DNA from: an uncultured delta proteobacterium
Lineage (GTDB): Bacteria > Desulfobacterota > Binatia > UBA9968
DNA length: 64,000 nucleotides
Direction of reading: 5' to 3'
Assembly (NCBI GenBank): GCA_963727625.1
Contig: CAVSHR010000004.1
Location: 672,001 to 736,000, forward strand
Within the stretch, counting starts at the first letter, position 1. Every line of letters starts with the position of its first letter. The notes beneath the pieces are model-generated. The model saw only the letters and a list, made by a program, of their open reading frames with translations. It was not told the origin of the DNA and made no database searches. Of the stretch, positions 1 through 64,000 are shown in pieces. Position numbers and translations under genes: made by a program.

Positions 1-536
1 AAAGTCTCGCCGGGAATTTTTCGGAGCTTGCCGGCGATGCGAAATTCCTGCTCGCCGATCTTTAGCCGGTCGTCGACCCGGGCGTTGAATTGCAGCATGA
101 CGTTCTCATCGACCAGCGCGTTGGCGCCGCGATGAAAGCTTGCCAAGGATAAAACCGGTTCGGTCTCGAGGGCGCCGTAATACGGGAAGCTGCCGCTCAG
201 CGCGCGCACTTGCACCAGACGCGACTGGCCGCTGTGGGTAAAGTAAACCATCGAGGCAAAGCCGATCTGACGCGATTGCTCGCCGCCGAGGGAGCGGAAC
301 AGAGCTTCATCTTCTGCGGAAAACGGCTCGCGGCTCTCCAGCGCGAGATCGGCGCCGAGCAGGCTTTTCGATTGCAACTGCACGCTCGACTGTAAATTTT
401 CGCGAAACGAATAGACCGCCACCACCGACGCTACGGCCAAGACCACGCTGGACATGGACAGCAGCAAGGGACGCAGGCCGCGACGGCCATCGCGCAGCGC
501 CAGGCGCCACACCCAGAGTTTGAACAGCGCGTTCAT
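1..536 (-). CDS. ybbP: FtsX-like ABC permease (YbbP type), 5' part; runs off the window edge
   Basis: Manual translation from ATG 536: MNALFKLWVWRLALRDGRRGLRPLLLSMSSVVLAVASVVAVYSFRENLQSSVQLQSKSLLGADLALESR. It lies downstream of ybbA, with tesA divergent, matching the known ybbP-ybbA-tesA synteny. Confidence 0.85.
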   Translation of the reverse strand, partial: MNALFKLWVWRLALRDGRRGLRPLLLSMSSVVLAVASVVAVYSFRENLQSSVQLQSKSLLGADLALESREPFSAEDEALFRSLGGEQSRQIGFASMVYFTHSGQSRLVQVRALSGSFPYYGALETEPVLSLASFHRGANALVDENVMLQFNARVDDRLKIGEQEFRIAGKLRKIPGET

Positions 537-609
537 AGGCGGCGAAGCCTAGCCGAACAGATTTGAAATTGACTTTGTTTTTGAACTACCGAAGCGGAAA
601 AAAGCTGAC

Positions 610-687
610 TCGCGCGAAGACGCAAAGCATGCCAAGTTCGGCGAAGTAAGCAGACCTTTGTCTTTGCGCCTTGGCGCCTTGGCGCGA
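610..687. repeat. Intergenic imperfect inverted repeat, CGCAAAG/CTTTGCG family
   Basis: TCGCGCGAAGACGCAAAGCATGCCAAG-TTCGG ... CTTTGCGCCTTGGCGCCTTGGCGCGA. Confidence 0.6.
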
Positions 688-733
688 CAAATCTTCTTGA
701 AGTTGTTTTGTGAATCATTTGAAAAGAGAGAAC

Positions 734-1444
734 CTAACCATGCCCAAAAGCGCTCTGGAGCGTATCGTTGTCCGACACCAACCGGCCGCCGCGCAGCCGG
801 ATCGTCCGGTTCGCTTGTTGGGTGAGCTCGCGGTCGTGGGTGACCAGAATGAGCGTGGTTCCCCACGTGGAATTGAGATCGAAAATCAGCTTGATGATGT
901 CCCGCGCCGTGTCGGTGTCGAGATTGCCGGTGGGTTCGTCGGCAAAAAGAATTTTCGGCCGGTTCATAAATGCCCGGGCGATCGCCACGCGCTGTTGCTC
1001 GCCGCCGGAAAGTTGCACGGGGTAGTGCTGCAAGCGGCCGTCCAAGCCGACCTGTTTGAGCAGCTCGGCGGCGCGATGGCGCGCGTGATTCTCGCCGCGG
1101 ATTTCGGCCGGCACCATGACGTTCTCCACAGCGGTGAGCGACGCCAGCAACTGAAAGTTTTGGAAGATGAAACCGATGGACCGATTGCGCAGTCCGGCCA
1201 ACTCTTCTTCGCTGGCCTCGTGCAACGCTACGCCATCGAAGTGCACCGATCCCGAGCTCGGCCGTTCCAAACCGGCGCAGATCGCGATCAGCGTGGTCTT
1301 GCCGCTGCCCGACGGCCCGACGATCGCACAGGTGCTGCCCGTTTCAATGGCAAACGAGACATCGTTCAAAACATTGACGTTTCGTTCGCCGCTCTTAAAA
1401 ACCTTGCTCAAATGCTCTACGATTAAGATGGAGTCGGTGCTCAT
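734..1444 (-). CDS. ybbA: ABC transporter ATP-binding protein (YbbA/LolD-like)
   Basis: Walker A GPSGSGKTT, signature LSGGEQQRVAIARA, ADEPTGNLD; start placed at MSTDSILIVE. Confidence 0.9.
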   Translation of the reverse strand: MSTDSILIVEHLSKVFKSGERNVNVLNDVSFAIETGSTCAIVGPSGSGKTTLIAICAGLERPSSGSVHFDGVALHEASEEELAGLRNRSIGFIFQNFQLLASLTAVENVMVPAEIRGENHARHRAAELLKQVGLDGRLQHYPVQLSGGEQQRVAIARAFMNRPKILFADEPTGNLDTDTARDIIKLIFDLNSTWGTTLILVTHDRELTQQANRTIRLRGGRLVSDNDTLQSAFGHG

Positions 1445-1570
1445 GAGTAAATGACCAGCAGGCAGTGATTGCGAAGCGATCGCGCCACAGAAATTTTTTT
1501 CAACAGGGTAAACTTTAGAATGTTTGTACGACCTAAACAACATCGCGGTGCCGCGATGTCGAACGGCCGG

Positions 1571-2248
1571 ATGAATTCCTTTTCACTGCGCTCGGGCGCA
1601 TGGCGCACCTTCCGCAGAAAAATTTTATCGCGGTTGATCCTTTTCATTGCCCTTCTCGGAGGCCCATCCTCCGCCGCAACTCCGCCCAACGTCATCCTGT
1701 TTCTCGGCGACAGCATCACGGCCGGATACGGGCTCGATTTATCGCAGGCCTACCCCGCGCTCATTCAGGAAAAAATCGCTGCCAAGGGCTGGAAGTTCAA
1801 ACTGGTCAACGCCGGTCAGAGCGGCGACACCAGCGCCGGCGCTTTGAATCGCCTGGACTGGCTCTTGAGAAACCGCGTCGCCGTCTTGGTCCTGGAGCTC
1901 GGCGGCAACGACGGCTTGCGCGGCCTGCCGGTGGAGAGCACGCGGAAAAACCTCCAGCGGATCATCGACCGAACCAAAGCGAACTATCCGGCGGCGACAA
2001 TCATCATCGCCGGCATGAAAGTTCCGCCCAATATGGGGCGCGAATACGGCGACCAGTTCGAAGCGATCTACCCGGCGCTGGCAAAGAATAACCATTTACC
2101 ACTGATCCCCTTTGTCCTCGAAGGCGTAGGCGGGGTGCGCGAGCTCAACCTGCCCGACGGCATTCATCCGACCGCCAAAGGCCATCAAATCGTCGCCGCC
2201 AACGTGTGGAAAGTCTTGGAGCCCGTATTGCGAAGTCTTAACAAATAA
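1571..2248 (+). CDS. tesA: Arylesterase/acyl-CoA thioesterase I (SGNH/GDSL)
   Basis: FLGDSITAGYG, NAGQSGDTS, ELGGNDGLRG, DGIHP; start uncertain (1556 or 1571). Confidence 0.9.
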   Translation: MNSFSLRSGAWRTFRRKILSRLILFIALLGGPSSAATPPNVILFLGDSITAGYGLDLSQAYPALIQEKIAAKGWKFKLVNAGQSGDTSAGALNRLDWLLRNRVAVLVLELGGNDGLRGLPVESTRKNLQRIIDRTKANYPAATIIIAGMKVPPNMGREYGDQFEAIYPALAKNNHLPLIPFVLEGVGGVRELNLPDGIHPTAKGHQIVAANVWKVLEPVLRSLNK

Positions 2249-2300
2249 AACCGGCAGACGGTAACAACGGCAATACCCCGGTAAAGATAGCTGAGAACTT

Positions 2301-2363
2301 AGCGCGCAAAGACGCCAAGGTCGGAGCAATTTCCCCCTGGCGGCCCTTCCGGTTCGGCGCGAG
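2301..2363. repeat. Degenerate copy of the CGCAAAG inverted-repeat family
   Basis: AGCGCGCAAAGACGCCAAGGTCGGAG ... CCTGGCGGCCCTTCCGGTTCGGCGCGAG. Confidence 0.5.
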
Positions 2364-2496
2364 TCGCGGCAAATCCGCCTAAATCTCCGCAACCGCCGCG
2401 ACATGCTCAGCTTGACACCCTGCACGTACCTGAAGGATAGTTAGAACTGTAGATTACAAAACCGCGCGCCGCCTTTCGGCGCACAGAGGAGAGTCC

Positions 2497-2787
2497 ATGG
2501 CCGTTCGACTCATCGTAACGATCACCGCAGCACCGGGAAAAGGTTCCGAACTCGCACGGTTGTACAAAGAGCGCTGCGTGGACATAGCGAAAGAACCCGG
2601 CTGCGAACAGTTCGAAGTTTTTCAAAGCGTGGTTAATACCGACAAATTGACACTTCTCGAGCGCTGGGTCGATCAGGCCGCGTTGGACGTACATTCAAAG
2701 GCAAACGCCACTCGTCCGCCGCTTCCGGCTGAATTGCGCATCGGAACCACCGAGCGCGAAGATTACGTGTACAACCGCACGCGCTAG
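2497..2787 (+). CDS. ABM-domain monooxygenase (putative quinol monooxygenase/LsrG-like)
   Basis: EPGCEQFEVFQS...LLERWVDQAALDVH; GAGGAG RBS. Confidence 0.8.
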   Translation: MAVRLIVTITAAPGKGSELARLYKERCVDIAKEPGCEQFEVFQSVVNTDKLTLLERWVDQAALDVHSKANATRPPLPAELRIGTTEREDYVYNRTR

Positions 2788-2936
2788 CGCGACGACCCAA
2801 TCACCCCCCAGCGACCTTGACTGGCGCCGCCCGAATGTGCCACCGCCTTGGGTCGCGACAGCTCTGGCCTGCATATTTGTAAAAATCGTCTGCTAAGTGA
2901 TATTGGGAAACGAAGGTTTGACCGAGGGGACGACCT

Positions 2937-4112
2937 ATGTGGAATGCTTTGAAAGTCATCGACGCCGACGCCCATATGCATGAACCCCGGGACATGTGGG
3001 ATCGTTATCTGGAATCTAAATACCGGGAGCGGGCTCCAAGAGTGGCTCATATGAACGGGACTTTCATGATCTATGAGCCCGATGGAAAGCTTATCCCGAA
3101 GGATGAAAAACAGGTTAAGGGTCCGCCGCCGGAGTCCTTCACAATCATGGAAAAGAAGTACGGCGAGGCCTATCGCACATGGTGGGCGCCGGCAACAAGA
3201 CTCAAGGACATGGACCGTCATGGGTGGGACATCCAGGTCCTTTTACCTACGGGGAGCAACGGCAACTTCGGTTGCACGGTGGCCCTCAAGGACGCGGAGC
3301 TTGGGGCGGCCTTTTGCAGGGCCTATAACAATTGGGCCCATGATTACTGTAGTGTCAATTCCAAGCGGCTGAAGTTTATCGCGGTGGTGCCCGGTTCCGG
3401 TGTCGAGGAAATGGTCGAAGAATCGCGCCGGGCGGTAGGGGAACTTGGAGCGGTTTCAGTGAGAAACCCGTTGTTGCCCAAGGGCAAGTGGTTGCATGAA
3501 AAGGAATACGACGCTCTCTGGAATCTCGCCTGCGAGTTAGACTTCCCCATCGCCGTCCACGGCGAGTCCCGCTATCGCGTGCAACCGTTCAGGGGATTTC
3601 GAGTTGTCGAGCAATCGGAGTCGGGCGACGTAGGTCATGATTTTCAGGGTCTGCGGGCGGTGGATCACGCCATCGGCTTTCCCTGCGACAACATGGCGAC
3701 CATGGGCCATTTTATTTTCACCGGTATACTCGAGCGCTTTCCCAGGCTGCGTCTGGCGATTTTGGAGTCCAACGCGGGCTGGCTGCCATTTTGGCTAGGC
3801 AGGATGGACGCGCATTCGCATGGCCGCTATAGCATCATGGGGAAGCCGAAAAATTTGTCGATGTTGCCGAGCGAATACTTTCGGCGCCAGTGCGCGGTGG
3901 CCTGCGACAGCGATGAAAGCGGGTTGTCCTATGCGGTCACTCACCTCGGAGGCGAGAACATCGTGTGGAACACCGACTATCCGCACCTCGACGGCATCGA
4001 GCCGGCTAGGGCGCTTCCGGAATTCGATGCGCAACCGATACCGGAAGAAGCCAAGCGCAAAATCCTTTGGGATAATGCCGTTAAGCTTTACGGGGAACGA
4101 ATTCTAAGGTGA
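2937..4112 (+). CDS. Amidohydrolase_2 family protein
   Basis: IDADAH, AVHG, ILESNAGWLP, WNTDYPH. Confidence 0.9.
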   Translation: MWNALKVIDADAHMHEPRDMWDRYLESKYRERAPRVAHMNGTFMIYEPDGKLIPKDEKQVKGPPPESFTIMEKKYGEAYRTWWAPATRLKDMDRHGWDIQVLLPTGSNGNFGCTVALKDAELGAAFCRAYNNWAHDYCSVNSKRLKFIAVVPGSGVEEMVEESRRAVGELGAVSVRNPLLPKGKWLHEKEYDALWNLACELDFPIAVHGESRYRVQPFRGFRVVEQSESGDVGHDFQGLRAVDHAIGFPCDNMATMGHFIFTGILERFPRLRLAILESNAGWLPFWLGRMDAHSHGRYSIMGKPKNLSMLPSEYFRRQCAVACDSDESGLSYAVTHLGGENIVWNTDYPHLDGIEPARALPEFDAQPIPEEAKRKILWDNAVKLYGERILR

Positions 4113-4452
4113 CCACAAGCGCCAAGCCAAGCCAGAAGACAAGAGACCGTAAAAAGCACAGGCTTTAACATAACATTCATTACAATCTGCAAATTATCCT
4201 GGGGACTCAATATTATTTTTTTGACGAGAAGAAGGAAAATCGATCTCTCTACGCAGCATGGCTAGGATGTTTCAAAGTCGTATCCTCCCGGCTATCCTCA
4301 TCACGTCAGCCAAAGAGCCGTCCAAGCGGCCCGCGGCAGTGGACCGAAAAGAAACTAAGCTCTCCCCCCCTTTTTTCTTTTTTCACCAGTGCTGGTAGTC
4401 ATGTTATGAATGAGCCTAACACGCGTTTCGATCAGGCAAGGAGGGACCAGGC

Positions 4453-5616
4453 ATGCGCCACGGTTTGAAGATCTTTGATTCGGACACGCACCTCAATCCG
4501 TTGGCCGAAACCCTGGAGCCCTACTTCGATACCGCCATGCGCAAGCGGCTACCGGAGTGGCAAAGCTGCAAGGTGCCCTTTCGCGTCGGCTGGGCCGGCG
4601 AGATTCTCCAACCACCGTATCGCCACCGTTACCAGTTCAAGAAAAGAGCCGGCTGGCGTGAGGAGCGCCTGCGAATTTTAGGGGACGCAGGTCCGAGGGC
4701 TCATATCGAGCCTCATTTCCCGCAGTTTATGGGCGGCCGCTTTCCGACCCCCGGTGGGGCAGACGACGACGTCGAAGCGCGCATTCTGGATATGGACGAG
4801 GAGGGAGTGGACGTCCAGCTCATGCTTCCCGGACTACCCCCGGCGTCGGACGACGCCGAGATTGAAATGGGCTTTATCCGCGCCAACCACCGCTTTACCG
4901 ACGATTTCTGCAGCAAGCACCCGCACCGTCTGAAGTCTCTCATTGTGGTCAGCAGCAGAGCGATCGATGCGTCGGTGCAAGAAATCAAAGCCAGGGCGCG
5001 TGCGCCATGGGCTGTAGGCATCCATCCCAACCTCGCCGAAGGCGTTCCCATCGATCACCCGGACCTCGAGCCGATCTGGGCCGCGGCCAATGACGCAGGG
5101 CTGTGTGTGGTGCATCACAGTTTCACCTCCGGCTATCCCGGCTACCGCGATCTCTGGGACAACCCGTTCATCGGCCGGACCGCATCGCACCCGTGGGGCG
5201 CGATGCGAGCAGTGAGCGCATTTTTCGGCGCCGGGATCATGGACCGCTACCCTGACATTCGCTACTGCATCCTCGAGTCCGGCTTTGGCTGGCTGCCGTT
5301 CTGGGCAGCGCGTATGGACGATCAAAGCATCTACATGTCCTACGCTCTGCCGGACCATCTGGCTCATAAGCCCGGCGAATACATGACCAGCGGGCGCTTC
5401 TTCGCCAGCGTCGTCATCCACGAAGGCGAGAAGATGGCCCGCATGGTCACCGACTTCCTCGGCGACGGCGTCCTCATGTATTCGTCCGATTACCCCCACG
5501 CGGAATCCCGCTTCCCCGAGTCGACAAACAAGGTGCTCGGGTGGCAATCCCTGGGCGACGAGGTCATGCGAAAAATGCTCTGGGACAACGCGAGGCGATG
5601 CTTCGGAGAGCCCTAG
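4453..5616 (+). CDS. Amidohydrolase_2 family protein
   Basis: FDSDTH, ILESGFGWLP, YSSDYPHAES. Confidence 0.9.
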   Translation: MRHGLKIFDSDTHLNPLAETLEPYFDTAMRKRLPEWQSCKVPFRVGWAGEILQPPYRHRYQFKKRAGWREERLRILGDAGPRAHIEPHFPQFMGGRFPTPGGADDDVEARILDMDEEGVDVQLMLPGLPPASDDAEIEMGFIRANHRFTDDFCSKHPHRLKSLIVVSSRAIDASVQEIKARARAPWAVGIHPNLAEGVPIDHPDLEPIWAAANDAGLCVVHHSFTSGYPGYRDLWDNPFIGRTASHPWGAMRAVSAFFGAGIMDRYPDIRYCILESGFGWLPFWAARMDDQSIYMSYALPDHLAHKPGEYMTSGRFFASVVIHEGEKMARMVTDFLGDGVLMYSSDYPHAESRFPESTNKVLGWQSLGDEVMRKMLWDNARRCFGEP

Positions 5617-5890
5617 AGATGAATTCCGCAGACATCATTCCAACTTCTCTGAGAGCGGTGCCTGGAAGAAAAAAAGGAACGCGAACCTAACCGCCCCGTG
5701 CCTGACTTGCCTAAGTTGCCTGACTCTGAGCTAGCGCCGATCCGACCGCTCGGTCTTAATTCCTCGACCGTCCCGCCTAACGCATAAATCCGTTCGAAGA
5801 ATCAGCGTCGCCAAATGCCTTGACACGGTAGTTCACGGCGGAATAGTCTCGGCAACACGCCCAAAATTTATCACGGGGAGGGCAACCTCG

Positions 5891-6748
5891 ATGGCTGAAT
5901 CCTTGGAGAGCTTCAAAAGCTATATCGGCAAGAGCGAAACCGCGACCGACGTGGTCACGGCGGCGATGCTGATAAAATTTGCCGCTACACTGGGCTTGGA
6001 AAATCCGCCGTTGGAAAAAGGCTCACCGATCCCGCCCGGCTGGTACGGCGGTCTGTTTCCTGCCTCGCACCGGCCCGACAAGATGCGCGCGGACGGACAA
6101 GCGTCGGGCGGCGGCTTCATGCCGGCGATACCCCTGCCCCGCCGGCGTATCGGCGGCACTCGAGTGGCGTTTCAGAATCCGCTGAAAGTAGGCGACGACG
6201 TCACGCGCAAGACCGAAATCGCCGACATCCAGATCGATGATGGCCCGAGCGGGGCCATGGTCACCGTGGTCGAGCGCAATAGCCTCTCGGCCAGCGGAAA
6301 AGTCTGCGTCGTCGAAGAGCGCGACATGTGCATGCTCAGCGAAGCAAGGGCGGACGCGGCGCCGAAGTCAACGCCGGCTGTTCCCGGTGAAGCCAAGTGG
6401 CAGCAAATCGTCGAACCCAACACTCCGCTGCTGTTTCGCTTTTCGGCGATCCGCTTCAACAGCCACCGCATCCACTATGACCGCGACTACGTCACCAAAG
6501 TAGAGAAGCTTCCCGGCCTGGTCGTGCAAAGCTCGCTGATTTCGCAGTTGCTGATCGAGATGTGCCGGCGCGAGGCGCCGGCGCGGCAGCTAAAAGAGTT
6601 CAGTTTCCAAAACCTGCGCTCGATCTACGACAGCAGCGGCAAGTTCACGCTCGCCGGCGCGCCGGCGGCGGACGGCCGCGAAGCCGCGCTCTGGACTCTC
6701 GACGGCGAAGGCAAACTTTCGATGCTGGCGACGGCGAAATTCGCCTAA
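5891..6748 (+). CDS. Double hot-dog acyl-CoA dehydratase (mesaconyl-C4-CoA hydratase/HTD2-like)
   Basis: LFRFSAIRFNSHRIHYDRDY motif; PLPRRRIGG. Confidence 0.85.
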   Translation: MAESLESFKSYIGKSETATDVVTAAMLIKFAATLGLENPPLEKGSPIPPGWYGGLFPASHRPDKMRADGQASGGGFMPAIPLPRRRIGGTRVAFQNPLKVGDDVTRKTEIADIQIDDGPSGAMVTVVERNSLSASGKVCVVEERDMCMLSEARADAAPKSTPAVPGEAKWQQIVEPNTPLLFRFSAIRFNSHRIHYDRDYVTKVEKLPGLVVQSSLISQLLIEMCRREAPARQLKEFSFQNLRSIYDSSGKFTLAGAPAADGREAALWTLDGEGKLSMLATAKFA

Positions 6749-6810
6749 GAAAATCTGCGCCAGAAAGGTCCCTGCGCGCCAGAGCCGCGACCAAAGCAGG
6801 AATCGATTCC

Positions 6811-6891
6811 GCCACCGAGGCGCTGAGTTCGCAGAGTTCGGAGTTTTTTTAATAGAACATTTTTGTCGGCGCACTCCATATCGCCGTGGTG
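6811..6891. repeat. Inverted-repeat element (CACCGAG..CGCAGAG-TTCGGAG ... CGTGGTG)
   Basis: GCCACCGAGGCGCTGAGTTCGCAGAGTTCGGAG ... CTCCATATCGCCGTGGTG; shares the G(T)TCGG linker with the 610 and 2301 elements. Confidence 0.45.
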
Positions 6892-6976
6892 AGTTCCCTG
6901 CTGGACCGATAACAGTGATTTCATCTATCAATTCTAAATTACCAAATTGAAAATGATATCTTACCCCGAAGGTCCC

Positions 6977-7049
6977 AGCGCGCCGAGCCGCAAGGGCGCA
7001 ATGGAAAACGACAAGTCCGATCTTGGCGCTCCTGGAAATTTGGCGCGAG
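6977..7049. repeat. Copy of the CGCAAG/CTTGGCG inverted-repeat family
   Basis: AGCGCGCCGAGCCGCAAGGGCGCAA ... CTTGGCGCTCCTGGAAATTTGGCGCGAG. Confidence 0.5.
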
Positions 7050-7212
7050 AATCCGACGGTTGTGCGGGCGAACTGCCCGGAGTAAACTATTGCCGAGCAA
7101 TAGAGTCTTTGGGTAGATCGTTTTGGTCCTCTCGATCTGGTGCAAGTCGAAAACGGAGCACAACAAAGTTACCGATCTGGCGCGCACTCAACAAATCTGA
7201 AGGAGGAAAACC

Positions 7213-8442
7213 ATGCTGAAATTCATTGGCAAGATAGGTTTGGTGGCAGTCGCCGCTGCTGCGCTATTAATCGCGGAGAGCGAAAACGCCCTCGCCAAAG
7301 TGGAAGGCGACACGATCATTCTTGGCGCGGCGGTTTCGCTTACCGGCAAGTATTCCACCAATGGCAAGAATACGCAGGATGGCTACGAACTGGCGGTGAG
7401 ACGCATCAACGAGAACGGCGGCGTCAAAGTCGGCGGCAAGAGCTACAAGCTCAAAGTCGCATACTACGACGATGAGTCCACGCCTGCGCGCGCCGCCCAG
7501 CTCGCCGAGCGTCTAATCAACCAGGACGGCGTGAAATTCCTGCTCGGTCCGTATAGCTCCGGATTGACCACGGCGATCGCGCCGGTAACCGAGAAATACA
7601 AGATCCCGATGGTCGAAGGCAACGGCGCGGCTCTGTCGCTTTTCGGAAAAGGCTACAAGTATTTGTTCGCCACGCTTTCCAGCACCGAGTTTTATCTTAA
7701 ATCGGCGATTGGTCTGATGGCGGAAAAAGCCCCCGACATCGGCAAGAAGCCTGCCCAGATCACCATAGCGATGGCTTTTGAGAACGATCCGTTCAGCCGG
7801 GACATCCGAGCAGGCGTCGTCGAAGATGCCAAAAAATTCGCCATGAAGATCGTAATCGACGATAAGTTGCCGCCGGAAATCAACAACATGGCCGCGACCC
7901 TGACCAAGGTCAAAGCGCTCAAGCCCGATCTCCTGGTGGTATCGGGCCACGCCAAGGGCGCGACTCTGTTCGTGCGTCAAACAGACGAGATGAAGGTTCG
8001 TACGCCGATGATGGCAACCACGCACTGCGATTCCGCCAAGGTTGCCGAAACCATGCCGGCCGAATCGGAAGGATTTCTGTGTGCCTCGCAGTGGGACCGC
8101 AGCCTGAAATACTCGGACAAGTGGTTTGGCCGAGCCGAAGACTATGCCCAGCTGTTCGACAAAGTGTTTCATTATGCCCCCCCCTACCAGGCGGCCGAGT
8201 CGACGGCCGCCGTGCTGGTATTTGTTGACGCTTTCCAGCGTTGCGGCTGTTTCGAAACGGCAAAATTGCGCGATGCCATCGCGGCCACCGATATGGAAAC
8301 CTTCTACGGCCACATCAGGTTCGATAAAACCGGTAAGAACATCGCCAAGCCGATGATACTGTACCAAGTTCAAAAAGGTCATTATCGGGTGGTGGCGCCG
8401 ACGAGGTGGGCCGAGTCCAAGGTCAACTTTCCGCTTAAATAA
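7213..8442 (+). CDS. Branched-chain amino acid-type ABC substrate-binding protein
   Basis: Signal peptide; SLTGKYS, YYDDESTP, LGPYSSG; GGAGGA RBS. Confidence 0.92.
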   Translation: MLKFIGKIGLVAVAAAALLIAESENALAKVEGDTIILGAAVSLTGKYSTNGKNTQDGYELAVRRINENGGVKVGGKSYKLKVAYYDDESTPARAAQLAERLINQDGVKFLLGPYSSGLTTAIAPVTEKYKIPMVEGNGAALSLFGKGYKYLFATLSSTEFYLKSAIGLMAEKAPDIGKKPAQITIAMAFENDPFSRDIRAGVVEDAKKFAMKIVIDDKLPPEINNMAATLTKVKALKPDLLVVSGHAKGATLFVRQTDEMKVRTPMMATTHCDSAKVAETMPAESEGFLCASQWDRSLKYSDKWFGRAEDYAQLFDKVFHYAPPYQAAESTAAVLVFVDAFQRCGCFETAKLRDAIAATDMETFYGHIRFDKTGKNIAKPMILYQVQKGHYRVVAPTRWAESKVNFPLK

Positions 8443-8460
8443 CCGGCATCTCTTGATCGG

Positions 8461-8498
8461 TTTGCGCCCCTCCGGCCCCACTGCCGCTGGGGCGCAAA
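8461..8498 (+). other. Intercistronic hairpin after the SBP gene (mRNA stabiliser/attenuator)
   Basis: TTTGCGCCCC ... GGGGCGCAAA perfect 10-bp inverted repeat. Confidence 0.55.
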
Positions 8499-8507
8499 GC
8501 TGCGGTC

Positions 8508-9407
8508 ATGGACAATATCGAACTTCTTTTCAACGCGCCGATTTTGACCGTTCAGCTGTTAGCGGACGGAGTCCTGATCGGAGCGATTTTCGCGCTCACC
8601 GCCTACGGCATGGCTCTGGTTTGGGGCGTCATGAACATCATCAACATTGCCCAGGGCGAGTTCGTCATGCTCGGCGGCTATACTGCTTTTTTTTTGTACA
8701 CCGCCGGAATCCATCCGCTGTTCGGCATCCCCCTCGCGGCCGTGCTGTTGTTCATTCTCGGTTGGTTTCTCTATAAGGGCGTCATTTTCCGGATTGTCGA
8801 CAAGGACCTGTTCACCTCGATTTTAGCGACCTTCGGCCTGAGTATCGTGCTGCAGCAGCTCGCCAACGAGTTGTTCGGTGCCGATGTTCGGACAGCGGAG
8901 TCCGGTCTAGAGACGCTCTTCCTCTTCGGCGGTCTGGTGACCATTGCCGAGATTAAACTCGTCGCCTTCGCGGCTGCGCTGATCGTGGGCGGCTTGATCG
9001 TGCTTTTTCTCAAGCGCTCCCGCATGGGTCAGGCGATCCGCGCCACGGCACAGAATGCCCGCGCTGCGCGCATCATGGGTATCGACACCGACCGGGTATA
9101 CGCGTTCACCTACGCACTCAATGCCGCCACCTGCGGCGCTGCCGGAGCGCTCGTGGCCATGACCTGGATCATTCATCCGTATCTCGGGTTACCCTATACA
9201 TTACGATCGTTCATGATCGTGATTGTCGCCGGTCTCGGTAACCTGGCTGCGGTCCTCGGCGCCGGCTTGATCCTCAGCGTGGCGGAGAACTTCGCCGGCT
9301 TTATTCTGGGTGCCGAGTATCAAGCAGCCTTCGTTTTCGGCTTGCTTGTCGTGATCTTGGTTTGGCGGCGGTTCCAGCTTGGCCGCCAGCGGAGATACCT
9401 CAAATGA
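8508..9407 (+). CDS. livH: Branched-chain amino acid ABC permease (LivH-like)
   Basis: GVMNIINIAQGEFVMLGGY, GQAIRATAQN. Confidence 0.9.
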   Translation: MDNIELLFNAPILTVQLLADGVLIGAIFALTAYGMALVWGVMNIINIAQGEFVMLGGYTAFFLYTAGIHPLFGIPLAAVLLFILGWFLYKGVIFRIVDKDLFTSILATFGLSIVLQQLANELFGADVRTAESGLETLFLFGGLVTIAEIKLVAFAAALIVGGLIVLFLKRSRMGQAIRATAQNARAARIMGIDTDRVYAFTYALNAATCGAAGALVAMTWIIHPYLGLPYTLRSFMIVIVAGLGNLAAVLGAGLILSVAENFAGFILGAEYQAAFVFGLLVVILVWRRFQLGRQRRYLK

Positions 9408-10396
9408 ACCGGACCGCCGCCCAACTGCTGCTTTACGGCGCGCTCATCGCCCTTGCGCTGTCGGCGCCGGCCCTTGCGCCGAATTACCGCGCACAAATGG
9501 CCCTTCTCTGGGTGATGATCATATTCGCGCTCACCTGGGATCTGCTCGGCGGCCAAATGGGCTACAACTCGTTTGGCAACGTCCTGTTTTTTGGAATCGG
9601 CATGTACGGTTGCGCTGTCGTCCAGCGCGATGCCGGACTCGGCTACTACAGCGGGCTATTCGTGGGCATGGGCGTCGGGGCAACAATTGCAGTGACCACC
9701 GCGGCGTTGCTCGGGTCGGCTATCCTCGGCCTGCGCGGCCAGTATTTTGCCATCGGCACGCTCGGTCTCGGCGTTGCCGCGGGGGAGTTTGCCAGCGGTT
9801 GGGACTATATCGGCGCAGGTTCCGGGATGGTGACGCCGCTCTATCCCGGAGCGGCCGGCGCACGCGAGAGTTTTTTTTATTATCTCCTGTTCGGGCTCGC
9901 AGCGCTGACCTTCCCGGCGCTGCGCTGGCTCTATTCCGGACGATTCGGCCTGACCATCAACGCGATTCGTGACGACGAGGATAAGGCCGAGTCTTTGGGC
10001 ATCCGCACCACGCGCTATAAATCGACGGCGTGGTGTATTTCGGCGTTTTTCCTCGGGCTTACCGGCGGCGCCACGGGCAACCTGATCGGTTTTATCGATC
10101 CGCGCGATGTCGCTTTTGCCGGCTCGACCTATGGGGTCTGGATGGTTCTCATGGCGATCCTGGGCGGCAAGGGAACGCTGTGGGGGCCGGTCATAGGCGC
10201 CGTCATCTTCCATGTTACGCAGGAAGTTTTCTGGACCTACTTTCTCGGCTGGCAACGCGTGTCCCTCGGCCTGCTGATCGTGTTGACGGTGGTCTTTTTC
10301 CCGCTCGGTGTGCTCGGCTGGGCGCGCGAGCGCTGGCCGGAGCTGTTCGGCCACCGCATTGACGCGACCCCGGTAACGCCGGAGGCCGTCAAGTGA
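9404..10396 (+). CDS. livM: Branched-chain amino acid ABC permease (LivM-like)
   Basis: ATGA overlap with livH; LRGQYFAIGTL, AIRDDEDKA, ILGGKGTLWGP. Confidence 0.9.
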   Translation: MNRTAAQLLLYGALIALALSAPALAPNYRAQMALLWVMIIFALTWDLLGGQMGYNSFGNVLFFGIGMYGCAVVQRDAGLGYYSGLFVGMGVGATIAVTTAALLGSAILGLRGQYFAIGTLGLGVAAGEFASGWDYIGAGSGMVTPLYPGAAGARESFFYYLLFGLAALTFPALRWLYSGRFGLTINAIRDDEDKAESLGIRTTRYKSTAWCISAFFLGLTGGATGNLIGFIDPRDVAFAGSTYGVWMVLMAILGGKGTLWGPVIGAVIFHVTQEVFWTYFLGWQRVSLGLLIVLTVVFFPLGVLGWARERWPELFGHRIDATPVTPEAVK

Positions 10397-11136
10397 AACC
10401 CATCCTCGAGGTAACCGCTGTCACCAAAGCCTTTGGCGGCGTGGTGGCGAACAACGCCATTAGTCTCACCGTGCCGCACGGCAAGATCGTCGGCCTGATC
10501 GGTCCCAACGGCTCAGGCAAAACGACACTTTTCAATTCGATTGTCGGCTACCACCCGATCGACTCCGGCTCGATTCGATTTGAAGGGCGCGAGCTGTCGA
10601 CGCTGCGAGTGGCACAGATCGCCCGCTTCGGTCTACTGCGAACATTCCAACAATCCCGCATCTTCGATAAGATGACCTGCATGCAGAACATGCTGGTGAG
10701 CGTGCCGCGGACCTATCATAGCTGGTGGTCGATGTTGTGCCGCGCTGCGCCGCAGGATGAGCGTCGCGCCGAGGAGCTGCTGCAATTCGTCGGACTCAAG
10801 GCCAAGCGGTTCCTGCGCGCGGGCAACCTGTCGTTCGGCCAGCAGAAGTTGCTCGAGCTCGCAATGGCGCTAATGAGCGAGCCAAAAATGTTACTCCTCG
10901 ACGAACCGACGGCGGGCGTCAATCCCACGCTGATCAACGGTTTGATGAACCGGCTACGGCGCGCAAACCGTGAGTTCGGCATCACCTTGCTGGTGATCGA
11001 GCACAACATGCGTGTGATCATGAATCTGGCCGAGTACATCTATTGTCTCGCCCACGGCGAGTTGCTCGCAGAAGGCGAGCCGGAGCAGGTCAGGAATGAC
11101 CGGCGCGTGATCGATGCCTATCTGGGCGCTCACTAA
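10393..11136 (+). CDS. livG: ABC ATP-binding protein (LivG-like)
   Basis: GPNGSGKTT, LSFGQQKLLELA, LLDEPTAG, DAYLG. Confidence 0.9.
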   Translation: MKPILEVTAVTKAFGGVVANNAISLTVPHGKIVGLIGPNGSGKTTLFNSIVGYHPIDSGSIRFEGRELSTLRVAQIARFGLLRTFQQSRIFDKMTCMQNMLVSVPRTYHSWWSMLCRAAPQDERRAEELLQFVGLKAKRFLRAGNLSFGQQKLLELAMALMSEPKMLLLDEPTAGVNPTLINGLMNRLRRANREFGITLLVIEHNMRVIMNLAEYIYCLAHGELLAEGEPEQVRNDRRVIDAYLGAH

Positions 11137-11996
11137 TGAGTGACAAAAACCGTCAGCCCGACAATTCTGAAGCCGACTTCGGCGACGAACTGATTTCTGC
11201 CGATGAAGTCGCGCACGAGGCAGCCCGTTTCGCGGCCGACCGACCGAGCGCGCAGCGCCTCGCCGGGCTCGCCGCCGGGAAACCCTTGCTGACGATCGAA
11301 AATCTATACGCGGGTTACGGTAAAATGGAGATCCTACACGGCATCGATCTCCAGGTCGCCGCTGGACAATCGCTGTGTCTGATCGGACCGAACGGCGCCG
11401 GAAAGTCAACCGTGCTGCACTCGATCTACGGCTTCACCCGCATCTACAGCGGCGCGATCCGCGTCAATGGCGAAGCCATCACCCGGCTCACCGCCAATGA
11501 AAAGCTCAGACGCGCGGGCATCGCCTATGTCCTGCAGGACAATTCGGTTTTCCCCGATATGACCGTCGAAGAAAACCTGTGGATAGGCGGCTATCTGTGG
11601 GCGCGCCCGGAACAGGCGAAAGAGGCCTCCGAGCGCGTTTTTCAGAAGTATCAACGTCTCGCCGAGCGACGCAAGCAACCGGCGCGCGTGCTGTCGGGCG
11701 GCGAACGGCGGCTGCTCGAGATCGCCCGCGCACTCATCATGGAACCGCGAATTTTGCTCGTCGACGAACCGTCTATCGGCCTCGAACCGCGCTACATCGA
11801 CATGGTGTTCGAGATCCTCGCGGAGCTGCAACGGAGCGAGGGCAAGGCGATCATCATGGTCGAGCAGAATGCCAAAAAAGGGCTCGAATTTGCCGACATC
11901 GGCTATCTCCTGGTTTCCGGATCCGTCGCCATGGCCGACACTGGCGACAATCTCCTCAAGCACCCTGATGTTGGACGCCTGTTCCTCGGCGACTGA
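11136..11996 (+). CDS. livF: ABC ATP-binding protein (LivF-like)
   Basis: GPNGAGKST, LSGGERRLLEIA, MVEQNA. Confidence 0.9.
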   Translation: MSDKNRQPDNSEADFGDELISADEVAHEAARFAADRPSAQRLAGLAAGKPLLTIENLYAGYGKMEILHGIDLQVAAGQSLCLIGPNGAGKSTVLHSIYGFTRIYSGAIRVNGEAITRLTANEKLRRAGIAYVLQDNSVFPDMTVEENLWIGGYLWARPEQAKEASERVFQKYQRLAERRKQPARVLSGGERRLLEIARALIMEPRILLVDEPSIGLEPRYIDMVFEILAELQRSEGKAIIMVEQNAKKGLEFADIGYLLVSGSVAMADTGDNLLKHPDVGRLFLGD

Positions 11997-12000
11997 CACC

Positions 12001-13221
12001 GTGATTGCGCCGCACCAACCTCCTATTCCGGTCCAGCGCGCAGCGACCCTGTTGTGCGGTGCCCATGTGCTCAGCATGACCGGATTTGGCACTTTTTCCG
12101 CATTGCTGCCGCTACTCATGGCCACCTGGCACATGAGCAATTCCCAGGCTGGAACGATTGGCGGCATGTATTATGCCGGTTACATGACCGCCGTGCCGCT
12201 GCTTACCGGCATGACCGATCGGGTCGACGCGCGCCGGATTTATCTTTTCGCCTGCGTGTTATCCATGACCGCTGCGCTTGGATTCGCGCTCCTGGCCGAC
12301 GGCTTTTGGTCAGCGCTCATGCTCCATGGGCTGGCGGGCGCCGGCCTTGCGGGGACCTACATGCCAGGTTTGAAAATCCTCTCCGATCACATCGAAGGTC
12401 GGCACCAAAGCCGGTGGGTCGCGATTTATACTTCTACATTCGGTGTCGGAGCGGCCTTATCGCTGTGGATGGCTGGCGCGATTACGACAATGGCCGGATG
12501 GCGGTGGGCATTCGCACTGGCCGGAGTGGGGCCGGCAGCAGCCGGCTCCCTCGTATTTCTGCGCTTACCGCCGCGCCGGCCGGATTTCGCCGTCAAGCTT
12601 ACCGCGGGACTACTCGATTTTCGCTCTGTGTTTCGCAACCGCGCGGCGACAAAATATATCTTCGCCTACGCCGCGCACTGCTGGGAGTTGTTCGGATTTC
12701 GTTCCTGGATCGTTGTCTTTCTGACCTTCGCAGGCGCGGTCCGCGCCACCGCCGAACCGAAGCTGGCGAGTGCGACTACGCTCGCGGCGACCATCAACCT
12801 GATCGGTCCCGCGGCCAGTATTCTGGGCAATGAATTAGCGGCGCGGTTCGATCGATCGCGTGTCGTGCTCGCCATAATGAGCGTGTCGACCGCCCTCGCC
12901 TGCGTTGTCGGGTTCAGCGCTCCTTTGCCCGAAGCGCTGGTATTCGCGCTCACGTGCCTTTACTTTCTTGCGATCATGGGTGATTCCGCCGCGCTCACCG
13001 CCGGGCTGCTCGGGGCCGCGGCGCCACAGCAACGGGGTGCTGCCATGGCGGTACATTCGTTTCTTGGCTTCGGCGCGGGCTTCGCCGGTCCGGTGGTTTT
13101 TGGCGCGGTGCTCGACCTTGCCGGCGGAAACCAGAGCGTATTCGCCTGGGGAGTGGCCTTTGCCAGTCTCGGCATCGGCGGCGCGCTGGTCCCGCTGACG
13201 CTTCTTTCGTTTCGACGATGA
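12001..13221 (+). CDS. MFS transporter
   Basis: About 12 hydrophobic segments, TDRVDARR loop motif; GTG start after the livF stop. Confidence 0.85.
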   Translation: MIAPHQPPIPVQRAATLLCGAHVLSMTGFGTFSALLPLLMATWHMSNSQAGTIGGMYYAGYMTAVPLLTGMTDRVDARRIYLFACVLSMTAALGFALLADGFWSALMLHGLAGAGLAGTYMPGLKILSDHIEGRHQSRWVAIYTSTFGVGAALSLWMAGAITTMAGWRWAFALAGVGPAAAGSLVFLRLPPRRPDFAVKLTAGLLDFRSVFRNRAATKYIFAYAAHCWELFGFRSWIVVFLTFAGAVRATAEPKLASATTLAATINLIGPAASILGNELAARFDRSRVVLAIMSVSTALACVVGFSAPLPEALVFALTCLYFLAIMGDSAALTAGLLGAAAPQQRGAAMAVHSFLGFGAGFAGPVVFGAVLDLAGGNQSVFAWGVAFASLGIGGALVPLTLLSFRR

Positions 13222-13359
13222 GCGGGGAATGGCGGTCATCACCCGCCGCGCTAACCGGACGACCAGAAATTAAACAACCCTCGACTACAAGCCGAGCGGT
13301 TCCGAATTTGTCGACTGGAAGTCGACATCTATTTCCATCATTCCGGAGCATGCCGGAAG

Positions 13360-13694
13360 GGCGATTCACATTTCAAGTGCAACAGTTCACGGCAGAAGAC
13401 CTCAGCCGGAGTTTTGTAGTGAAGGCAATTTCTCGGAGTGCGATTATAGCAACGAAGCAAACCGACTGCTCTGCGTAGGCAGGCTGATCACCAACCTGGG
13501 TCCCACTGTCGTGCTTCAGCTCGCGGGCTATAGTCGATGGCGCGCGACCCATAGCTGCCGCAATTTGACGGCTTGTTTTCCCGGCCTGGCTAAGTCGGGA
13601 AAGCGTGCAGCGCTCTTCAAGCGAAAACTGTTCATAGCATTGTCCCATTGCAACACCTTGTCCAAAAAAGTGTTGCACTTCGTTTGTGAATTTA
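13360..13694 (-). mobile_element. Internally deleted IS30-family element (both ends retained)
   Basis: Terminal IRs GATTCACATTTCAAGTGCAACA (13363-13384) and TGTTGCACTTCGTTTGTGAATT (13671-13692). N-terminal HTH MGQCYEQFSLEERCTL...GRAPSTIARELK is joined out of frame to the C-terminal YNRTPRNCLHYKTPAEVF...LLHLKCES. Confidence 0.85.
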
Positions 13695-14184
13695 GAGCGT
13701 CTTTCGCGCTGACGGCTTTTGTGTTGTAGGCGATCGGCAAGGTTAAATTATAAGCGCCGACGAAACGATGGTTGGCCTACACGGCGTCCAGGCCAAAGTC
13801 TTTTTCCCATCCCGGGTACGATGCCAACAGGTCACGGTCGATCAACGGCCGCAGCGCGCGCATCGAACCGGACTGGATGATATCGACCGCCGGCGGTTTG
13901 CCCGCTTGATTCTCCGCGATGATGCGCTGCACCAGCGGTTCGGGAATGCTTACGAAGTGCTCGATCTTGATTCCGGGATACTGTTTGTCGAGCACTTCCT
14001 GCATCTTTTCGTAAACGATCGCATCGGTGGGCCCCCAGATGACTACCGTGCCTTCCTTCTTTGCGGCATTATAAAGTTGCGTGATCGCGTCATTGCCGCT
14101 CTTACCCTTGCCTTGAGCGTGAGCGGCGTTGACTACGAACAAGCTCACAAGCGCCGCAGCCAAAATGATTCTTAACCGTTTCAT
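13695..14184 (-). pseudogene. Truncated Fe3+/spermidine-type ABC substrate-binding protein
   Basis: AAKKEGTVVIWG N-terminus; in-frame TAG at 13777-13779, then homologous sequence continues (ANHRFVGAYNLTLPIAYNTKAVSAKDA) until cut by the IS30 end. Confidence 0.8.
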
Positions 14185-14241
14185 ATCTTTCTGTCTCCTT
14201 ACTTTACGATGAATGGATGAATGAATGTCCTCGTCGCAAGT

Positions 14242-15081
14242 TCAAACTTGCTGGATTGGATGACGCTGCAAAAAATCTTGCAAAACGTTGAGCGCGCCGT
14301 CGCCATCCCAAAAAGTCATATGCTTCACCTGCGGCACCAGCGCCAGCTCGCAGCCGGGAACCAATGCGCCGAGTCTGCGCGCTGTGCCCACCGGCGTGCT
14401 GCCGCCGCGATTGACGTCGTCCTCGGCGCCGCAAAGGATCAGCGTCGGCACCCGAATCTTCGGCGCGTTACCCAGAGTATCCCAAGTACGGCGCGCCTCG
14501 AAGTGATAGCGGTGCTGCTCCGGACTGGTTTGGCGCTGCCAAAGCGCATCCGACAAGGCCTCTACGACTTCCGCATGTTCGTTGAAGAATTTCGGGTTGA
14601 ACGCCATGTGCGTGTTCTCGATATGGCCGCGGATGAAGCGCTCGAAACCATGGGCGCGAATTTCTTCTTCGTCGGTGTTTCTGACCACCCGCGGGCCGCC
14701 GTCGGTCGCTTTAATTCCCGCTCCGGCCGCGGCAATCGTCAGGGTCGCAACCAGATCGGGCCGTTGGAGCGCCAATGCCTGGGCGATCTGTCCGCCCAAA
14801 GCAAAACCCGCCGAATGACAGCGCGAGATTTTCAAATGTTCCAAGAGGCCCGCGCAATCTTTGGCGAACTGCTCGATGGTGTAACCGTTATCCGATTTGC
14901 TGCTGTAGCCGGTGCCGCGGCAATCGAAAATAATCGTGCGGTATCGTTTCGATAAAAACGGCACCACGCCAACCTTCCAGGTATCGCTCGGCCACCATGA
15001 CGGCGGCGCGAGCAATACCGGCTCGCCCGCTCCCAGCACCTCGTAGTAGATATCAACGTCGCCGATTTTCGCGCTGGGCAT
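14242..15081 (-). CDS. Alpha/beta fold hydrolase
   Basis: IYYEVLGAGEP, FDCRGTGYS, nucleophile elbow GFALGG (Ala in place of Ser), C-terminal His. Confidence 0.85.
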   Translation of the reverse strand: MPSAKIGDVDIYYEVLGAGEPVLLAPPSWWPSDTWKVGVVPFLSKRYRTIIFDCRGTGYSSKSDNGYTIEQFAKDCAGLLEHLKISRCHSAGFALGGQIAQALALQRPDLVATLTIAAAGAGIKATDGGPRVVRNTDEEEIRAHGFERFIRGHIENTHMAFNPKFFNEHAEVVEALSDALWQRQTSPEQHRYHFEARRTWDTLGNAPKIRVPTLILCGAEDDVNRGGSTPVGTARRLGALVPGCELALVPQVKHMTFWDGDGALNVLQDFLQRHPIQQV

Positions 15082-15311
15082 TGGAGACCTCGCCTGCAAA
15101 CGCTTGATTAACTGCGGTATCGCCGCTTTGAGCTAAGACAACTGCGCAACCTTTTATTTGTAACGTGAGATGGGCTTTCTTCACAAGGAAAAAGTCAAAC
15201 CATTTTTGCACGAGCGAGGCGAGGATTAGTGCCGTCGTGAGTCATGGTCGGCCGCGCCGGAAGCCAGCCCCAGCGCCATAAGTCGAATGCCGATGAAAAA
15301 CAGCTTGGAGA

Positions 15312-16493
15312 TCATATGATGTGCTTTTCCCGAAATGTTCGAATATCGCCGTCGCCATATCCCAACGCGCGCAAGGTCTCCTCGCTATGCTCGCCGAGCT
15401 TGGGCGGTCGCAGGCGGATGTCCGCCGGCGTCTCGCTCAGATTGATGCCGTTTTTGACCAGTTGAAACGCGCCGAACTCGGGGTCGGTGACCTGCGTCAG
15501 CCGGTCGAGAAATTTCACTTGCGGGTCTTCGAACACCTCGGCAAAATTATTGATCGGCGCGCAGGGCACGTCCTTCTCTTCCAGCGCCTTGAGCCAGTGC
15601 GCGCGCGGCGCGCTTTGAAACGCCTTGGAGAGAATCTCGTGGATCAGGTCGTAGCTCTTGATCCGCGCGTGGCGGTCTTTCGTCCGCGGGTCGGTTTGGA
15701 GATCGGGCCGGCCGATGACCTCGGTGACGCCGGTCCAGAATTTCGGTGGATGGGACAGGTGGATGACAAACGGCTTGCCGTCTCCGGCGACCAGCGCATA
15801 AACCCCCGCGGTTTTAACCCGGCTGCTCTTCTTGGGAATCTCGCCGCTGAAAAGGTATTGCGTGATGCTGAAACCGATAAAGCCGATGGTCGCTTCGAGC
15901 AATGAGGTTTCGACTTTTTGTCCCTTGCCGGTGCGCTCGCGCGCCGCGATGGCGGCGAGAATGCCGTAGGCGCCGTAAAATCCGCCGAGATGATCGGAAA
16001 AGGACGCCCCCGGCCCTTCCGGTTTATCGAGATCGGTGAGTATGCTTAAAAGCCCGCTCAGCGCCTGGCCAAGAGTGTCGTAACCGGGTTTCTTGCGATA
16101 GGGGCCGGACTGGCCGAAGGCGGAAATCGAACAATAGATGATCTGAGGATTGATCTGCTTGATCTCCTCGTAGCCGATGCCCAGACGATCGACCACGCCG
16201 GGACGGAGATTTTCCACGATCACGTCGGCGTCTTTGGCCAGTCGCAGGAAAATTTCTCTCCCCTCGGCCTGTTTGATATCGATGGTCACGCTCTTTTTGT
16301 TGCGATTCATGCCGCAAAAACTCGGGCTGTAGTTTTTCGGTTCCTTGTCCCAGTGGCGAAACGGATCGCCCGATCCAGGAGTTTCGATCTTGTAGACCTC
16401 CGCGCCGAGATCGGCGAGCAGCATCGCCGCGAACGGCCCCGCAATATAGTTGGTGAGGTCGAGAACTTTGATTCCGTCCAGTGCTCCCGGCAT
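15312..16493 (-). CDS. Class III CoA transferase (CaiB/BaiF)
   Basis: LDGIKVLDLT..IAGP, LADLGAEVYKIE, NRNKKS, ENLRPG, PPKLGEHS. Confidence 0.93.
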   Translation of the reverse strand: MPGALDGIKVLDLTNYIAGPFAAMLLADLGAEVYKIETPGSGDPFRHWDKEPKNYSPSFCGMNRNKKSVTIDIKQAEGREIFLRLAKDADVIVENLRPGVVDRLGIGYEEIKQINPQIIYCSISAFGQSGPYRKKPGYDTLGQALSGLLSILTDLDKPEGPGASFSDHLGGFYGAYGILAAIAARERTGKGQKVETSLLEATIGFIGFSITQYLFSGEIPKKSSRVKTAGVYALVAGDGKPFVIHLSHPPKFWTGVTEVIGRPDLQTDPRTKDRHARIKSYDLIHEILSKAFQSAPRAHWLKALEEKDVPCAPINNFAEVFEDPQVKFLDRLTQVTDPEFGAFQLVKNGINLSETPADIRLRPPKLGEHSEETLRALGYGDGDIRTFREKHII

Positions 16494-16666
16494 GTCCCTT
16501 GTGCTCCTCGTTGCTGTCCTAGGAATATAAGGAGGCTGCTATGTTGCTGTCAACCAAACCGCGCGAAAAATTCCCATAGCGCCGAGTCCCAATCGTCCCT
16601 TGACACCACTATCATGCTCTGAGAATCTGCCTCTGCCGAAATCTATTTATGTCCGAGGGGAGGAAG

Positions 16667-17338
16667 ATGGAAAACCAAGAGTTTATCGATTCACTGATAC
16701 GGGAGATCATTCAGCCGGGCGTCGGTCAGTTAATAAACGGCCGCTTCTTCAGCGAACTGCGCGTCGGCAAGCTCTCCAAGAAACGCCTCGCCGGTTTCGC
16801 CATGCAGCACTATCTCTCCAATCACGCAATCAATAAAGGTCTCGCCTTCTGCATGGTTAAAAACGCCAGCAACCCGCCGGCTTACAATCAATTCGTCGAG
16901 CTCTTCGTCGAAGAGTCGTCCCACCCGGAGTTGATGAAGCGTTTCGGTGCAGCGCTGGGATTGACCGACCAAGATTTCGACAACGAGATCATGATCTACG
17001 AATGTGTCGGCCATACCGCGGCGATTATCCGCGGTATGTTTCTCGGTTCCGCCGCTGAGACCCGCGCCGGGGCGCTGGTGAACGAGACCATGGTCCTGCC
17101 GCTATTCGGACGAATTCGATGCGGCGCTTGGAAAAACATTACGGACTTGGACAGCCGCGCCCGAACATTTTTCATCGTCCACGGCAAGGTCGACCTGGAA
17201 CATACCGCGATGGCCGCCGAGACCATCGCGCGCAATGCCAACACCGTGCGGGAAAAAGCGTTGGTGCGCGCCGCCGCTCTCAATATGGTCCGTTTCAAGC
17301 TCGCCAAGTTCGACGGCATTTACGACGCCTACGCCTAA
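16667..17338 (+). CDS. Heme-oxygenase-like diiron oxidase (TenA/PqqC/CADD superfamily)
   Basis: EESSH, NE and HGKVDLEH (HxxxDxxH) ligand pattern; the segment at about 17095-17150 appears frame-scrambled by compensating indels. Confidence 0.75.
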   Translation: MENQEFIDSLIREIIQPGVGQLINGRFFSELRVGKLSKKRLAGFAMQHYLSNHAINKGLAFCMVKNASNPPAYNQFVELFVEESSHPELMKRFGAALGLTDQDFDNEIMIYECVGHTAAIIRGMFLGSAAETRAGALVNETMVLPLFGRIRCGAWKNITDLDSRARTFFIVHGKVDLEHTAMAAETIARNANTVREKALVRAAALNMVRFKLAKFDGIYDAYA

Positions 17339-17469
17339 ACGGGTCTGGCGTCTCGCGTCCAGCGTTCGAGAACCGTTTTTTTATCTGGAGAACAACAACA
17401 TTGGAGCAACGAAGAGATAAATTCGCGCCAAGAGGAAGTCGATTTAACGATTTGACCTGAGCGCAGCGA

Positions 17470-17536
17470 TTGAACGGCTGGAACGATTGGAACGGTTCAA
17501 GACGTTCAAGTAGTTCAGGGCGTTCAAATCGTTAAA
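17470..17536. repeat. GAAC/GTTCAA 9-mer tandem array
   Basis: TTGAACGGC TGGAACGAT TGGAACG GTTCAAGAC GTTCAAGTA GTTCAGGGC GTTCAAATC GTTAAA. Confidence 0.75.
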
Positions 17537-17550
17537 TGAAAGGATTAAAA

Positions 17551-18704
17551 ATGAAATTCAGTTCGGAGCGAATTTTAACCACCCATGCCGGTGCGTTGCC
17601 CCAACCGCCGGATCTCAAAGAGATGCACAATGCCCAGGTCGCTGGCAATCGATCGACAACGCCGCGTTTGCTATGCGCGTGCGCCGAGCGGTTGCCGAAA
17701 TCGTCAAAAAACAGCTCAGCTGTGGCCTCGACATCATCAACGATGGCGAAGTCGGCAAATCGAATTTCTCGCGCTACGTGCGCGAGCGGTTGAGCGGTTT
17801 TGTCGAACGGGAAGTGCGCGCGGAAGATCATGCGTCGACAATCTACGCAGCGGGACTTGGTCGAATTTTCCGATTATTTCCAGGCGCGCGCGTACGCACC
17901 GCGGCGATAACATCAAGAAGAGTGTTCTGCAACGCGCCGCTCAAATACATCGGCCACCGCTCGCTCAAAGCCGAAATCGAAGACTTCAAAGCCGGCTTGC
18001 AAGGGCAAAAATACCAAGAAGCGTTTCTTCCCGCCATCGCGCCCGGCACCATCGAGCACTGGATGAAAAACGATTATTACCCGAGTGACGAAGCTTACTT
18101 AGTCGCCGTCGCCGACGCCATGCATGAAGAATACAAGGCGATCGTCGATGCCGGTTTTTTACTGCAAATCGACGACCCCGATTTGCCCGACGGCTGGCAA
18201 TTCATGTCGAAGCTTAGCGTGCCGGAATACCGCAAATACGCTGAGTTGCGTGTCGACGCTCTCAATCACGGCCTGCGCGATATCCCGCCCGACCGCGTGC
18301 GCTTTCACACCTGCTGGGGTAGTTACCACGGCCCGCACAAGTACGATATCCCGCTGCGCAACATCATCGAATTGATTCTTAAAGTGAAGGCCAACACCAT
18401 TTCAATCGAGGCGGCCAATCCGCGCCACGAGCATGAATGGCGTGTGTGGGAAGAAATCAAACTCCCCGCCGGCAAAGTGCTCGTACCGGGAGTCATCGGC
18501 CACGCCACCGACATCGTCGAGCACCCGCAGACGATCGCCGACCGCTTGGTGCGCTACGCCAAGGTCGTCGGCCGCGAGAACCTCATGGCTGGAACCGACT
18601 GCGGTCTCGGCCCGAGAGTCGGCAGCGCGCAGATTTGCTGGGCGAAGTTCGAAGCGATGGCCGAAGGCGCGCGCCTGGCGACCCAAGAGCTGTGGAGGAA
18701 ATAG
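17551..18704 (+). CDS. Cobalamin-independent methionine synthase II / epoxyalkane:CoM transferase-like protein, frameshifted near 17648
   Basis: ILTTHAGALP start in one frame; DIINDGE, QIDDP, HTCWG, EAAN, GTDCGLG (Zn ligands) in another; adding one A in GGC-AA-TCG joins them. Confidence 0.85.
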
Positions 18705-18873
18705 GTCTGCGGTGCCATGCGCTAGGCGAGCTGATTTCTTCGGTTGCGAATGTTCGCCCGTGGATACGACCGTAAACCGCGGGCGAACACTGCCGCTTTT
18801 CGGGCTATTTACCCGGCGTGAATTGACAATCACGCGTCCTAGAGAATATGTTTCGAAGAGGAGTTAGCTCAAC

Positions 18874-19791
18874 ATGATCATCGATTGTCACGCCCATTTG
18901 GTGCCGCAAAGTTGGTATCACCCGAAATCGCCGAAATCGATCTTCGACTTGCCCGGCTTGTTCGAAGAACAGGATAAGGCCGGCGTCGATATCACGGTGT
19001 TCGGCAACAACTGGATTCGTTCGCCGGATGGCTATGATCCGTTGAGAGTCGTCCAGGAGTTCAACGCGCACGCGGCCGAGCTCACCGCCAAGCATCCGAA
19101 GCGCTTGCTCGGTCTGGCCTGTTCGGTGCCCTACGACAACGACAGGATTCTCAAGGAAACCGAAAAGGCGATTCGCGAATACAAGCTCAAGGGCGTCATG
19201 ATCGGTTCGAGCACCAATGGCGAATATCTGGACTCGCCTCGCGCGACGCCGTTTTTTGAATTGGTCAGCGACCTCGACGTGCCGCTGTTCGTCCATCCGC
19301 CCAAATTCACCATTGGCCATGACAAGATGGAAATCTTCCGCTTGCCGGAAATGCTCGGCCGGCCGTTCGACACGACGCTGGCGCTGACACGGTTCATTTT
19401 TACCGGCGGCTTCGAGCGCTTTCCCAAGGTGAAAATGGTCTGCGCTCACGTCGGCGGCGCACTGGCGATGCTGGCGGGCCGATACGGTTTCGGCTACGAA
19501 TTGAGAAAGGACGATAGTTTCGGACCATGGGAGCCCGACGTCATGACCCGTCCGCCGGCGAGCTACATGAAGCAGCTCTACTTCGACACCGTCTGCTATC
19601 ATCCCCCGGCAATCCAATGCGCCATCGACACTATCGGCGTCGACCAGGTCGTCTTCGGCAGCGACTCGCCGCCGGTGCCGATTCCACTCGTACGCGCGGT
19701 GGATACCGTGAAGCAATTAAAGATCTCCGATCAAGACAAGGCAAAGATTTTCGGCGCCAACGCGGCGAGGCTACTGGGACTGTCCGGCTAA
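18874..19791 (+). CDS. Amidohydrolase_2 (ACMSD-like decarboxylase)
   Basis: IIDCHAH, LFVHP, AHVGG, VFGSDSP. Confidence 0.9.
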   Translation: MIIDCHAHLVPQSWYHPKSPKSIFDLPGLFEEQDKAGVDITVFGNNWIRSPDGYDPLRVVQEFNAHAAELTAKHPKRLLGLACSVPYDNDRILKETEKAIREYKLKGVMIGSSTNGEYLDSPRATPFFELVSDLDVPLFVHPPKFTIGHDKMEIFRLPEMLGRPFDTTLALTRFIFTGGFERFPKVKMVCAHVGGALAMLAGRYGFGYELRKDDSFGPWEPDVMTRPPASYMKQLYFDTVCYHPPAIQCAIDTIGVDQVVFGSDSPPVPIPLVRAVDTVKQLKISDQDKAKIFGANAARLLGLSG

Positions 19792-19855
19792 CGCCGGCGC
19801 GTGCAACCCATCGACTTTCCGCGGCATCTACCCAGAACGAAAGGAAACACTGTGC

Positions 19856-20347
19856 ATGGCTAAACAGCTCAAACCCGGCGACGCTTTTCCCAACTATACT
19901 GTACCGATCACGGACGGACGGACGATGACTTTCCCCGCCGATCTCAGTGGCGAATACGCGGTGATTATTTTCTACCGCGGCATCTGGTGACCCTACTGCG
20001 TTCGGCAGGTTGCCGATTTCCAAGCGCACATCGATGAATTCAAAAATGAGAACGCCGACGTGATCGCTCTATCCGTCGATCCGTTGGACAAGGCCAAGGA
20101 GATGGTCGAGCGCACCGGTGCGACTTTTCCCATCGGGTACGGGCTAAAAGTACCGGAAGATGCCGACAAGGTCGGCGCCTACTGGGAAGAGCGCCGCGGC
20201 ATCTTTCACGCAACCAACTTCACGATCGACTCCAACGGCAAGGTGCTGCAGGCTTGTTTCGCCACCGGTCCAATCGGACGCATCACCGCAGCCGACGCGC
20301 TGAGCTCGATCCGCGGAACTAAGAGAAGAAAAGCCCAAGGCGGGTAG
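19856..20347 (+). CDS. AhpC/TSA peroxiredoxin-like selenoprotein (UxxC; TGA 19988-19990 = Sec45)
   Basis: MAKQLKPGDAFPNYTVPITDGRTMTFPADLSGEYAVIIFYRGIW-U-PYCVRQVADFQAHIDEF...VIALSVD is in frame with ORF 20060..20347; AAGGA RBS. Confidence 0.9.
19991..20030 (+). promoter_or_regulatory. Bacterial SECIS-like hairpin
   Basis: 11-nt spacer after TGA, then TCGGC-AGGTT-GCCGA (20002-20016); possible lower stem TGCGTT/AGCGCA. Confidence 0.75.
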
Positions 20348-20358
20348 TCGGAAACGAT

Positions 20359-21405
20359 TTACAATCCGTGCCCGGCGACTTCAGCAATTATCCCAAGCGC
20401 CACTTCGATGTCACCCCGCTTTATATCGAGGTGGGTGACCATTCGTACGCGCCGCGCGTCAACAGCTCCGCCGAGAACCTTCCGCTCGGCGAGCTGCTTC
20501 AGAAACGCCTGAGCGCTCCGCTCGGTTGCGCTGACGTCGAAGATCACGATGTTGGTTTGGACTTTTTCCGGCGCGATTCTGATCCCCGGAATTTCCGCCA
20601 ATCCCCGGGCCAACCGTTGCGCATTGTCGTGATCGATGTGCAGCCGCTTGGGCCCCTCTTCCAAAGCGACCCGTGCCGCGGCGGCCAGAACCCCAACCTG
20701 GCGCATGCCTCCGCCGAGCATTTTTCGAATCGCCCGGCAGCATTCGATCAATTCCTTCGACCCGACCACCATCGAGCCCACCGGTGCGCCGAGCCCTTTG
20801 CTGAAGCAGAACTGCACCGAGTCGAATTTTTGGGTCATCTCCGCGACACGTTCGTTTAAATACACCGCGGCATTGAAGACCCGAGCACCGTCGAGGTGAA
20901 CTTTCAGAGCCGCTTCGTGCGCTTTGTCGCAGATCTGGTGCGCTAGGTGGGTCGGGTAGACGGTGCCGCCCGCCATGTTGTGGGAGTTTTCCAGAGCCAC
21001 CAGAGCGGTCTGCGGCCTAGAGTAGGATTTCTCGCGGATAGCTGGCGCGATCTGCTGCCACGACAGGATACCGTCTTCGCCGGCAACGACCCGCGGCAAT
21101 ACTCCGCCCAGCGCCGACATGGAAGCCATCTCGTAGTTGTAAATATGGCCAGCCGATTCACAGATGACTTCCTGTCCCCGCGCGGCCTGCGCCATGATGC
21201 AGGTAAGGTTGCCCATGCTGCCCGATGGCACGAACAATCCGGCTTCGCGGCCGAAGATCTCCGCCGCGCGATCCTGCAACCGATTCACCGTCGGATCTTC
21301 GAGGTAAACATCGTCGCCGACCTCGGCCTGCGCCATTGCCCTTCGCATCGCCGGCGACGGCTTGGTCACGGTATCGCTACGAAGATCGATGATTTTATCG
21401 CTCAT
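20359..21405 (-). CDS. ltaE: Low-specificity L-threonine aldolase
   Basis: IDLRSDTVTKP, GDDVYLEDPTV, HLDGARVFNAA, CFSKGLGAPVGS. Confidence 0.95.
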   Translation of the reverse strand: MSDKIIDLRSDTVTKPSPAMRRAMAQAEVGDDVYLEDPTVNRLQDRAAEIFGREAGLFVPSGSMGNLTCIMAQAARGQEVICESAGHIYNYEMASMSALGGVLPRVVAGEDGILSWQQIAPAIREKSYSRPQTALVALENSHNMAGGTVYPTHLAHQICDKAHEAALKVHLDGARVFNAAVYLNERVAEMTQKFDSVQFCFSKGLGAPVGSMVVGSKELIECCRAIRKMLGGGMRQVGVLAAAARVALEEGPKRLHIDHDNAQRLARGLAEIPGIRIAPEKVQTNIVIFDVSATERSAQAFLKQLAERKVLGGAVDARRVRMVTHLDIKRGDIEVALGIIAEVAGHGL

Positions 21406-21483
21406 GCTTCTTCGTTAATGGCCAGGCTGTTTTTGGCAACGCCCTTCAACCACCGCTCCGCTTCATTGTAAGTTGTAAAAAAG

Positions 21484-21511
21484 CGGATTTCTCGCTGCGC
21501 TCGCAATGACA
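21484..21511. repeat. Half REP element (GATT..TCGC...CGCAATGACA)
   Basis: CGGATTTCTCGCTGCGCTCGCAATGACA, similar to 25981-26010. Confidence 0.5.
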
Positions 21512-21550
21512 CTCCATATCAATCACATTTAGCTCTCGGCCATTCCGTCC

Positions 21551-21580
21551 TTGAACGTTTGAACCTTGAACCCTTTAACG
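21551..21580. repeat. TTGAAC short tandem array
   Basis: TTGAACGT TTGAACC TTGAACCC TTTAACG. Confidence 0.65.
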
Positions 21581-21581
21581 A

Positions 21582-22334
21582 TTATTCCAAACGCCCTTCT
21601 ATCTCCTGAATCGTCTCCGCGCTGAGCGACGGCCGCACAAACGCATTGTAGATACAGTCGTTTTGCAGCCACATGATGTCGGCGCGCTGCTCCACCGCCT
21701 CGCGCATTTCCTGTTGTAGCTTCGCTTCCATGCAATGTCGCTTGATCACGTCGATGACCATATTGCCGTGGCCTTCATCGTGGTACTCGTGAGCGCGGAA
21801 AAAGTCCAAACAGGTCGTCGGGATCCACGGATAGTATTTCTCCAGCGCCTCCCGCTCTTCCTTCATGCGCTTGGGGCCGCCCCCCTCGAAAACCAAGCCG
21901 GTGCCGATCGCCACCGCCCAGTGGCTCTGTTGCACCAGAGACACGTACATCTCCAACGCGGCGCGAATTCCGGGCAACGGCTCGTAGGTGAGAATATCGT
22001 CTCGGCCGATACCGATGCCTACGGCAAACTCCACCCAGAGATCGCGGTGGCTCGGATATTTTCCGCCGAAAAGATCCTCGCCCTCTTCCTCCACCATGTT
22101 TTCCAGGAGCATGCGGCGCAGCTCCGGAATCGGACACTTTTGATACCGAATACCAAAGAAGCGATGAATATTGCGAAACTCATGGAACTGGTTTCTCGCC
22201 CAGCCTTGGAGTTGATCCTTGGTCAGCCGACCGCTCAGCAACAGTTGGCGCACCCGATGGGGCCTCGGGCGGCGATGCTGTAAGGTATGCTGCAAATCCG
22301 CGATGAGCTCTTCCGGCCCGAGCAAACCGACCAT
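21582..22334 (-). CDS. PqqC/CADD-like heme-oxygenase-like diiron oxidase
   Basis: GRLTKDQLQGWARNQF, ENMVEEEG...PSHRDLW, FE, FFRAHEYHDEGH; GGAGGA RBS before ATG 22334. Confidence 0.85.
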   Translation of the reverse strand: MVGLLGPEELIADLQHTLQHRRPRPHRVRQLLLSGRLTKDQLQGWARNQFHEFRNIHRFFGIRYQKCPIPELRRMLLENMVEEEGEDLFGGKYPSHRDLWVEFAVGIGIGRDDILTYEPLPGIRAALEMYVSLVQQSHWAVAIGTGLVFEGGGPKRMKEEREALEKYYPWIPTTCLDFFRAHEYHDEGHGNMVIDVIKRHCMEAKLQQEMREAVEQRADIMWLQNDCIYNAFVRPSLSAETIQEIEGRLE

Positions 22335-22460
22335 AAGTCCTCCCACGTCAATGCGCCCGACGGCGCCCGATTTTTCTGCCCGCATGATAGCCAAGTTCTC
22401 CTCGCCGCGCCAGCTTGGTTTCATCTTGTTTTTTTAAAGCGCCTCAACTAGCATGGCTGG

Positions 22461-23219
22461 GTGGTGTCCGTCTCATTACGCAGACTCACGAAGAAGTTCG
22501 GCTCGGTGACCGCCGTCGACAACGCCAACCTGGACGTCAACGCCGGTGCGTTTCTCGTCATCGTCGGCGAGAGCGGCTGCGGCAAAACGACCATCCTCCG
22601 TTTGATCGCCGGTCTGGAAACACTCGATAACGGGACAATATTCATCAACGGCGAGCGGGTCAACGACGTGCCGGTGGGCCAGCGCGGCGTGCAGATGATT
22701 TTTCAAAATTTCGCGCTCTGGCCGCATATGAAAGTTTTCGATGAGCAGCGCTACTCCAATCTGACTTTGCCGCTGCGCGTGAGAAAATGGTCGAAGGACA
22801 GAATCGCTGAGTTTCTCCGCCCTCTCGCCTGGAAAATCGGCATTGAGGAAAGTTTTTTCAAACGCAAACCGACCGAGCTTTCGGGCGGCCAGCAGCAGCG
22901 CGTCGCGCTCGGCCGCGCTATGGTCACCTCACCGCGCGTCATGTTGATGGACGAGCCGCTCAGCAACATCGATCCGCCCAATCGTCTAAAAATGCGCCAG
23001 GAGATCAAGGCCTTTCACAAAGAAAACCGTTTAACCACGCTTTACGTCACGCACAATCTCGCCGACGGGATCGCCCTGGCCGACCGCATTGCCGTGATGC
23101 ATGAAGGCCGATTCGAGCAGGTCGATACGGCGGAAAACTTGATGCGCCACCCGGCCAACGAGTATGTCGCGGATTTCTTCAAAGCCGATCAATTCAGCTT
23201 CAAGCTCGCCGCCCCTTAA
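22461..23219 (+). CDS. ABC ATP-binding protein (MalK/PotA-like core, no TOBE tail)
   Basis: GESGCGKTT, FQNFALWPHM, LSGGQQQRVALGRA, MDEPLSN. Confidence 0.88.
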   Translation: MVSVSLRRLTKKFGSVTAVDNANLDVNAGAFLVIVGESGCGKTTILRLIAGLETLDNGTIFINGERVNDVPVGQRGVQMIFQNFALWPHMKVFDEQRYSNLTLPLRVRKWSKDRIAEFLRPLAWKIGIEESFFKRKPTELSGGQQQRVALGRAMVTSPRVMLMDEPLSNIDPPNRLKMRQEIKAFHKENRLTTLYVTHNLADGIALADRIAVMHEGRFEQVDTAENLMRHPANEYVADFFKADQFSFKLAAP

Positions 23220-23228
23220 GAGACGGAC

Positions 23229-24014
23229 ATGCAGCGCGGGCTAATTTTATGGATCATCTTGCTGACTTTCGGGACCGCCGCGCCGGCCCATTCCGCCTGT
23301 CGCGAGCTCGATGTCGCGCGCGCCTGGTCTCGCCCGGCCTACGCCGCCGACATCGATGCGACCATCGAATTCTTCGGCCATAATTTCTTTCAGATCACTT
23401 CGAGCAAAGGCACGAAAATCATCACCGACCCGGTGGCGCCAGGTTTCTACCCGACGCCCGAAGTGACGCCGGACGCCATTACCGTCGGCAGGGAACACCC
23501 CAATCATAACTTCGTGGAAATCGCGAAAAACAAGCCGGTGATTTTGCGCGGCCTAAGCAACTATGGCGCGGCATGGAACAAGATCAGCACCACGGTGGGC
23601 GATGTGTTGATCTACAGCGTGCCGGTCTATCAGCAGCAGTTCGGCAATGCGCTCAAAGGCGCGGCCTTCGTCTTCGACCTGGGAACCTTGTGCATCGCCC
23701 ATCTGGGCGACCTGAGCCACAAACTGACCGAAGCACAGATCAAAGCGTTTGGCAAGGTGGATATCGCCATGATTCCCATCGGCGGCAGCTTCACCATGCC
23801 CCCCGATACGGCGCGGGAAGTTTTAAACCAGCTGAAACCCAAGATCGCCATTCCGATGCATTACCGGGAGAGCACCTATTTACTGGATATGTTTGTGAAG
23901 GGGTATCCGCACAAATATCTCGACACATACAAGATGACCTTCAGCAAGCCCGCCTTGCCACCGACGACGCAGATCGTCGTGTTCACGCCCTGGGGCATGA
24001 GAGACTACCGATAA
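23229..24014 (+). CDS. Exported MBL-fold metallo-hydrolase (Lactamase_B_3-like)
   Basis: Signal peptide; FFGHNFF, IITDP, EHPNHN, HLGDL, IPMHY. Confidence 0.8.
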   Translation: MQRGLILWIILLTFGTAAPAHSACRELDVARAWSRPAYAADIDATIEFFGHNFFQITSSKGTKIITDPVAPGFYPTPEVTPDAITVGREHPNHNFVEIAKNKPVILRGLSNYGAAWNKISTTVGDVLIYSVPVYQQQFGNALKGAAFVFDLGTLCIAHLGDLSHKLTEAQIKAFGKVDIAMIPIGGSFTMPPDTAREVLNQLKPKIAIPMHYRESTYLLDMFVKGYPHKYLDTYKMTFSKPALPPTTQIVVFTPWGMRDYR

Positions 24015-24085
24015 GGATGTTGGGGCACTGGAGTTTTGTTCCAATCGATCAGCGATTCCGAAACATTCTCCTTGCGCGCTTCACG

Positions 24086-25075
24086 CTAAATCTTAAAGGC
24101 TTCGATCGTTTCGCGAGCGAACAGCTCATCGAGATTGAGTCGTTGCTTGATCAATCCCTGCTCGAAGAGATAGCCATGAAGGGTTTCTAAATTTTTTCGA
24201 TTGGGCTCGACGCCGTAGGGCCAGTAGTCGGCAGTCATCAAATCGCGCGTGTCTTCGTATTCTGCCGAGGTCCAGGGCAAGCTCACGCGCAGAATATTGG
24301 TATCGTAGAGCTCGCGCATGCAAATCTCTTTCGCCTCGCAAAAAGCTTTGTAAAGCGTCTGAGCCACCCAGGGCTCTTTTTCGTAGATCGACCGTTTGAT
24401 CACAATCACATGCATGATCGGAAACAGCCCGGTCTTATTGAAATACTCCATTTCCGCCTGGCGATATTTCGGAAAAAGGCGTTTCACCTTCGGAGAGCCC
24501 TGAAGAAAGCAGGTGGGCATGCGCGGCGACATCATGGCGGCGATCTCACCGCTCTCGATCATGGCGTTGAGCGTCGTGTCGGGGCGGCTTTCGAGGGTCA
24601 CGCCGGCAGGCATTTCGAAATCGACCCGGTCCTTGCGCCCCGGATGTTCCTCACCCGCCTGCACCCAGTGAATCTCGCTCGGCGGCACGCCGTACTCATG
24701 CTCGAACATGCCGCGCAGCCACACCGCCGCAGTCATGGAATATTCCGGCACGCCCATGCGCTTGCCACGCACATCTTGAATCGACTTGATGCTCGAATCC
24801 GTATTCACAAAAATACAGCGATGGCGAAAAGTTCGCGATGGAAAGACCGGGATGGCGACAAAAGGGCGCCGACCGCGCGACGCCGCCGTAAGGAAGGCGC
24901 CCATCGACAGTTCCGAGACGTCGAACTCCTCGTACTTCATCATGCGCCAGAAGATTTCTTCCACCGACATGACCAGGTAGTTGAGATCGATGCCCTCCGG
25001 CTTGACGATGCCCTCTTTGAGCGGCCGGGTGCGGTCGTAGTCCTCGCACGCCAGGGTCAATTGTAGATTTTTCAT
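24086..25075 (-). CDS. 4,5-dihydroxyphthalate decarboxylase-like (periplasmic-binding-fold) protein
   Basis: LTLACEDYDRT, FDVSELS, PVFPSRTFRH, GVPEYSMTAAVWLRG, FPIMH, WPYGVEPNR. Confidence 0.85.
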   Translation of the reverse strand: MKNLQLTLACEDYDRTRPLKEGIVKPEGIDLNYLVMSVEEIFWRMMKYEEFDVSELSMGAFLTAASRGRRPFVAIPVFPSRTFRHRCIFVNTDSSIKSIQDVRGKRMGVPEYSMTAAVWLRGMFEHEYGVPPSEIHWVQAGEEHPGRKDRVDFEMPAGVTLESRPDTTLNAMIESGEIAAMMSPRMPTCFLQGSPKVKRLFPKYRQAEMEYFNKTGLFPIMHVIVIKRSIYEKEPWVAQTLYKAFCEAKEICMRELYDTNILRVSLPWTSAEYEDTRDLMTADYWPYGVEPNRKNLETLHGYLFEQGLIKQRLNLDELFARETIEAFKI

Positions 25076-25740
25076 TTGCGGCTCTTCTTTGCCGCGCTTT
25101 TCTTTACTCGCGCGCTCGCCACGAGCTTGACGAATTTGTGAATCTCTTTAATAAAACTTTTCTTGCCCCTTTTCGCCAATAAATTTTCCAAGTAGGCACT
25201 GCCGAGGCAAATGCCCGTAACGCCGACGGCAACGTAGTCGGCGACGTTTTTCAAGCTCACCCCGCCCGAGACCATGAAGCGCGCGTCAGGAAACGGCCCT
25301 TGCATCTGCCGGATGAAGTACGGCCCACCGGCGAGATCGGCAGGAAAAATTTTGATCAGGTCGGCGTGGGCGCGCTGCGCCGCGATGATATCAGTCGGCG
25401 TCGCCGCCCCGGGAAAGCAGGCGATGTTGGCCGTGTGACAGAGGCCGATCAGATTCAGCTCCAGCGAGGGTGAAACCACAAACTCGGCGCCCGCGCCGAT
25501 TGCGCGCTCGGCCTGCTGCGGCGCCAGTACTGTACCGGCACCAACGTGGATATTCTTCCGCGCCGCTAATTCCTTGATGACATCGAGGGCCCCCGGCACG
25601 CTGAAGGTGATCTCGATGAACTTAATGCCACCCTCGGCCGACGCGTGCGCCAAAGCCAGCGCGTCATCCGCGCTCTTGGAGCGTATAACGGCAACCAAGC
25701 GGTGCTGGTACAGTTCGTTAGTTAGCTTGATTCGATCCAA
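25072..25740 (-). CDS. eda: KDPG/KHG aldolase
   Basis: VAVIR, IEITF, VGAGTVL, FVVSP, PGAATPT, KIFPA, SGGV. Confidence 0.88.
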   Translation of the reverse strand: MDRIKLTNELYQHRLVAVIRSKSADDALALAHASAEGGIKFIEITFSVPGALDVIKELAARKNIHVGAGTVLAPQQAERAIGAGAEFVVSPSLELNLIGLCHTANIACFPGAATPTDIIAAQRAHADLIKIFPADLAGGPYFIRQMQGPFPDARFMVSGGVSLKNVADYVAVGVTGICLGSAYLENLLAKRGKKSFIKEIHKFVKLVASARVKKSAAKKSRK

Positions 25741-25890
25741 TGAAAGATTAAACTCCCTTCTTTCCTATGGAGATAAAAGCATCCGTTCCTGCGCCAGCTT
25801 TTTCGCCCTCTTAGGTGAGGAATTTGATCGGCAGTCCCGATTCCCCTTCTCTTGCAAGAGACACTTGTGCAATTCCAGATTTCACCTGAG

Positions 25891-26010
25891 TGCCATCCTG
25901 AGCGCCAGCGAAGGATCTGCTTTTGTCCAAGCCGTGTTGACTACTCCTTTCCACGCTTGGACCGAAGCAACAAGCAAAAGCGGATTCTTCGGCTACGCCT
26001 CAGAAGGACA
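25891..26010. repeat. REP-like doublet (TGYCATCCTGAG...GAAGGATCT / GATTCTTCG...CTCAGAAGGACA)
   Basis: Left arm TGCCATCCTGAGCGCCAGCGAAGGATCT; inverted right arm GGATTCTTCGGCTACGCCTCAGAAGGACA. Confidence 0.65.
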
Positions 26011-26062
26011 TTCCCCAACAGTTCCCGGCAACGAAGAAACAGGGCGAAAGCTCTATAAACGA

Positions 26063-26830
26063 CTAACTCAGACTCAACCCGCCATCCACGATCAGTGTCT
26101 GCCCGGTGACGAAGTCGCCGCCGGTGATCAATCCCAGAATCGCGCCCGCGATGTCCTCTGGAGTGGCGATGCGTTGCATCGGGTAGCCCGCGGCGGCTTT
26201 GCTGATCACCTGCCGGTATTCGCCACCGAAGTGCTGGCTCATCCACGGCGTGTCGGTAAACGCCGGCGCCACGCAGTTGACTCGCACCTTGGGCGCCATC
26301 GCCACCGCCAAGCCGCGCGTCATATAGATCAGCGCCGCTTTCGCCGTGCCATAGGCCAGGGACGACATGGTGGACGGCGCCAAAACACCGGAGATCGACG
26401 ATACGTTGACGATCATACCCGCGTTGGCTTCGAGCAGCCTCGCCGCCGCGCGCGCGCAGCGGAACGCGCCTTTGACATTGACGTCGAGAATCTCGTCCCA
26501 GATTTCATCGGTGAGCCCTTCGAGGTCCGAGAGCTTCACCCAGTGCGTCACGCCGGCGTTGTTGACGACGATATCGAGCCGGCCGAAATGGTCCTCAATC
26601 CTTTTCATCATCGCCCGCACCTGCGCGTCGCTCCGGATGTCGGCCTGGATCGCCTGCGCTTTGATGCCCGCGCGTTCGATCTCGACCGCCAAATCTTCGG
26701 CCTGTTTGGCGGACGTTCGGTAATTGATCACAATCCCCGCGATGCCGGCTTTCGCCAGGCTGCGCACCACCGCGCCGCCGATGCCACCAGCCCCGCCGGT
26801 TACCAATGCTACTCTCCCTTGAAGCTCCAT
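26063..26830 (-). CDS. SDR family oxidoreductase
   Basis: TGGAGGIG, NNAG, YGTAK. Confidence 0.92.
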   Translation of the reverse strand: MELQGRVALVTGGAGGIGGAVVRSLAKAGIAGIVINYRTSAKQAEDLAVEIERAGIKAQAIQADIRSDAQVRAMMKRIEDHFGRLDIVVNNAGVTHWVKLSDLEGLTDEIWDEILDVNVKGAFRCARAAARLLEANAGMIVNVSSISGVLAPSTMSSLAYGTAKAALIYMTRGLAVAMAPKVRVNCVAPAFTDTPWMSQHFGGEYRQVISKAAAGYPMQRIATPEDIAGAILGLITGGDFVTGQTLIVDGGLSLS

Positions 26831-26925
26831 AGGCTCGCTCCGCCCGTCCTTCACTACATTCCAGATTTCAAATTACCCATTTCAGGTTCGTTCGAACTTT
26901 TGCATCCATAATCTTGGGATGCCTT

Positions 26926-28650
26926 TTACCGCCCGCTCCGAAGCTCTGTCGTTCGAGCATGATCGACAACCCAGTTTTCGGGTAGCCTGACCAATTCATC
27001 GGCTGTACCTTTGAAACTTACAGCCACCCCGTATCTCTTTTCGGCTTCCTCCGGTGTGATGTAACCCTCGATCACGTCCCAGCGAACCTTTTCGATATCG
27101 CGCTTGAGCGGATCGCCATAGCCGCCACCTCCCGGTAAATCAATGTGGACCACATCGCCCGCTTTAAGATCTATCAACGCTTTGGCATGCAACCGCATGC
27201 CGTTTTCCAGGCTCACCCCTCCCGTGGCCCCCGCTTGACCACCCAGCAGACCGGGCGCCGCATACTCGGTTCGATCAGCGATCGAGCTTACGCTCCATTT
27301 TCCCTCGCCGCGCCGGGCGAATTCGGTGAGTTGGCCGAGACCGCCGCGCCAGGTCCCGGGGCCGCCGGAATTGGCTCGCAGCTGACGCCGCTTTAACACG
27401 ACCGGCGATAAACTCTCGATCACTTCCGCTGGAACACCAGCGACGCCGCTGGGAAAACCGACGGCGTTCAAGCCATCCTTGGTCGGTCGCGCACCCGTGC
27501 CGCCCACTTGGAAAACCGTGAGTGTAAACGGCGGATTCTGGCCGCGCCACACGCTCAGCCAGATCGGATCGGCGCCCGGCGCCATCAGCCGTCCCGGCAG
27601 CGCGCCCGACAACGCTGCGAAGATTGCGCTCGGTATAAAATGGCCGATCACCTGCCGGCTCGCCACCGGCGCCGGATCCAACGCATTGAGAATACTGCCC
27701 GGCGGAGCGCTCACGTGCACCGGGCGAAAGCTGCCCTCGTTGTGCGGCACGTCCGGACAGATCGCCGCTTTGATCGCGAAGCTCGCGTAGGCATGGGTGT
27801 AGTTGAGCACGACGTTGATGCCGCGCGTGCTCTGCGGCGAAGAGCCGGTGAAGTCGATGAAGATCTCGTCGCCGGCAATCTTCACCGCACAACGCACGAC
27901 GATGGGCTCTTCAAAACCATCGCTCCAGGTTTCGTTGTGCCATTCGCCATCGGGGAGCCGTCGGATCTCGGTGCGCACAGCAGTCTCCGAGCGGCGAATA
28001 ATTTCGTCGGCGACCCCATCGATGGAATCGAGATCGAACTCATCCATCATTTCCAGCAGAGCCCGCCCGCCGGTTTCGTTGCACGCCGTCTGGGCGTAAA
28101 AATCGCCGACCACCTCGTCCGGCTGGCGGACATTAGAACGGACGATCTGCATGAGGATTTTATTCGGCTCGCCGGCGTCGAACAGTTTCATGATCGGGAT
28201 GCGCAACCCCTCCTCGAAAACTTCGCGCGCCTCGGCGGAAAGAATCCTGCCGCCGATATCAGCGCTGTGGCAAGTGTTGGCGAAGAGCGCGACCATTTTG
28301 CCATTGCGAAAGATCGGCGTGGTGATCGTGATGTCGTTGATCTGCCCCGCCGTCTGCCACGGGTCGTTGGTGATCAGCACGTCGCCCGGCGCAAGCTTGT
28401 CCGGCGGAAAGGCCGCGAGAAAATGTTTCATCGACGTCGCCATGGCATTGATATGCCCCGGCGTGCCGCTGAGCGACTGGGCAATCATCCGCCCCCTGGT
28501 GTCGAACAGGCCGCAAGCCAGATCCTGACTCTCGCGCACGATGGTGCTGAAGGCGGTGCGGATCAGCGTGTCCTGCTGCTCGTTGGCCACCGACATGAAG
28601 CGGTTCCAGATCACTTCCAAGGTTACCGGGTCGATCACTTCACTTTTCAT
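26926..28650 (-). CDS. hyuB: Hydantoinase B/oxoprolinase family
   Basis: DPVTLEVIWNR, AFSTIVRES, PGDVLITNDPW, HSADIGG, PGGGGYGDP. Confidence 0.93.
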   Translation of the reverse strand: MKSEVIDPVTLEVIWNRFMSVANEQQDTLIRTAFSTIVRESQDLACGLFDTRGRMIAQSLSGTPGHINAMATSMKHFLAAFPPDKLAPGDVLITNDPWQTAGQINDITITTPIFRNGKMVALFANTCHSADIGGRILSAEAREVFEEGLRIPIMKLFDAGEPNKILMQIVRSNVRQPDEVVGDFYAQTACNETGGRALLEMMDEFDLDSIDGVADEIIRRSETAVRTEIRRLPDGEWHNETWSDGFEEPIVVRCAVKIAGDEIFIDFTGSSPQSTRGINVVLNYTHAYASFAIKAAICPDVPHNEGSFRPVHVSAPPGSILNALDPAPVASRQVIGHFIPSAIFAALSGALPGRLMAPGADPIWLSVWRGQNPPFTLTVFQVGGTGARPTKDGLNAVGFPSGVAGVPAEVIESLSPVVLKRRQLRANSGGPGTWRGGLGQLTEFARRGEGKWSVSSIADRTEYAAPGLLGGQAGATGGVSLENGMRLHAKALIDLKAGDVVHIDLPGGGGYGDPLKRDIEKVRWDVIEGYITPEEAEKRYGVAVSFKGTADELVRLPENWVVDHARTTELRSGR

Positions 28651-30718
28651 CGCTTAACTCCGCGACGATATTCAATTTCTCGTCCACCTGTGCGCGGCCG
28701 CGCGGGCCCACAATCAAAGTCGACTCGCGCTCCTCGACGATCGCCGGCCCGCTTAATTCCATGCCGGGCGAAAGCCTGTAGCGATCATAGATCGCGGTAT
28801 CGATATAACCTTCGCGCTCAGGAAAATAAGCCGGACGAGACCCTTTACGCGCGTCGTTTCGCATGGCGGTGGCACGCGGCAGTTGCAAATTCATTTCCGG
28901 CCGCGGCCCGCTCGCCACGACACGCCAATTGATCACTTCCAACGGCACATCCGGCCCCTTGCGACCATACAATGCCTGATAGGTGTCTTCGAATTCGGCA
29001 CCGATGCGCGGCAAATCTTTGGCGCTCAAATCTCCATCCGGAAGCGCAACTGAAACTTCATGCCCCTGACCGACATAGCGCATATCGGCCGTGCGCTGAC
29101 AAACAATCTCGCGCGCCGAGACTCCGGAGCGTTCCAGTACCTTCCGTCCCTCCGCGGCCATTTCGTTTAGCAAACCGTTGGCGAACTGCCAACCGAGTTG
29201 ATCCAAGCGGCTGTAGGCGCTGCGCACGAAATCGAAAGCCAGCGGCGCCGAGAGCAAGCCAAACGTCGAGCCTACGCCGGCGCCGAAAGGCGAGATCAGC
29301 GCCGGCAGACGCAGGATCTCCGCGACGCGATAGCCGTGCACCGGGCCCGCCCCGCCGAAAGCGTACATCGGCATGCGGCGCGGATCTTTGCCGCGTTCGC
29401 CCAGGTGGGCGCGCGCCGCATTGGCCATGTTCTCGTTGACGATTTGATGAATACCCCAGGCCGTCTGCTCAGCGCTCATATGGAGCGGCTTGCCCAAACG
29501 GCCGAGGGCCCGGCGCGCGCCATCGAGATCCAATTGCATCTTGCCGCCGAGAAAATAATTTGGATCGAGATAGCCAAGCACCAAATCGGCATCGGTCACC
29601 GTCGGTTCAGTGCCGCCTTGGCGATAACAGACCGGCCCCGGATCGGCCCCTGAGCTATCCGGACCGACTTTTAACAATCCGAGAGAATCGACGCGCGCGA
29701 TGCTGCCGCCGCCGGCACCGATCTCGATCATGTCAATCACCGGAATGCGCACCGGAAGGCCGCTGCCTTTACGAAAACGATAAACCCGATCCACTTCGAA
29801 TTCGTGGGTCTTGAGCGGTTGGCCGTCTTCGATGACACAGAGCTTCGCTGTGGTCCCGCCCATGTCGAACGAAAGCAAATCCCGATGCCCCGAAACCAGC
29901 CCCGCCCGCGCCGCCGCTAAAGCCCCTGCCGCCGGGCCCGATTCGAGCAAGCGCACCGGAAAACGCGCAGCGGTCTGGCGAGTGGCAATGCCACCGCTCG
30001 ATAGCATGACGAAAAAGCTTCCGGCAAAACCGATTTTGTCTAATCTGGCTTGCAAACGCGCCAGATAATCCGCCACCCGCTCCTGCACGTAAACGTTCGC
30101 CAATGTCGTGCTGGTGCGCTGGAATTCGCGGATCTCGGCGACCACTTCGGAGCTGAGCGACACACGAATCTCCGGGGCTAATTCGGCGATGATCTCAGCG
30201 GTGCGCTTTTCATGCGCCGGATTGCGAAAGCTGTTGAGATAGCAAATACCGATGGCTTTGATCCCTTTGCGGCTGAGTTCCGCGACCAAACGCCGAACAA
30301 ACGCTTCGTCCAGACCCTGAAGCACACTGCCGTCGGCAGCGACTCGCTCGGGCACATCGAAGCGCAGGTGACGCGGCACCAGCGGCTTGGGCAGGTCGAG
30401 ATTGAGATCGTAGAGCTCGTAGCGATGCTCGCGGCCGATCTCCACCGCGTCGCGAAAGCCTGAAGTGGTGAGCAGCGCCGTCGGCGCGCCTTTGCGCTCG
30501 ATCAGCGCATTGGTAACCAAGGTGGTGCCGTGAATCAACGTGCCCCGCGCGCCGGCTATCACCGTACCGTTTTCCAGCGCGGGACGCACCGCGTTTTCCA
30601 CCGCCAGGCTCGGATCGCCCGCGGTGGTCAGCGTCTTGCCGATGATCGCGGCGCCGTCTTCGCCGACCAACAGCATGTCGGTAAAGGTTCCGCCGATGTC
30701 GATGCCGACGTGGTACAT
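28640..30718 (-). CDS. hyuA: Hydantoinase A/oxoprolinase family
   Basis: GIDIGGTFTD, HGTTLVTNA, ESGPAAG, DMGGTT, GAGGGSIA, PTVTDA. Confidence 0.94.
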   Translation of the reverse strand: MYHVGIDIGGTFTDMLLVGEDGAAIIGKTLTTAGDPSLAVENAVRPALENGTVIAGARGTLIHGTTLVTNALIERKGAPTALLTTSGFRDAVEIGREHRYELYDLNLDLPKPLVPRHLRFDVPERVAADGSVLQGLDEAFVRRLVAELSRKGIKAIGICYLNSFRNPAHEKRTAEIIAELAPEIRVSLSSEVVAEIREFQRTSTTLANVYVQERVADYLARLQARLDKIGFAGSFFVMLSSGGIATRQTAARFPVRLLESGPAAGALAAARAGLVSGHRDLLSFDMGGTTAKLCVIEDGQPLKTHEFEVDRVYRFRKGSGLPVRIPVIDMIEIGAGGGSIARVDSLGLLKVGPDSSGADPGPVCYRQGGTEPTVTDADLVLGYLDPNYFLGGKMQLDLDGARRALGRLGKPLHMSAEQTAWGIHQIVNENMANAARAHLGERGKDPRRMPMYAFGGAGPVHGYRVAEILRLPALISPFGAGVGSTFGLLSAPLAFDFVRSAYSRLDQLGWQFANGLLNEMAAEGRKVLERSGVSAREIVCQRTADMRYVGQGHEVSVALPDGDLSAKDLPRIGAEFEDTYQALYGRKGPDVPLEVINWRVVASGPRPEMNLQLPRATAMRNDARKGSRPAYFPEREGYIDTAIYDRYRLSPGMELSGPAIVEERESTLIVGPRGRAQVDEKLNIVAELSDEK

Positions 30719-30727
30719 ACGAAGTCA

Positions 30728-30799
30728 GTTCAAAAGCTCAAGGGTTCAAAGTTCAATCGTTTCAACTTCTTTTCTGACCTTGAACTCTTGAACCTTGAT
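30728..30799. repeat. GTTCAA/TTGAAC inverted tandem array
   Basis: GTTCAAAA GCTCAAGG GTTCAAA GTTCAATC GTTTCAA ... CCTTGAACT CTTGAAC CTTGAT. Confidence 0.75.
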
Positions 30800-30802
30800 C
30801 GT

Positions 30803-31822
30803 CTACTGCGCAAACAAATCGAGTAGCCGCTGGGCTTGATGCGCCGCCGCGGGTCTGAGCAGCGGGATTTTGACGCCGGCTTCGCGATACTGCTGCACGC
30901 GCTTCTTCACCGTGTCCGGCGTGCCGCTGGCGGTCATGCCTTCGACGTAGGAGTCGGGAATTGCTTTGATCAACCCTTCCATGCCGCCCGCGGCGTGGGC
31001 TTTCTCAAACAGCGGTATATCTTCTTTGCGGATATACGGCTCGCCGACGCGCATTTTCGGGGCAGCGATGAAAGAGATTTGCACCGGATCGAGCTTGGTC
31101 GCCACTTCCCAGCGCATCGCGTCGAGGGCTTTCTTGTGATCGTCTTCGATGGAACAATTGATAATCTGCGCCACTTCGAACTTGGAAAAATCCCGTCCCG
31201 CTTGCTCGGCCGACGCTTTGATAATCTTGAGCGCGTTGACCGTGTATTCCGGTGAACAGACCGCGTTCAAAACCACGCCGTCGCCCACCGCACCGGCCAA
31301 CTTCAAACCGATGGTTGCCGTCGCCGGGACGTAGAACGGAATATGCGGGCGGATCGGCTTCCATCCGAGCCCGACGTTATCGAAGTTGATGAATTTACCG
31401 CGATAGGAAACCTTTTCACCGGTGAAAAGCAGCCGCATGGATTCGATATACTCGCGCAGCACTTCGGTCGGCGTGGCGCCGACGTCCTGCGGCAGCGCGT
31501 GCACGCGCGCGTGACTCTTGGTGCAAGCGCCGGGGGCGGCGGTGATCCTGCCACCGGTCAATTCGTCCAGCGTCGCCAATGATTGCGCCATCACGACCGG
31601 ACCGCGCAGGCGCACGATCTGGGTCGTACCTAGCGTCATCTTTTGGGTCGCCAGACCGATGGCCGCCAAGGAGCTCACCGAGTCTCTCATCAGCTCGATC
31701 GTCTCGGAAAAAAAGGCCATCTCGAAGCCGCGCTCTTCCGCTTGCTTCATGACATCGGCCATCTCCCGCACATTGGTGAATTTACCGTAGCCTAGAGCGT
31801 ATCCGATCCGTTGTTTCGCCAT
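30803..31822 (-). CDS. LLM-class flavin/F420-dependent oxidoreductase
   Basis: AEERGFEMAFFSE, ATLDELTGGR, LAGAVGDGV, YREAGV. Confidence 0.88.
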   Translation of the reverse strand: MAKQRIGYALGYGKFTNVREMADVMKQAEERGFEMAFFSETIELMRDSVSSLAAIGLATQKMTLGTTQIVRLRGPVVMAQSLATLDELTGGRITAAPGACTKSHARVHALPQDVGATPTEVLREYIESMRLLFTGEKVSYRGKFINFDNVGLGWKPIRPHIPFYVPATATIGLKLAGAVGDGVVLNAVCSPEYTVNALKIIKASAEQAGRDFSKFEVAQIINCSIEDDHKKALDAMRWEVATKLDPVQISFIAAPKMRVGEPYIRKEDIPLFEKAHAAGGMEGLIKAIPDSYVEGMTASGTPDTVKKRVQQYREAGVKIPLLRPAAAHQAQRLLDLFAQ

Positions 31823-32097
31823 TTTTGAAATACTCCTCCCGACCCGCGGTGCTTGTCTCGGTCTTATCTCAAAGTCGCTCGGATTATAATCCGAATCGTC
31901 GGTGAACGCGACCGGCTGCCGTCGTGGTCCAAGAAAAACCAAATCGGCGGAACAGGTTTACAGATGATGAATACTCATATTATTCATTCAAGCCAATTCT
32001 GAACAATTGCTAGCCCAGAGAGGTGGCCGGTTTCAACCACGAGAGTATTGCGTAAGGATTGCCGTGGGGTAGCCTGATAACAGGAAGGAGACGAGCA

Positions 32098-33219
32098 ATG
32101 GCTAAGCGCGGCTTTAAAGCGATGGACTCCGACATGCATGTGTTCGAACCGGCGAACATGTGGCAACGCTACATCGACGCCAGATACCTCGACCACGCGC
32201 CTAAGGGGCTCAATCGCTCCTTCCGTGATTTAGGCATCGAGCTCGAAGGCAAGATCATGCCGATCCCGCGCCAGCCGGAAAATCCGGCCTTGGCCAAATA
32301 CCGCCAGGACTTCTTCGAGGAAAAGTATGGCGACGCCGGCAAGCGAAATTTCGACGGCGTTTCCCAACTGCAAGCGATGGACAAGGAAGGGCTCGACGTG
32401 GCGGTTTTGTTTCCGACGCGCGGGCTGACGGCATTGGGCATGGACGGCCTCGACCCCGACTTCGCCACCGCCATCGCCCGCGCCTACAACGATTGGCTCC
32501 ACGATTTCACCCAAGCCGATCGCACGCGCATGTACGGCGTCACCATGGTTGCACCCCATGATATCAGCGGATCCATCGAGGAAATCCGCCGCACGGTCAA
32601 CCAGTATGGCTTTCGCGGCATCTTTCTCAGGCCCAATCACGTCAACAACAAGAAATGGAGCGATCCTTACTACGATCCGCTATGGGCGGAATGCGAAAAG
32701 TTGAATCTACCGGTAGGGTTCCACGAAGCGGGTCGAGTCTATCTGCCGCAGCCGGCGTTCTTTCATATCTGCTCGACCTTTTCGATGTTCAACACCTTCG
32801 GTTTTCCGTTTGCCAACATGCTCGCCTGCGGCGACATGATTTTCGGCGGCGTGACGGAGCGTTTTCCGAAGCTGAAAGTGGCCTTCCTCGAAGGAAACTG
32901 CTCCTGGGCGCCCTGGCTGCTCTGGCGCATGGGCGAATATGCCGAGACCACCGGCCGGGCGGAGTATCCTTACCTGACCTTGACTCCTTTGGAATATTTC
33001 CAACGCCAGTGCTACGGCGCCGTCGAATGCGATGAAATCACCGCGCGCCATATCCCGGAGTACGGTCTCGAAGACAACATGGTGTTCTCCACCGACTACC
33101 CGCATCTCGACGTCAAATACCCCCACGCCATCGATACGTTTCTAGAGTTGCCCTTCTCCGAGCAGACCAAGCGAAAATATCTGTGGGACAACTGCGCGCG
33201 GCTCTATAACTTTGAATGA
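32098..33219 (+). CDS. Amidohydrolase_2 family protein
   Basis: MDSDMH, GFHE, FLEGNCSWAP, FSTDYPH; AGGAG RBS. Confidence 0.9.
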   Translation: MAKRGFKAMDSDMHVFEPANMWQRYIDARYLDHAPKGLNRSFRDLGIELEGKIMPIPRQPENPALAKYRQDFFEEKYGDAGKRNFDGVSQLQAMDKEGLDVAVLFPTRGLTALGMDGLDPDFATAIARAYNDWLHDFTQADRTRMYGVTMVAPHDISGSIEEIRRTVNQYGFRGIFLRPNHVNNKKWSDPYYDPLWAECEKLNLPVGFHEAGRVYLPQPAFFHICSTFSMFNTFGFPFANMLACGDMIFGGVTERFPKLKVAFLEGNCSWAPWLLWRMGEYAETTGRAEYPYLTLTPLEYFQRQCYGAVECDEITARHIPEYGLEDNMVFSTDYPHLDVKYPHAIDTFLELPFSEQTKRKYLWDNCARLYNFE

Positions 33220-33245
33220 CGAAACGAAGGCGGCGTTCGCAGCGG

Positions 33246-33551
33246 TCAGCACTTTTCCGCGTGCTGGATGACCTCGTGCATTTCAAAGACGTTAGGCCCG
33301 GCGAAAATTTCAGCGCGTGGGCGATTGTTGTGAGCTTCTTTGAATTCCGCGCTATCGGTCCAGGCACGAAAAGAGGCCTCGTCCTGCCAGTGTGTGACCA
33401 CGCTGTAGTAATCGCTCTTGATCGGCCGGAGGATCTCTAGACGCACGAACCCGGGCATTGTTTCCACCAATCTTGCCCGGCCCTCAAAACGTTTCTCGAA
33501 TTCCTGCTCATGCCCCTTGGCAACTTGAATGCGGTTCGAAACGACAATCAT
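33246..33551 (-). CDS. IsdG/HmoA-like ABM monooxygenase (putative heme-degrading)
   Basis: VSNRIQV..G...FEKRF, MPGF, W...F.AW..S..FKEAH (Asn/Trp/His pattern). Confidence 0.8.
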   Translation of the reverse strand: MIVVSNRIQVAKGHEQEFEKRFEGRARLVETMPGFVRLEILRPIKSDYYSVVTHWQDEASFRAWTDSAEFKEAHNNRPRAEIFAGPNVFEMHEVIQHAEKC

Positions 33552-33576
33552 GATCGGTCCCTTTCCATGGTTTAGG

Positions 33577-34344
33577 CTAAATGGCGATTTCCGCGATCAC
33601 CGGCGCGTGATCCGACGGCCTTTCCTTGGCGCGCATGTCCCGAATGATAGTACAACTCTTGCAGGCCTGGGCCAGCTCCGCCGTGAGCAGGATGTGATCG
33701 ATGCGCAGCCCTAAGTTGCGTTTGAAACCGTTCATGCGGTAATCCCACCAGCTGAAGGATTTATCCGGCTGCTCGAACAGCCGGAAGCTATCCTGCAGCC
33801 CCAACGAGACCATCTCTTTGAACGCCGTCTTTTCCGGATCGCTAAAGAGCACCTTGCCCGCCCAAGCCTTGGGATCGTGGACGTCGCGGTCCTCGGGCGC
33901 GATGTTGTAGTCGCCTAACACCGCGAGCCGCGGATAGCGGGCAATTTCTTCTTTCAAACAAGCATGGAGCCGGCGCAGCCAATCGAGCTTGTAAACGTAT
34001 TTCGCCGATTCGACGCTCTCGCCGTTGGGGATATAGACGCAGATAATTCGCACTCCGTTGACAACGGCGGAGATGATGCGCTTTTGCGGATCGTCGAAAT
34101 CAACGATTCCCTGCGTCACCTCCTGCGGCGCCTGCGGCGACAGAATCGCGACGCCGTTGTAAGTTTTCTGCCCGGAAAACACCGCCTGGTAGCCGGCCGC
34201 ATTGATTTCCGTCACAGGAAAGTTCGCGTCCTCGGACTTGGTTTCTTGCAGGCACAACGCATCGGGTTTATGCGCCGTGAGGAATTCCAACACCTGCGGC
34301 AGCCGCACCTTGAGAGAGTTAACGTTCCAGGTTGCAAGCTTCAT
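33577..34344 (-). CDS. xth: Exodeoxyribonuclease III
   Basis: MKLATWNVNS, CLQETK, GDYNIAP, SWWDYR, RIDHIL, PSDHAP. Confidence 0.97.
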   Translation of the reverse strand: MKLATWNVNSLKVRLPQVLEFLTAHKPDALCLQETKSEDANFPVTEINAAGYQAVFSGQKTYNGVAILSPQAPQEVTQGIVDFDDPQKRIISAVVNGVRIICVYIPNGESVESAKYVYKLDWLRRLHACLKEEIARYPRLAVLGDYNIAPEDRDVHDPKAWAGKVLFSDPEKTAFKEMVSLGLQDSFRLFEQPDKSFSWWDYRMNGFKRNLGLRIDHILLTAELAQACKSCTIIRDMRAKERPSDHAPVIAEIAI

Positions 34345-34471
34345 TATTTCCTCTATGACCCGATCAACCCATCCAATTCGAGCATTGCCGGTGCTTCACA
34401 CTCACTCGTTTCTACCGAGTTTATCGGCTTCAGTCAAAAATCGCTACACGAGGCGCACCAATAAATTCGCC

Positions 34472-35707
34472 TCATCGCTCGAGAGTTTCCTTGCCGACCA
34501 GGGCGAGCAGCAAGGCAGAGAGAAGCAACAGCGGCGCGTACACGAGAAACGGTATGCCGGGATTGTAACTGTTGGCCAGGTAGCCGCCGAGCAGCGGCGC
34601 CGCGCTGCTGCCCAACTCCGCGATGGTACGGCGCAACGCCTGCAAGCGCCCGCGCGCGTGCGCCGGAACCACATCGTAAGTCGATGTAGCCAGCGAGCCA
34701 AGTGACAATCCTTGCGCCAAACCCGCGATGCCGGTGAGCACGGCGAGTTGCATGAAACTATGCGTGAACGGTATCAACAAAAAGACCAGCGCGGGAATGC
34801 CGGTGCTCGGCACTGTGCACCATTTCCGCCCCACCCGGTCCATCAAGTAGCCGGCGGGCAGAATCATCGCGAAGACGATCATGCCCGAGATGCTGAATAG
34901 CATGCCCACCTGCGTCGGCGATAGGTGCAGATAATACGCCGCGTAAAGCGGCAGCATGCTCTGCACGATGACTCGCTGCGACTGATTGACCAGCGTGGCA
35001 AAAGCGATCGCGCAATAGGTCGGCCGCAGCGCCGGTTGAATTTCGTGATAGAGCCCCTTGAGCGCGCGCAGCCGATTCTTGATCTCCGCCGGTCCCCAGC
35101 CTCGGGGCGCATCCGGCGCATTCACCGGCTGCGGCGACAACGGCGCGTCGGGGACGAGGAAGCCGAGCGGCACTGACAGCGCGGTCGCAAACGCGTAACC
35201 CGCGAACGCCGCCTTGAAACTAAAAAGATCGGTAAGCCAGCCGCCGACGAGCGGGGAGAAAGCCGCGCCAATAGTGTAAACGCCGTGGAGCCCGCTGATC
35301 ACCCGGCCCCGCTGGTTTCTGTGCGCCAAATCGATGCCGGCTATTTCGCGAGCCGTCGCCCATAAACTATCGGCGGCGCCCATGATCAGCGACAAAAATA
35401 AAATCATGGAAAGCCACGGCGCCCATACCACGCAGAGCGCTGCCCCGCTGGCCGCCAGCGGCCCGATGACCAAGGCCACCCGGGTGCCCATCCGATCCAA
35501 AAGCACGCCGGCGATCACCGTGCCGACGAATTTGCCAATGGTGAAGGCGGTGATGATCTGCGCCGCGCCGCCCGCCGAGACGTCGAACTGGCGCGCCAGC
35601 ACCGCAATCGTCGGGATGATCATCGCCCATGCGCCGGAGAAAAACGTGCCGGCGTAAAGCGCAGTCAAACCGCGCACCGTGGGGTTCGTTACCATCGCCT
35701 TTAACAT
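34472..35707 (-). CDS. MFS transporter
   Basis: GVLLDRMGTR and GYLMDRVGRK motifs; about 12 TM segments. Confidence 0.88.
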   Translation of the reverse strand: MLKAMVTNPTVRGLTALYAGTFFSGAWAMIIPTIAVLARQFDVSAGGAAQIITAFTIGKFVGTVIAGVLLDRMGTRVALVIGPLAASGAALCVVWAPWLSMILFLSLIMGAADSLWATAREIAGIDLAHRNQRGRVISGLHGVYTIGAAFSPLVGGWLTDLFSFKAAFAGYAFATALSVPLGFLVPDAPLSPQPVNAPDAPRGWGPAEIKNRLRALKGLYHEIQPALRPTYCAIAFATLVNQSQRVIVQSMLPLYAAYYLHLSPTQVGMLFSISGMIVFAMILPAGYLMDRVGRKWCTVPSTGIPALVFLLIPFTHSFMQLAVLTGIAGLAQGLSLGSLATSTYDVVPAHARGRLQALRRTIAELGSSAAPLLGGYLANSYNPGIPFLVYAPLLLLSALLLALVGKETLER

Positions 35708-35735
35708 GAAAAGAGAAATTGCCGTCGCGCCGTGA

Positions 35736-36758
35736 TCATCTCGCGGCCGCGCGGTAGCGGGTTGCCAAACCCCGAAGGAACCTTTCCGTAAGCTCGGGCG
35801 TGGCCTCCGCAGAGAGCGCTTCCAAATCTTTGATGAGCGTTGTCAAATTTGGCGCCAGCTCGGCGAGTGCGGCGATGCGGTCAAAGTAACGGTAATAAGC
35901 CAGGTCATGGCTTAATTTCGCCTCGAGCACCGTGGGTTCATGTTGTCCTCGGGTCTGACGCTCGAATCGGCGCCGGTACGCCGGATAATTGTCCATTTGC
36001 TCAAGCACCTTTAACTTCGCTTCATCGACAGGCCATTGCGCGAACAACCGCTCTGCTTCGCCGGCCAACGCGATCAACTCGCGGGAAACCGTGCGCTCGT
36101 TTTTCAAAGATGTGGCGGCGTGATTCGCGTTGGCGTCGTCGCCGCGGCTGCGAAAAAATTCGAGCGCCGCCAACGAACCCAGCGGCGTGACGATCGCCTC
36201 TTCCTGTTCCCAAGGCAGGGCGAAGTTCGCGTCACCATGAAGATCCTCGTGCAGAATCACGACGACCCGGCGCACGATGGGTTCGGCGGCAAAACCGACG
36301 GTGGCAACCGCGCGGGAGTCGGAAAACTCGTTGCCCTGGCGATAGTAAACGCTGTAGCCGTCAACGCGATACACTTGCTCGATTTTTAGCCGCTCTTTTT
36401 CGGCGCTGAAACCAATGGCCATGCGAATGTCGATGGGGCGGCGCAGTGCCAGGGTACCGGCGCGCTGCATCCATAGCCACAACATCGAGAGTGCCGGTCC
36501 ATCGCGCGCCGTCCGGCTGAGCGCCGGCGTCGGCTCGATGCCAATAGATTTGCCGAAGGCTTTGACCTCTTCGATCAGGCGCGCGGTTTGTTCGAGTTTG
36601 ACCGCCCCTTCTTCAGTGCGCCGCGGGATCGTGGCGCAAGATGTCAAGGACAAACCAGCGCAGAGCGCCAAGACGATGCCCGCGCGAGCCTCGAAACCAA
36701 ATCCACGCCGCCGCTTTGCGCCGGCGAATCGTAATTTTACCTGAAACAGACAGGTCAC
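35736..36758 (-). CDS. Putative lipoprotein zinc (amino)peptidase-like protein
   Basis: Lipobox-like LSLTSC; HEDLH (HExxH) followed by EE; start uncertain. Confidence 0.55.
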   Translation of the reverse strand: MTCLFQVKLRFAGAKRRRGFGFEARAGIVLALCAGLSLTSCATIPRRTEEGAVKLEQTARLIEEVKAFGKSIGIEPTPALSRTARDGPALSMLWLWMQRAGTLALRRPIDIRMAIGFSAEKERLKIEQVYRVDGYSVYYRQGNEFSDSRAVATVGFAAEPIVRRVVVILHEDLHGDANFALPWEQEEAIVTPLGSLAALEFFRSRGDDANANHAATSLKNERTVSRELIALAGEAERLFAQWPVDEAKLKVLEQMDNYPAYRRRFERQTRGQHEPTVLEAKLSHDLAYYRYFDRIAALAELAPNLTTLIKDLEALSAEATPELTERFLRGLATRYRAAAR

Positions 36759-37636
36759 ATCGCAAACAAGCTCGCTACCGGCACCCGGCGCGGGATTTGC
36801 CCCACTTCGAGCAGCAACTCCATTTCGGCCTCGGCGAGCCTTTGCTCATTCTCGGTGAAGGTGAATTCGATTCTGGGATAACGGGCCGAAGCGAGCAGCG
36901 CCTCTTTGTCGCCGCCGTAGCGCGCGATGAAAGTGTCGGCGATCTCGTTGAGGTGCGCTTCGCTGTAAGCGAACGACGCGCGGAAGGCCTGCAGCAACCT
37001 GTCTTTGATACCGGGATGTTGCTCCAAGAGATCCTCGCGCGCCGCAACCATATGTTTGATCAACTCGTCGAAGCCGTTAAGCTTCTGCCAAGCCTCGCCG
37101 TCCGTGTAAAGACAGCGCACGCCATCGGCCGTTTCGCCGCGGAAAAAGAAATGATCGAGCAACACCACCGCGTCCGCCTTGCCGGCCATGAGCGCGTCGA
37201 GCAATTTTTCCTGCGGATAAGACTCCCAGCGCAATTTCCTGTCGTCGACACCGTAGACCCGCCGGAGCAAATACTGGTGGATCGCATGCAAGCCCTGATG
37301 CGTCGCGATGAGCCGTCCTTCGAGGTCTTTCGGCGTCCCAATCGGGCCATCCGCGCACACGAATATGCCGTTGCCCTTCCTCGTCGACTTCCACTCCGTC
37401 GCTAAGCCGATGATCGGTGCGCCTTGCAGCTTGCGCCGGAAAAAGTTCGGCAGATACAGATTCGCCGCCTGCACGTCGCCGCGAATCAACGCCTCCTCCT
37501 GCTCCTTGCTCGGCGGATCCGGCAACTCGATGACATTCACGGCAATACCGTCCGCCCTCACCTTACCCACGGCCAAAGCGTAATAGGTGCGAAACATGCA
37601 GAAGCGGTTGCGATAATGGGCAAAGGTAATATTCAT
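36755..37636 (-). CDS. NMT1/THI5-MqnA/D-like substrate-binding-fold protein
   Basis: TPKDLEGRLIAT, LMAGKADAVV, AFRASFAY; no clear signal peptide. Confidence 0.7.
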   Translation of the reverse strand: MNITFAHYRNRFCMFRTYYALAVGKVRADGIAVNVIELPDPPSKEQEEALIRGDVQAANLYLPNFFRRKLQGAPIIGLATEWKSTRKGNGIFVCADGPIGTPKDLEGRLIATHQGLHAIHQYLLRRVYGVDDRKLRWESYPQEKLLDALMAGKADAVVLLDHFFFRGETADGVRCLYTDGEAWQKLNGFDELIKHMVAAREDLLEQHPGIKDRLLQAFRASFAYSEAHLNEIADTFIARYGGDKEALLASARYPRIEFTFTENEQRLAEAEMELLLEVGQIPRRVPVASLFAM

Positions 37637-37658
37637 CAACTTCCCCGTGGGAATCTGC

Positions 37659-37736
37659 GGTTCAAAGTTCAAGGTTCAACGTAGGGAAACCGCCCCGTGA
37701 CTCAAACCTTGAACTTTGAACATTGAACCTTGAACG
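37659..37736. repeat. GTTCAA/TTGAAC inverted heptamer array
   Basis: GGTTCAA AGTTCAA GGTTCAA CG ... CCTTGAAC TTTGAAC ATTGAAC CTTGAACG. Confidence 0.8.
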
Positions 37737-37741
37737 GCAAT

Positions 37742-38980
37742 TTACGATTTCGCCACTTCTTGCTTTTTCCGATTGCAGATATCCAACGCCGCCATGGCGT
37801 AGACCTTGGCGCAATTCACCATATTGCTAATCCCCACGCCGCGGCGCACGCCGGTGGGCGAATCCCACTCTGCACCCGCCTTGGTTTCCGTCGGGTCGAC
37901 CAAGTGCGTGCCAAATCCCGGGCCGTAGGTGATGACCGGGACGCCGTATTGAGCGACCCGCGAGCCGTCGCTGGTAATTCCGTAGCGGATCGGTTTGGCG
38001 TAAGGCACGGGCTGACCGAATACCGTCCGATGCGCTCGCTCCATGGTTTTGACCACATGTTCGCTCTTGGCAATTTCATAGCCGGGCGTGGTGAGATAGA
38101 GCTCGACGCGAATGTCGAGAATATCGCTCTCGCGCTTTCTCACCTTTTCACATACTTGTTCGATATCCCTTTTGATCGCCAGTGGCACCGCGCCGGGCAG
38201 CATCTTGACGATGACAAAAATATCCGTCGTCGGCCGGGTCCCGGGTTTAAACGGATTGCCGCCTTCGATGGCGCCGATCTGTACGGTCGGCAGCATAAAT
38301 TTGTGCGGGTTTTTACGCTGATATTCTTTTTCCCAGTCTTGAATCGCTTGCGCCACTTTGCAGGCCGCGAGGACAAACTTGGTCGCCTTGCCGTCGACGC
38401 TCACACGCGCCCAAAGCAGGCCGGCGTTGCCGATCTGCAACTGCAATCCGGTCGGCTCGCCGATGATACAGATATCGGCCATCACCCCATGGTCCATCAG
38501 ATAGCGCGCGCCGACACCGGCGCCGCGGTAAGTCTTGCCTTGAAATCTGCCAATCTGCGCCTTTTCGATCTCGCCGACGACACCGGCGATGATCACGTCC
38601 CCCTTGAGCGTGAGACCGGACTTTTGGATGGCCGATAAAGCTTCGATGTAACAGGGAAACGCCGCCTTCATATTGACCAGACCGCGACCGTAAATGCGTT
38701 CCTCCTCCACCAGCGTTTCTTGCGGATTGTCGAAGTGGTCCATGTGCGCATTGAACATCAGCGTGGCGCCATCACCGGTCCCTTTAAGCGTCCCGACCAC
38801 GTTGGGTCGGCCGTCTTCGACGTACTGATACTCGACCTGCATGCCGAGCCTTTCGAACTCGCTGCCGAGATACCTCGCGACCTCTTCCTCTTCGCCCGTG
38901 ATGCTGACGATGTTGGCCAGATTACAGGCCATTTCGACGATGCGGTCCCGATCCACCTGTCCCAATACTTCCTCTTCCAT
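37742..38980 (-). CDS. M20 family metallopeptidase/deacylase (ArgE/DapE-like)
   Basis: FNAHMDH, YGRGLVNMK, VGEIE, IIGEPT, YGPG; GAGGAG RBS. Confidence 0.88.
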   Translation of the reverse strand: MEEEVLGQVDRDRIVEMACNLANIVSITGEEEEVARYLGSEFERLGMQVEYQYVEDGRPNVVGTLKGTGDGATLMFNAHMDHFDNPQETLVEEERIYGRGLVNMKAAFPCYIEALSAIQKSGLTLKGDVIIAGVVGEIEKAQIGRFQGKTYRGAGVGARYLMDHGVMADICIIGEPTGLQLQIGNAGLLWARVSVDGKATKFVLAACKVAQAIQDWEKEYQRKNPHKFMLPTVQIGAIEGGNPFKPGTRPTTDIFVIVKMLPGAVPLAIKRDIEQVCEKVRKRESDILDIRVELYLTTPGYEIAKSEHVVKTMERAHRTVFGQPVPYAKPIRYGITSDGSRVAQYGVPVITYGPGFGTHLVDPTETKAGAEWDSPTGVRRGVGISNMVNCAKVYAMAALDICNRKKQEVAKS

Positions 38981-39097
38981 TTCTATCTCCTCTCGCCCGG
39001 TTGCGTAAAACGGATCTAAGTTTTTTAGCACACCGCAACGAAGACTAAAAACAATCCATGTTGACGAAGGCGTGCGATTTGCCTAGATTGCAGTCTC

Positions 39098-39676
39098 ATG
39101 ACTTTGGGATTTGACATCGACGGCGTGCTCGCCGACTTCATCACACCTTTTTTACGCCTTCTGGAAACCCGGACCGGCAGCGATCCCATCGATCCGGCAT
39201 CGGTCACCGACCCCAACTTCGTGCGCCATCCGTTTCTGACCCGGGAAATTATCATGGAGTGCATGGAAGCGGCCTCCTACGACCCTGAATTCTGGCGCGC
39301 CTTGGCGCCGCTGCCTTCTGCGAAACAGTGGCGCGCGTTGGATAACCTCAGCCGCGATCACCAAGTGGTGTTCATTACTCACCGTTGGGTGCGCGACACC
39401 TACGACATCCACCGGGTGACCTGCGATTGGCTGAGCAGCCACGGTGTCAGCGAACCTGTGGTTCATTTTACCCAGGACAAAAAATCGTTGTTGGTCAATG
39501 AACTCAACATCGATGTTTTCGTCGACGACCGCCACGAAAACTGTCAGGACGTCGCCACGGCCACCGATGCTGCCGTGTTCATGCCGCACCGGCCATACAA
39601 CCAAGCGTTCAATCACCCGAAGGTCCGGCGCATTCGCGAACTCGAAGAGCTCTTCGACTACGTATCGACGAAATAG
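39098..39676 (+). CDS. HAD-superfamily 5'(3')-nucleotidase-like protein
   Basis: FDIDGVLAD, FITHR, DVFVDD, PYN. Confidence 0.82.
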   Translation: MTLGFDIDGVLADFITPFLRLLETRTGSDPIDPASVTDPNFVRHPFLTREIIMECMEAASYDPEFWRALAPLPSAKQWRALDNLSRDHQVVFITHRWVRDTYDIHRVTCDWLSSHGVSEPVVHFTQDKKSLLVNELNIDVFVDDRHENCQDVATATDAAVFMPHRPYNQAFNHPKVRRIRELEELFDYVSTK

Positions 39677-39695
39677 CAAACCTCGGAGGCAGGCC

Positions 39696-40445
39696 ATGGC
39701 GGCAATCGAAAAAAAGATCGCGCTCGTAACCGGCGGAGGCGGCGGTATCGGCGGCGCCATCGCCGAGCGCTTTGCGCAAGAAGGCGCCAAGCTGGCCATC
39801 GCCGATATCGATAGTGATGCAGCCAAAGCGCGAGTTGCTCAACTCGCCGACAAGGGAACGGACGCCATTGCCGTCAGCGCCGACGTTACCAACAAAAAAT
39901 CCGTGGACGATATGGTCAAAACGACTGTCGACCGCTGGGGCCGCATCGATATTCTCGTCAACGTCGCCGGTGGCGCGGATAGAAAGCCGGTGGTCGAGAT
40001 GACCGCAGCCGACTGGGATCACATCGTCGACATGAACTTGAAATCGGTCTTCCTCTGTTCGCAGGCTGTGCTATCGACCATGCTCAAGCAAAAGTACGGC
40101 AAAATCGTCAACATCTCATCGATCTACGGCTTCACCGGCAACGCCACGCGCTCCAGCTACGCCGCCGCCAAGGCCGGCGTCGCGGTCTTCACCAAGTCGC
40201 TCGCTCTCGAAGTGGTCAAGGATGGCATCAACGTCAACGCCGTGGCGCCCGGTCGTATCGAAACCGAAAGAGTGCGCAGCCACTACAGCGACCAAGCCTG
40301 GGCCGCTGCCGTGGCGCAAATCCCCATGGGCCGCACCGGCACGCCTGAAGAGGTCGCCGGCGCCGTGCTGTTTCTGGCGACGGACGAGAACCAATACATC
40401 ACCGGCCAAACCATCCACGTCAACGGCGCCTGGCTCAATTGGTAG
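39696..40445 (+). CDS. SDR family oxidoreductase (FabG-like)
   Basis: TGGGGGIG, YAAAKAG, NAVAPG, ITGQTIHVNG. Confidence 0.92.
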   Translation: MAAIEKKIALVTGGGGGIGGAIAERFAQEGAKLAIADIDSDAAKARVAQLADKGTDAIAVSADVTNKKSVDDMVKTTVDRWGRIDILVNVAGGADRKPVVEMTAADWDHIVDMNLKSVFLCSQAVLSTMLKQKYGKIVNISSIYGFTGNATRSSYAAAKAGVAVFTKSLALEVVKDGINVNAVAPGRIETERVRSHYSDQAWAAAVAQIPMGRTGTPEEVAGAVLFLATDENQYITGQTIHVNGAWLNW

Positions 40446-40454
40446 GAAACAACC

Positions 40455-40560
40455 ATTTAAAAGTTCAAGGTCCAAGGTTCAAAGAACCCGGAAACGATTT
40501 GAACGACTGGAACGAATCTTCTGACTTTACTTTGAACCCTTGAACGTTTGAACCTTGAAC
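40455..40560. repeat. GTTCAA/TTGAAC inverted tandem array
   Basis: AAGTTCAAGGTCCAAGGTTCAAAG ... GGAAACGATTTGAACGACTGGAACG ... TTTGAACCCTTGAACGTTTGAACCTTGAAC. Confidence 0.8.
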
Positions 40561-40584
40561 CACCGATGAAGGAGGTCTTAGGAG

Positions 40585-41310
40585 ATGTACGGTTGGCGCG
40601 CAAAAATCGGTCACGTCGCCCCATCGCGCGGCGACACATTGGTTTACGAGTTTTATCAGATGCTGCCGACGGGGTTCATGATTTTGAACAGCACCGGCAC
40701 GATCCGGCAACTGGTCGATGCCGACTTCGAGCGCCAGTTGCAGCGCATCGAAGAAGCCGCGGCCGATCTGGTCGATAATAAATGCGATTCGATCATCATC
40801 GGCGGCTCGCCGCTGTTCACCAAGCTCGGCCACGGCAGCGACATCGAGATGGGCAAGAAGCTCACGGCCAAATTCGGCGTCCCGGTAGCGCCCGGCATAA
40901 CCGGCGAGATCGAAGCGCTGAAATCGCTCAATATCAAAAAACTTGTGGTCGCCACGCCGCACGAAGACACGCTCAACGAACGGATGAAAGCCTTTCTCGA
41001 AGCCTCCGGCTTCAACGTGTTGAAAATTCGGGGGTACGGCGTGCGCAAAAACGCCGACCTCACCGCCATGGACGAGCATTCGGCATACAAGATCGCCAAA
41101 CGGCTTTACGAGCAGGCGCCCGAAGCCGACGGCGTCTTCGTCCCCTGCCCGCGCTGGCCGACGATTACCGATGTTGACTTGCTCGAACGCGAGATCGGCA
41201 AACCGGTGGTGACGAGCTGCCAGGCGTATATCTGGCACGCATTGAAGATGGCCAAGGTAAAGCAAGAAGTAGCCGGTTTTGGTCGATTGATGGCGTCGTT
41301 GGCCAATTAA
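40585..41310 (+). CDS. Asp/Glu racemase superfamily; arylmalonate decarboxylase/maleate isomerase-like
   Basis: GWRAKIG..AP, VATPH, ADGVFVPC, LEREIGKPVVTS. Confidence 0.85.
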   Translation: MYGWRAKIGHVAPSRGDTLVYEFYQMLPTGFMILNSTGTIRQLVDADFERQLQRIEEAAADLVDNKCDSIIIGGSPLFTKLGHGSDIEMGKKLTAKFGVPVAPGITGEIEALKSLNIKKLVVATPHEDTLNERMKAFLEASGFNVLKIRGYGVRKNADLTAMDEHSAYKIAKRLYEQAPEADGVFVPCPRWPTITDVDLLEREIGKPVVTSCQAYIWHALKMAKVKQEVAGFGRLMASLAN

Positions 41311-41370
41311 GCACTCTGCCTGCTATCCGACCAAGGCTTCCAAACACTAATTCGATCAAACCGCATCAGC

Positions 41371-41421
41371 AAATAAAAAACGGCGAGCAGACCGGTTGAA
41401 AAAACCCATCTGCTCGCCGTT
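41371..41421 (-). terminator. Rho-independent terminator between convergent genes
   Basis: AACGGCGAGCAG ... CTGCTCGCCGTT stem with an adjacent A-tract (U-tract on the minus strand). Confidence 0.7.
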
Positions 41422-41448
41422 GCAAATCTCGGCTAATCTCGGGAACTA

Positions 41449-42171
41449 CTACTTCCTGCCGAAAACCTCTTTCAAAAGGTCGGTTACCCGTGCGGCGGGA
41501 TTGGTTCTGATCTTTTTCTCCTCCTGCGCCACCACGTAGAAGATGCCGTCCGTGGATTTTTCGGTCACATATTGATTCACATCAAATGTGATGCTTTTAG
41601 AAAACGGCACGTCTTTGTACTTGCCGATGAGATCGTTGTATTGCCGATTAACGCCGACTTGATTCATCACGTCGGTGACCGACGGCAGGAACGCGGCCTG
41701 CAGTTTTTTCGTCGTCTTCGACTTGAAGTAATCCGTCGCCGCCGTGTCGCTGCCGTTGAGAATTTTACGAGCGTCGTCGAAGGTCATCTCGCCGATGGCG
41801 GTCCAAAAGATATCCTTGGCAAATGGCACCGCCTTTTCCGCTGCCCGGTTCATGCCAACGACGAACTCGTCAATCTGCGGCCCGTAGCCGACCATGCGGA
41901 GCGGCTTTTCGATGTTTTGTAACGGCCTCGGCATAAGGATTTTGATCGCCTGGTTTTTCAGGAAACCATCGACCGCGCTGGTCTGCCCGACGGCGTTTTC
42001 AGTGCCGACTTTCAACGCCTCCTGTAAGCCGGAGCCGATCTTGGCGTCGCTAAGGCCGCTGCCGCCCGAGCTTGGCAGGCCGCCGAACCCTTTCAAAAAC
42101 TTGTCCAACTGCGCCCGCGCCGGTACAACCGTCAACAGCAAAAACAGCGCGGTTGCCAAGAGTCGAATCAT
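41449..42171 (-). CDS. DUF4197 family exported protein
   Basis: [54 protein letters not shown]. Confidence 0.92.
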
Positions 42172-42246
42172 CGAGTTACCTCCAGAGAAAAGACTAAACA
42201 GCCGGCCTGAGACTGATTCGCGCGAAGGACACGGCCGTTAAGTGAA

Positions 42247-42657
42247 TTACAATAATTCTTTCGACCGAACCGGGGGAGGCCCGTGCTCGCCGCCCAGCCT
42301 GAAATCGTTCAGTGCCGCTGCGAAAGTCGCGTCGAGGATCAGGTCCATGATCTCTTGCTGGGCCTCGCGCGGCGACAGCCGAAAGGCCGTGCGCAGGGGT
42401 TGGATCGCCGCGCGCCATTGGCTTTGGCTGAGGTGAGAGCGTCCGAGATAAAAATAGGCCTGACCGAACTCCGGATTTTCGTGGGTGGCATCTTCAAAAT
42501 AGGGAACCGCGGCGGCAAAGCGCCCCTGATTGAACAGGGCCAACCCCTGATCGAAACTATCATAGGCCGGGTTGAACCTTCCTAAACTCACGCAAGAACT
42601 GGCAGAAAAAACCAGCGCAAGGGCCAAGAATAACATGGCAGATTTATCCTTCATCAT
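42247..42657 (-). CDS. TPR-containing lipoprotein
   Basis: Signal ending ASSC; GLALFNQGRFAAA, AYFYLGRS. Confidence 0.75.
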   Translation of the reverse strand: MMKDKSAMLFLALALVFSASSCVSLGRFNPAYDSFDQGLALFNQGRFAAAVPYFEDATHENPEFGQAYFYLGRSHLSQSQWRAAIQPLRTAFRLSPREAQQEIMDLILDATFAAALNDFRLGGEHGPPPVRSKELL

Positions 42658-42692
42658 TCTTAGACCCTCCTTCGTCGAGGATTAGACGAACG

Positions 42693-42723
42693 AAAGCCCC
42701 GAATCTTAGCAGACCGGGGCTTT
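42693..42723. terminator. Hairpin downstream of grxD
   Basis: AAAGCCCCG ... CGGGGCTTT. Confidence 0.55.
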
Positions 42724-42727
42724 GTTT

Positions 42728-43051
42728 TTACTTGGAGAAGGCTGTTTTCAAAATCGGCTCGAGCTCGCCTCTTTCGTGCATCTCGTGCACGATGTCGCAG
42801 CCGCCGACGAACTTGCCATCGATGTAGATCTGCGGGATGGTCGGCCAATTGGAGTAGCGCTTGATGCCGTCGCGCAACGCCGGATCGGCGAGCACATCGT
42901 CGCTGGCGAACGGGAATCCGTAGGACTTGAGGATCTCCACCGTGTGCGCCGAAAAACCGCACTGGGGGAAATCCGGAGTGCCCTTCATGTAAAGCATGAT
43001 TTTATTGTTTTTTACCTTTTCATCGATCTTGCCCAAGACGTCATCCGCCAT
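42728..43051 (-). CDS. grxD: Monothiol glutaredoxin Grx4
   Basis: YMKGTPDFPQCGFS, WPTIPQ, GGCDI. Confidence 0.96.
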   Translation of the reverse strand: MADDVLGKIDEKVKNNKIMLYMKGTPDFPQCGFSAHTVEILKSYGFPFASDDVLADPALRDGIKRYSNWPTIPQIYIDGKFVGGCDIVHEMHERGELEPILKTAFSK

Positions 43052-43076
43052 AATCGTTCTCCTTCCTGTGATTGCT

Positions 43077-43331
43077 TCAAGTCCCCAGTTTCTCCCACTG
43101 GGCGGGGCTAAAGGTTTTGAGTGCCAGGGCGTGGATTCGCTCGTCTTTCATCGGCTCCTTCAACGCTTCGTTGACCATGCGGTGTTGCTCAAGCAGGCCT
43201 TTGCCTTCAAACGCCGGTGAAACGATGATCAGCTGCCAATGATCACCACCGCCCGTGAGATCTTGCGTCTCGACCAGCGACACCGGCAGCGACACCGCCA
43301 AAGTAGCTTTAATCTCCTCCGGAGTAATCAT
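43077..43331 (-). CDS. bolA: BolA/IbaG family protein
   Basis: GGGDHW, SPAFEGK..LEQHRMV, IHALALKT. Confidence 0.93.
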   Translation of the reverse strand: MITPEEIKATLAVSLPVSLVETQDLTGGGDHWQLIIVSPAFEGKGLLEQHRMVNEALKEPMKDERIHALALKTFSPAQWEKLGT

Positions 43332-43393
43332 GGAAAAATCTTACCGGTTCACAACCATGCTTGCAACTGCCGTCCCTGGCTTCGGATAGCGAT

Positions 43394-43900
43394 TCATTTG
43401 CCGACGGGTCCGTAGAAATCGGGCCGAACTTTCTTCAACATTGCGCGCAAGTCCATGCGCAACTCGTCTAACGTGGGCCTTCCGAGGTACCAATAGCCGC
43501 AATAGAGATTGTGAATCGTGAGATCCGGCAAGAGTGCAAAGGTATACGGCATGGCGGTCACCCCCCGGCTTTTCGAGGTTTCCGTCATCTCGAGCAGCTT
43601 CACGACTTTTCGCTCGGGATCGCTCAAAAACGTATAGGTGGCGCCGAGCCCGGTCCTAAAGGCGTCGCTCACTTCCGGGGCATCGACGCTCGCAACCGCC
43701 AGTTTGCAATAGTTAACCGCCAGCTCTTCTTGAAGTTCAATGTAATGGCGCAACTGCACCTGGCACTTCGCTCACCAAAAGCCGCGATAAAAGGACAGGA
43801 TGAACGGAAACTTGCCGACCAGATCGGAAAGCTTAGCCCTTTGACCGTCCTGGTCAGGCAGCTCGAAATCAGGAAAACGTTGACCGATCGTGAGATTCAT
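43394..43900 (-). CDS. AhpC/TSA peroxiredoxin-like selenoprotein (UxxC; TGA at 43774-43772 = Sec43)
   Basis: MNLTIGQRFPDFELPDQDGQRAKLSDLVGKFPFILSFYRGFW-U-AKCQVQLRHY... is in frame with ORF 43394..43759; GAGGTG RBS. Confidence 0.9.
43747..43771 (-). promoter_or_regulatory. Bacterial SECIS-like hairpin
   Basis: 11-nt spacer after TGA, then GGTGC-AGTT-GCGCC (43760-43747). Confidence 0.7.
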
Positions 43901-43950
43901 ATTCGCACCTCAAAGCTAAAGTCCCGAGACTAAAATTCCGCCAGCGTTTC

Positions 43951-44172
43951 TTAAGGGTAGCCCTTCGCCATCTCGGCGAGAAAACCTTCTTTCTCTAATT
44001 GCAGCATTAGCGATAGATCGACAAACTGCTCCGGTTTGGCTGCCTTGGCGTTTGGCAATTTTACCACCACCTCTTCGAGTATGAATTGAATGCCTCTGAG
44101 CATCGGATAAGTCCGCTTCAACACGATTTTCACAAATGCCGCGTGGGGTTGCGTCGAGTGCTTCCGGATCAT
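43951..44172 (-). pseudogene. C-terminal remnant of an NMT1/THI5-type ABC substrate-binding protein
   Basis: YPMLRGIQFILEE...PNAKAAKPEQFVDLSLMLQLEKEGF resembles an SBP C-terminus; N-terminal ~250 aa absent. Confidence 0.55.
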
Positions 44173-44195
44173 CGGACAAGCGAAGACTTGCGCGC

Positions 44196-44453
44196 TCAGT
44201 ACGCCTTGGCAGTGGAACCGGCTTCTTTGTCGTCGTTCGAGACACCGAGCTTCATCTCCAGGGCCTTGACTCGTTTTTCAAGAGTCCGTACCTGCGCTTG
44301 AGACTGCGCAAGCTGTTTTTCGACGATCGAAACCACCGATGCGGTATCGCCCCACCAGGAATAACCGGCGAGTACACCAACCATCACCGAGCCGATACCG
44401 GCCAAAATCCAATAGAACCGATGGGATTCGCGCGAACGTTTAACCCAAGGCAT
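44196..44453 (-). CDS. Small membrane-anchored coiled-coil protein
   Basis: One TM segment (FYWILAGIGSVMVGVLAGY) followed by a heptad-like region. Confidence 0.6.
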   Translation of the reverse strand: MPWVKRSRESHRFYWILAGIGSVMVGVLAGYSWWGDTASVVSIVEKQLAQSQAQVRTLEKRVKALEMKLGVSNDDKEAGSTAKAY

Positions 44454-44487
44454 AGCTTTTCTCTTGTAGCTGAAAGCGCCCCGGGCG

Positions 44488-45231
44488 TCAAATATGGCGA
44501 ACTGGCCAATCGCGGGCCTCCATCGACTGCCCGGTGACGTTCGCCGAGTCGTCGGAAGCTAGATACAGGAACAACGGCATTAACTGCTCCGGGGGCGGCA
44601 GAGCTAATGGGTCCTCGGCCGGATAAGCCGCCGCACGCATGCGGGTTCTGGTTGCAGCAGGATTGACTGAATTGACCCTGATACCCGCCTCTTTGACCTC
44701 GTCGGCGAGCACCTGAGTGAGGCCTTCGAGCCCCGCCTTCGATACCGCATAGGCGCCCCAGCGGGCCTTGCCTCTGCGACCGACGCCGGAGGTCACATTG
44801 ACAATCGAGCCGGCGCGCCGCGCAATCATGCCCGGCAGCACCGCGCGCGCCATCAGGAAAATCCCGGTCAGGTTAATCCTAAGGACCTCTTCCCAGCTGG
44901 CAATGGGATAATCCACCACCGCAACACGCGGTCCCAAAATACTCGCGTTGTTAACCAGCACATCCAACCTGCCGAAGCGTGCAATGGCTGCCTCCACCAG
45001 CCGCTCGGCATCCGCCGCATTGCCGACATCACCGCTGGCGCCGTCGATCGTTCCGCCCGCTTCGGCGATCTCGCGCAACGCTGTGGCAACCGCGCTCTCG
45101 TTTCGCCCACAAATAAACACCTCAGCGCCCGCTTGAGCGTACGCTGCCGCGATCGCGCGGCCGATCCCGTGGCTGCCGCCGGTGATGAGCGCTGCCTTAC
45201 CCGACAATTTTTTTGCTTCGCCGCTTGCCAT
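44488..45231 (-). CDS. SDR family oxidoreductase (YciK-like)
   Basis: TGGSHGIG, WGAYAVSK, NPAATRTRMRAAAYPAEDP. Confidence 0.9.
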   Translation of the reverse strand: MASGEAKKLSGKAALITGGSHGIGRAIAAAYAQAGAEVFICGRNESAVATALREIAEAGGTIDGASGDVGNAADAERLVEAAIARFGRLDVLVNNASILGPRVAVVDYPIASWEEVLRINLTGIFLMARAVLPGMIARRAGSIVNVTSGVGRRGKARWGAYAVSKAGLEGLTQVLADEVKEAGIRVNSVNPAATRTRMRAAAYPAEDPLALPPPEQLMPLFLYLASDDSANVTGQSMEARDWPVRHI

Positions 45232-45264
45232 CGAACACCGCCTATTTCATATTCAAATCTACCC

Positions 45265-46206
45265 ATGAACTCGTTAAGAATCCATCAGCGCTTGTTAATT
45301 TTTTTACTGCTCGTGCTGGCGCTCACCTGCGTGATCAGCCCATGGATGGCGCTGGGCGCGGACTGGTTCGCGGCACGCTGGCCCGGCATCTTGCCTGAGC
45401 GCGTCGAATTCTCCCGGGTCTTTAATCGCGCGTTCATGGTCGCCGGATTTATTTTGTTCATCCCGTTCCGCCGGAAACTCCTGCCGGCCCGGCTCAAACA
45501 ATTGTTGACGCCGGGCGTTCGCGTTGCCTGGCGGAATCTATCTGCCGGCGTCGGTTTAGCCGTAGGTTCCATCGTGCTGCTGGTCGCGCTGATGGCCGCG
45601 ACCGACGTTTTCACTCCATATTTTCGCCTGACCTTGGCCGACTCCCTTTCGCGAAGCCTCAGCGCGCTGCTCGCGGGGATATTCGCCGGCCTTCTCGAAG
45701 AAGTGTTTTTTCGCGGCATTTTGTTCCTCGGATTGCGCGAGCACGGCGGTTCGCTGCGCGCTTACCTGCTCGCCAATTTGTTTTACTCGACTATTCATTT
45801 TGTTAAACCGGGGGAATCCTATGTTCTCGCTGACTTGGCTCCCCTGGCCGGGTTTCGCCACTTGCTGACGACTTTCGAGCCCTTTCTCGACCCGCTGCCC
45901 CTTCTACCCGGCATCTTCGGTCTGTTCTTAATCGGCGTCGTCCTGAGCTACGCGCTGGTAAAAACCGGAAACCTGTATCTCTCGATTGGCCTGCATGCCG
46001 GTTGGGTCTTTGCCTTGAAGACGATCCGGGTTTTCGGCAATTTCACCCGTCAAGACTTGGGCTGGCCCTTCGGTTCCACCGATCCAAAGATCGTCAGCGG
46101 CGTGATCACTTGGTTCGGCATTCTTTTGGTCGGCGTCGTCGTGAGCCGGCTTACCCGGCCAGGCTCGCAACTCGCAGCCGGTCGGCCTCCCGCAACAACG
46201 GCTTGA
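45265..46206 (+). CDS. CPBP (CAAX/Abi) intramembrane metalloprotease
   Basis: EEVFFRG, FYSTIH, SIGLHAGW. Confidence 0.88.
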   Translation: MNSLRIHQRLLIFLLLVLALTCVISPWMALGADWFAARWPGILPERVEFSRVFNRAFMVAGFILFIPFRRKLLPARLKQLLTPGVRVAWRNLSAGVGLAVGSIVLLVALMAATDVFTPYFRLTLADSLSRSLSALLAGIFAGLLEEVFFRGILFLGLREHGGSLRAYLLANLFYSTIHFVKPGESYVLADLAPLAGFRHLLTTFEPFLDPLPLLPGIFGLFLIGVVLSYALVKTGNLYLSIGLHAGWVFALKTIRVFGNFTRQDLGWPFGSTDPKIVSGVITWFGILLVGVVVSRLTRPGSQLAAGRPPATTA

Positions 46207-46810
46207 CTTTTTCGGCGATGCGCTCGGCGACCAACCGGTAGCCGGCGCCGTTGGGGTGAATTACATCGCTCTTCAAGCTCGAATCGGTGAGAATTCCCTT
46301 CATCACCCCCGGAATGTAAAGCGCGTTGAATTTTTTCGCCGTCTCCTCGAAGATTGAATTGAACTCATCGGTGAACAGCCCCAGCCTGATCCCGGCGATC
46401 GCCACCATCGCCCCCTCGGCTTGAATGCGACTGACGATCTCTTCGAGGTTTTTTCTGGTTTCCTGACGTGGCGCCCGGCGTAGGAAATCGTTGCCGCCGA
46501 GCAACACGATCACCAGCCGCGGACTCTTGCCCGACACCGTCTCCGACAGCCGCGCTAACGCCTGTGCCGTCGTGTCGCCGCGCCGCCCCGCGTTAAAGAC
46601 CGGAAAACCGATGAGCCGAGACAGCACCGACGGATAGTTTTCACTCGCGCTCGCGCCGACGCCCTCGGTCAAGCTATCGCCGAAGCAGATGACGGCTTGC
46701 CCGGCGGAGCGAATGTTTCGAACCTTGTCGTAGCGCTCCCCGCCGCAAGCGGCGAGCAGGCTGATCAACAGGCAAAACCAAAATACACGCAACCCTCGGT
46801 AGCGACTCAT
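46151..46810 (-). CDS. GDSL/SGNH arylesterase lipoprotein
   Basis: LLAAC lipobox; CFGDSLT, LGGNDFL, DVIHPN. Confidence 0.88.
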   Translation of the reverse strand: MSRYRGLRVFWFCLLISLLAACGGERYDKVRNIRSAGQAVICFGDSLTEGVGASASENYPSVLSRLIGFPVFNAGRRGDTTAQALARLSETVSGKSPRLVIVLLGGNDFLRRAPRQETRKNLEEIVSRIQAEGAMVAIAGIRLGLFTDEFNSIFEETAKKFNALYIPGVMKGILTDSSLKSDVIHPNGAGYRLVAERIAEKVKPLLREADRLRVASLAG

Positions 46811-47054
46811 TTAGGTAGGCACCGGCATTCAGAATAATAATGAAACGACGGTGTCGTCATGCTGATTACGAAGTGAAGCTTCTGGTGCAAACTGACTCAC
46901 AACGCAAAACTTAGTTTCGCGAAGAAACAAAGTGGAAGGAGAAATCAGTTCAACCCAGGCATGGCTGCTTGGTTTTCTCCCGTCACTTAAATCTGAACTG
47001 TTTGCAATAAGGTCGTCCAGCTTTTGCAATGAATGGCCCTGTCTACCTTGCGCA

Positions 47055-48032
47055 TCAGTTCGAGCCAATTCTTACGGCCGCCTCTTGGCGTATGAAGCCT
47101 GGCGGCCGCCCGTGCTTGGAACGAATCTCTAGCCAACCGTCCCTGGAATCCACAACGTTCAGCTTAATTCCCTTGCCAATATTGGCAATAAACTTTGAAT
47201 CTTCGCTTGGCCCACTGTAGACTTGGGTTGGACCAACAGTTCGAAAGGAGCCTCGGACACGCGGCGCCGCCTTAAGCGGTGATTTGGAAACGGTCTCTAC
47301 TACGCGTTCAACAGTCGTAGGTTCAGGGGTGAAGACTATCGGATCCCTGGAAATTGCAACTTCAGTCCTCAGGTTTTTCATGGCGACTGCGCCTGCAATC
47401 ATGAGAATAATGACGCCGGCGAACACCGCGCCAAAGCGCCAGTTTCGAACCATCGAGCCCAACACTAAAAGACTCGGCTTTTTCTCCTTCGCTCCATGAG
47501 TTTTCGCTGACAAATCGATTGAACTATTCGTTTGCCCGCCCGCTTTGCCTGATCCGTTCAAATCTGACGCCAATCCGGCAACCGTGTCAATCTTGCTTTG
47601 AAGGATCGGTGCTTCCGCAGAGTCGTCCTCAACCGCCGGTGAAACCCCGCCAACAACACCACTGTCGTTGAGTTTCTCTTGCATCTGGCGATTTCTATCG
47701 ATGACTCGCGCGTTTTCGGCCTGTAATGCATCGAGCTGCTGCCGCAGCAGACTGACCTGTCTCTGGTTTTCCTCGCCTTTAGCAAAGCGCTCCTGCCAGC
47801 CCGTAATCTCCTCTCCAAGCCGGCGATTTTCATCGGCCAATTCCTGGCAAATGCGTTCGGTTTCTCGAAGACGTTCGTGAGTTTCCTCAAGCGCTTCGAC
47901 CTGATTTTTCCCTTCGGAAAGTTCGCGCTCCAAGTCGCGAATGAGCGCTTCCAACTTCTGTTGCTGCTTTTGATGCCTCATCTCACGAGACTCATAGTAC
48001 GCTTGAGTTTTCGGGTAACAGTAGTGCCGCAA
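47055..48032 (-). CDS. Coiled-coil + TM + C-terminal SH3b-like domain protein
   Basis: Long Glu/Gln coiled coil, TM (FGAVFAGVIILMIAGAVAM), VYSGPSEDS...VVDSRDGWLEI...GFI; start uncertain. Confidence 0.65.
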   Translation of the reverse strand: MRHYCYPKTQAYYESREMRHQKQQQKLEALIRDLERELSEGKNQVEALEETHERLRETERICQELADENRRLGEEITGWQERFAKGEENQRQVSLLRQQLDALQAENARVIDRNRQMQEKLNDSGVVGGVSPAVEDDSAEAPILQSKIDTVAGLASDLNGSGKAGGQTNSSIDLSAKTHGAKEKKPSLLVLGSMVRNWRFGAVFAGVIILMIAGAVAMKNLRTEVAISRDPIVFTPEPTTVERVVETVSKSPLKAAPRVRGSFRTVGPTQVYSGPSEDSKFIANIGKGIKLNVVDSRDGWLEIRSKHGRPPGFIRQEAAVRIGSN

Positions 48033-48138
48033 GCATCGCGACGATTTGACCGTTCATCCTGTTTCTCTTCATCGTGGGATAACCTGAGCAAGCCCCGCCA
48101 AGGGGTTGCCACAGCGCTGCAGCGGGCTGACTACATGC

Positions 48139-48450
48139 TCATTTTTTGCCCTTCTTCGCTTTGCTGGTAGAGATTAGGTTTTTCCCGCCCTGCTCAAGAC
48201 CGCGGGTCAGTGATCCGTCTTCGTCTTTTTTCTTTTGCAAACCTGAAGGAAGATTTCCCTTCTTTTCGGACAACTGTTCGAGACCAAAGGGAAGTTTGCC
48301 GGCCTCACGGCCGTTTTTCCCTTTAGCACCCGCATCCTGTTTCCCCTTGGCTTTGCCTTTTCCCGCCCCCTCTGAGTACGCGGGGGCTACCGCCGTACTC
48401 ATGCTGAAGGCGATGGCCAGGGCCGACAAACTTCTGAATGTTGCGTTCAT
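48139..48450 (-). CDS. Small exported protein with G-LPxGL repeats
   Basis: Signal peptide; GKLPFGLEQ / GNLPSGLQKK / GSLTRGLEQ; GGAAGG RBS. Confidence 0.6.
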   Translation of the reverse strand: MNATFRSLSALAIAFSMSTAVAPAYSEGAGKGKAKGKQDAGAKGKNGREAGKLPFGLEQLSEKKGNLPSGLQKKKDEDGSLTRGLEQGGKNLISTSKAKKGKK

Positions 48451-48764
48451 CGTTTTCATCCTTCCAATGATAAGAATATTCTCCCGGAGTTTTGCGGCAT
48501 AGTAATCACCCCATTGACGTCTAACCAAAACCATCGTCCGGCGTTTCAGCCGTCAAATTCTGTCTAAGACCAAGTTCGGCCCGACATTACCTGCGTTAAT
48601 GCTTGTCTCGCGAATTCAGAACTGATGACCCGGCAAGGACCAGGAACTGTGGGGAGGCAAAGTAAGCGAACTTGACTGTTGTCGGGTTCACCATTTGCTC
48701 CCTGACCCCCATGGTGACCATGTGGGGGAATCAGTTCATCGCATCAACGTCGAATAGATACATC

Positions 48765-48780
48765 AGCAACAACTATGCCA
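48765..48780 (-). promoter_or_regulatory. Putative sigma-54 promoter
   Basis: Minus strand TGGCATAGTTGTTGCT matches TGGCA(C/T)-N5-TTGC(A/T) with correct GG-N10-GC spacing. Confidence 0.6.
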
Positions 48781-49168
48781 GAGTAACGAAAGGCATTTTC
48801 CTGGACTCTGGGGTACCAGCGCGTCGGGTTTGGAAACAGTAGCAGAAAAGAAATTACCTCACCCGGAAAAAACTCCCCTCACACATGACGTGTTACGGCA
48901 TAAAAGACTCCCGATAATATAAATTTTCCTCACGTGTCGATAGCGTGTCAGGTTTGACAGCCAGGCGCCGTCGTATCGTCTCTCCGGCGCGCGTTGATCA
49001 AAGGCTTGACTACGAGGCGTTATAAAATCGACGCATAGTCCTCCCCGCTTTCACCACCCAAGCCTGCGTGATCCTTGTTCGTAAGGCGAGAGCGACAGAC
49101 AAATCAATAACATTTGAAAGCTTGTTCTCTTTAAGCTTAGCAAAACTAAATGCAAAGCCGCGAGTGAA

Positions 49169-50191
49169 TCAGTCGGGAAGCCAGGCCAGGGCGCGGATTT
49201 CGCCGAGCCGGCGCTTGAGCGCGGTCCAGCTCTCGCCGCCGTCGGTGCTTCGGTAGATCTGGCCGAGAGTCGCGGCGGCGTAGATCAGCTTCGGGTCCGC
49301 CGGGTTGGCGGCGAGGAAATAGGCCGAGCTTTCGACTTCGCCCGGCAATCCGGCGTCCTCCCAAACGGCGCCGTGATTGCGGCTGCGGAACAGGCGCCCG
49401 GCCGTGCCCGGAGGACCGTCGCCGTTGGTCATGAACATGACGCCGCTGCCGTCCGGGCGCTCGACGATGGAGCGGGTGTACTGCCACTCGGAATCGATCG
49501 GTTGCATGATCCAGCTCGCGCCGTCGTCGCGGCTCACGTGCAAGCCCGCATTGGTGGTCGCTAGTAGCACGCGCCCGCCGTTGTGCACCACGGCGAAGCC
49601 GTGAATGTCCTCGGTCTTGATCCCGCGGTCGCTTCGCTCCCATCGCTCGCCACCGTCGGTGCTGCGCCACGCGCCGTCGATTTCCACCCCGGCCCAGACG
49701 AGCGAGGAATCCTTTGGGTCGAAAACGATCTGCGTCACTCGGGTCCAGTGCTTCCGGCCGTAGGCGCCGGGATGCCCCTCGGGATACGGCTTATCGCCCA
49801 GGTAATAGCCGGTAAGCGCGTAGGGCTTCATCGGCACGCTCAGCTTGCGCCAGCTCTTGCCGCCGTTTTCGGAGCGGTAAAGCCCCGACGGCTGCGTTCC
49901 CGCCATCATCACGTCGGGATTATCCGGCGCGCAGGCAATCGCGGTGACGATCATCGCGTCGTCCGCCGGCGACGGGATATGGGTCCAGTTTTCTTCCTCT
50001 TGGTCCATCCGGTAGATACCGGAGTTGGTGCCGGCGAAAAGCACGTGCAGTCGTGAAGGATGCAGCGCCAGCGCCCAGACTTGGCTGCCGCTGTATAGTC
50101 CACTGCCCGTGGACATTCGCAGCAGCGTCTCGCCGAGATCATCGCTGCTCCAAACCGAGAGCCCGTTGGTCGCCACGTATAAATGTGACAT
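49169..50191 (-). CDS. BNR/Asp-box repeat beta-propeller protein
   Basis: Repeated SxDGGxSW boxes (SDDLGET, SENGGKSW, STDGGERW, SRDDGASW, STDGGESW). Confidence 0.88.
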   Translation of the reverse strand: MSHLYVATNGLSVWSSDDLGETLLRMSTGSGLYSGSQVWALALHPSRLHVLFAGTNSGIYRMDQEEENWTHIPSPADDAMIVTAIACAPDNPDVMMAGTQPSGLYRSENGGKSWRKLSVPMKPYALTGYYLGDKPYPEGHPGAYGRKHWTRVTQIVFDPKDSSLVWAGVEIDGAWRSTDGGERWERSDRGIKTEDIHGFAVVHNGGRVLLATTNAGLHVSRDDGASWIMQPIDSEWQYTRSIVERPDGSGVMFMTNGDGPPGTAGRLFRSRNHGAVWEDAGLPGEVESSAYFLAANPADPKLIYAAATLGQIYRSTDGGESWTALKRRLGEIRALAWLPD

Positions 50192-50842
50192 CTCGCCCTC
50201 CTTCGCGTTCTCGAACCCTGCCGTGAGCCGAGGACGTCCAGCTTTCAGCCGTCGTTGAGCCTAACTGGTAAACTCGAACCTATAAGGCTTGGCGCGTTAT
50301 TTGATTCGTTTTCCGAGCGCGACACCCAAGGCCTTGTAGAGGCTAGTCGCGACGAAGTTTTATGTCAAACAAGACCAAAAGCAAATCTCAAAGCGGTCCC
50401 TTTCTTGGGTAGCTTCGCTCGCGAAAACCTGTGAGGATATTTCTTTTCCACCGAGCCCAACATCGTCGGTGGCGCGACAAGATTAATCGCTACGCCGTCT
50501 CTGAGCAAACTTTCTTCCCCTCCCCCTGAAAACTCTCGCACACATGCTCGAAGACCGCTGTGCACTTGTTCTGATAAAGTTCATTCGAGCAAGCGCGCAG
50601 CAAGCCGTCGTCCAATATGCCTTCAATGGCGAGGCGCGCTTGTGGAAGGGACAGTGCTGGAGTCAGGCCAAGATCGTTACTTAAAACGAAAATACAGAGG
50701 TCGAAGATCTCATGCAAAGAAACAAAACGACGAAATTTTCAAACGCAGCAATTAAAAAACATCATCACCGCTTGAAATTTCCAGCGGGGACATCAGCCAT
50801 AACAATCCTATCAAAGCCTTGCCTCCCCTTGTCGGAAATCGA

Positions 50843-51928
50843 TCAGTCCCGCACCACGACGCAGTCGTCGGGATGGGCGGCGGCGTAGATCGACTGGCCA
50901 GGCGCGAATCGCTGCGACGCGGGGGCGATTACGCGCAAGGGTGATCCCGACACCGGCTCAATCATGTAGTCCACCGAGTCGCCGAAGTAGATCGAGCGCA
51001 GGATCGTTCCTAAGAAGAGATTGTAGCCTTGGTCGGTTAACTGGCGGACAGCGTTTTCGTCAGTGACGAGTTTGAGATTATGCGGCCGCAGGCAGACCGA
51101 AGCCTCACTCCCCGCTGCTAGCTCACCGGCGTCGGCGAGGCGAATGGTTGCGCCGTCATCGAGCCGGAGCTTGCCGTCGGCTTCCATGCGTCCGGTGAGG
51201 ATGTTCGCCTTGCCGACGAATTCGGCGACGAAGCGGGTCTTTGGCCGATCGAAGATTTCCGCCGGACTCCCGAACTGAACCAGCCGACCGCGATCGAGCA
51301 CCGCGATCCGATCGGCCGTCGCCATGGCTTCAGCCTGATCATGGGTCACATAAACCGTGGTGATTTTAAATTCTTCGTGCAAGCGGCGAATCTCGAAGCG
51401 CATCTCTTCGCGCAGGTTGGCGTCCAGGTTGCTCAGAGGCTCGTCCATCAAAAGAATATGCGGCTCGACCACCAGCGCGCGCGCCAACGCAACCCGCTGC
51501 TGTTGGCCGCCGGAGAGTTGCGCCGGATAGCGCTCTTTGAATTCCGACAAGTGCACGACGTCGAGCAGCGTGGCTACTTTCTCGTCGATTCCTTGCCTCG
51601 TAAGTTTTTTGAATTTGAGCCCATAGGCAACATTTTGCGCTACCGTCATATGCGGCCAGACCGCATAACTTTGAAAGATCATCGACATGTTGCGCCGCTC
51701 GGGCGGCACGACCGTTGAAGCCGAAGAAATAATCTCGCCGTCCACCCGGATCTCGCCGCCGTCGGGGCGCAAGAAGCCGGCGAGCAGTCTCAACGTCGTG
51801 GTCTTGCCGCAACCGGAAGGGCCGAGCAGCGCGACGAATTGGCCATCAGCGATTTCTAACTGGAGAGCGTCGACGGCGGTGGCATCGCCAAACTGCTTGG
51901 TCAGCGCGCATATCAAAACTGTCGCCAT
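50843..51928 (-). CDS. Fe3+/spermidine-type ABC ATP-binding protein with TOBE domain
   Basis: GPSGCGKTT, FQSYAVWPHM, LSGGQQQRVALARA, THDQAEA. Confidence 0.92.
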   Translation of the reverse strand: MATVLICALTKQFGDATAVDALQLEIADGQFVALLGPSGCGKTTTLRLLAGFLRPDGGEIRVDGEIISSASTVVPPERRNMSMIFQSYAVWPHMTVAQNVAYGLKFKKLTRQGIDEKVATLLDVVHLSEFKERYPAQLSGGQQQRVALARALVVEPHILLMDEPLSNLDANLREEMRFEIRRLHEEFKITTVYVTHDQAEAMATADRIAVLDRGRLVQFGSPAEIFDRPKTRFVAEFVGKANILTGRMEADGKLRLDDGATIRLADAGELAAGSEASVCLRPHNLKLVTDENAVRQLTDQGYNLFLGTILRSIYFGDSVDYMIEPVSGSPLRVIAPASQRFAPGQSIYAAAHPDDCVVVRD

Positions 51929-51930
51929 AG

Positions 51931-53658
51931 TTATTCTCGCATCGCCACCGGCTCCCGGCCGGGAAACCACTGGACGGCAAGAATCACCGCGAAGGAAACC
52001 AACAGTAATAGAATTCCCAATACGGCGATGACCCCAACCTGGCCTTCTTCTTTAAGATCGAAAATGACCACGGACACGACTTTCGAGCTCGGCGCGAACA
52101 GGAGAATCGATGCGCTGAGCTCGCGAATCACGCCGATGAAGATAAACGACCAGGCGGCGATCAATCCCGAGCGCGCCAGCGGCGCGGTCACATCCATCAG
52201 CGTAGTCAGCCGGTTGGCGCCGATGATCCGGCTGGCGTCTTCAAGCTCGGGATGGATGCTTTTAAAAGTCGACTCCGCTTGGGAAAAGCCGATGGGCATT
52301 TCTTTGGTCAAATAGGCGACGAATAGAATCCACACCGTGCCGTAGAGCACCAACGGCGGCCGGGTATAGACGATAAACAAACCGACCGCCAGAACGATGC
52401 CGGGAATGACCAGTGGCGCCAGGGCGAAAAAAGTCAAATAGCGCGCGCCGCGAAACAAATTGCGGTTGGTGATGTACGCGATGAGCGTGGCGAGAACCGT
52501 TCCCACCGTCGCCGTCAAGATGCCCAGTTTAAAAGTGTTGTAGATCGCCCGCTGGGTATCGCCATACTCGAAGAAGGCGAAAGAAAAATTTTTCAGTGAA
52601 AAATTATCCCAGGTGAGCGGCATCGCCCAGGCTTTAGAGAGCGCCGCCTTGAGCAGAATCCAGTAAGGCAGGAACACCGAGAGGGAAAGAATCGTCAGCA
52701 CCAACAACAGCACCGGCACTTTAGCCCAACCTAGCTGGAGAAGTCGCATCTGTCCGCCCTTCCCGCCGACAGTGCTATATCCACGCCGGCCGAGAATCTT
52801 CTTTTGCGCGGCGATCAAGACCATGGTCGCCAAGAGCAGCGGCACCGAAAAGGCCGCCGCCATGTCCAGGCGCGGCGGGTATTGAAACAACGCCCAGATT
52901 TGCGTGGTGATCGTATGCAATCCCGCGGGCAGGCCGAGGATCGCCGGCGCGCCGAACAGCGACAAGGAATGGAGAAATGCCAGGATGAAGCCGCCGAGAA
53001 GTGCCGGTAGCGACAGCGGCAAGGTGATCGTCCAGGCGATGCGCCACTTGTTCGCGCCCAAGATCTCCGCGGCGTCTTCAAGATCGGAGGAAATCAACTC
53101 ACACACGTTGGCGATCATGGAGAAAACAAATGGAAAGCTGTAAAGCGCCATGACGAAAATCAGCCCATGCATGGTGAAGATGTTGAACAGCGCGTCTTCC
53201 GAGCCGGTCAACGCGCGGTAAAATTTATTCAGCGCGCCGGCGTTAGGCCCGGCCAGCAGGGTCCAGGCGAATGCACCGAGGAACGGCGGCGTGACAAACG
53301 AGGCCATGACCAGGGCGCGAATCGACTTTTTACACGGCAGATCCGTGCGCGTCACCAGCCAGGCCAAGAGCGCACCGATCATGACCGCGATCACACCCAC
53401 CCAGGTGGAGATGATCAGGGTGTTCCAGATCGCCTTGAGAAACTGCTCGTTGGTAAAAACTTCCAGGTAGTGTGTGAGCGTCAGGCCGGTTTCGCCCCAC
53501 AGGCTGGCGCGAAAGATCGCGCCGAGCGGGAAGACCATCAAAAAAATTAGTAAAAGCGCCGCGCCCAGCCACACCGGCAGGGTCGGATCTCTCAACCGAA
53601 GCGCGGACCAGCCGGGGTGGCTGCCCCGCGTTATAGCGCCGGACTGGGAAATGGGCAT
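51931..53658 (-). CDS. Fe3+-type ABC permease (FbpB-like, duplicated domain)
   Basis: Two EAA loops (LEDAAEILGA, LEDASRIIGA); TPPFLGA. Confidence 0.9.
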   Translation of the reverse strand: MPISQSGAITRGSHPGWSALRLRDPTLPVWLGAALLLIFLMVFPLGAIFRASLWGETGLTLTHYLEVFTNEQFLKAIWNTLIISTWVGVIAVMIGALLAWLVTRTDLPCKKSIRALVMASFVTPPFLGAFAWTLLAGPNAGALNKFYRALTGSEDALFNIFTMHGLIFVMALYSFPFVFSMIANVCELISSDLEDAAEILGANKWRIAWTITLPLSLPALLGGFILAFLHSLSLFGAPAILGLPAGLHTITTQIWALFQYPPRLDMAAAFSVPLLLATMVLIAAQKKILGRRGYSTVGGKGGQMRLLQLGWAKVPVLLLVLTILSLSVFLPYWILLKAALSKAWAMPLTWDNFSLKNFSFAFFEYGDTQRAIYNTFKLGILTATVGTVLATLIAYITNRNLFRGARYLTFFALAPLVIPGIVLAVGLFIVYTRPPLVLYGTVWILFVAYLTKEMPIGFSQAESTFKSIHPELEDASRIIGANRLTTLMDVTAPLARSGLIAAWSFIFIGVIRELSASILLFAPSSKVVSVVIFDLKEEGQVGVIAVLGILLLLVSFAVILAVQWFPGREPVAMRE

Positions 53659-53676
53659 GAACGCGGCTGCCGCGCT

Positions 53677-54699
53677 TTACGCGCCGAAATATTCAACGAA
53701 GCGTTTCTTTATTTCGGCATTGCGCTTTTCCAGCTCATCGGCGTCGGTGGAAAACAGCTTGAGGTCCTTGAGCTTGGGCTTGTCCGTCGGATAAGTGACG
53801 TCCGGATGGCCGGTATAAAGTCCTTCTTTGTCCGCCAACAACTGCTGCTGCTCTTTGGCGAAAATAAATTCCGTGAAGAGCTTGGCCGCGTTCGGGTGGG
53901 GCGATTCCTTGGCGATGGCCACCGGCGAAACCACCAGAGGGACGCCTTCCTTGGGATAAACGATCTTGATCGGATTCCCCTGTTTTAGCGTCTTGTAATA
54001 GAAATACTCCGCGCCGTTCACGCCGACGGGCCGTTCTCCTGAAGCCACAACGCCGGCCGGGTCGTTGGCCGATTGAACCAGGTGCAATTTGTTTTTCGCC
54101 AGGTCACGAAAATAGTCCCAGCCGTAGACATTCACCAGCGCCAGCACGTGAGTCATGATAATACCGCTGTAACCGGGATGGGCAGAAACTTCTTTGCCGT
54201 TCCACTTGGAATTCAAAAGATCCTTCCAAGTTTTCGGCGCATCTTTCTCGGCGATGATTTTGGGGTTGTACGCAATCACCGAAAGGGTTGCGCGCATGCC
54301 ATAGTAAAAACCGGCCTTGTCCTTGAAACCTGCGGGAAAGTTGCTCACCGCCTGCGGTGTGTACTTCATCAGCATGTTCTTACCCTTGAGCAACTCGAAA
54401 TGGCCGGCATCCGAGGTGTGAATCAGGTCGACATTTTTAATTCCCGCGCTGGCTTCCTGCATCACCCTTTGCAAAACCCGCTGCGAGCCGGTGCGATGAA
54501 CTTCCACCGAGATGCCCGGGTATTTTTTCTCGAAGTAATGGGCGATGGCGGTGGACGAGGGCAAAGCCAGCGAAGTGTACCAAACGACCTTGCCATCTTT
54601 CTTCGCCGCCTGAATCAGCGCGGCGTCTTGTGCCGCGAGCAGCGACGTCATGGCGAGAATAAATAGGCACGTACATAAACTAAGAACTGCTTTCTTCAT
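53677..54699 (-). CDS. Fe3+-type ABC extracellular solute-binding protein
   Basis: Signal peptide; AAKKDGKVVWYTS, APKTWKDLL, PHPNAAKLF; GGAGG RBS. Confidence 0.9.
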   Translation of the reverse strand: MKKAVLSLCTCLFILAMTSLLAAQDAALIQAAKKDGKVVWYTSLALPSSTAIAHYFEKKYPGISVEVHRTGSQRVLQRVMQEASAGIKNVDLIHTSDAGHFELLKGKNMLMKYTPQAVSNFPAGFKDKAGFYYGMRATLSVIAYNPKIIAEKDAPKTWKDLLNSKWNGKEVSAHPGYSGIIMTHVLALVNVYGWDYFRDLAKNKLHLVQSANDPAGVVASGERPVGVNGAEYFYYKTLKQGNPIKIVYPKEGVPLVVSPVAIAKESPHPNAAKLFTEFIFAKEQQQLLADKEGLYTGHPDVTYPTDKPKLKDLKLFSTDADELEKRNAEIKKRFVEYFGA

Positions 54700-54777
54700 A
54701 TAGGCCTCCTGTTTGCCTTGCACGGTTCAACCGGTCAGGTAGTTCAGCAAAATTCGTCTAATAAGCGGGTGTCATTA

Positions 54778-56148
54778 TTACGGAATTAGCTCCTCAGTCA
54801 ATATCGCAATTGAGGCAAGCCGCTCCAGCCGACCAACCAAGTCCAGTACCTTCTCAATCTTGCGCTCCGGCAGCACCAATCCCGCGTTGGCGCGAAACTT
54901 TGCTTCGATTTCCTGCGGCGGCAAGGGATCTTCCAGGCCGCCGCGCGGATGGGGCTGATTCTCTTCGAATATCGTGCCGTCCGCCATTTTGACTTTGACA
55001 TGGCCGGAAAAATGACGCGGATAATCGATGGTCGGATCGAGTTCATATCGCACCTTCGCCGCCAGCGCGAGAATCTCGGTGTCGCCGATAGCGGCGTCGG
55101 TAAATTCTTCCAGGCCCGCTCGACCGCGCACCAGCATGACGGCGATGCTGAAGGGCAAACTGAATTTGGCGCCGTAGGAACTCACCGGCGTCTGCTTGTC
55201 GGCGAGCGGCTCCCATAGGCGATGCACCGGTCCTTCCGCGGTGCGGCAGACGACCTCGACAATCCGCTCCGGCGCAGGGGCGTGCTTTTGCTTGATCCTC
55301 AGCGCGCAGTCCATGTAGGGATGCGAAATCGAGCCGCAGGGATAGGACTTGAATGTCAAGCGCGGAATCTCCCACTCCTTGCCGAGCTCCGTGAGTTTTT
55401 CAAAACGGTAATCGTTCTTGCCGCCGAAGGCGCTAAAAAAGCCATGCGTCCCCTCGAAAACTTTCGCCGGGCCGCGGAAGCCTTCCTTGGCCAGCATCGC
55501 AGCGATGACCCCGCCATGGGCCGACCAGCCGGGGTGCATCCGCTTGGTCCAAGTCCCGTCGGCGAGATATTCGATGATCCCCGAGCTCTGGCTGCCGCAA
55601 AGACCGAATGCATCGACCCATTGATCGAGATTTAGATCGTAGAGTTTGCCTGCCACAGCGGCGGCGCCGAAGGTCGAACAAATCGCGGTCGGATGAAATC
55701 CCCGGGCGTGAAATTTTCCCGGCGCCACCAGGCCGATTTTGCACAACACTTCGGTTCCGGCGACCGCGGCTTCAATGGCCGCCGCGCCGCTGGCGCCGAC
55801 TTCCTCGCCCACCGCGAGCGCGGTCATCCAGGCGCACGAGCCGGTGTGAACAATCGCTTCCTCGAGGGTGTCGTCGTAATCAAGGCCGTGGGCCAGCGTG
55901 CCATTGGCAATCACCGCATTGGCCGCCGCCACTCGCAGCGGCGAGCCGATAAGTAAACTACGATTGGCGCCGCCGAGTTTCTCCGCGACCCGAGTCACCA
56001 TCATGCCGAAATCCATTGTCGATGACGCGAGCGCGATGCCTAGCGTGTCGAGAAAAACGAGTTTCGCCTTTGCGGATACATCGGTCGGCACTTGCGCAAG
56101 CTCCAACCCGCCGGCGAATCGCCCGATGATTTGCGAGTAAGTGTCCAC
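54778..56148 (-). CDS. MmgE/PrpD family protein
   Basis: LDTLG, NGTLAHGLDYDD, RGFHPT, KRMHPG, KSYPCG, AKFSLPF. Confidence 0.92.
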   Translation of the reverse strand: MDTYSQIIGRFAGGLELAQVPTDVSAKAKLVFLDTLGIALASSTMDFGMMVTRVAEKLGGANRSLLIGSPLRVAAANAVIANGTLAHGLDYDDTLEEAIVHTGSCAWMTALAVGEEVGASGAAAIEAAVAGTEVLCKIGLVAPGKFHARGFHPTAICSTFGAAAVAGKLYDLNLDQWVDAFGLCGSQSSGIIEYLADGTWTKRMHPGWSAHGGVIAAMLAKEGFRGPAKVFEGTHGFFSAFGGKNDYRFEKLTELGKEWEIPRLTFKSYPCGSISHPYMDCALRIKQKHAPAPERIVEVVCRTAEGPVHRLWEPLADKQTPVSSYGAKFSLPFSIAVMLVRGRAGLEEFTDAAIGDTEILALAAKVRYELDPTIDYPRHFSGHVKVKMADGTIFEENQPHPRGGLEDPLPPQEIEAKFRANAGLVLPERKIEKVLDLVGRLERLASIAILTEELIP

Positions 56149-56151
56149 GGT

Positions 56152-57582
56152 CTATTTGCTCCGTGTTGTTACCCGTCGCTGCTTTTTTGCCCCCGCTCCG
56201 CCAGCGACGGATAGCGTCTTGAGCAGCGGCGCCAGGCTTTTTAATTTCTCGATGCGCCCAACCAACTCGACGGCGTCGTTGACCTTGCCCCGCGGCAGAA
56301 CCAAATTGGCGCAGTCGCGAAACTTTTCGCCCAGCTCCGACCAACTCATGGGCTTTTCCGGGTGGCCGCGCGCGACATCGGAACGTCCTTCGATCAAACG
56401 GCCGTCTTTGAGTCGGATGCGAATCCGTGAGCGCACCTGATCGTAGCCCAGCCGCTCTAACTCATCATCGACGTAGAGCGTCACCCGCTTCATCAGATCG
56501 ACGACTTTCTTGTCACGCACTTTGCGGTCCTGGAACTGGGCGATGCCGGCTTTGCGTTCGAGCACCGCGATCGCCATACAAAAGGGAATGCTGAATTTTC
56601 CTTCCAACGCGGTTTTCGGCATCGGGTAGATCAGCGCGTTGGGCACGTTGGAATTGGTGCCGACGTCGATCCGGTCGATGTCGGCGGCGCGCAGATCATG
56701 AGCTTTGACCAGATCAAGAATTAAATCTTGCGCCGGGTGGGACAAGGAACCTGACGGATAGGGTTTGATGGACACGCCCGGCTCCTTCATGAAGTACGGC
56801 GCGCCAAGCCGGCCGCTGAGCTTGCGCTCATCATAACCTCCCGCCATGGCGTTGAAGAAACCGCGCCGGGCTTCAAGAATATTCGTCGCTGCCGTGAACC
56901 CGTCGCGCGCCAGCAACGCCGCGGTGACGCCGTTCTCGGCCGCGCGGCCGGCATGGAGCGGTTTGGTCATGGTGCCGAAATTTTCGCGCAACCCGGAGGC
57001 CATGCTCGCGGCGATGCCGAGCGTGCGAATCAGCTGTTCTTCCTTTAGCCCGAGAATTTTACCAACCGCCATGGCGGCGCCCAATCCGCCCATCGTCGCC
57101 GTCGAATGAAACCCGGCCTGGTAATGGCGCGGGCTAATCGCATCGGCGATGCGGCACTCCACCTCGACGCCGAGAACATACGCGAGGAGTAACTCTTGGC
57201 CGCTGATTTTTTCCTTTTCGCCGACGGCCAAAGCCGCCGCCAGCACCGGCGTGGTCGGATGGGTCAATAACCCATAGACCGCTTCTTTGGAAGTCGACAA
57301 CTGGGTGTCGTCGTAGTCCATCGCGTGGCCCGCCACACCGTTGGCGAGGGCAGCCTTCGCAGTAGGCGCGGTCAGAGCGACGCCGAGAATCGAAGACTCG
57401 CCCCGGCCGTTCATGCGGCGGATATGGGCCTGCACAATGCGCGAACACTCATCGCTGGAGCCGGCCAGCGCGACGCCCAAGCCGTCCAGAATAAATCCGC
57501 GCGCCAACTGCACGACGTCTTCGGGGATATCGCGAAAGCGGGTTGTTGCGACAAACCTCGCCACTTCTTGGGTCGGTGCCAT
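56152..57582 (-). CDS. MmgE/PrpD family protein
   Basis: NGVAGHAMDYDD, GFHST, NFGTMTKPLHAG, KPYPSG, GKFSIPF. Confidence 0.92.
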   Translation of the reverse strand: MAPTQEVARFVATTRFRDIPEDVVQLARGFILDGLGVALAGSSDECSRIVQAHIRRMNGRGESSILGVALTAPTAKAALANGVAGHAMDYDDTQLSTSKEAVYGLLTHPTTPVLAAALAVGEKEKISGQELLLAYVLGVEVECRIADAISPRHYQAGFHSTATMGGLGAAMAVGKILGLKEEQLIRTLGIAASMASGLRENFGTMTKPLHAGRAAENGVTAALLARDGFTAATNILEARRGFFNAMAGGYDERKLSGRLGAPYFMKEPGVSIKPYPSGSLSHPAQDLILDLVKAHDLRAADIDRIDVGTNSNVPNALIYPMPKTALEGKFSIPFCMAIAVLERKAGIAQFQDRKVRDKKVVDLMKRVTLYVDDELERLGYDQVRSRIRIRLKDGRLIEGRSDVARGHPEKPMSWSELGEKFRDCANLVLPRGKVNDAVELVGRIEKLKSLAPLLKTLSVAGGAGAKKQRRVTTRSK

Positions 57583-57859
57583 GCTAAACCTCTACGCTCG
57601 AAAAATATTTTGGCGGCCTGCCCTCCGCGTATCTGGCCAGAATCAACATTGCACCGGAGCACGATCAAGTTCAAGCATAAAACACTCGATGCCGTATGCT
57701 GGCGCCGGATCACCTCGGTCTCAGATTTCGGTAGCGACTCAACTGAACAGCAGATGGTTCAGTTGGTTAATCAGGACGACATCTCCGATCACATGTCATG
57801 TTTGCAGAAAACCCGCACTGGCCCCCCAAAACAAGTCGCGACCCAGATTTGGCTCCGTC

Positions 57860-57888
57860 TTGACAGCACCCAGGGCGTGGGATAGTTT
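57860..57888 (+). promoter_or_regulatory. Putative sigma-70 promoter for the riboswitch leader
   Basis: TTGACA-17 nt-TAGTTT, 14 nt upstream of the aptamer. Confidence 0.6.
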
Positions 57889-57902
57889 TTTACTCTACTG
57901 GA

Positions 57903-58017
57903 CACCTTATCCAGAGTGGTGGAGGGATAGGCCCTTCGAAGCCACAGCAACCGGTTCCGGGCATCGGAACGCTGGTGCTAAGTCCCGCTCCCGATCACCG
58001 GGGGCAAAGATAAGGTG
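57903..58017 (+). promoter_or_regulatory. SAM-I (S-box) riboswitch aptamer
   Basis: CTTATCCAGAG-TGGT-GGAGGGA-TAGGCCC-TTCGAAGCCA-CAGCAACC ... GGTGCTAAGTCC ... AAAGATAAG; P1 CACCTTATC/GATAAGGTG. Confidence 0.93.
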
Positions 58018-58026
58018 AGGTTTTCC

Positions 58027-58064
58027 AAACCTCTTCTTATCTTGTTTAAGAAGAGGTTTTTTTT
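58027..58064 (+). terminator. Riboswitch expression-platform terminator
   Basis: AAACCTCTTCTTA-loop-TAAGAAGAGGTTT followed by a T-run; its 5' arm can alternatively pair with AAGATAAG-GTGAGGTTT (antiterminator). Confidence 0.88.
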
Positions 58065-58075
58065 GGCGCGCGGCA

Positions 58076-58870
58076 ATGAATACGAGATTGACAGCGGAAC
58101 AGATCGAGCGTTATAGCCGGCAAATTATGGTGCCGGACATCGGCGGCAAGGGACAAATCCACTTGCGCCAGTCCCGGGTGCTGGTCATCGGCGCCGGCGG
58201 GCTCGGTTCGCCGGCGGCTTTCTATTTGGCGGCCGCCGGCATCGGCACTCTCGGCATCGTTGACCCGGACAAAGTGGAACTGTCCAATCTCCAGCGCCAG
58301 ATTTTGCACAGGAGCGCCGACATCGGCCGGCCGAAAGTGGAATCGGCCAAGGACAAATTGAGCGATCTCAACCCCGAGGTAGAAATCAGGACATACCCCG
58401 TGCGCTTCGATGAAGACAACGGCGCCGGGATCGCCGCCGATTACCACTTCATCGTCGACGGCAGCGATAATTTCGAGACAAAATTTCTAGTGAACGACAT
58501 GGCGCTGCGCCTCGGCATCCCCTTCTCCCACGCCGGTATTGTCCGCCTTCAAGGGCAAACCATGACCGTGCTACCGGGAAAAACCGCCTGTTACCGTTGC
58601 CTGTTCGTAGCGCCGCCGCCGCCGGAAGAAATTTTAAATTGCCAACAGTCCGGCATCCTCGGCGCGGTCGCCGGGACACTGGGCACGATCCAGGCCACCG
58701 AAGCGGTCAAATATCTCGCTGGTTTCGAAGAAGGGCTGATCACCGACCGGCTGCTGACCTACGACGCCAAGATGATGAAATTCTACAGCGTCGAGATCAC
58801 TCGAAATCCCCAGTGCGCCGCCTGCGGCGCGGCCGGCTCCGCGAAACCGATTCTATCCGCCACCATTTGA
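58076..58870 (+). CDS. moeB: MoeB/ThiF family sulfur-carrier adenylyltransferase (no rhodanese domain)
   Basis: ERYSRQI, GAGGLGSP, SNLQRQ, DGSDNF, CYRC, CAAC. Confidence 0.92.
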   Translation: MNTRLTAEQIERYSRQIMVPDIGGKGQIHLRQSRVLVIGAGGLGSPAAFYLAAAGIGTLGIVDPDKVELSNLQRQILHRSADIGRPKVESAKDKLSDLNPEVEIRTYPVRFDEDNGAGIAADYHFIVDGSDNFETKFLVNDMALRLGIPFSHAGIVRLQGQTMTVLPGKTACYRCLFVAPPPPEEILNCQQSGILGAVAGTLGTIQATEAVKYLAGFEEGLITDRLLTYDAKMMKFYSVEITRNPQCAACGAAGSAKPILSATI

Positions 58871-58901
58871 AACCAACGGATAAGTCAAGAAAGGACCCCA
58901 A

Positions 58902-60164
58902 ATGAGTTTTGTCAAAGGACTTCAGTGCCGAGAGTGCGGCCAGGAATATCCTAATGCTCCCCTGCATGTCTGTGAGACTTGCTTCGGCCCGCTGGAGATC
59001 CGCTACGATTACGCAGGCATTAAAAAGGCCATCAGTCGGGAAAAAATTGCCGCCCGCGAGCGCAACCTGTGGCGCTACCGCGAGCTCTTGCCCATCGACG
59101 GCGAGCCGAGCGTCGGTTTGTATTCCGGATTTACGCCGCTGGTGCGCGCGAACCGCTTGGGCGAAGCCTTCGGCGTAAAGGAACTCTATCTGAAGGATGA
59201 CTCGGTAAATCACCCGAGTTTTTCCTACAAGGATCGGGTGGTGTCGGTCGCTATTTCAAAGGCGATCGAATTCGGTTTCGATACGGTTTCCTGCGCGTCC
59301 ACCGGCAACCTGGCAAATTCCGTGGCCGCTCACGCCGCCAAGGCCGGGCTCGATTGCTACGTCTTTATTCCCGAGGGACTCGAGCAAGGCAAGATCATCG
59401 GTTCCGCCATCTACGGGCCCAAAACCATCGCTATCAAAGGCAACTACGACGACGTCAACCGGTTGTGCAGCGAAATAGGTGACAAATACGGCTGGGCTTT
59501 TGTCAATGTCAACTTGCGGCCTTATTACGCCGAAGGCGCCAAGACCCATGGGTTCGAAATCGTCGAGCAATTGGGCTGGAAGCTGCCGCAGCATATCGTC
59601 GTCGCCTCGGCGGGCGGCACGATACTGCCAAAGCTGGCCAAGGGATTCAAAGAAATGATCCAAGTCGGTTTGGTTGAAGACACCCGCTGCAGAATTTACT
59701 CGGCGCAAGCGGCCGGCTGCGCGCCGATCATCAACGCGCTCCACAAAGGCACCGACTTGATCAGTCCAGTGAAGCCCAACACCATCGCCAGCTCGATTGC
59801 CATCGGCAATCCCGCCGACGGCTACTACGTGATTCAAGCGGTTCATGAGTCTGGCGGCTGGGGTGAAAGCGTCACGGACGAAGAAATCCTCGAAGGGATC
59901 AAGCTGCTTGCCCGCACCGAGGGAATTTTCACCGAACCGGCCGGCGGTACCGAAGTAGCCGTCGCAAAGAAGTTGATCGCCAGCGGGCGCATTCCGCGCG
60001 ACGAATCGATCGTCGTGAGCATCACCGGGAACGGCTACAAAACCTTGGAAGCGGTGGCGCACAGTGTCGATAAGCCCTACACGATCGACGCCACGCTGCA
60101 AAGGTTTGACGAATTGTATAGCGCACTGGCGCCGAAGGCATCGATGCACGCGGCGGCCGGATAA
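58902..60164 (+). CDS. thrC: Threonine synthase-family PLP enzyme (possibly O-phosphohomoserine sulfhydrylase)
   Basis: N-terminal CxxC..CxxC, NHPSFSYKDR, CASTGNLA, SIAIGNPADG, ITGNGYKT. Confidence 0.85.
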   Translation: MSFVKGLQCRECGQEYPNAPLHVCETCFGPLEIRYDYAGIKKAISREKIAARERNLWRYRELLPIDGEPSVGLYSGFTPLVRANRLGEAFGVKELYLKDDSVNHPSFSYKDRVVSVAISKAIEFGFDTVSCASTGNLANSVAAHAAKAGLDCYVFIPEGLEQGKIIGSAIYGPKTIAIKGNYDDVNRLCSEIGDKYGWAFVNVNLRPYYAEGAKTHGFEIVEQLGWKLPQHIVVASAGGTILPKLAKGFKEMIQVGLVEDTRCRIYSAQAAGCAPIINALHKGTDLISPVKPNTIASSIAIGNPADGYYVIQAVHESGGWGESVTDEEILEGIKLLARTEGIFTEPAGGTEVAVAKKLIASGRIPRDESIVVSITGNGYKTLEAVAHSVDKPYTIDATLQRFDELYSALAPKASMHAAAG

Positions 60165-60284
60165 AACGCCGGCAAGATTTTGCGGCTTGACGATGGTGTC
60201 GCTGATCGACCTTGCATGGCATTGAGCGACGGACTATCCTAGGACGAACTAAACATTTCGCTAATTTCTTGAGGAGGATTGGTT

Positions 60285-60569
60285 ATGTCGGTGCGAGTAC
60301 GCGTTCCCACCCCGCTGCGCAAATTCACGCAAGGCGCCGATGAGGTCAGCGCTCAAGGGAGCAACGTCAAGGCCATCGTAGACGACTTGGAAAAGAGCTA
60401 CCCAGGCATCAAGGAACGGATCTGCGATGAGACCGGCAAGGTCCGGCGTTTCGTCAACGTGTATGTCAACGGCGACGACATCCGCTTTCTGCAAAACTTG
60501 GAAACCGCGCTCAAGGAAGGGGACAACATTTCCATCGTGCCTGCGATCGCAGGCGGCACGCATCGATAA
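60285..60569 (+). CDS. MoaD/ThiS/CysO-like ubiquitin-fold sulfur carrier
   Basis: VRVPTPLR, RRFVNVYVNGDDIRFL, SIVPAIAGG followed by THR; GAGGAGG RBS. Confidence 0.93.
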   Translation: MSVRVRVPTPLRKFTQGADEVSAQGSNVKAIVDDLEKSYPGIKERICDETGKVRRFVNVYVNGDDIRFLQNLETALKEGDNISIVPAIAGGTHR

Positions 60570-60582
60570 CCGAAATTTTGCG

Positions 60583-61584
60583 ATGGCCTCAACTTCGCTC
60601 AATTTGCGATTAGTGCCGTCCCCGCGTGGGGAGCTCCAAAAGGCCGAATCGGCTCTCGATCTCATCGGTAATACCCCGCTGATCGAGATCCAAAAGATCA
60701 CCGCGGGGCTTTCGCCGCGGGTTAAGATTTACGCCAAACTGGAAGGCATGAATCCCGGCGGCTCGGTCAAGGACCGCCCGGCTTGGCGAATGGTGCAGGA
60801 AGGGCTTCGTAGCGGCAAGCTCCGTCCCGGCAAGACGATTCTCGACTCCACATCGGGCAATACCGGCATCGCGCTGGCGATGATTGGCAGCATTTTGGGC
60901 TATCCCGTTGAATTGGTCATGCCCGGCAACGTCAGCGTCGAGCGCAAACAAATCATCACCGCCTATGGCGCCAAGGTCACTTACAGCGATCCGATGGAAG
61001 GCTCGGACGGAGCGATTTTGGAGTGCCGAAAAATTCTTCAAGCCGACCCGGAAATATATTTCAAGCCGGACCAGTATTTTAACCCGATGAATCCCCAGGC
61101 CCACTATGAAAACACCGGGCCGGAAATCTTTCGGCAAACCAACGGCGCGGTGACCCACTTCGTCGCCGGCATCGGCACCAGCGGAACAGTGATGGGAACC
61201 GGGCGTTACTTAAAGGAGGTCAATCCAAATATTCAAATCGTCGCCGTCGAGCCGGACGAAGCGCTGCACGGGCTCGAGGGACTGAAGCACATGGAGAGTT
61301 CCATCGTGCCGGGAATTTATCATGAAGAAGAGCTCGATGACAAAATTTCGGTCTCCACCGAAGACGCCTATTCGATGGTGTATCGTCTGAGCCAGGAAGA
61401 GGGCGTGCTGGTCGGACAGTCCTCCGGCGCGGCGCTGTTCGCGGCAATAAAGCTCGCCAGGAGGCTCCGCGCCGGCACTATTGTCGCTATCTTTCCCGAC
61501 TTCGGCGATAAATACCTGACGACCAATTTGTGGATAGGATGGCGCGATCGGATCTCGGTGGGCAACCTGGAGTTTTCGATCTGA
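60583..61584 (+). CDS. cysM: Cysteine synthase B / O-phosphoserine sulfhydrylase family
   Basis: IGNTPL, NPGGSVKDR, TSGNTGIALA, GIGTSGT, GQSSGA, PDFGDKYL. Confidence 0.9.
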   Translation: MASTSLNLRLVPSPRGELQKAESALDLIGNTPLIEIQKITAGLSPRVKIYAKLEGMNPGGSVKDRPAWRMVQEGLRSGKLRPGKTILDSTSGNTGIALAMIGSILGYPVELVMPGNVSVERKQIITAYGAKVTYSDPMEGSDGAILECRKILQADPEIYFKPDQYFNPMNPQAHYENTGPEIFRQTNGAVTHFVAGIGTSGTVMGTGRYLKEVNPNIQIVAVEPDEALHGLEGLKHMESSIVPGIYHEEELDDKISVSTEDAYSMVYRLSQEEGVLVGQSSGAALFAAIKLARRLRAGTIVAIFPDFGDKYLTTNLWIGWRDRISVGNLEFSI

Positions 61585-61587
61585 ACG

Positions 61588-61854
61588 ATGATGGCAACAA
61601 AAGCGAAACAAGAAAATGTCCGCGAACGATTTTATCTCACCTTTCCACGCGACCTGATTAGGGAACCGGTCCTGAGTATGTTGTCGAAACGCTTCGATGT
61701 CATGTTCAATATTCGCGGCTCCACCGTCACCTCCGAGATGGGCTTGGTCGCCCTCGAACTCGACGGCAAGGAAAGCGAAGTGGTAAAGGCGATCGGCTGG
61801 CTAAAGTCGAAGGGCGTGGCGGTGGAACCGATCGAAAAGAACGTAATCGAGTAG
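61588..61854 (+). CDS. Stand-alone NIL-domain protein
   Basis: LTFP...EPVL...FDVMFNIRG.TV...G.VALELDG...GVAVEPIE. Confidence 0.82.
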   Translation: MMATKAKQENVRERFYLTFPRDLIREPVLSMLSKRFDVMFNIRGSTVTSEMGLVALELDGKESEVVKAIGWLKSKGVAVEPIEKNVIE

Positions 61855-61863
61855 AAACCGGCG

Positions 61864-62331
61864 CTATTGCGCCGAGGCGGAGATCGACAGCACCAAAGCG
61901 CCGCCTTCATGCGGCGGTCCCCCCAGTAAAAAATTACCTCGATTAGGAATACGCACCGTTGTATCGATCAAGGGCTTCTGACCCTGGGTCAAACGCACCT
62001 TAAGCGAAATTTGGTTATCCCGAAGGTCCTGTGGCGTTACGGTTAGAAAACGTCCACCAGGAATCTCGAAGGCTTTATCGCCCTGCCACGGCACGGTTTG
62101 GCTTTCGTTTTTCAATAAACGATACGAGCGGTACTTGAGCACGCGCAGCTGGCTTTCCAACCCTTTCAACTGAGCATCGAATTTATCGCTTTTGTTGCTG
62201 GCCAATATCGTTCCTATGCTGACTTGAACAGATTGCGGTTGCCTTTCCGCCGCTCCGAGCACGCCGGCAGCGACGGCTGACAGCAGGCTAAAAAGCAGGA
62301 CCCGACTGAGTAGGTTCTTCAGCAGCTTCAT
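61864..62331 (-). CDS. Exported hypothetical protein, third gene of the ECF operon
   Basis: Signal peptide MKLLKNLLSRVLLFSLLSAVAA; overlaps the anti-sigma 3' end by 44 nt. Confidence 0.65.
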   Translation of the reverse strand: MKLLKNLLSRVLLFSLLSAVAAGVLGAAERQPQSVQVSIGTILASNKSDKFDAQLKGLESQLRVLKYRSYRLLKNESQTVPWQGDKAFEIPGGRFLTVTPQDLRDNQISLKVRLTQGQKPLIDTTVRIPNRGNFLLGGPPHEGGALVLSISASAQ

Positions 62332-62830
62332 TCTCACCTTCTTGATTTTGGTACAACCAGATGACCGTTGTTTTGGTGTCGTCTTCGCGCAACAGCGCAA
62401 CGCTGCGACCGTGGGCGTCGATCGAGTCCACCGAAGCAAAATTATTGCGCGCGCTGCCGCCGCGCCAACCGGCAAAATAGGAACTGGCCGAAACCACGAT
62501 GAGCACGAGCGCAATTGCCGCCGGCACCGCCCACGCGACTCTCAATGGGCTAAAAAAGCTACCCGCCCAATCCTGAAACTCCATGTACCACGGCCGTTTT
62601 TCTTCGATGCGCCGCTCCACGGCGCGCCAGAAAGGCATAAACTCGAGTTTACGGGTGTCCGAAGTAAGCACGCCATGCAGAGCCAGGGTCATTCTCTCCA
62701 ATCGCAGCTGCGCGGCATGGCACTCGGCGCAACTCGCTACATGAACGCGTACCCAGTCGCTGTCGCTTGAACTCAACTCGCGGTCAAGCCAACCGCCGAG
62801 GGACTCCTGAATTCGTTCGCAATCCTTCAT
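62288..62830 (-). CDS. Zinc-finger (zf-HC2/ZAS) anti-sigma factor
   Basis: MKDCERI...HVASCAEC (HxxxCxxC), followed by a TM segment. Confidence 0.88.
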   Translation of the reverse strand: MKDCERIQESLGGWLDRELSSSDSDWVRVHVASCAECHAAQLRLERMTLALHGVLTSDTRKLEFMPFWRAVERRIEEKRPWYMEFQDWAGSFFSPLRVAWAVPAAIALVLIVVSASSYFAGWRGGSARNNFASVDSIDAHGRSVALLREDDTKTTVIWLYQNQEGENEAAEEPTQSGPAF

Positions 62831-63381
62831 AAAAAAGATCTCAACTTATCCTGCAATTTTTTTCTCGCGTAATGGAGCCGGCTCATCACGGTCCCCTCTG
62901 AGCAGCCGAGGATTTCGCCAATATCCTTGTAGGAAAGTCCTTCGATCGTTCTGAGCACGATGACGGCTTTATGCTCCGGTGTCAAACTACTGATCGCTTG
63001 AATAAGCTTTTCGCGCAACTCCCTATCATGGGCATCGGCGAACGGATCCCGCGCCACTTCGTCCTGCGATTCCAATACACCGTCCATGTTTTCCCGAAAA
63101 TCCAAGGGATTTCTCTTTTGCCGGCGCTGGGCGTCGATCGCGAGATTGACCGCAATCCGATAAATCCAAGTGTAAAAAGACGAACCGCCTTGGAAACCGC
63201 CAATCTTTCGATAAGCTCGAAAGAACGTTTCTTGCGCCACTTCGAGCGCATCGTCGCGATTGGGCAGCAATCCCAAGATCACCGTGAAAACCTTTTGATG
63301 ATATCGGGAGACGAGATCCTGGAATGCGCTCATTTCCCCGGCTTGACACTTCTGAACCAGCTCCCAGTCAGTCAAATCCAC
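62827..63381 (-). CDS. rpoE: ECF RNA polymerase sigma factor (RpoE-like)
   Basis: DALEVAQETF, SSFYTWIYRIAVN, EGLSYKDIGEILGCSEGTVMSRLHYAR. Confidence 0.92.
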   Translation of the reverse strand: MDLTDWELVQKCQAGEMSAFQDLVSRYHQKVFTVILGLLPNRDDALEVAQETFFRAYRKIGGFQGGSSFYTWIYRIAVNLAIDAQRRQKRNPLDFRENMDGVLESQDEVARDPFADAHDRELREKLIQAISSLTPEHKAVIVLRTIEGLSYKDIGEILGCSEGTVMSRLHYARKKLQDKLRSFL

Positions 63382-63395
63382 GATGATCCTGCCTT

Positions 63396-63423
63396 TTAGA
63401 CGCGGTCCAGAATAATTTATTCA
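63396..63423 (-). promoter_or_regulatory. Possible ECF autoregulatory promoter
   Basis: Minus strand TGAAT-17 nt-GTCTAA just upstream of the sigma GTG. Confidence 0.35.
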
Positions 63424-63540
63424 GACCGCAAAGGGACTTAATAGCACAAAACCTTGAACTTTTCGTGAATTCATCTAAAATCCTTTTGATTCTTTTAGAC
63501 TTTTTCCCGAAACGGCCCATCTCAAACAAGAGGATAGTTT

Positions 63541-64000
63541 ATGCTGGTTCGATGCCCAAGATGCCGGACGACCTACAAAGTTTCCGACGAAGTGTTAAAG
63601 GGCAGCACCCCGTCTTTCCGATGTTCAAGGTGCAAACATACTTTTGAGCTGGAAGTTCGCAGCGCCGGGAGTACGTCGGTCGGGGCTGAGCCTGCCGGCG
63701 TTGCCACGGTGGATTCGCCGGAGAAAGACCAAGAGCTGAGTCTTCCTTTTGAGCCCAAAGCAGCTAAACCAGACGCATCCGAATCCGACAAAATGACCTC
63801 CGCAGACGCTCAACCCGACAAATCCGCAACCCAACACGACATAGACAGCGACCAGTGGTCCATGAACGAACCCGGCCGGGACGATGACCATGCCTTCGTA
63901 ATGCCCGAAAGCAATCATCCGATGGAACCGGGAAAAGTGCTCGATGCCCCGCGAAATTTTCCCGACGAGGATGCTTTTTTTCCCAATGCCATGGTCGACG
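63541..64000 (+). CDS. MJ0042-type zinc-ribbon domain protein (often DUF3426-associated), partial
   Basis: MLVRCPRCRTTYKVSDEVL....FRCSRCKHTF; the frame stays open to the window end; GAGGA RBS. Confidence 0.85.
   Translation, partial: MLVRCPRCRTTYKVSDEVLKGSTPSFRCSRCKHTFELEVRSAGSTSVGAEPAGVATVDSPEKDQELSLPFEPKAAKPDASESDKMTSADAQPDKSATQHDIDSDQWSMNEPGRDDDHAFVMPESNHPMEPGKVLDAPRNFPDEDAFFPNAMVD

Follow-up and report, generated by a model that had tools for sequence, protein, structure and literature searches.

The window analysed here (the whole stretch of DNA, 64,000 nt long) carries on its minus strand a redoxin gene (43394–43900) that is read through an in-frame TGA and consists of 168 codons and a TGA stop codon (43396–43394). 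Its product, 168 residues long, has an AhpC/TSA fold. The start codon, ATG at 43900–43898, and a Shine-Dalgarno-like GAGGTG (43906–43911, minus strand) located 5 nt 5′ of it are read directly from the sequence, and an ATG occupies the aligned start position in 49 of 50 orthologue loci. The N-terminal frame runs from this ATG as MNLTIGQRFPDFELPDQDG...FYRGFW, meets the in-frame TGA (43772–43774, minus strand; residue U43) and continues as AKCQVQLRH..., which gives the motif FYRGFW-U-AKC, i.e. W-U-A-K-C. The second residue of the U-x-x-C pair, Cys46, is encoded at 43763–43765 on the same strand. The part of the frame that follows the TGA is the 121-residue open reading frame of translation table 11 (43394–43759). 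The original prediction had described this 168-residue frame together with the GAGGTG ribosome-binding site and a hairpin, GGUGC-AGUU-GCGCC, set off from the TGA by an 11-nt spacer; the frame is reproduced from the sequence and all of these elements are present. The match of the Pfam domain AhpC-TSA (PF00578) spans the TGA, from residue 5 to residue 129 (76 bits with a cut-off of 26, E-value 3.1e-21).

Two co-oriented genes follow. The bolA gene (43077–43331, minus strand; 84 residues, PF01722) lies 62 nt 3′ of the redoxin gene, and grxD, which encodes a monothiol glutaredoxin with a CGFS motif (42728–43051, minus strand; 107 residues, PF00462), starts 25 nt after bolA. An inverted repeat, AAAGCCCCG / CGGGGCTTT, with a T-rich tail (42693–42723, minus strand; read directly from the sequence) is found just 3′ of the grxD stop codon and is a possible end of the transcription unit. 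It is not listed by the terminator scan, probably because its 13-nt loop exceeds the limit of the scan. Upstream of the redoxin gene there are two small open reading frames on the minus strand (43951–44172, 73 residues, and 44196–44453, 85 residues) with no Pfam match; the shorter one is conserved beside the redoxin gene in most loci of the same genus (57–75% identity). No tRNA gene is found within the 64-kb window.

The redoxin gene is found in 57 of 61 related genomes in a six-frame search, at 51–90% identity and in three families of one order, and each orthologue match listed contains the in-frame TGA. The four genomes that give no match are 80–95% complete. Fifty orthologue loci were fetched, 30 from the six-frame search and 20 further ones. 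In 49 of these 50 loci the TGA, at codon 43 or 44, falls into a single alignment column and precedes x-K-C (48 of 49 if locus L017 is set aside; genome G035 enters the 57/61 tally only). The motif W-U-G-K-C is also present in the fiftieth locus, L044, as seen via its named twin L079. Codons 26–42, immediately 5′ of the TGA, display ordinary synonymous variation and a conserved protein sequence, so the upstream segment evolves as coding sequence. Poor conservation of this segment or a sequencing error at the TGA had been named in advance as grounds for abandoning the gene, and neither applies: relatives retain both the TGA and the coding character of the segment. Of 301 genomes sampled evenly across the phylum, two give matches at E ≤ 1e-25, that of the window and one of family f1; among the genomes searched, the orthologue group is found only in the order to which the window belongs. 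Weaker second matches with 29–37% identity (G031:C753:4945-5409, G035:C73:1671-2135, G015:C271:7534-8010 and G014:C12:111464-111715) each contain one in-frame TGA, which suggests that the lineage has further Prx-like selenoprotein paralogues.

A HMMER search returned 3851 proteins at E ≤ 0.001, 19 of them at E ≤ 1e-30, and 27 homologues were chosen for covering most of the query. The column of U43 holds Cys in 24 of these full-length proteins, Ser in one and Asp in two, and the column of Cys46 is Asp or Glu in all 27. Eighty named genome loci were also compared, of which 78 cover the U column (the partial hits L103 and L105 were left out); here the column is TGA in 25, Cys in 19, Thr in 33 and Ser in one. 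Eighteen loci from MAGs labelled ‘Candidatus Binatia’ or ‘Deltaproteobacteria’ combine the TGA with a Cys at +3. Six of the 78, from other phyla, contain the TGA in RGYY-U-P-K-D, 15 carry Cys in the form C-P-(K/R)-(D/E), and four, from Flavobacteriales/Bacteroidia, carry C-P-G-C. Another 34 loci are of the BCP/PrxQ type, with the peroxiredoxin Thr (33) or a Ser (1) in the U column, and the peroxidatic Cys of 32 of them is aligned with Cys46. The Sec/Cys pairs that a homologue alignment was proposed to look for are thus found both among the full-length proteins and among the named loci.

The U-P-K-D Sec forms (L083, L091, L093, L094, L095 and L102, with the U column at about 1624–1626 in each locus) come from MAGs of Neomarinimicrobiota, Poribacteria, Gemmatimonadota and Alphaproteobacteria and are 45–49% identical to the redoxin. 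They have Sec with no second Cys at +3 and a SECIS hairpin of their own with an AGUU loop. Although their phylum labels differ, five of the six proteins are near-identical, which points to either transfer or wrongly labelled bins. The term ‘UxxD’ is absent from the text of a 2026 review. The maximum-likelihood tree of 38 rows (32 family members and six outgroup rows) separates the family from the outgroup with a support of 99/99. Within the family it requires a minimum of two exchanges between Sec and Cys, and three Cys forms from Spirochaetota fall among the Sec forms with U-P-K-D (starred support). L104, a Phycisphaeraceae MAG contig that groups with the outgroup of the tree, encodes a Prx-like protein with FFRGHW-U-L-S-C, another UxxC Sec form, and the Acidobacteria gp13 MAG contigs L109 and L110, the other two of the 34 BCP/PrxQ-type loci, encode BCP-type proteins with a TGA at the peroxidatic position (T-P-T-U), i.e. 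classical Sec-Prx. Two full-length Cys homologues, P0122 and P0145, are 281–283 residues long and have a C-terminal extension. One member of the homologue alignment matches cold-shock-domain models (CspD, 6e-11), which suggests a redoxin–CSD fusion.

The minimal bSECIS hairpin (43747–43760, minus strand) lies 11 nt 3′ of the UGA, with 16 nt between the UGA and the loop. Read directly from the sequence, it consists of the stem strands GGUGC (43760–43756) and GCGCC (43751–43747) and the loop AGUU (43755–43752), preceded by the spacer (43771–43761). The bSECIS model, as given in PMC13188914, has a loop of 3–9 nt with a G within its first two positions, a stem of 4–16 bp, a UGA-to-loop distance of 16–37 nt and a minimum free energy of −7.5 kcal/mol or lower; the redoxin hairpin agrees with it in every respect (AGUU loop, 5 bp, 16 nt and −8.0 kcal/mol for the hairpin-only centroid). 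Its stability is not distinguishable from that of shuffled sequence (z of +0.64; +0.23 and +0.62). The synonymous codon entropy of codons 46–51 is 0.34, 0, 0.25, 0, 0.34 and 0.35 in 48 sequences, compared with an average of 1.21 for the 92 informative codons of the same set, and the five informative codons of the tested codon window 47–52 average 0.38, the second lowest value of 88 such windows. Leu50, the source of the UU of the loop, is TTG or TTA in 48 of 48 sequences and CTN in none, and other Leu columns are mostly CTN; the AGUU loop falls in Gln-Leu codons that are favoured at the protein level too.

Among the close relatives (46 sequences) the stem shows next to no sequence change, and covariation therefore yields no information there. 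In the six distant Sec forms with U-P-K-D, however, a hairpin occupies the same register, with the loop AGUU and the stems GUCGUC/GACGAC and UUCUCC/GGAGAA. When these forms are included in a joint alignment of 52 Sec forms, changes on both sides are seen in six of seven stem pairs (31 cells). The covariation score is 0.274, compared to 0.056 for shuffled data (0 of 500 shuffles reach the observed score) and at most 0.207 for slid partners, with the compensatory changes tracing to only about two independent distant lineages and hence to a small number of events. All inner five pairs form in 50 of the 52 Sec forms but in only one of 14 Cys forms, and the fraction of paired cells is 80.5% in Sec forms versus 52.0% in Cys forms. 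Both Sec exceptions contain a variant hairpin at the same place: L048 has seven pairs around a 7-nt loop, and L053 a bulged stem of seven pairs with a 6-nt loop. Four Cys forms from Chloroflexota and Alphaproteobacteria (L088, L090, L097 and L098) have a partial hairpin, GCGC-AGAU-GCGC, in the SECIS register, which could be a fossil SECIS or plain GC-rich Ala/Arg codons. A SECIS prediction had been suggested as a check of the gene, and the element stands by the published bSECIS model, by frozen synonymous sites and, once the distant Sec forms are added, by covariation.

The genome of the window is 98% complete by markers and encodes the machinery for selenocysteine insertion, the absence of which would have spoken against the original prediction. 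The genes of SelA (527 bits) and SelB (wing domain, 76 bits) adjoin each other. The selD gene (377 bits) contains one in-frame TGA (KAAG-U-AAK) and is itself a selenoprotein gene; this TGA is followed by GUGCAA-GUC-UUGCAC, the loop of which opens with G-U, as in the redoxin hairpin. The tRNA-Sec gene scores 76.7 bits, and ARAGORN assigns it the anticodon tca. The selD gene is found outside the window (G000:C5:718540-719466), directly 3′ of selA and selB in a single cluster, and the tRNA-Sec gene lies about 50 kb beyond this cluster. The proposal of a hidden selenoprotein with a redoxin fold is strongly supported by comparative and computational evidence, namely domain continuity, the conserved TGA, Sec/Cys pairs, the SECIS and the Sec machinery, and the mid-gene TGA of the redoxin gene almost certainly encodes selenocysteine within a single intact gene.

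The AF2 model of the redoxin, built with a 34-sequence alignment, is of high predicted quality (pLDDT of 93.3, pTM of 0.90). Its best structural matches are BCP/Prx proteins of the same fold (BCP/PrxQ, PDB ids 2cx3, 2ywn, 5epf and 3hjp; TM-scores of 0.78–0.82), and ResA (PDB id 1st9) is matched as well. In the model, U43 is placed directly before a long helix (residues 44–63). U43 falls in the column of the catalytic Thr of peroxiredoxins, and the peroxidatic Cys pairs with Cys46, both in the BCP-type loci and in PDB entries 2ywn and 2cx3. The catalytic Arg of the Aeropyrum BCP (2cx3) pairs with Pro118 of the redoxin (AKRAVF versus AMPYTF), and Pro118 is invariant in the two homologue alignments made. 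Thus, despite the shared fold, the peroxiredoxin triad is absent: Sec stands for the Thr of PxxxTxxC and Pro for the Arg. With both residues missing, the redoxin is not classed as a peroxiredoxin. In a C-x-x-C centre the N-terminal Cys is the nucleophile, and thioredoxin-like proteins have a Pro in place of the Prx Arg. The redoxin is most likely a thioredoxin-like selenol/thiol oxidoreductase, an assignment that is based on the Prx/ResA alignment and on the general correspondence between Trx and Prx active sites.

UxxC is the standard redox motif of a known class of selenoproteins, the Prx-like thiol:disulfide oxidoreductases (PMC1088965), in which Sec is found in UxxC and replaces the TxxC/TxxU register of true Prx (PMC1088965, PMC9312934). 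The class is entered in the GOS study as ‘Prx-like 1, pfam00578, UxxC’ (PMC2398784) and is represented by WP_010940744.1 (PMC13188914, Table 1). The U-A-K-C motif had been called atypical in the original prediction; this has to be withdrawn, because UxxC is what defines the class in PMC1088965. By the domain-plus-motif definition, the redoxin is a member of the Prx-like UxxC selenoproteins. Like the UxxC/UxxU proteins named ‘Prx-like protein’ or ‘Prx-like 1’ by Zhang, Gladyshev and co-workers, it combines PF00578 with UxxC in place of the TxxU of Sec-Prx, has Cys homologues and a bSECIS directly after the UGA, and its function is predicted. Unlike them, it belongs to an orthologue group of its own, which is confined to one order and marked by the signature FYRG(Y/F)W-U-x-K-C, and its nearest relatives are U/C-P-K-D/E forms without the second Cys.

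ResA/TlpA/CcmG-type proteins, which match the redoxin sequence at E-values of about 1e-7, likewise begin their active-site helix with a centre of the C-x-x-C type. They serve cytochrome maturation as CxxC proteins that are exported or anchored in the membrane, whereas the redoxin lacks both signal and anchor, relies on Sec and resembles BCP in its C-terminal part. The redoxin sequence begins at position 1 of the domain profile, which leaves no room for a signal peptide and points to a cytoplasmic location. The best-scoring curated NCBIfam model is that of the SelL-related redox protein (NF040769), a Prx-like redox family. No NCBIfam model claims the redoxin: NF040769 gives 43.2 bits where its cut-off is 120, and only weak matches to it are seen for 29 of the 34 members of the redoxin family.

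A mechanism can be proposed on this basis. SelB with Sec-tRNA(Sec) would recognise the GGUGC-AGUU-GCGCC hairpin and insert selenocysteine at residue 43. U43 would cap the N-terminus of the active-site helix and, together with Cys46 one turn on, make up a thioredoxin-like U-x-x-C centre, which might cycle between the selenol/thiol and selenenylsulfide states. The redoxin would then act as a thioredoxin/ResA-type reductase on a BCP-like scaffold, with disulfides or sulfenic acids as its candidate physiological substrates. Since the nearest homologues outside the order have Asp or Glu in place of Cys46, this selenenylsulfide cycle cannot serve the wider family. Taken together, the gene is very probably single and intact and its product a selenoprotein of the cytoplasm that belongs with the Prx-like thiol:disulfide oxidoreductases.

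Other readings of the gene make different use of these data. If the TGA terminated translation, the locus would be a pseudogene, contain a sequencing error or encode a 42-residue peptide and a 121-residue protein that starts at GTG 43759. Public protein predictions look as such a reading would have them: the best 120 of 478 matches in a collection of 5.8 billion proteins are all 118–137 residues long, around 120, and cover 68–71% of the query, i.e. gene callers cut the redoxin gene short after the TGA in all 120 of these best predictions. One orthologue, L044 (G018:C14:853904-857359), has a frame break within roughly its first 23 codons (two overlapping HSPs), which may be an assembly indel or a truly broken copy. 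Termination is nonetheless extremely improbable, given that 57 of 61 genomes share the TGA at the same position, that the 42 N-terminal codons are conserved with synonymous variation and that the 121-residue piece would be devoid of strand β1 and of the active site of the fold. An alternative code, in which TGA is a sense codon genome-wide, is ruled out: the redoxin gene and many of its orthologues stop at TGA. The main functional rival accepts the selenoprotein and makes it a peroxidase with GPx-like chemistry, in which Sec43 would attack the peroxide, Cys46 would resolve the selenenic acid to the selenenylsulfide and Trx or Grx would recycle the enzyme. Other families employ Sec as a highly effective peroxidatic residue, the redoxin matches BCP/Prx structures best in both fold and sequence, the single-Cys/Sec C/U-P-K-D/E forms of the wider family are reminiscent of 1-Cys peroxidases, and a glutaredoxin gene is nearby. 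However, U43 takes the place of the Thr and Pro118 that of the Arg, and the published family with such a register is classed as thiol:disulfide oxidoreductase rather than as Prx in PMC1088965 and PMC13188914. We therefore regard a Sec-based peroxidase as possible but rather unlikely and retain the thiol:disulfide oxidoreductase.

The neighbourhood of the gene raises the question of a functional link to bolA and grxD. The bolA gene adjoins the redoxin gene in the same orientation in 46 of the 50 orthologue loci (it is missing in L045, L048, L053 and L055), and grxD follows bolA in 32 of the 50. The flanks differ in family f3, with ThiF upstream and a GTPase downstream, but the prx–bolA pair is kept, which is modest evidence for selection on the pair. 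Neither bolA nor grxD is found within 1.5 kb on either side of 24 more distant homologue loci (0/24), so that the co-oriented arrangement upstream of bolA–grxD, as originally described, holds in the window and in most of the orthologue loci of the order but in none of the distant ones. The promoter and terminator scan, the counts of which are not above those of shuffled sequences, lists one minus-strand promoter-like site (44085–44058) and no minus-strand terminator-like site between the three genes. Small shares of the stretch are matched by public reads. A 184-nt contig from a metatranscriptomic library is identical to positions 43567–43750; it stops short of the TGA and of the intergenic gaps and may stem from DNA carry-over. 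The DNA contigs from public reads mostly represent the conserved part of grxD of other organisms.

A coupling of the Sec-redoxin to BolA and GrxD in one operon, for example as a redox regulator or protector of the BolA–Grx [2Fe-2S] module, would explain the recurrent co-oriented order, its persistence in f3 where the flanks have changed, and the three genes uninterrupted by a terminator-like site in the scan. Against it, the adjacency is limited to a single order, is lost even there in four of 50 loci, and is absent from all 24 distant ones. Moreover, the BolA of the window contains no Cys in its translation and cannot be a thiol-disulfide substrate. We consider such a coupling improbable. The link to Fe-S and redox homeostasis suggested in the original prediction thus retains the adjacency within the order in its favour and has the distant loci and the Cys-less BolA against it; it stays conjectural. 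More narrowly, the retention of the redoxin–bolA pair across the order, even where all other neighbours have changed, might mean that the Sec-redoxin serves the BolA/monothiol-glutaredoxin module as its dedicated redox partner, e.g. by protecting or resetting the Grx–BolA [2Fe-2S] complex under oxidative stress; this is distinctly doubtful. No paper that ties a selenoprotein or a peroxiredoxin-like redoxin to BolA was found, by title and abstract, in the literature searched.

The thiol:disulfide oxidoreductase described here is a genuine, unannotated and lineage-restricted member of a selenoprotein kind that has been known since about 2004–2005. What may be new, modestly, are the orthologue group, its U-P-K-D sister forms and the conserved pairing with bolA; the supplements of the cited papers might list the subfamily. 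The literature searched contained no paper that combines Binatia with selenocysteine or Binatota with selenoprotein. Because the best 120 public predictions are fragments that lack the active site, the whole orthologue group, which sits in soil and sediment MAGs labelled ‘Candidatus Binatia’ or ‘Deltaproteobacteria’, is mis-annotated, and selenoproteomes are under-counted as a result. The redoxin hairpin is a clean example of a very small SECIS, with 5 bp, a 4-nt loop and the minimum spacing. Sec and Cys forms, as well as U-x-x-C and U-x-x-D forms, coexist in the family, which makes it useful for studying Sec/Cys exchange. The linkage to bolA is a testable lead and no more. If the redoxin were a redox partner of the BolA/glutaredoxin module, this would be the first direct link of selenium use with Fe-S cluster trafficking, and the clade-specific gain of Cys46, where all other relatives carry Asp or Glu, would reflect adaptation to this module.
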